Source of the DNA: Basidiobolus ranarum
Lineage: Eukaryota
NCBI GenBank assembly: GCA_040143965.1
Contig: JASJQH010006876.1
Coordinates: forward strand, 62,001-92,976
Direction of reading: 5' to 3'
DNA length: 30,976 bases
Positions within the stretch are counted from its first letter, which is position 1. Each line of letters opens with the position of its first letter. This document shows, piece by piece, positions 1-30,976 of the stretch. Made by a program: the position numbers and the translations under genes. The notes below the pieces were generated by a model. That model was not told the DNA's origin. It saw nothing but the letters and a program-made list of their open reading frames with translations, and did no database searches.

Positions 1-85
1 TTAAAATGTTTACAATGGAGTGTAGTTCAATTGAATCAGTATATAAGAGTTCATAAAAGAAAATCACCTTCTAAAGCCTATTAGA

Positions 86-1675
<1,590 letters not shown>

Positions 1676-2236
1676 TCTTGTAGAAGGAATATACTTTGGC
1701 AGTATCAACTACTATCTAACATCCAATATTCATTAGAAGGTGGTTTTTTATGGACAAAATTTAACAGATTTAGCAAGATCGATTCAATCTATGAATCTTT
1801 ACATACAATTATGGTATCGTAACAATAGTCTCTACCTTCCATAGGTATTTTGCTATCGTTCTCGAGTAGCGATAGCGAATCATGTTCGTTTCAGTTCTTC
1901 CCGACCACAACTCGTCAGAATCGAGAAAAAAATCAATTTTTATGGCTGGTCATGTGATAGATCATAGAAAAAAGGGTTCTTGGATACATGGACAACGGGA
2001 CGAATTCGATGGGATGGGGGGGCTCGGGGGTCCGTGATAAAACTAAGCGAGATGTGAATTAAGGCTTCCCCCTTTTCCGATAGTGGATTTTTTGCCCTGT
2101 GTAAGATAAGCGTAAGTTATCAATTTTGTTACGGAAATTTTAGCTGAGTTGGATGGATGGACCTATCAACCAAATCCGATACATTCTGAAGCTACAACGT
2201 CTCTAACTCCATCTTTAATGTATTAGTCACACAGTC

Positions 2237-2889
2237 ATGTCTGCCGCTAACAAGATCGTCAAGCCCGCTGGTGCTGCTCCTGCTGATGAGACCGAACTCT
2301 TGGTCGCCCAAGCTCTTTTTGACTTGGAAAACAATGTTCCTGAGTTGAAGAAGGACCTTCGTCCTATTCAAATCTCCGCTGCCAAGGAGGTAATGCATCA
2401 TTGACTAATATCCATACTGTTATCCAGCCGCAATGTTAAACTCAATTTGAATTTTAGATCGAAGTCGGTGCCGGTAAGAAGGCCATCGTTGTCTTCATCC
2501 CTGTTCCTTTGTACAAGGCCTTCACCAAGGTCCAACAAAGACTTACTCGTGAATTGGAGAAGAAGTTCTCTGACCGCCACGTCATGTTCCTTGCTCAACG
2601 TCGTATCATGCGCAAGCCTACTCGTCGCTCCCGCGCCAAGCAAGCTCGTCCCAGATCTCGTACTTTGACTGCTGTTCACGAAAAGATCCTCGACGATGTC
2701 GTCTTCCCTACTGAAATCATTGGCAAGCGTACTCGTGTCAAGGTTGATGGCAGCAAAGTTACCAAAGTTTTCCTTGACAACAAGGACTCTGGTTCCCTTG
2801 AATACAAGCTTGATACTTTCTCCGCTGTTTACAAGAAGTTGACCGGTAAGGATGTCGTCTTTGAATTCCCTACTCAACAACTCGAATAA
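2237..2889 (+). CDS. RPS7: 40S ribosomal protein S7 (eS7); exons 2237-2389 and 2458-2889
   Basis: MSAANKIVK...[10 protein letters not shown]...[23 protein letters not shown]...[12 protein letters not shown]...[11 protein letters not shown]...[14 protein letters not shown]. Strong high-expression codon bias; phase-0 GT-AG intron 2390-2457. Confidence 0.97.
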
Positions 2890-3230
2890 ATTTTCCAGTC
2901 ATATTAAACTCTGGGAAGTTTCTCTTGTTTGAAAAGAATTGACTCGCTTGGGTGTATTCTTTTGAAGATAGCTAATCTAAATAAACATCTAATCAACCAG
3001 TAATTCGTGGCATTTATCATTTATTATATTGATTTGTTTAATAATAGTTAAAGTGGTGAAGAGAGGTTGTCAGTTTGGAGGTATCAATGTTGCTTTTATT
3101 TGTTGAACCTAATACTGAAAGCTTTTATGAGCCATGGCTCAATAATATATTCAAGTTGATATATGATGAATGAAACAATAGAAGTCTTTGGGATACTGCA
3201 GTAGAGGTAGTACTTTTAGGGGCAGGCAAC

Positions 3231-3566
3231 TTATAGTTCACCACCATGAAGGTTTTGAAAATTGTTGTGGAGTTTAGCGGTTCTAACTTCATTGACCTCG
3301 GAAATGTGCTCATCCGATTTAAAATTGGCTGCCAGAATGCTTGGCATGTTGGCACTGAACCCGCGTAAAAGTGTATCAAATCTTGAGCGAATGTTTCCCC
3401 CGTTTTCAATCACTTTATTTTCCAAAAGTTCTTGATACCCTGTGGGAGCGGTGTCCTTTAGTTCAATGATGAAGTTTCCCAAATTTGACATGGTGGTTTG
3501 TTCGTAAGCGAAGACTGAGTTGGTGCAAAAAAGAGTAACAAGTGCAAAAAGATATACTTTGCGCAT
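3231..3566 (-). CDS. Small secreted peptidase inhibitor I9 (subtilisin propeptide-like) protein
   Basis: Signal-peptide-like start MRKVYLFALVTLFCTNSVFA, then the I9 pattern FIIELKD...VIENGGNIRSRFDTLLRGFSANMP...ISEVNE. The C-terminus may be spliced differently. Confidence 0.72.
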   Translation of the reverse strand: MRKVYLFALVTLFCTNSVFAYEQTTMSNLGNFIIELKDTAPTGYQELLENKVIENGGNIRSRFDTLLRGFSANMPSILAANFKSDEHISEVNEVRTAKLHNNFQNLHGGEL

Positions 3567-3909
3567 TCGTGTTGAATAGTGAGTGTTATGTAAAAGTTAC
3601 TCTAGTGAATGAAGGTTATAACCATTCATTGTGAAACCAAGAATATGCATGACGTGTGTGAATTTGGTAGGTGAGATGGTTGTTTAGACTTGGGCGGTTT
3701 GATTTGTTACCTTGGCACATTTATTGAACATGCTATTCTGTGCCATAAGGTGATTAGAAAGCTGCTCTAATACAACACTATATATCACTAACAATCCACT
3801 GAGAATACCTTTAATTCTATTATAGTTTAATACAAAATATATATTGGGAGGGTATACATATCATTAACTGTCATATTACATCTCGGGACTCCTCTTGTTG
3901 TTTTCAAAA

Positions 3910-5917
3910 CTAGTTAGATCTACGTTGATTGTTTCGCTCCTCATCACTAGTAGGCGGTGTCATAGGTTCAGCGTTAATACTGGGTTTATCTCCAAAGCGT
4001 ATATGCAAATTAGATGATTTTTTTACGACAGGTTTAGAGATTTCGGTATTCTCGTTTTGTACACCAACTTTTGGTTTGCGCGTGGAACTTTTAGCTGTAA
4101 CACCATGTGAAGCTTGTGCACTCTTCTTAGGGGCGCCCTGAGAAACCTCGCAATCGCCCTTAATTTCCAGAGAATCTAATTGATGTGCCAACTGGTTCAC
4201 ATTTTGTTGCTCAGATTTGGTTTTGGTCTTGCGATGTGCACCACCTTTACGAGTTTTGTGAGTTACCTTTACAGCATCCCAAATGTTTATTTGGTATGTT
4301 GGATTATTGGTTTCAAACGGCGGTTTGACAGATTCTAACTTTGAGTTATTGTTGGCCACAGATTTGATAGTAGAACCCAGTCGTCTATCAGTGATGGCTT
4401 CTACTAACCCGGTTTCCTTCAAGTTAGGACGCTCTGCTGCTTTTTCGAACAATACCTCCAAAGTACAATCACCAGCTTCGAATAGACTAATAACACGATT
4501 CATCTCCTGAGTGAGCTTCGTTTCACCGTAAATACTCGCTGTACATGCCACATTACGTTCCAAATCAAAAGGATCTTCTATATGAAGCAAATATCCATGA
4601 TTCTTCCAAGTTTTCTTCATAGGCTCCAATTTACCAGTACGAATCGAAGCGACTGATTTTGAAGTGTCAATATCACGTGTATAAAAAATGCAAAACTGAT
4701 GAAACAATTCCAGTGCACTTGGGTGAGTCAAATCGAAGGATTTTTTAAAATGTAATGAAAGTAAACCCAGATCTTTAAAATAGGTGACATCTGCATGGAT
4801 CACTTTTGGCGAATTCGTTTTGCTCTTATGTCGTTTGTTTCGCTGGTTTACCAAAATACTGACGATATTCCTCTCTTCATTTAATTCTTGACTTATTTGT
4901 TGAAGTGATGGCAAAATTGGCTCCTCAAGATTTTGAAGAAAGAAAATCGTCATCAGAACGTAGCAATATGAACTGTAGGTCCCTGTAGTGCAGATGATAA
5001 ATTTGAGTCAAAGAGCTTTGCCACTTACAAAACAATATAAATACTTGCCACTATTGGATGAGTTGATGCCTCTACGTTTCGCCCAATGCTAAAGTAACGA
5101 TATCAATACAAGCAATGAATGCAAAGATTAAATAAATAACGGTTACCTTGATTAATATGATCAATTTCTTTACTCTGTCATCAATTGAAAGGTATGCCTT
5201 AATCATTTGAGAATTATGAACACCAAGTATGTTGTTGACGGTAATATCACATGAAATGTGACTACGGAGGCAATTGTAAATATGTGGTGTGACATTTCGA
5301 AAGTAATGGCAAATCTTACTGATGGGGGTCATAAAACTTGACAATAGGTACTCGGGCGCCAGAGATAGGAATAACGTGTCGCATGCCGGCTTTGTTTGAA
5401 AATGGATTTAATGAAAATTTTCACTGTATGCTCATACAATACCAACCTGTACGAAACATTTTAGCCAACGCATTTACAGTAACCTCAGAGTCTTCGTGGT
5501 CAGTTTCGAATTCAATGTCACAGTCACTTCCGCCAAGATCCAGACCAGTGATCGAAGAGCTAAAAACAGGGGATAGTTAGTAATGGAACAAGAATTAAGA
5601 AGTAAAATATATTGTACCCATATAAATGTGTAGTTATTTTTTTGTCTGGAAAATAAGAATTCACGAGGTTTTGTATCTTGTTTTTAAACCGTAGTCTACG
5701 TTCGAGAGATTTCTCGGAAGAGACAATATTCTAATGAAGTGAATTTTGTCAGGTTTAATGAAAACGAAGAACTTTAGGAATGGAATTATCTCCTTACCTT
5801 TAGTAGAGCATCACTGCGGTTAGAGAGCTGGTCTATATTTTGAATCGGAAGGACTTTAGAGCGCTGTGATATACCAGTAACAGTGTGTAATGTTGAAGTG
5901 TCCATTATGATGGGCAT
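3910..5917 (-). CDS. Terminal nucleotidyltransferase (Cid1/TUTase/non-canonical poly(A) polymerase family), multi-exon
   Basis: Spliced exons give HLYGSSITGLDLGGSDCDI (GS + DxD), ARVPIVKF, SCDITVNN (third Asp), IKHWAKRRGIN..SGTYSSY and the PAP-associated motif HIEDPFDLERNV, followed by a basic low-complexity tail. ATG at 5917 (or 5905). Confidence 0.88.
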
Positions 5918-7438
5918 ATTTTAGGAGAATGAAGATTGTATCTCTAATTTTCAGGAGATTTATGAAGTAAAGGTATTAAACGTATTTACAGTGGTTTGAT
6001 GACTAATATAAACGTGATGAAGAATTTTAATCTCAACTCATTTATCGTAATGACTGTGTAACTCCTAAAAAACGAGTTCTCTCGCATTACATATTCTCAA
6101 TGTGTAACTCCAGCCTTTCACCTCCAACATAATAATCTCCATTAGTCCTATACTCATGATATTCTTGAAGCTCAGTCTGTATAACCGACAATCGATTGAG
6201 ATATGAGAACCCATGGTACGAACCCATAGCACGTATTTAAACCATCTATTGACATCATGCTACAGATTACCTGATGTCACGAATAGCCAACTTGATTCAT
6301 CGCTTGACAGTTGAGATGAAAGTATGATTGTTGCTTACAATACAACAGGGGTGGAGACACTAACATGTATTTTTAAGGGAGCACGTTTCCCTCAAACATA
6401 CTAGTTTCTGTATAAATAAACTAACTACCGCTTTAGACAGGAAAACCAACCAAAGCAGTGGCGAAATGAAAAATAGAGGAAATATGGCCTAGTCACATGG
6501 CGGCGGGTGAGAGGACCAGACGGAACTTTGTTTTCACAAATCATCAGAGCCATGTGGTACTATAGTACCAAGTTAAGCCAATGACAATCGACAATGTAGA
6601 ATTTGGTATAGCGGGCTCTTCTAAGTGCACAATTAGATATAAATATAAGAACTCTAGAGCAAGACGGATTAGTATAAACATTTGGTATATGAAACGATCG
6701 TCGCAAGAGCAATAAATATGCTGTTTCAACAATGGCTGATCAATAAATGATGTATAATTGAAACACGATTTGAGACATTAAACTGGCTATTCCGGAATGG
6801 AAATTATCAAAAATACACACTGAGAGAACAGTGCAAAGAGAACCGCTAGTAAACACTTCCCCACGACCTATTGTAGGTCTGGATTTATCGGCATCTCTAT
6901 ATTTATGGTAGAATATATTTTCCTTCGATTCTGCTGAATACACCCAATTGGTGCCTGGTAAGTCATGGGAATTGCGATTGGCTGACGGAGTTGACAATGG
7001 CTGATAACTAAGATTTCTCTACTTCAAGCTTATTTCAGAATATATGTTGATATGAATTCTTTTAAGGAACAAGGTCACTGGTAGCAAAGTCTTTTTAACC
7101 ATTTCTACCACGCAACCTGGCTTACTATTGATCATCTTACCTATCATTGATAGCGGGTCATAAACAACCGAGGCAGGATCAATGGAATGCAAAAACGTTG
7201 GAATTTTTATAGACTTCAATATATTATGAAATAGCATTGATTTAATCGAGGATCAAAGGTTAAACCTCAGAGATCGGACACAAATATCGTCACCCCCCAG
7301 TGACAAGGGTCTCATTTTAAATCAGGGCCGATTTCTAAAACAAGAGGTGTCCAGCACTGAGTATAAAACCAATCCAACAACCCACTATCACAATATTGCA
7401 GTAGATTACCTGTTCTCCGGGCCCCAGATTCTTGTACC

Positions 7439-8371
7439 ATGTCTACCAATATTTGCCGATCCGCAGAGGTGTCAGATATGCCATTACCACCACTACCATA
7501 CAAGCTTCGTAAGACTCAGAGCATGTGTCTATCACGGGATGAATTTCTTTTCAGTGACGCTTGTAAACGTACAACCCTTGATGTCCATGGTCAGTCAAAC
7601 TCAATTCCATGTTACAACAGTAAAGAGGATTCTTTGAAGCGTGTTTGTCCAGAAACCCTGCAGCGAGTTCTCTCTGGTGAATTTAAGCACGCTTATGATA
7701 ATGTGATCGTAGTTGATTGCCGTTTTCCTTACGAATACTCGGGAGGTCACATCAAAGGAGCCATCAATCTTAGCTCTAAGGATGAATTAGAGAAATATTT
7801 TTTGAAAAATTTCGAATCCAGCAAACGTACTGTGATAGTTTTTCATTGTGAATATTCATCACAGCGGGGCCCTAGAATGGCGCTTCATTTGCGTAGTCGT
7901 GATAGAGAGCTAAACGCAATGGAGTATCCAAACTTGTATTTTCCCGAACTGTACATACTTGATGGTGGGTATCGCAATTTTTACTCTCATGCTAAACAGC
8001 TATGTATACCTCAAAGTTACATTGAGATGAACGATGAACTGTATCTTATCGAATGCAAATCAAGAATGATGCATTTCAAGGAGAGTTTCTCTTCACGTCG
8101 TAGCAAACCCAAATCCTCGAACGGGTCTTGCCATAAATATACTGAAAGTAAATCTTTGTTGAACAGAGCTCCAGTTCGTAGAGCATCCCTTCTGACCCGA
8201 CTTCGTCCCTCTATGTCAATGATGCAATCATCCAGCCCGCCATCGTTGATCCAACTATTTCCGCATTCAAGTCGGTCGAGAATCGTCACTGAGCCAGAGA
8301 ATACTCTTACCACCTCCTCACCTGTCGCAAGGCCGACACAGAACTCAGTTTACTTCACACCATTGATGTAA
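7439..8371 (+). CDS. CDC25: Cdc25/Mih1 M-phase inducer phosphatase (rhodanese-fold catalytic domain); the true 5' end may lie upstream
   Basis: VVDCRFPYEYSGGHIKGAIN, active site FHCEYSSQRGPRMA, and YPNLYFPELYILDGGY. Confidence 0.92.
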   Translation: MSTNICRSAEVSDMPLPPLPYKLRKTQSMCLSRDEFLFSDACKRTTLDVHGQSNSIPCYNSKEDSLKRVCPETLQRVLSGEFKHAYDNVIVVDCRFPYEYSGGHIKGAINLSSKDELEKYFLKNFESSKRTVIVFHCEYSSQRGPRMALHLRSRDRELNAMEYPNLYFPELYILDGGYRNFYSHAKQLCIPQSYIEMNDELYLIECKSRMMHFKESFSSRRSKPKSSNGSCHKYTESKSLLNRAPVRRASLLTRLRPSMSMMQSSSPPSLIQLFPHSSRSRIVTEPENTLTTSSPVARPTQNSVYFTPLM

Positions 8372-8802
8372 ATAACCAAATCCTAAATATGTCTGAAGCA
8401 CCCTGTATAGATTTGCCATTGCGTCCGACATTGTTCATTGTCTCGCACACTTTATTTAGAAAAGCCTAGAAATTGATTCCTCACACAATTGTATATAGAA
8501 ACGAACAAATAAATTCTCAACTGTAACTACCATATCTTTGAATTTGTGAACGGTTTTAGCATTATTACACTTGTTGGCGTCATTTCAAACTCAGCAGTCT
8601 AAGGCATGTTTCAAGGAACAGTTCTAATCAAGATGAGATAGGAATTGATGACATGCAATGAAAATTGGAAAGATGGAAAAATCTAACGGAATGTTGGGCT
8701 TTCTTAAGATGCTTGATTTACTGAAAATGATTTCTCCACTGGTTTTTTTTTGAAATCTCTTATGGGTTATCATTAGTTCCGGGTAATTAGATCACTGTCA
8801 AT

Positions 8803-8828
8803 TTTCTGAGTACCTTTCTGAGTACCTT
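8803..8828. repeat. 12-bp tandem duplication (TTTCTGAGTACC x2)
   Basis: tttctgagtacc tttctgagtacc tt read directly in the Cdc25-PPR intergenic region. Confidence 0.8.
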
Positions 8829-9484
8829 AGACTTCTAGGTCTACCCTTACCATTGTTGATGATACCAGTTCAAGATCAACTACGATATAATGTGAGACAA
8901 TTTATCTATAATAATCGCTCGTTTCTTCCGCCAGTGGCTTGAATTTATTAGCGTTTATGAACCAGATTAAGTTTTGATGAATAAGCACAACTTTAATGCC
9001 TGTGAGGTAGATTTAATGTGAAGCCGTTTGTGTTATGATAGAAACTCTATGTTTTGAAGAGAAGCCTATCATCATTTTTATGCTGAAAAATCTCCTTGGG
9101 TTACTGTATTCAAAATATGTGAGAAATAGGCACTGGAATCTCGTTATTGGTACTCTATCTCAGGGTTTAATAATTTAACGCCTCTAAAGACTTTTTGTGG
9201 CCCCATCCTGTTACCTGAATGTTCAAGGTACAGTCTCAGCACGAGCTCTGGAGATATTCTCCAGGGTTTTCCAATATAATACTAGTTAGCATATACATCG
9301 AGAAAACGATACAAACGTAAATTACATTTATTTAATTAATTTCAATCAAATGATCGATGAACAATTGTGCCCCTTTTTATTTTTGAAGAAATTTCACGAT
9401 GTTCAAGTTGCCTTTCAGTTAATTCTGCGCAAGTATCCATGGTTTGAAAACTTTAGCATCGCCCACTATGAGGAATGTCTTAAT

Positions 9485-11899
9485 ATGTCTTTACTGAATC
9501 GCGCTCGTTTATTTCTCAGTGGGCTACCTAGAAAAAGTTTACTCCAGAATTCTTACTGTATACAGTCAGTATCAACCAAAACAACTTGCATTCGTCATTT
9601 TTCTTTTTATTCTCCTTCATATATCATAAGAATTTCACCGACCACAAAGCCCAAGGCTAGATCCGCACTTGTTAGTACAATTTCACCACTGCATAATCTT
9701 GAACAGGCTATTAAGTCACACAATTCGGAAGTTGCTTGGGCTTCTTTTACACGGCTGCTAATCACTCCAAATGAAAAGCTTCTTACTTCTACGCATTTCT
9801 CCAGTCTTCTCGACACACTTCTTTTCAACAAAAATAAGAAATCCGCAGTTGAAAAATGTCTTTCTCTATTATCACATATGAAAAGACTTCAAACTCCGTT
9901 TCAAACACTCAGAGAGCATTTTCCGCTTGTTAAATTCTACATTCTCTTTGGCTACAAAGAAGAATTCAAAGATTTAATTCATAGGTTAATTGAAGAATTT
10001 TCTTTTTCTGAGAAGGAGTTTACCCAGTTGATGTATCAGATCAGTAGCATAACCGTGAAAGGGGCTTGGAGCTTCTACCAACAAACAAATTCAGCTCTCC
10101 CTCTTGGTGAACAACCTTTGCTCGATTTTTTATCACTTGCTATGCAACGTAACGAAGTGGCTATTATAAACGAGATAGGCGACCACCTATTTACGTTGGA
10201 GACAAAACCTACAATAGTAGCTTGTCAAGCTTTAGTAGAAGCATACACCAATTGTTGTTCCTTGGATTCAGTTCTGAAGTTGTATCACAGAGTGGAGAAT
10301 TGTGTTGTCTTAAATGCCCGTGTTTACAATATGCTCATCAACTTTTTTAGCAAAGTTACTCGATATGATCTGTGTATTCACATGTTTGACGAATTAGCGA
10401 GGCACCAAGTTACACCAGATATTATTACTTTCACTTCTATGATGCAAGTTTACGCCAAAACATTGAACATTCCAAGTGCAGAGTGTATGTTTGAGCAGCT
10501 ATTAGCAGAAGGGTTTACTCCTGATGTTATAACCTATACTACACTTATTGGTATGTATACGAAAGCTACTAAAATGGACAAAGCATGGGATATGATCTCT
10601 GCAATGGAGAAACATGGTGTACTACCTAATCTATATACGTATACTGCTTTACTTAATGGATACTCTATATTAAACGACATGGACGGCGCTATGAAGGTGT
10701 TTCACCGGATGAAGTCCAATGGAGTCCGACCTGATGTTCTGGCTTATAATACTTTACTTCGAGCATCTTCAAATTGTCCCAGCGATGTTGAGATACAAAA
10801 AATTGTCGGTGAGATGGTTGAAAGCAACTGCCAACCTAATTTATCAACGTATGATATTCTCATGCGGTACTATTTGCAACGCGGAGATGAAGTCAAGATA
10901 GATGAGCTTCAAAACAGATTGCTGGGTATTGCTCAATCCAATTCACTTGCATATCGAACTTTAGTCGACACATATTTGGGTTTGTCAGATTGGAACAGAG
11001 CCATAAAGGTGTATGAGCAGATGAAATCACGGCACGGAGTTCCCATTATAGACGTTTTCAATTCCATGCTCAAATTCCTGTCAAAGGAATCTGACGGGAA
11101 ACGACTTTTGGAGTTCTTTCGTCAAGAGGATCTATCTCAAAATGTCAGTTCATACAACATTTTGCTAGAGCATTTCCACAAAAACTCCAATGTCAATGAA
11201 CTGAAAGCATTGTACGATTCCATGTTGAAACATGGTATACGGGGTGATTTCATGACATTCAACATCCTAGTCAAGGCATATTCTGATGCTGGATACCTCA
11301 GTAGGTCTTTGAACATGTTTGATATCATGCTATCTAAAGGAATTCAACCAGACCGAACGCTATACAACACGTTAATTTCATCGTGCTTCAAACACAACGA
11401 ATCGGACATCGCGTTTGACGTTTATCAATCCATGTTAGATCAAAAGATTGCTCCAGATCAACATACCTTAACCATTCTTATGGATCATTATAACCATGTT
11501 GGAGAGATGGAAAATGTTTTTAGAATTTGGGAAGTATTGGTTGCCGATTTCCCAAAAGAAACACTAAATTCTAGCATCTCTGTCCTGCTAGATTCTCTTG
11601 GGTTTAATGGGAATCTAGAAACACTAACCACCATGTGGAAGAAGCTCAAAGCAGAGAGGTACATTTTAGATGAGAATAATTACAGCTCGTACATAGAGGC
11701 TCTTTGTCGGTTCGGTGCGCACGATGACGCCATGAAAGTGTTCATGCATGAGATGGCTTCTCTCCAACCTAGCCGAAAAACATGCGAGCTCTTACTCAAA
11801 TCGTTAGTAAGCTATCGACGAAAAGAAGATGTCGAAAAAATCATGGACTTTCTAAGACTAAAGAATCCAGATATTCATTCAACACTAGTCAAGATCTAA
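9485..11899 (+). CDS. P-class pentatricopeptide repeat protein, probably mitochondrial; intronless
   Basis: Tandem 35-aa repeats (e.g. PDIITFTSMMQVYAK, PDVITYTTLIGMYTK, PNLYTYTALLNGY, PDVLAYNTLL, PDRTLYNTLISSC). The ATG at 9485 begins a basic, Ser-rich presequence-like segment (MSLLNRARLFLSGLPRKSLL); an in-frame ATG also exists at 9350. Confidence 0.9.
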   Translation: MSLLNRARLFLSGLPRKSLLQNSYCIQSVSTKTTCIRHFSFYSPSYIIRISPTTKPKARSALVSTISPLHNLEQAIKSHNSEVAWASFTRLLITPNEKLLTSTHFSSLLDTLLFNKNKKSAVEKCLSLLSHMKRLQTPFQTLREHFPLVKFYILFGYKEEFKDLIHRLIEEFSFSEKEFTQLMYQISSITVKGAWSFYQQTNSALPLGEQPLLDFLSLAMQRNEVAIINEIGDHLFTLETKPTIVACQALVEAYTNCCSLDSVLKLYHRVENCVVLNARVYNMLINFFSKVTRYDLCIHMFDELARHQVTPDIITFTSMMQVYAKTLNIPSAECMFEQLLAEGFTPDVITYTTLIGMYTKATKMDKAWDMISAMEKHGVLPNLYTYTALLNGYSILNDMDGAMKVFHRMKSNGVRPDVLAYNTLLRASSNCPSDVEIQKIVGEMVESNCQPNLSTYDILMRYYLQRGDEVKIDELQNRLLGIAQSNSLAYRTLVDTYLGLSDWNRAIKVYEQMKSRHGVPIIDVFNSMLKFLSKESDGKRLLEFFRQEDLSQNVSSYNILLEHFHKNSNVNELKALYDSMLKHGIRGDFMTFNILVKAYSDAGYLSRSLNMFDIMLSKGIQPDRTLYNTLISSCFKHNESDIAFDVYQSMLDQKIAPDQHTLTILMDHYNHVGEMENVFRIWEVLVADFPKETLNSSISVLLDSLGFNGNLETLTTMWKKLKAERYILDENNYSSYIEALCRFGAHDDAMKVFMHEMASLQPSRKTCELLLKSLVSYRRKEDVEKIMDFLRLKNPDIHSTLVKI

Positions 11900-12479
11900 A
11901 AGTAGCAATTGTACAGTGGACATGGTTGCCAGATACATTTAATTAATAAAATCTCAGTTATGCAATGCTTTTAATACCTGAAATATGTCATATTAACCTA
12001 ATCCTCCCTAACCCAAACGAGATTATGGAAAATATCTGTGTGCGTTATTGACTTATTGCTATTGGTTGCGGAAAGATTATGCGTGAATACTTTGTTCTTC
12101 TTGAATCCTGTTTATCAGTGGCTTGGAGATTCGAATGCATACAGGTATTATATTTATTTAACGAATTTCCTATTTCTCCACAACCTCCCACAGAACACAT
12201 GAATCAATAAAACCGGAATTTTAAATGGTTGGAGTACAACTCTTGCATCTTGATATATACAGATGTCCAGTTACTGATCATACTTCATTCCGTTGAAGAA
12301 CGCATTAAATTCCTTTTTATTGTCATTCAAAAATGCGTTTGCCTGGTATATATAAACAAGTCACAGTTAAGCAGCAGCTTTTCCATCTCTTCGTATTTCT
12401 GCTCTTCAGTGTTTGCTGTCATATCGTAGTTGATGCGTTCATATTAACCCAATAAACCTAACTCTAAACCATAATAATT

Positions 12480-15400
12480 ATGGTAACATATGTTTACTAT
12501 ACTTACAGCATACCCACATGAAACTAAAACATATGATATCTAGGGGTTCAATACGATTCGTAACTTGGAGGTTACCCTTCATCGTTGCTTCGACTCTAAT
12601 ATATCAGAATCAGAGCGAAAAGAAGCAGGTAAACTCCATGAAAGTATTTCTAATTAAACATCTAGCACTGATACCTTGAATATTATACAGAAACCGCGCT
12701 TTCTAAACACACCTTTAACCCCAATAAGTTTCATGTTCAATGTACCTTTCTCTTACAACACGCTAGCTCTGATTTGACACGTATTCTGGCTTTGTCCTTG
12801 TATGAGGTATTGGCTTTCCTTTCCGAATTCTCTAAGCGATTCTTATATTAACCCGGTTACCTAGAATAGTATCCTAGCCAAGTGGTATAATCTAAAGAAC
12901 ACCGTGAAGAAGGAAATAAGAGATTTCTTCTTTGATTTCCTTGCATCTCAATACAAGAATTTGGTGGCATGCGTATCAGAAAGAGTGATCAAGACAATCA
13001 CGAAAATTGCGCTTCTGGATTGGCCTCACAATTTCCCCGAGATGACAAGAAGAATTACCAAACTAATTACTACTCATTCCACCACAATACCAGGCCTTAA
13101 GTTATTAGAGAATATCACTACTGAGTTCGCATCAAAGCGCTCTAATACCACAGATAAGCGTAAACAGGAAATTCAAGAAACGTTCGGTCAAGATACCGGA
13201 AGTATAGTTAAGACTTTGGTGAATGTCCTTCGAACAAACTACAAGAATGATTTTTCATCTTCTTCGATTCCCAGGAAAAGAGCTAGAGAAATATCACCGA
13301 TAGAAAACTCGTTCGCAGATGTCAACAGTATGCGTTACTTACATATGGCTAACTTATCTTCAAGATTCGTTACTCTGCGTACTATGGTGAGACAAAACAC
13401 CTTTTTTGCTAGTAACCAAACCTCTCCAGCTTTAGATAATCATCTTTCCGAGTCATTAATGGTCAGCAATTTTGCTGATCCAGATAGTGAGAAAGTTTGT
13501 AAGTTCTCGCTGAAGGTATTAATTCAGTTAGTGCCTTGGCTCAATAACAAAGATGGGTCCTTGGAAGCTGTGATGCATATCGTCCTTAAGTACACTGGCC
13601 TTAGTCAGAAGAAAAGTCTGCGCCTTGCCATTCTCGCCATGGAGTGTGTAAATCAGATCATGGAGAGAGGATTTATCCCCGAAAATCCTAGGCCAATGAT
13701 CGGCGCCATGATCAAGTATATCGGTAAAATTGTGGAGCAATTGGGAAATTGGAGCTTGGATACAATGGAGAAGAGCTTTGTGGTGATGAATGAAATGTAT
13801 GTATCCTTGTATAAATCACTGGCTTTCTCGAATCTAAAGCTGAGTCGATTCGCTTTGTATGTAGATATCGGGCGAAATTCATAGATTTTATCAAATCCTT
13901 CCTCGATCATTATTTAACAAAGATGGATAATTTCTCGTGGCTTGGCTTCCAGAACGTAATTGATCATCTCGTCAGATATACTTTAATTCAAGTAAAGTTA
14001 CTCAATGATACATAGCCTATCAAATTGAATATCTCTACTAACATTTAGCTTGATCATAGCCCAAATTTGCTGACATGAGTGGTTTTCTTGACATTTGGAG
14101 TAAACTTCTTGATGGCTTAAGCGCTAAACCTGACAAAGAAGCACCGCTTCTGCTTGAAGAGCAAGGTCCGGTTAAAGGGTCAGTATATACGGATCGATTC
14201 TGAGGAAAATAGACTATTAACGATATCATCCACCCTACAGAAAGTGCATGGAGTTGCTAAACGGTCTGTTGGGGAAAGTAAAAGAGCAAGTATCTCTACA
14301 AGACGTCTTAGATTTTAATCTGGAGAAATCTGCGGTAAGACTCCGATTTATACCACTAATTCCCTAAGTCACTGGCCTAACACCCCATTGCTAGGTGATG
14401 ACAAAGTGCTATGACATCATAGCAAAAGTATCAGCGGTGTTTCCTAATGGGCTCCTAGAAAACTGGGTGAGTACTTGAGAGCAGATTCTTCACAAATGCT
14501 ATCTAAACATATTTCCGTCAAGTATTCCACCTTTACTCAACAATTGGATCACTTGGAGAGATTCCATATCGGGGATCAACAGCCAGGTTTGTTTACTCGC
14601 TTGTCAACCTTTGTTGTGTGTAGAAAATAATCGACTTCATCTACAGAGGGGATCAACAAGATTTCTATCGATGTGAGAGAGTTTGTGTTCAGCCTTTACA
14701 TAATTATGAGATGACTAACTTGATATTAGATCTGTGTTTCCTTGAAGATATTCGAGCGAATCTCCGATGTTCTAGTGAAGAATAGCTATGCATTGCCTTT
14801 TGTAGAAAAGATCATTTCAGTGATGAACCAACTCTCCGCGGAGCATCTTTATGAAATGTTACCTCAATTATCCACCATGTTAGTTGCAATATTTGGAAAT
14901 TCCCTGAAAGTACTTTGTTAATGCTATATTCTTTAGAATGACATCTATGTGCTTATCGCTGAAGCAACTTTCAGGATGGATGCGCGAATACCAACTAATC
15001 AGCTTTGAAGATAATACTCTAATTGATACCTTCAGATATCTCTACTCGGAACTTACTAAAGTTGCTATTGATTTAATCAATTCTAATGTTAGTGCTGTAC
15101 TATTGATCTGAGGTGGTACTAGGTACGAGAGTAAAACTAATGCCATTTGGTAATAGGTGCCCGAAAAGCTTAAGCTTGAAGCTTCTACTATGCTCCTTTG
15201 GATCACTACCGTCCTCCGTTCGGAGGAATTCTTTTCGTTGCCCATTGTAAAGAACTTCCTCGAGTCGCTTACCTCTCTGTCTGCCAACTGGTCTATTAAT
15301 GTAAAAGAGATAGTGTACAAAGCTATTTCCAATAGTATGTTGTTGCCCGATACAAATACTCCAGAAGGAGAGCAGGTTCTCTTTTAGCAAATTATGGCTG

Positions 15401-17070
15401 TGATATATTTACCTTTCTAATACAGCTTTTGTGATCTGTAGAATTGGGACTCTCGACTTGTTCGGTATTCGAAGTTCATGCAAGATTTAATTGAGCCCGC
15501 GCTGAAGTTGAAGCCAGCCGACTCGGAAATCGGCCCTGGCAATCGAGAAGTAGATGGTAATTATGTAAATTGATTGTGTGCTTAATTTCAGATGATTGAC
15601 ATCATCTTAGCTAGGCAATGTATCCTGGATACATACAAAATACTTTCAGGCCTTGTGGAGTCCATACGTACGGAAGGCTTTAACCCCAAGCGTGTTCTCT
15701 TCGAAAGTCTCGGTGCTTTTCTACCGTTGACCATTGAATACCTCGAGTTGTACATGAAGGAATATGGCAAGTGATTTTTCGTCAATGGCCTATGTTTCAT
15801 AACAATAACCATCTAATAGATGTGCTACGGGAGATTCTGGGCTTCCTAGTCGCCTTATTTGATTCTCTTACGAAAGAGATTGGTATGGGCTATGTTGGTG
15901 ATGTGGCTATCATTCTCTTGGGACCATTCACAAGAGATCAGATGGCAGCCCTATTGATGGACCGCGATAACTATGGTATTGGAGTTGTCAACATGTAAGG
16001 TTTGATAATTGTATGCCGTCATCCTAGATATCACACTAACCTAAGATCCCCAAACAAGGTCTTTGAAGGTATTAATCAAAGTAGTGGAAATTTGTGCCAG
16101 TAAATCTACCAAGTCCATAATTCCAGCTGTGACAACAATGTGTCTGGAGAAAATGTATCCAGTAATCGTTGCTAGTCAACAAGTAATAGATATTTAACGG
16201 ATAATATGAATAGATGCACAACAGTTACTTACAAAATCACATTTAGTATGCGGGCGCCGAATATGTCAAGCCGTACTTTTACCAACTGATATTCACGTTG
16301 TTGTACGAAAATTTCGGCCTTTTCTTCCCATCGTCCAAACCAAATTGGTTAACCGATTGGAGAAAGAATGAAGGATCCATTACTGACGAAAATCTGAAAA
16401 AACTCTTTGATGTACGTTTTGATAGGGATTTTACTTGAACCTTCTTATAACATACCATTCGATTATAGGTCATCATGCAGTCATTTAACAGCTCCAATCC
16501 ATATATCATCAATCAAAATATAAGAGCTCTGGAAACACTTAATGAAACACATGGATTATTCAATAAGGTATGTTTCAATGTAACTGTTACTATATTGACC
16601 TAACCCTAACCGCACATGTATCGCATAGGAACTATTCCAAAATGAGTTATTGAAACCATTTTTAAGTACCTTATTCACCCTGCTGATGAACAAGCCACAA
16701 GAGCATCTGAAGAAGGATATAGTAGAATTGATTTGCAAAATGATTGCTGCAAAGTACGAGATGTTTTCACTTGAGGTAAGCCGTCAAAACAGCCACGCTT
16801 AAAGCTCCATAGTATTCTTACCTCATCACTATGCATACAGTTCCTTCCAGAATTTCTTGCCACAAGAACAGATTTAAGTCAACATGATCGTGAGAAGTTG
16901 CTGAATCTATTTCAAAGAAATCAGGTAAGCTGAAGCCGAATAATTCACCCTTCTAATTCAGATTTCTTACGTCAATTTGATTATCGCTTTCGCAGGATTC
17001 CAGAGATATTAAGAAATCTCTCTATACGTTTACCCATGATGCAAACTACTACCAGAAACTATTAATCTAA
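12480..17070 (+). CDS. XPO6: Exportin-6-like karyopherin-beta (about 22 exons)
   Basis: ATG-only first coding exon (12480-12482). The spliced N-terminus (MGFNTIRNLEVTLHRCFDSNISESERKEAE...KIALLDWP...TTIPGLKLL...RKQEI) and C-terminus (QNIRALETLNETHGLFNKELFQ...FLPEFL...HDANYY) parallel metazoan exportin-6 as recalled. The frame is continuous across all hand-placed introns; stop TAA at 17068-17070. Confidence 0.85.
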
Positions 17071-17381
17071 CTCTAAGCACATTGTAAATACTGCTAATTT
17101 GGTATTCGACTGAAATTAGCACTTGTAAATTTGTCTTTTCACTTTTTCGTAATTAGTATACCGTGAGTTTGCCTCATCTTAACCCCCCATTTTCACCAAC
17201 TACTCGCTGAGAACAATCGTTTATTAGTGTATCATACAAATATAGAAATCTAACATCTAGAGTAAGCTTATTTGTGGAGACCGGTAAAGATTTAATTGGC
17301 ATCCATCAATTGTATAATGTAATGGTCGAAATGTCTGCTTTCTAAGAATTGATAAACAACCATATATTACATCTCTTATCT

Positions 17382-18701
17382 TCAAAAATCACTAACAACC
17401 TGAAGATTTCGGTTTTTAAAGTAGTCACTACGCTCATCTGTCTTTGAATTGAACATTTTAACCAACGAATTTTGATTCTCCTCATCGCTTTCCCTGTAGT
17501 TATGAATGTTAGTCAAGTTGAATACGATCATCCATCTAATTGGCAAACATCATACCAAGTAACTTTCACTCCTTGAGCATCAAGCAAACGACTGCAAGTA
17601 GACCAACTAAAGCGAATGATATTGGGATAACCAAAGACCGGATCTAGATTACTTTGAAGCCAAGCAACAGTTTTTGGATCTTCATAGATATTCAAGAGTG
17701 AGGAATCGAACTGAGTATTAGTTCTTAATAATACATAGAGTACCTGATGGATATCCAGAGCCGAATTCTCTAGACACCTCTTCCACACCACTTTCAGCAA
17801 ATACCCAGTCTTTTAGAACATGATCACGGGTAACCTAAAGATTTAAAATGTGAGGTGTTGTACAAATCAATCGTTTGAATTAATGAAGGTATTACCTTGG
17901 CACATATACTAGCAGCACTAACAATCGGATACAAACTATCTGCTTTTTTAGCAACAGTTATTTGAATGGCCGGGAATATGCCTTGCAATTTACGTTGATA
18001 TGTATCGGGTGGACCAACTGTATCAATATATACCTACAGTAATTGAGCTTTGGCTATTTTTTAACCAGTAACTGCTACAAAATTCTTTACCTCTGTTACA
18101 TTAACTCCACTCTTTAATGTATCTCTAATAAGTTGGATGGTAGTATCATGAGCTTGCGAGTTCAAATTGTATTTACTCCTGTAATAAAAGTTTTAGGTAC
18201 GGGTAAACTGAGGGGAGAATCTTGACGAAAGAAGTACCTTCCAAGCATTCCCTGAGAAATGTCTTGGGGTGAAAGAACTCTAACACTCCAACCAATAAAA
18301 TCAGTACTTTCGTTTATGATAGCTAAATGTTCTTCACGTTGCTCTTCCGCTAGTGTTTTAGAATCTAAAATATTCCATTGTTTGAGTAAATGGAGAACTT
18401 GACCGATATCAAATTATTCAACATACCAGCGAAGCCAATTTCTTTTAATTTTTCTTTTAGCGATAAAGGACAGTAACAAATACCATAAACCATAGGGCCT
18501 ACAATGAATTCGAAAAAATATTTATCAATTGGTTAAAATAAAACCCCCGTTACGCTCGAAAATCACAATACCTAATACTGGCCCTCTTCCAGCTTCATCA
18601 ACCCCTAATATGCAAGGAAGCTTAGGGTCTTGTTGGACGAGTGTGGGGAGAGGAGTGGCGTAAGTATATGACTTCAGTAGTGGACCGCTTGGAAGTGACA
18701 T
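17382..18701 (-). CDS. RNH201: Ribonuclease H2 catalytic subunit A (7 introns)
   Basis: [77 protein letters not shown] and IRFSWST. Confidence 0.95.
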
Positions 18702-19100
18702 ATCAGATTGGTAGAGGAATACGAAAAATTCGACAAGTGAGAATACAACGATAACATTCACAAAAAAAGGCAGTCATAACCAAAACAAATATAGCTGAAG
18801 AATGGGATGTAAATAATCAATCCGAGATTTTGAAAATGTACCCAATTTTCAGATATTTTGACCATCTTTAAGCCATCTGTTCATCAAAATAGTTAACACA
18901 GAAATTGAAATATATGTAGTACAAGCATGTAGCCCAGTCTCACTTCCAGCCACTCGAATTTGAAACCGGCCTGTCATTTGATTGTGGGAAAATTCCCAAG
19001 ATAAGTTTAACCGCTTAGTCTGTATTATATTCTAGATGCCTACCTAATGTGTCAACTAGTTCACTTTACTCTGGAATATAACAGTCTACAATCACAGTTG

Positions 19101-19284
19101 TATCAGATATGCGGATATTGTAGACAGTTGTCATGATAAAAGGTACATTTTGCTCTGTTAGGAAATGATTAAGAAAATATATCATTTTATGATAATGTGG
19201 TTATATCGGATTGGATATCTGTCAGATAAGCTATAGCTCCGGGAGGACCACAGCCACCAGATACCTACCAGAACACATCACGTG
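19101..19284. promoter_or_regulatory. Putative BIO2 promoter module: dense GATA/TATC cluster plus a CACGTG E-box
   Basis: 11 GATA/TATC tetramers counted between 19101 and 19263; CACGTG at 19279-19284; 155-340 nt upstream of the BIO2 ATG. Confidence 0.4.
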
Positions 19285-19439
19285 TATACGTACCACACCA
19301 TCCATCCCGAGCTCTAAAAAATGTTGGGCCCCAAAGTATTGAGAATTTATGGTATGTCTAAATAGTCGATACAGACTTTATACTTCTTTATCTATCTCTC
19401 TCTTGACTATTACTCTGGTCTTAAAATAGAAATACCCAA

Positions 19440-20960
19440 ATGCATTCTCTCGCTGCTCTTCGTGTATTAGCCAAGCCTGCTGGCCAATTGTTTGTTGGTA
19501 GAGGCATGCCAATTCGCACTTTGTCAAACTCCGCTTTCAGAGGGTTTGCTACTGTAGAGAGCAAAAAGACTGAGGATAGTCAACAGGCAAAGAGTGGCTT
19601 GTCAGCAGCTGCTATCCATTCTAGTGGCCCACTCCGTAACGACTGGACTAGAGAAGAGATTCAATCCATCTATGATTCTCCCTTTTTAGATCTTCTCTTC
19701 CATGCGGTACTTGTTATTTTATGAATCCATTTGGTATATAGTCACTAAAGCAAGTTTAAACTTATAGGCTAAAGTTCACCGTGAGAACTTTAACCCCCGG
19801 GAAGTACAGCAATGTACTTTGTTGAGTATTAAAACAGGTGGTTGTAGTGAAGACTGTGCTTACTGCCCTCAATCTTCTCGCCATACTACTGAGGTCGAGG
19901 CATCAAAGATGTTGGAGCGTGACATAGTGCTTGAAGCTGCTCGTAAGGCTAAGGATGCTGGAAGTACCCGCTTTTGTATGGGTGCTGCTTGGAGAGAGGT
20001 TGGTGGTAAAAAAAGTAACTTTAAGAATGTCTTGAATTACGTCACAGAAATCAGGTATGTAAATAATTTTGACTGTAGCATAATAAGCATCGTTCTAACC
20101 TCTAACCAATTTTTGCAGAGGAATGGGTATGGAGGTATGCTGTACTCTGGGCATGTTGGATGAATCTCAAGCCAAGGCTTTGAAAAATGCTGGACTTACT
20201 GCTTATAATCATAACCTTGATACATCAAGAGAATATTATTCTAAGGTATTGTTATCGTTACGTCTAGATATATCTCGCATGTTAAACTAAAATTAAATCT
20301 TAAATCTAGATTATTACAACTCGTACTTATGACGAACGTCTTGAAACCATTGCTCGTGCTCGTGAAGCTGGTATTTCTGTTTGCTCAGGTGGTATCATTG
20401 GACTTGGTGAGACAGAGGAAGATAGAGTTGGCCTACTCACTACCTTATCTACTCTTCCTGCCCATCCTGAAAGTGTTCCTGTCAACGCTCTTCTCGCTGT
20501 TAAAGGAACTCCTTTAGAAAACCAAGAGGTACATTTACGAAGTCTTTTGAATTCAATATCCTTTATCTAACGCTTATCTCTATCTAGCCTGTTAATGTAT
20601 GGGATATGGTTAGAATGATCTCTACCGCTAGAATTATTATGCCTAAGTCTATGGTTCGCTTATCTGCAGGCAGAGTTCGCTTCTCCCAACCTGAACAAGC
20701 CCTCTGCTTCTTTGCTGGTGCCAATTCCATTTTCACTGGTGATAAATTATTGACCACTCCTAACAACGAATTCACTGACGATCAACTTATGTTCCAAACC
20801 TTAGGCAAGTTATAATTTATTTTCATTAACTCCATCATTATGTTTTACTCATACCCTCAAAGGCCTTGTTCCTAAGCCCCCCAAATTTGAACAAAGCTCT
20901 TGCAGTGGAGGATGCAGCCACTCTGATGCCGAGCCAAAGCACGCGGACGCTGCCAATTAA
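19440..20960 (+). CDS. BIO2: Biotin synthase (radical SAM) with mitochondrial presequence; 5 introns, the last GC-AG
   Basis: CSEDCAYC radical-SAM motif, [46 protein letters not shown] and [14 protein letters not shown]. Arg/Ala/Ser-rich N-terminus. Confidence 0.96.
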
Positions 20961-21798
20961 ATACCCAAGTAAAAGCGCATATGTACACATCATTCATCTA
21001 TTTTCACGCTGGGTCTGGTCCAAAAACATCACCTTTGCATCATCAGTACACTAGACAACAATATTCAATATCGAATACCCCGACCTTTATTTATTTCTTG
21101 ATTTTAGTTAAGCGATTTATAAACAACGATCTAGTTATTGCAAAACCCGTTCGCTACGTTAAAAATAGCTTATTAAATGAATAAAATGATATATGAATAT
21201 ACATCGTTGACATTTCATCACCTTGGATAGATTTTGTTCCGGTTTTTCAGAATCTATGAATATTCTGTTCTACGACTTGTAGATCGTCATTTTGCATGTA
21301 ATAGAATGCCGGTTCTGGTGGGAGTTCAAGTTTTCCTCTCTTTGGATGCGTTAACTGGGTTCCTCCCATTTCTATAACATTTTTCTACATGCCTTTGCTC
21401 CAAATAAAGTTTAATTAAAATCGAGGCAATCCGCAAATGATACTATATTAGGAGCTTCATCTTGCTAGCGTGTCCTCGACCAGAGGAAATATTCACTTGG
21501 GACAGCTTTCGCGTAACCATGGTGGGATGTTTGAAGGAAAATCTGCACCCCACATTGATCGCTATTAAATAGTGACGTTGTTGGATTACATGTAGGATGT
21601 TGCTGGAGTAAAGAATTCACATGAATTAATAATGATGATTGGAGTATTGTTGATATAAGAACCATTGTTTAAACTCCAATAAGCCGCTGTTTTAATGACA
21701 TTGATTATACCATTATGAAACCTCGGTAAATATCGACAATGTTCGAAATCTATTTAAGTTCTCTTCTTGCGTCGAGTTTCTTCAGAGGTACTACTGAT

Positions 21799-23121
21799 AT
21801 GGTCAATTTGAAAAATACCAACCTTCTGCTTTTGGCCTGCCTTGTGGTGTGTGCTTCCAGTGAGAGAACACAGGCTTCTATAAACCTTCCTAGGGCTCTC
21901 CATTCCAAGTCCAAGGTGTGCAAAAGTACCCTTATTACCAATGGAAACCTCATAGATACCAAAACCAAGAAAACTCAACTTTCTGACATCCTTGTCAGGG
22001 ATGGACGCATAGTAGCCATTAAAAAAGCTGGTACTATTTCAAATCATTTGGCCGCTGAAGTTGTAAATGCCAAGGGTTTGTACGTTACGCCTGGTCTTGT
22101 TGACCTTCACACCCATATTTACTGGGGAGCAACCTATTGGGGAATTGAAGCGGATCCTGTAGCTGCCCGTAGTGGTGTAACTACATGGAATGACGCAGGT
22201 AGCAGTGGTGCTTATACTTTTCCCGGCCTACGCAAATATGTTATTGATCAAACTCGTGCCAGGGCCTTCGTATTCCTCAATATCGCCGCTCAAGGGTTAA
22301 CTTCGCGTACATATGAACTAATCAAAGCCAGTGATGTGGCCGATGTCGAACTTGCTACTTGGACAATTGGTAACAATACTGATGTCATCAAAGGGATCAA
22401 GGTGCGAATGGACTCGGATGCCACCTCTGGTTCAGGTTTAGAAGGATTGAAACGTGCTCGCCAGGTTGCTGACAAGACCAAAGTTCCTATCATGGTTCAT
22501 GTTGGCCATACTCCCCCAGGGATTGATGATATTGCCGAATATCTTGGTAAGGGAGATATTCTAACCCATTGTTTCAATGGACATGAGAATCGTTTAATTG
22601 ATGAGAATGGCCAGCTGCGACCAGTTGTTCACAAATTGAGAGAGAAAGGAGTTCACTTCGATGTTGGACATGGTGGAGGTAGTTTTGATTACCTAGTGGC
22701 TGAGAAAATGATAGCTGCTGGCTTTTTGCCCGATTCAGTTAGTTCTGATTTACATCAGATCTCCACTCTTGGTAGCGCCCAAGATCTTCCAACAGTTCTC
22801 TCAAAGTTGCTTAACCTTGGAATTCCATTGGAAGAATTGATCGCTAAAGCTACCTTAGTCCCAGCTAGAATTCTTGGACATCCAGAATTAGGCCGCCTTC
22901 AGGTTGGTGGTCCAGCTGATATTGCCATTTTCAAATTAGAAAAAGGACATTTCAATTTCACCGATAATACCGGTAATAAACGCAACGGCACAATGAGGAT
23001 AGTAAATACTCATACATTCAGGGATGGAGTCCCTATGTTACAAGTTGAAGCTGCACCACCTGCTTCTTGGGCTCTTAGAGATGCAAAGGTGGTTTCTGGA
23101 GCTAAGCCTCCCACCATCTAA
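21799..23121 (+). CDS. Intronless metallo-dependent amidohydrolase (bacterial dihydroorotase-like / Atu3266-EF0837 deacetylase type) with an N-terminal signal peptide
   Basis: PGLVDLHTH (HxH), GVTTWNDAGSSG, IKGIKVRM (candidate carboxylated Lys), MVHVG, DILTHCF, FDVGHG, SSDLH and PADIAIF. Hydrophobic N-terminus MVNLKNTNLLLLACLVVCASS from the ATG at 21799. Confidence 0.88.
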   Translation: MVNLKNTNLLLLACLVVCASSERTQASINLPRALHSKSKVCKSTLITNGNLIDTKTKKTQLSDILVRDGRIVAIKKAGTISNHLAAEVVNAKGLYVTPGLVDLHTHIYWGATYWGIEADPVAARSGVTTWNDAGSSGAYTFPGLRKYVIDQTRARAFVFLNIAAQGLTSRTYELIKASDVADVELATWTIGNNTDVIKGIKVRMDSDATSGSGLEGLKRARQVADKTKVPIMVHVGHTPPGIDDIAEYLGKGDILTHCFNGHENRLIDENGQLRPVVHKLREKGVHFDVGHGGGSFDYLVAEKMIAAGFLPDSVSSDLHQISTLGSAQDLPTVLSKLLNLGIPLEELIAKATLVPARILGHPELGRLQVGGPADIAIFKLEKGHFNFTDNTGNKRNGTMRIVNTHTFRDGVPMLQVEAAPPASWALRDAKVVSGAKPPTI

Positions 23122-23314
23122 ATTTTGAATGAACAATACCAAATCTATATACCAAATTAGATAAAGCAGAGTAAAGACCAAAAATTCTGACAGTTCTATA
23201 TATTTTTCTTGTTTAATAAAACCTGATGCTTTTGTTCCATATACAAAGATAAATTCATAAGCATTAATTAGAGACTCATTCTTTTAGCTTGATAATTACA
23301 TGATTTGTACAATA

Positions 23315-24054
23315 TCAAAGATAGCCTTTTCCACGACAAACCGGACATATAGAAGGCGCAAATGTGTTTGCTAGACTAGATATGATAGGGAGGTGAACGG
23401 AAAGAGTATCATTGCCTTGACCTAAACAGATTATTAGTTTGGGCTCGCTTAATTATTTAAAGGCATTCACTTACCTTTGCATTTGTAACATGGACGACCA
23501 TTCACAACATAAACTCCAGGTGCAATAGTGACTCCTGGTTGGTATGCTCCTGAGTGAATCAATTGTTGTCCATATGGGCAATGGGAACAAAGTTTTCCGG
23601 GTCGTTTCCAACCTTTATTCCCACAGTGCTTACAAACAAAGTTAAAGTTCATTTGAACGTTAGGTGGAGCCATATAACCAACAGGTCGATACTGATTATA
23701 TCCAGTTACTGGTACTGGCGGTTGTAAAGGTATAGAACCCGGGAAAGCATTGGGTGGTATGTTGGGATTAAGATAAGGATTTTGTTTTTGGGTATTTGGA
23801 TTCTGACTTGGGTTATAATATGAAGAGTTTGAAGGACCAGGTTGGTAATATTGTGAGTAATTTTGTGCTGGAGCGTGTTGATTTTGAGTGTTGTGTTGAT
23901 ATGGGTTTCCATTAGGTGATTGTTGCTGGGGAGTATATGCGCTTTGACTGGTACCTGCTGCAGGATATTCTGGATAAGGCGTATATGGAGGAGGAGCCTC
24001 CGTGGGTGGGACCTCATCGTTCATATTTTGTGAAAGCCCGTTGTTTGGATTCAT
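23315..24054 (-). CDS. HUA1-like proline-rich protein with a PPxY motif and DnaJ-type CxxCxGxG zinc finger; intron 23422-23474
   Basis: APPPYTPY, a Pro/Gln/Tyr/Asn-rich region, CKHCGNKGWK, CSHC, CYKCKGQG and a spliced C-terminal CPVCRGKGYL*. Confidence 0.75.
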
Positions 24055-24592
24055 ATTTTAGAATGGATAGAGTTGTCTTTTCAGTTCGAACAGTTTGGTT
24101 TTATTCATATTCCTCAACTCTGATCTGGAACTACTAAATAGAACATGCCAAGACTTGAAATTCTAAAATGAGATATATCAACGCACGTGATTGTCGGTAC
24201 AGGTTGAAGGCTGCATATGAGACATTTATGTATGAATAGTTAGCATTTTACAAGTAATTTTGCATACTAAATAGGCAAACAAATTCTTCAGAGCTTCTTG
24301 AGCAAGTGCGCCATAAACTAGTACAATATTTAAATGATCCGGGACATTTGATTTTATATCGTTTGAAACTGAAAGACGATTGTATCTACATACAGTACAT
24401 TAGTGATGAGTATGTGGTAAATAAAAGTGATTTAAAATGCCAAGTGAACGATTTGGGTGTAAATATGCCAGAGAACTTGAAGTCGACCATCAAGAAATGT
24501 CCAGGAATAGGACAAAACAATATTTTAGCTGATAAATGTAGTTGGTATAGTAGAAATCTATGTAAAGTTGTCTCATAATTTAGAATGGTATT

Positions 24593-26277
24593 TTAGATTT
24601 GACGGACTAGCACTTGCATCTTTCTAAGAACAATAGCAAATACACATGCCGCTAAAATTGATGAAGATCCGGCCACGACGGAAAAGGCGTATGGATTGTC
24701 TTCATAAAATGATGTCAAATTCATACCGAAGAGGCAAGCTACAAATGAACCTGCGCCAAGTCCTAGCGTCCCCATAGTGATCTTCAACTCTAATAAAAGC
24801 AAGTTATTTCGCTGGGAATCAAGAATAATATTAACAATATCCTCGGTAGTTTTGGTATTGGCGCTAACTGCTGCAACTGTGTTTGCAATCTCCTCCACCT
24901 GTTTAAGATAGGTCTCTAATAGAAGTTCAACATCATCACTTTGGGATGCTAAATTTTCACGACCTTCCTTCTTTGCCGTTAAGTACATGGCCTCCAGATC
25001 TTCATCTAATTTTAGATCCGTTTAGTACATTGTACCAAGGTACACCGTGGAAGTTTAGTAACATACCTTGCTCTAAAACTTCTAAAATGGCGTCTCTAAT
25101 ATTTAAGGTGCGTTGCTCGAATTTTGAAAGTCTCTTGGAATATTGTAAAAGCTCTTTGAGCTTATCTCTATCTATGGATTCCTCTAAATACGACAGTAAG
25201 TTGGTAACTAAGCTAACGAGTACCTCCATCTCGCTTTGCAAAGAGCTAACCACGCTGATCATAATCGCTTCAAGTGCTCTAAATATCATTATAAAGTTAG
25301 CTATGACTTTCCAGAAGAGTCCGAGAAATGAATTACCTGAATTCGAAAGCGAGTTGGTGATCTTTGTTGCTCTGCGCGCTTAGTCTTTCTTGAAGATCAT
25401 AAATGAAGATTGATTGATTGTAACTGTCGCTAGATCCATACGAATCGAACAAAACAACAGCGTCTGCCTTGATCAATGCTCTAATATGAGCAAGATGGAC
25501 AAGAATAGCCTCTTTACGTACTAAAATAGCAGGCATTTGATTCACGAAATTACTATCAATCTTGAATATCAATATCTCGTTAGAATTTCTCTCTGTGTAG
25601 TCAATATAAGCGCAATGTTTACCTTTCTAAGATCACGTGCCTTTCAAAGCAATTGACAAAAGTAAACAGTAACCATTAGCATGGGATTAATCAAGGGAAA
25701 CTTAGTTGCGTATCTAGATGTACCTGCAATCCATGCTATTTTTGAAAAACTAATGTTTTAGTAATGGAACCAAGGAAATATCTACGATAAAGTAAAACAA
25801 TACCTGAGTGCATAGTTCAAGTTTGGAAAACTCACCAGCTGTGATTTTGACGTTTCCTCTATGATCAAATTCTGTACCTTGAATAGAATTTGTATCAATA
25901 TAGAGCCACAAACAAAAACCACCAGATAATTATACTCTACATTTTAGTTTCAGTTCATTGGCTTGGTTATTGCTAATGGGACTAGGTGTAGGTTTGACTG
26001 GTAAATTTCGTCTATAGGTCGTTTTGGCGGAAAAAAAGGAAGTACCAGGGCGAGAGTAATTAGCTGTATGTTGTTTTTTCGGAAACAACATGTGACCGAG
26101 TATTGACTGGGAAGGTCTCCGAGAACGATCGATAGAAACGAACGAACGGGAAAACGAACACGAAAGACGAGTAGATTTCAAACCATGCTGTACAATGGGT
26201 ACATTATTTTGTACTAAAGGTTTCACTCTCCAGCATATGGATGTGGTCACCGGGTTAGTCCGTAGGACTTTAAACAT
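24593..26277 (-). CDS. MRS2: Mitochondrial Mg2+ transporter, CorA/MRS2-LPE10 family (6 introns, two microexons)
   Basis: Presequence-like N-terminus; LKCTEFD, HGLQARDLRKID, AFEFRALE, ELLLETY, LDSQRN, and two TM segments with the GMN motif (LFGMNL). Confidence 0.93.
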
Positions 26278-26462
26278 ATAGCTTATTTATCCGGAAAAGC
26301 ACACTTGAATAAGAAATAAATTCGAAGTATATGGAGATAACGAAATATCTTCTTAAAGTTATGAAACGAACACCGAGGTGCAATATGCGCAAAAACAAGC
26401 CAGTCCAAAGGCTCTCGTCCAAAAATAATCAACTGTGTAAAAGTTATGGTTGCTAGTAAATA

Positions 26463-26760
26463 AAATCCGATATTCTAGCTTTAAAACAGAAGTTTTTTCC
26501 ATCCCAGTTTTTTTTGTTCGACATTCTGCGGATCATGTCAGTATTCTATTTGAAATCCGATATTTAGCATCAAAAATGGAATCCCAAGTAATGGTGAAAT
26601 TAGATTTAAACAAAACTGTGTAAAATCGAGTTTAATGACTAGTTGATAGATGTCGGAACTGGAAGTGTTATGTTCCTGAGTACAAGTGCTACACACGTGG
26701 AGCGGCGGGATGACAAATGGCCATAGTTATGGGTTGAAATTTCTCGGAGCATTGGCTGAT
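26463..26760. promoter_or_regulatory. Putative MRS2/BioDA bidirectional promoter elements
   Basis: AAATCCGATATT twice (26463-26474, 26553-26564), CACGTG at 26694-26699 and an inverted CCAAT box (ATTGGCTGAT, 26751-26760) in a head-to-head intergenic gap of about 700 nt. Confidence 0.35.
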
Positions 26761-26983
26761 GTTATAGATAAAATACGTTGTACTACGGCCACTTCATATT
26801 CTGGAATATATCAATCCACGCTGTAGATTTCCTGTTTAGGCATTCTATCAAGCTCGAATGGTACCGATACACAAGTCTAAGAGCGGTAAGATGAGTCAAA
26901 GATTGTAGGTTTCTTTCTTAAAAACTGACAACCTGTCTATACAACAAATTTAACACTACTCGGTGGTAGATAAGCACTCAATT

Positions 26984-29814
26984 ATGGCATACCTACCGAA
27001 GCGTTTTCTTCCTCATCAAGTATTTGCTGCTAATACAGATGTAGGAAAGACTATCTTCTCTACTGCATTATGTCGTGGCGTTGCAGCAAGATATCCCAAC
27101 AGCTCTATTTATTACTTAAAGCCTGTTCAAACTGGTTATCCTGTGGATAGCGACGCTAGGTAAGAATTAGCATGTCTTTTGAACCGACTTACTTATTGGT
27201 TTGCTCACTCCGCCCATTCTTGCTAATATTCAGGCATGCCAAGAAATACTGTCCTAGCATAACTGCCGCTGATACCCTTTACACATATAAGGACCCAGTA
27301 AGTCCCCACATTGCTACCGTTAACGTAAGCCCTACTCCTTTCATGTTGAAATTACGATTCATGCCGACCAAATTGATTTATTTTGACTCATTTGAAAACA
27401 ACAGCCACCCACTGATGTCAGTGTATTGGAATCTGTACGTACCAAAATTCAAGAATACGCACAAGAAAGCAAGGGAAAAGATGCCTTTATGTTTCTTGAG
27501 ACCGCCGGAGGTACGTTTAAAAAGTATCACTTTCTATTCTATTACGAGTGACGATATAACACTTTTATTTATTATCTCGAATGTAGGAGTAAATAGCCCA
27601 ATAATGTCAGGTTGGAATTAGTTTAAATTCGTATGAAGTCCCCTTTACATACTTACTTGAATTGACTATATTATAGGAACGTTACAATGCAACTTTTATC
27701 GTCCATTGCGACTTCCCACTGTGCTTGTTGCTGATTCAAAGCTTGGAGGAATTTCTACTACCTTGTCCTCCTTTGAATCCTTATATGTCCGTGGATACGA
27801 TGTGAATACTGTATTATTGTTTGAGGATGAGAGCTGGAAAAACAATGAATTCCTTGCCAAACAACTACCAAATGATATTCGAGTATTTTCAATCCCCTCT
27901 CCTCCGACTCGTGGATCCAATAATGATGATTTCAAAGACATGAGCGAATATTACTCTCGTTTAGATAAGGTGTTTCAATCTGTTGCGGAACATCTCAAAG
28001 ATAAGGGTGACAAAAGAATTGAGGGGCTGATGGAGATGGAGAATAAAACAAAGGACATTATCTGGTGGCCATTTACCCAGCACCACAATGTCAAGAATGT
28101 TACCGTCATCGACTCGGCTTATGGGGATATGATGGTTACATTAAATCCCAAAACAAAAGACTCCAAGGGTGACTCGAATCTGTTTACCGAAAAGTTTGAT
28201 GGATGTGCTAGTTGGTGGACTCAAGGTCTTGGCCACGGCTCCCCTTCTTTGAGTATGGCTACTGCCCATGCTGCTGGTAGATATGGCCACGTTATGGCTC
28301 CCGAGTGCACCAATGAACTTTCTTTGTCCTTGGCAGAGAAATTGATTCATACTGTTGGTAAAGATTGGGCTCAACGTGTATACTATTCAGATAATGGAAG
28401 TACTGCTACTGAGATTGCACTAAAGATGGCTCTCAGACACACTGCTAATAAACATCAGTTATCTACTGGTACTGATACGAACCGTAATATTGAGATTATT
28501 GGCTTGAAGGGAAGTTATCATGGAGATACTATAGGTGCCATGGATGCATCCGACCCTAACGTGTACAACGACACAATTCATTGGTAAGTTTGCCTGTCTT
28601 TATTTTTGTTTCACATTAAATATTCACCTCTTTTTAAATGATAATCAGGTACCAACCTAAAGGTTTCTGGTTTGATCCCCCAAATGTGTCTATGAAGGAC
28701 GGGGTTTACAATGTTCACATTCCCAAAGAATTCAAGTATGACTCCGCAGAAGAAAAATTCTCTTCTTTGAGCGGTGTATTTGGCGATCGCTCCAAGAGCA
28801 AACTTGCTAGCTTTTACAGATCATATATTGATGATACTTTGAACAAGCTTATAAAGCAGGAAGGAAGACGCTTTGGAGCTTTGATGATGGAGCCTATTCT
28901 CATGGGTGCTGGAGGTATGATCTTTGTTGATCCTCTGTTCCAGAAAACTTTGGTAGAAGCAGCGCGGGATCTAAAATACAAGGACAATACCGAGAAAGGC
29001 ATTCCCGTCATTCTTGATGAAGTATTTACTGGATTCTGGCGCCTTGGAAGAAGAAGTGCAGCAGAGATCCTTGGCGTGGTAATGTTTTTACATTTTTAAG
29101 AATTGCTTGACAATATTCAATTAATCTTTTGTCATTTCAAGAAACCTGACATTGCTGCCTATGCTAAGCTATTGACCGGAGGTCTTGTCCCACTGGCCGT
29201 GACTTTGACTAGTGAAGAGATATTTAAGTCATTCTATTCTCCCAATAAGCACGATGCTCTATTACATGGCCATTCTTACACTGCACATCCAATCGGCTGC
29301 TCGGTTGCACTTCAATCTATTAAAGAATATGAACAGAAGCATAGCTCGCAATTAACCCTTTCCTCCAATGCATTAAATCAACTTTCTGATAAGGATTGGT
29401 ATATTTGGAATCCTGAGGTGAGTATATTTATTTTAGATATTGATATTGGCTGAAGGTATTGATCATCTTTTCAAATTAGACCGTGCAATATATTTCACAT
29501 TTGCCAAATGTTCAAGGGGTTGTTTCTTTGGGCACTGTATTAGCCATTGAACTGAAGGACGCCGAAGGAGCTGGTATATAGCATTGAATGGCATATGTGA
29601 AGCAATCAGCTTCTAACATTATTATTTTATTGTAGGTTACACCTCCAACGTTTCCAAGGAGTTTATTCAACATATTCGCAACCTAGATAACAATATGCAA
29701 ATATTTGCTCGTCCCTTAGGAAATGTTGTCTATATAATGGGATCCATTGTTACCACGCCTGAGCAGGTAGCTCAACTTGAGAAAACCATCTTGAACGCAT
29801 TGGAACACCGTTAA
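26984..29814 (+). CDS. BIO3-BIO1: Bifunctional dethiobiotin synthetase / DAPA aminotransferase (BioDA, BIO3-BIO1 fusion; 8 introns)
   Basis: DTBS part: ANTDVGKT, YLKPVQTG, ETAGGVNSP and SKLGGISTT. Aminotransferase part: IWWPFTQH, DGCASWWTQGLGHG, SDNGSTATEIALKMA, YHGDT, LDEVFTGFWRLG, AKLLTGG (PLP Lys), HGHSYTAHP and ARPLGNVVY. Confidence 0.96.
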
Positions 29815-30976
29815 GTTTTAAATCATCCACCAAGCTGTGAAGTGCATTTCATTCCATAGATTCAGAAACACTCTTGTTATCTTTATTAGAAGGAATTGAT
29901 ACCACTAATGGACAATACATTACATATTGCATTCAAAAGACATCCTGTTTCTTTTCAAACCATGATATTTAGTAACGTTACATCCAAATGGAATTAGAAT
30001 CTGATAATTATTGATTCAACCAACATACCATTTGTCTGACCAGTAGAAACAAATATATATAGCATTGCAATACTGCCAATGGTACGGAAGTAATCGGAAA
30101 CATGGAAGTTATTGACCAAGTGCCTCCATCTATATATTATATGCATGAAGTCTATAAATAGCCATTGTTAGCCAATTGTTGCAACAGTGTTTGAGATCTT
30201 GACTAATTAGGAAACAATGCAAAAATCGTTCAAACAACTTCCCAACATGTTACAACAATTAAGCTCATTTTGATCCGACACCGGGCTTCGATCTTGGCTA
30301 AACCAAAGCTAAATACAGCAATATTAATATTATGTATAAGCCTCTTCAGTCTCCCCTGCCTGTCCACTCCTACTTTCACCTCAATAAATATGCATCAGAC
30401 TTGGCTTATAATAAGAACATCTTAACACTAGTACTCATGCAGCACTTGGCAGTCTCGAATATACCCAAAGCAAATGTACGTAGCAGTCTGCATCGTGATG
30501 ACATGATTGGTTCTTAGTTTCCGAATGGATGCTTTTGTAATGTAACTGAGCCAGCGACCTAACAAGCGATCTACCCTCGGTCCAGTAAATCAGACTCTTG
30601 ATTCTGGCTCAATATAAATTTCCGACCTGTAATCTAGACACTCAATAACTGAAACTGTCATGATAATGGCCCCAGGATGGAAAGAGTAGTGCTACAGATC
30701 ATCAGTATACACAAACCTTAATTTATAAGCCTGGTAGTAAGTAGTAGCTCATGGTACAAATAGCCTGTAGTTCAGGATCTGATTGATTAACTTGATCTCA
30801 ATGAATACAAAATAATTAAGGGCTGCTCCCGTTTAGGAAATAGCCCATGGCTTCTAACCTTTATCTCACCCGCTGCTATTCTCCATCTTTGTAAACGGTT
30901 TGTGCGCTAAGAATTCCTTCACTTATTCCATTCCCTTTCCTTCCCTCTCCTTCCCTGTTTGCACTTCTCTCCACTC

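Follow-up and report, generated by a model that had tools for sequence, protein, structure and literature searches.

The window, a stretch of 30,976 nucleotides of Basidiobolus ranarum DNA, contains an intron-free gene for a predicted binuclear-metal amidohydrolase, and we favor a reading in which an active enzyme reached fungi through one old transfer from a bacterium near today's Chloroflexota and acquired a secretion-type leader in the Basidiobolus/Conidiobolus lineage. We put the probability of this joint reading at about 0.72. It sets apart two events that are usually merged, an old zygomycete-wide acquisition and a later, lineage-specific leader. Early-diverging fungi are already known to carry bacterial genes, frequently equipped with signal peptides, and this amidohydrolase is a further case, well anchored as an example of bacterial metabolic gene flow by its linkage to native genes, its conservation in a sister species and its tree.

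The reading frame is open from position 21730 and holds 463 codons from stop to stop, a run with a probability of about 6e-13 given the window's stop-trinucleotide frequency of 0.059. Bacterial homologues and the profile NF006689 align with the open reading frame over its whole length, and its 440 uninterrupted codons bear out the 1.3-kb single-exon gene that the sequence-only reading had described. Because a second in-frame ATG lies upstream, the true N-terminus is ambiguous (21739 or 21799); residues are numbered here from 21799. The features of the gene are as follows.

21739..21798, + strand: in-frame upstream extension with an alternative ATG (460 aa if used, MFEIYLSS...)
21799..23121, + strand: amidohydrolase coding sequence, 440 codons plus stop, no intron
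21799..21861, + strand: signal-peptide-like leader, residues 1-21 (K5 n-region, h-region LLLLACLVVCA at 9-19, A-S-S before E22)
21862..21927, + strand: linker between leader and domain, residues 22-43 (conserved with B. meristosporus by alignment; pLDDT <50)
21928..23040, + strand: predicted catalytic amidohydrolase domain with composite beta domain, residues 44-414 (NF006689, Pfam, Foldseek)
22108..22116, + strand: H104-x-H106, predicted first metal-ligand pair (alignment to 2ogj, fungal invariance)
22399..22401, + strand: K201, expected carboxylated bridging lysine (invariant; aligns with the K of GLKVR in 2ogj)
22498..22500, + strand: H234, predicted metal ligand (alignment to 2ogj, fungal invariance)
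22567..22569, + strand: H257, predicted metal ligand (alignment to 2ogj, fungal invariance)
22747..22749, + strand: D317, predicted metal ligand and general base (alignment to 2ogj, fungal invariance)

Profile comparison confirms the predicted protein as a member of the amidohydrolase superfamily, of its binuclear subtype and of the Atu3266/PRK09237 group; the group that holds this branch was formerly called cog3964. NF006689 (PRK09237, the Atu3266 branch, named 'amidohydrolase/deacetylase family metallohydrolase' in NCBIfam) scores 421 bits, above its cut-off of 371, with residues 44-414 covering profile positions 5-371 of 383, and Pfam Amidohydro_1 matches residues 95-390. The ESM Atlas confirmed the family and the bacterial clusters and gave nothing beyond that. 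Placement with the Atu3266/EF0837 group and away from fungal URA4, proposed from the letters of the DNA, holds up, and the protein is no dihydroorotase: dihydroorotase models cover only about residues 42-120 and score 36-58 bits against cut-offs of 279-786 (the best 58 against 576). Dihydroorotase (pyrC, or fungal URA4) thus shares the superfamily and the N-terminal beta-strand region with the window protein but differs in the rest. EF0837 of Enterococcus (PDB 2ics) is alike in fold and ligand pattern, and the EF_0837-like composite domain PF22647 matches weakly (26 bits, cut-off 27), but the models of that branch stay well below threshold (TIGR03583, 289 bits against 432; NF009060, PRK12394, 289 against 442), and on these scores EF0837 is a sister branch and not the window gene's own.

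Structure comparison points the same way. The closest PDB sequences are 2ogj (E 6.9e-65), 8wzy (1.7e-56), 2ics (2.7e-49) and 8je0 (3e-48), and the same four entries are the best Foldseek folds for an AlphaFold2 model of the protein (pTM 0.80, mean pLDDT 76.3), with target-normalised TM scores of 0.85-0.91. Model and matches agree on a distorted (beta/alpha)8 barrel to which a composite beta domain is joined. The best structural matches, 8je0 and 8wzy ('A novel amidohydrolase'; E 1e-33, target-normalised TM 0.86-0.88), are only 27-30% identical to the window protein, and a literature search with PDB codes and locus names found no paper on them. Atu3266 of Agrobacterium (2ogj) is matched over its full length and shares the fold and the metal-ligand residues; it differs in that identity by structure alignment is about 33%, and in that the window gene is fungal and encodes some 43 residues of leader and linker. 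Each of H104, H106, K201, H234, H257 and D317 is matched by the same residue in 2ogj, so the full binuclear-metal ligand set that had been read from the sequence is present. All six, together with H291 and H319, are invariant in an alignment of 13/13 fungal sequences, and they fall in the pattern of the binuclear subtype, with HxH on strand 1, lysine on strand 4, histidine on strands 5 and 6 and aspartate on strand 8.

The N-terminus sets the Basidiobolus protein apart from its bacterial relatives. The NF006689 profile begins only at residue 44, leaving about 43 extra residues, and residues 9-19 (LLLLACLVVCA) reach a mean Kyte-Doolittle value of 3.27, the 11-residue maximum; extra N-terminal residues with a hydrophobic core, as first noticed, are therefore real. 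By hand inspection from 21799 they have the layout of a eukaryotic signal peptide, with K5 in a short n-region, an h-region at 9-19 that fits the usual 7-15 residues, and A19-S20-S21 before E22, giving small residues at -3 and -1, and the AlphaFold2 model gives pLDDT <50 for residues 1-40 with a short helix at 8-15. A leader is present in 3/3 Basidiobolus/Conidiobolus sequences (hydrophobic maxima 3.27, 2.44 and 2.06) and absent from the 6/6 other fungal and 3/3 bacterial sequences examined, where all maxima are <=1.80 and lie inside the domain or in the doubtful N-terminal extension of Gongronella. The Mucorales and Umbelopsis copies, which have no leader, end in a conserved cysteine tail (-CC or -HMC) at the C-terminus.

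Because the leader occurs only in the three Basidiobolus/Conidiobolus sequences, we infer that it was gained after transfer. In that lineage alone, some 20-40 residues resembling a cleavable ER signal peptide would have been joined to the N-terminus, with cleavage probably after A-S-S21, and the enzyme would act outside the cytosol, whether secreted, in the cell wall or in the vacuole; its bacterial relatives, by contrast, act inside the cell on imported solutes. If such retargeting for secretion took place, a cytosolic bacterial deacetylase was made into an extracellular fungal enzyme. Signal peptides predicted by TargetP are given for 33% of xenologs in early-diverging fungi against a background of 7.7% by Ciach et al. 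2024 (PMC11291939). The three N-x-T sequons that had been listed alongside the leader are indeed present (NNT192, NFT386 and NGT396), but they carry no evidential weight and we reject them as a sign of secretion, since 2000 shuffles of the protein gave a mean of 2.6 sequons and at least 3 in 51% of cases.

Among the competing explanations, the one that survives best is that the leader is no cleaved secretion signal: translation might begin at 21739, with the hydrophobic stretch serving as a membrane anchor or in some other role, or at a downstream start that leaves the leader untranslated. Both ATGs have a purine at -3, with 21739 in good context (A at -3), and the protein collection's automatic annotation (P0002, 460 aa) begins at 21739, a start that would put the hydrophobic stretch 28 residues in; the chance-level sequon count also lends secretion no help. 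Against this, leader and linker are conserved at the protein level in B. meristosporus, and the gene model of that species starts at the second ATG, the position matching 21799. Conidiobolus carries a leader of classic form that looks independent (MNLPSLIFGLLLSTCQA), the h-region is 11 residues long with small residues next to it, and the arginine-rich amphipathic pattern of the mitochondrial type is absent from the leader. We regard this explanation as unlikely, though it deserves to be kept in play, and prefer a secretion-type signal starting at 21799.

Turning to origin, homologues of the gene are spread over several groups of zygomycetes. We found 14 fungal sequences from 10 genera (Basidiobolus, Conidiobolus, Umbelopsis, four Cunninghamellaceae, Calcarisporiella, Bifiguratus and Jimgerdemannia), all zygomycetes and assigned to two phyla. 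Word-index protein searches, each read at the best 120 of several thousand matches and with the eukaryote-wide source eukprot included, named 13 fungal proteins among the matches listed, the other named rows being bacterial and mostly Chloroflexota. The sequence-only reading had set broad vertical distribution across fungi against transfer; the distribution is broad among zygomycetes, but Dikarya are not among the matches listed, where zygomycete fungi are the only eukaryotes named, and remoter homologues from fungi such as Dikarya could lie beyond the best 120. An exhaustive search returned 6848 matches at E <= 0.001, in which the next representative past the B. meristosporus cluster is only 47% identical. 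The best bacterial loci among genome contigs, from Sphaerobacteraceae, Chloroflexota and Chloroflexia, are 45-48% identical, and the named members of the 10 outgroup clusters looked up are Actinomycetota or Chloroflexota.

An IQ-TREE analysis (LG+C20+F+G4 PMSF) of 70 rows, 14 fungal, 40 Chloroflexota-type and 16 outgroups, places the 14 fungal rows in one clade (100/99, with the ultrafast bootstrap short of convergence at a correlation of 0.950) and separates fungi plus the 40 Chloroflexota-type rows from the 16 outgroups, again at 100/99. FastTree recovers the fungal clade from 169 rows with a support of 99. As the fungal sequences are monophyletic, the transfer appears old and common to many zygomycetes. 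The maximum-likelihood sister of the fungi is a Ktedonobacteraceae-like trio (72/96), but a tree constrained to unite the 40 bacterial rows is worse by 20.6 lnL at a p-AU of 0.19, so that nesting within the Chloroflexota clade is not secured, and we describe the donor as near Chloroflexota and name no group. The proposal of a bacterial gene acquired by a fungus, to be checked by homology search and phylogeny, thus holds up partially: this is a bacterial-type gene that groups with one Chloroflexota-dominated clade (100/99), but it is neither private to Basidiobolus nor a recent arrival. On our reading the gene would have passed once from a bacterium near today's Chloroflexota to an early zygomycete fungus, would then have spread by inheritance, or from fungus to fungus, through Mucoromycota and the Basidiobolus/Conidiobolus lineage, and would have been kept free of introns while its composition turned host-like.

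In the rooted maximum-likelihood tree the Basidiobolus/Conidiobolus trio branches among Mucoromycota, after Jimgerdemannia (100/97), and the AU test marginally rejects a constraint that unites the 11 Mucoromycota rows (p-AU 0.023, for a group named after the tree had been seen), so plain inheritance from an ancestor common to the zygomycetes is an imperfect fit. One could instead imagine entry into Mucoromycota followed by a second, fungus-to-fungus transfer to the Basidiobolus/Conidiobolus lineage. We find this rather doubtful, as the inner nodes are weak (68/52), and long branches and deviant composition hit exactly the Basidiobolus/Conidiobolus rows, the latter being flagged in the window protein and in Conidiobolus. 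Where Basidiobolus belongs in the species tree is itself disputed, with placements near Mucoromycota or near Zoopagomycota (PMC12592215). If the placement of the Basidiobolus copy among Mucoromycota copies is true, the shared transfer may serve as a marker of relationship, and of relative time, for Basidiobolus in that dispute.

The sequence-only reading implied that a gut or soil bacterium had recently passed the gene to Basidiobolus and to no other fungus. The absence of an intron would fit, and PMC7466969 puts transferred-gene candidates at 2-5% of Basidiobolus genomes, 61% of them intron-free. This explanation is nonetheless very improbable given the single fungal clade, a GC3 that is wholly host-like and a window protein that is no closer to bacteria (47-55% identity) than to Umbelopsis (51-54%). 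Equally improbable is an ancient eukaryotic gene inherited vertically and lost nearly everywhere, with no transfer at all: occurrence across several zygomycete orders does indicate that the gene is old in fungi, but no named eukaryote besides zygomycete fungi stands among the matches listed, eukprot included, and the fungi group, at 100/99, with a single clade of bacteria from within a large bacterial family.

The old transfer near Chloroflexota that we prefer resembles other transfers of bacterial genes to early-diverging fungi, for which Tabima et al. 2020 and Ciach et al. report as general traits the lack of introns, a host-like composition, a role in metabolism and a signal peptide gained post-transfer (the latter paper is the 2024 one cited above). 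The Basidiobolus-specific transfers stressed in those papers are younger and less widely shared. The word 'amidohydrolase' is absent from the main text of both papers, whose supplementary gene lists may include the gene.

The surroundings of the gene are fungal. Both immediate neighbours (2/2) are split by introns, putatively so in the downstream one, as had been noted at the outset.

19425..20815, + strand: biotin synthase, split by short introns (upstream neighbour; profile pieces)
23315..24057, - strand: P/Q/N-rich protein with CxxC motifs (downstream neighbour; intron pattern match)

The biotin synthase lies in four stop-bounded pieces (19768-20163, 20099-20290, 20310-20570 and 20588-20815), successive ones differing in frame, over which Radical_SAM profile positions 2-58, 78-119 and 122-163 and BATS positions 17-86 are spread. 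The downstream gene lies about 200 bp beyond the amidohydrolase; a 53-nt GTAAGT...TTTAG interval at 23422-23474, a putative intron by pattern match, links 23467-24057 to 23315-23452, and a Pfam search found no family for the product. The amidohydrolase is linked to intron-bearing fungal genes within one assembled stretch, on a source contig listed at 92,976 bases. Its GC3 of 0.357 lies within the range of nine neighbouring exon pieces (0.195-0.422), in line with the adaptation to host codon usage first suggested. We saw no sign of an assembly artefact joining bacterial contaminant reads to fungal DNA and give the idea almost no credence, since the gene matches the fungal exons on either side in GC3 and in overall composition, the intergenic DNA that flanks it is AT-rich and of eukaryotic character (GC 0.374 and 0.249), an independently sequenced Basidiobolus has an orthologue with the same leader and linker, and the nearest bacterial protein is only about 50% identical.

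With the old transfer and the later leader both in place, a further idea is that a single Chloroflexota-like gene, intron-free throughout, was sent to a different place in the cell by each fungal lineage, through an ER signal peptide in Basidiobolus/Conidiobolus and, in Mucorales and Umbelopsis, as a leaderless form with the C-terminal cysteine tail. This is speculative, and we would not bet on it; if true, it would be a natural experiment in relocating a foreign enzyme.

As to what the enzyme does, two divalent metal ions would be held by H104/H106, a carboxylated K201, H234, H257 and D317, and a metal-activated water would attack the carbonyl of a small ester or amide; both the carboxylation and the mechanism are inferred from the superfamily by analogy. 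The likeliest reaction would be removal of the acetyl group from an acetylated compound that resembles a hydroxy acid, a sugar or an amino acid. Atu3266 reportedly acts on acetylated alpha-hydroxy acids such as acetyl-(R)-mandelate. We know of no physiological substrate for the family, and the fungal, probably extracellular, version could therefore help to find one. A literature search on family name and substrate gave nothing useful. A metal-dependent bile-salt hydrolase (preprint PMC13081902) was considered and rejected; it is a 945-aa Amidohydro_3 protein and not of the Atu3266/PRK09237 branch. We also rejected the idea that the enzyme works with the biotin genes that flank it, perhaps in a biotinidase-like role, as biotin genes are not found beside the homologue in the bacterial loci examined. 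Bacterial gene neighbourhoods vary and are weakly informative as a guide to substrate: three loci (L002, L006, L011) gave nothing, and several contigs end early. Parts of sugar-type ABC transporters lie within about 5 kb in 4/8 of the closest Chloroflexota loci examined (L001, L003, L007, L008), and directly upstream of the bacterial homologue there is a short-chain dehydrogenase (L004, L007) or aldo-keto reductases (L003).

In our reading, the amidohydrolase of Basidiobolus ranarum goes back to one old transfer, in which zygomycete fungi received a bacterial gene from a donor near Chloroflexota; the gene was then handed down, with losses and possibly with one fungus-to-fungus move, and B. ranarum would have inherited it rather than captured it. 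Three word-index searches named 13 fungal proteins when the best 120 matches of each were pooled; the queries were the window protein, the Conidiobolus protein and a 13-sequence fungal profile. Among the matches listed, these come from Basidiobolus meristosporus, Conidiobolus coronatus, Umbelopsis (four), Calcarisporiella thermophila, Halteromyces, Hesseltinella, Absidia, Gongronella, Jimgerdemannia flammicorona and Bifiguratus adelaidae, and all remaining named rows are bacterial, chiefly Chloroflexota (Ktedonobacteraceae, Thermomicrobium, Sphaerobacter, Roseiflexus, Oscillochloris). The sequence-only reading named few fungal homologues as a sign of transfer; at least 13 are named across zygomycete genera, which differs from that picture. 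An exhaustive profile-free search returned 6848 relatives at E <= 0.001; outside the fungal and Chloroflexota cluster the next representative is 47% identical, and the named members of ten further clusters are Actinomycetota or Chloroflexota. Sphaerobacteraceae, Chloroflexota and Chloroflexia were at the top, at 45-48% identity, among the matches listed when one genome of each prokaryote species was scanned. The B. meristosporus orthologue (P0003) is 72% identical to the window protein overall and 87% over shared columns. As deposited it lacks 54 residues (window residues 146-199, 22234-22395) that are found in 12/12 other fungal sequences, probably through a wrongly called intron in its annotation; barrel strand 155-161 of the model of the window protein falls inside this gap.

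For phylogeny, 70 rows were hand-picked from ~270 proteins: 14 fungal including the window, 40 thinned Chloroflexota-type and 16 outgroups, with P0002, the same gene with a longer start, omitted. In the careful IQ-TREE analysis (LG+C20+F+G4 by PMSF, 404 columns; ultrafast bootstrap not fully settled, correlation 0.950) the 14 fungal rows form a single clade (100/99), and the same clade is recovered in FastTree (169 rows) and in a quick IQ-TREE run. The earlier proposal of a fungal capture from bacteria is partly supported: it stands as to bacterial origin, but a recent or private acquisition does not fit this one clade. Fungi and the 40 bacterial rows are separated from the outgroups at 100/99, and the fungal sister is a Ktedonobacteraceae-like trio (72/96). 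Nesting of the fungi inside the bacterial clade is not secured: keeping the 40 bacterial rows together was not rejected by the AU test (delta lnL 20.6, p 0.19), so the bacterial rows may form a clade of their own with the fungi as its sister group. Within the fungi, Jimgerdemannia branches first (remainder 100/97), Cunninghamellaceae join Umbelopsis (100/99), and B. meristosporus pairs with the window (100/99), with Conidiobolus added at 100/99. Keeping the 11 Mucoromycota rows together was marginally rejected by the AU test (delta lnL 13.2, p 0.023), for a group named after the tree was seen and rows with long branches and deviant composition. The placement of Basidiobolus itself, near Mucoromycota or near Zoopagomycota, is described as unsettled (PMC12592215).

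An intact, intron-free amidohydrolase frame beside intron-split genes, with a hydrophobic leader and complete metal ligands, had been noted before any search, and as an observation this is confirmed. The frame is open without interruption at 21730-23121 (+), 463 codons between stops (P ~6e-13 from the window's own stop-trinucleotide frequency). Its GC3 of 0.357 lies within the 0.195-0.422 of nine neighbouring exon pieces, and AT-rich intergenic DNA flanks the gene.

Genes around the amidohydrolase
19425-20815, +, biotin synthase (Radical_SAM and BATS profiles), upstream neighbour
21799-23121, +, amidohydrolase
23315-24057, -, P/Q/N-rich protein with CxxC motifs, downstream neighbour
26954-29814, +, dethiobiotin synthetase-like (AAA_26) and class-III aminotransferase gene

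Both adjoining genes are eukaryotic and split by introns, as had been claimed. The biotin synthase domains (Radical_SAM profile positions 2-58, 78-119 and 122-163; BATS 17-86) are spread over four stop-bounded pieces that alternate in frame, which means three or more short introns. A 53-nt GTAAGT...TTTAG interval at 23422-23474 joins two pieces of the P/Q/N-rich gene, whose product has no Pfam match and ends in repeated CxxC motifs (CKHCGNKG, CSHCP, CYKCKGK, CPVCRGKG). Farther downstream come an MRS2-like magnesium transporter gene, split into two or more pieces, and then the dethiobiotin synthetase/aminotransferase fusion, apparently of the BIO3-BIO1 type. Biotin genes flank the amidohydrolase on both sides, on the same strand and ~6 kb apart, and the P/Q-rich CxxC protein and the MRS2-like transporter also lie between them.

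The 440-aa product (P0001) is recognised by Pfam Amidohydro_1 (E 4e-19), and its residues 44-414 score 421 bits with the NCBIfam equivalog NF006689 (PRK09237, 'amidohydrolase/deacetylase family metallohydrolase'), above the curated cut-off of 371; TIGR03583 (EF_0837) and NF009060 each reach 289 bits, under their cut-offs of 432 and 442. Its top solved-structure sequence matches are 2ogj (Atu3266; E 6.9e-65), then 8wzy, 2ics (EF0837) and 8je0, and these are also the first Foldseek entries (target-normalised TM 0.85-0.91) for an AlphaFold2 model built from an alignment of 13 fungal sequences (pTM 0.80, mean pLDDT 76.3). Residues H104, H106, K201, H234, H257 and D317 are identical in the aligned 2ogj and unchanged in 13/13 fungal sequences, so the family and ligand set first proposed were correct. 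Dihydroorotase models cover the first beta-strands only and score at best 58 bits against a cut-off of 576; we reject that assignment, and the gene is, as had been said, not fungal URA4. The gene looks functional, and its product is very probably an active metallohydrolase.

The hydrophobic N-terminal stretch also held up: the NF006689 profile, the bacterial homologues and the confident AlphaFold2 region all begin at about residue 44, and residues 1-40 have pLDDT <50. With the start taken as 21799, the leader has a short n-region with a single lysine, an 11-residue h-region (LLLLACLVVCA, mean Kyte-Doolittle 3.27) and A-S-S preceding E22. Similar leaders occur in both other sequences of this lineage, B. 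meristosporus (2.44) and Conidiobolus coronatus (2.06, MNLPSLIFGLLLSTCQA), and the window protein and B. meristosporus share a conserved 22-residue linker after it; the leader is absent in the six other fungal and three bacterial sequences examined. This is good circumstantial evidence for a putative ER signal peptide that arose later than the transfer, if the start is 21799. Export via the ER in the Basidiobolus/Conidiobolus lineage would then be probable, and secretion plausible. The real N-terminus is not fixed because the frame holds two ATGs, at 21799 (440 aa) and at 21739 (460 aa). The latter, 60 nt upstream, has A at -3 and is where the protein collection's automatic call (P0002) starts. 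The three N-x-T sequons (192, 386, 396), earlier counted as a further feature, are at chance level in P0001: 2000 shuffles average 2.6, with at least 3 in 51%. In Gongronella butleri (P0032) a 40-residue N-terminal extension, F/L-rich (HFLHFFLFSFI, Kyte-Doolittle 1.72) and unlike its nearest relatives, may reflect a wrongly placed start or an independent gain. Mucoromycota orthologues without the leader have conserved C-terminal cysteines (-CC in 4/4 Cunninghamellaceae, -HMC in 4/4 Umbelopsis), which might serve for lipidation or metal binding; this ending is absent in the window protein, B. meristosporus, Conidiobolus, Calcarisporiella and Jimgerdemannia.

That Basidiobolus and other early-diverging fungi have received bacterial genes is well documented (PMC7466969, PMC11291939). 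Introns are lacking in 61% of Basidiobolus candidates (PMC7466969) and in >50% of transferred genes of 44 early-diverging fungi, and host-like composition is a general trait of such genes (PMC7466969, PMC11291939); signal peptides are predicted in 33% of them, versus 7.7% of background (PMC11291939). Since these features are already reported, the amidohydrolase is a further case of a known phenomenon. The main texts of the two transfer surveys do not contain the word 'amidohydrolase', and their supplementary gene lists may include this gene. A mildly new point is the history in two steps, with a transfer that is old and shared and a leader that is later and lineage-specific.

As to what the enzyme does, our reading is of a two-metal hydrolase that would remove an acetyl group, or another small acyl group like it, from a substrate resembling a hydroxy acid, a sugar or an amino acid; membership of the deacetylase/esterase class is a tentative prediction. 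In four of the eight closest Chloroflexota loci examined (L001, L003, L007, L008), several of them on incomplete contigs, parts of a sugar-type ABC transporter lie within ~5 kb of the homologue; the neighbourhoods in L002, L006 and L011 were uninformative. A short-chain dehydrogenase directly precedes the homologue in L004 and L007, and two aldo-keto reductases do so in L003. These transporter and oxidoreductase neighbourhoods fit a cytosolic enzyme that, in Chloroflexota, would trim an imported small polar compound. Across L003 (3421-12404), L004 (6252-7802) and L007 (496-1380), the homologue sits amid aldo-keto reductases, short-chain dehydrogenases and a luciferase-like monooxygenase, with an M32 carboxypeptidase and a sugar-type ABC transporter also nearby.
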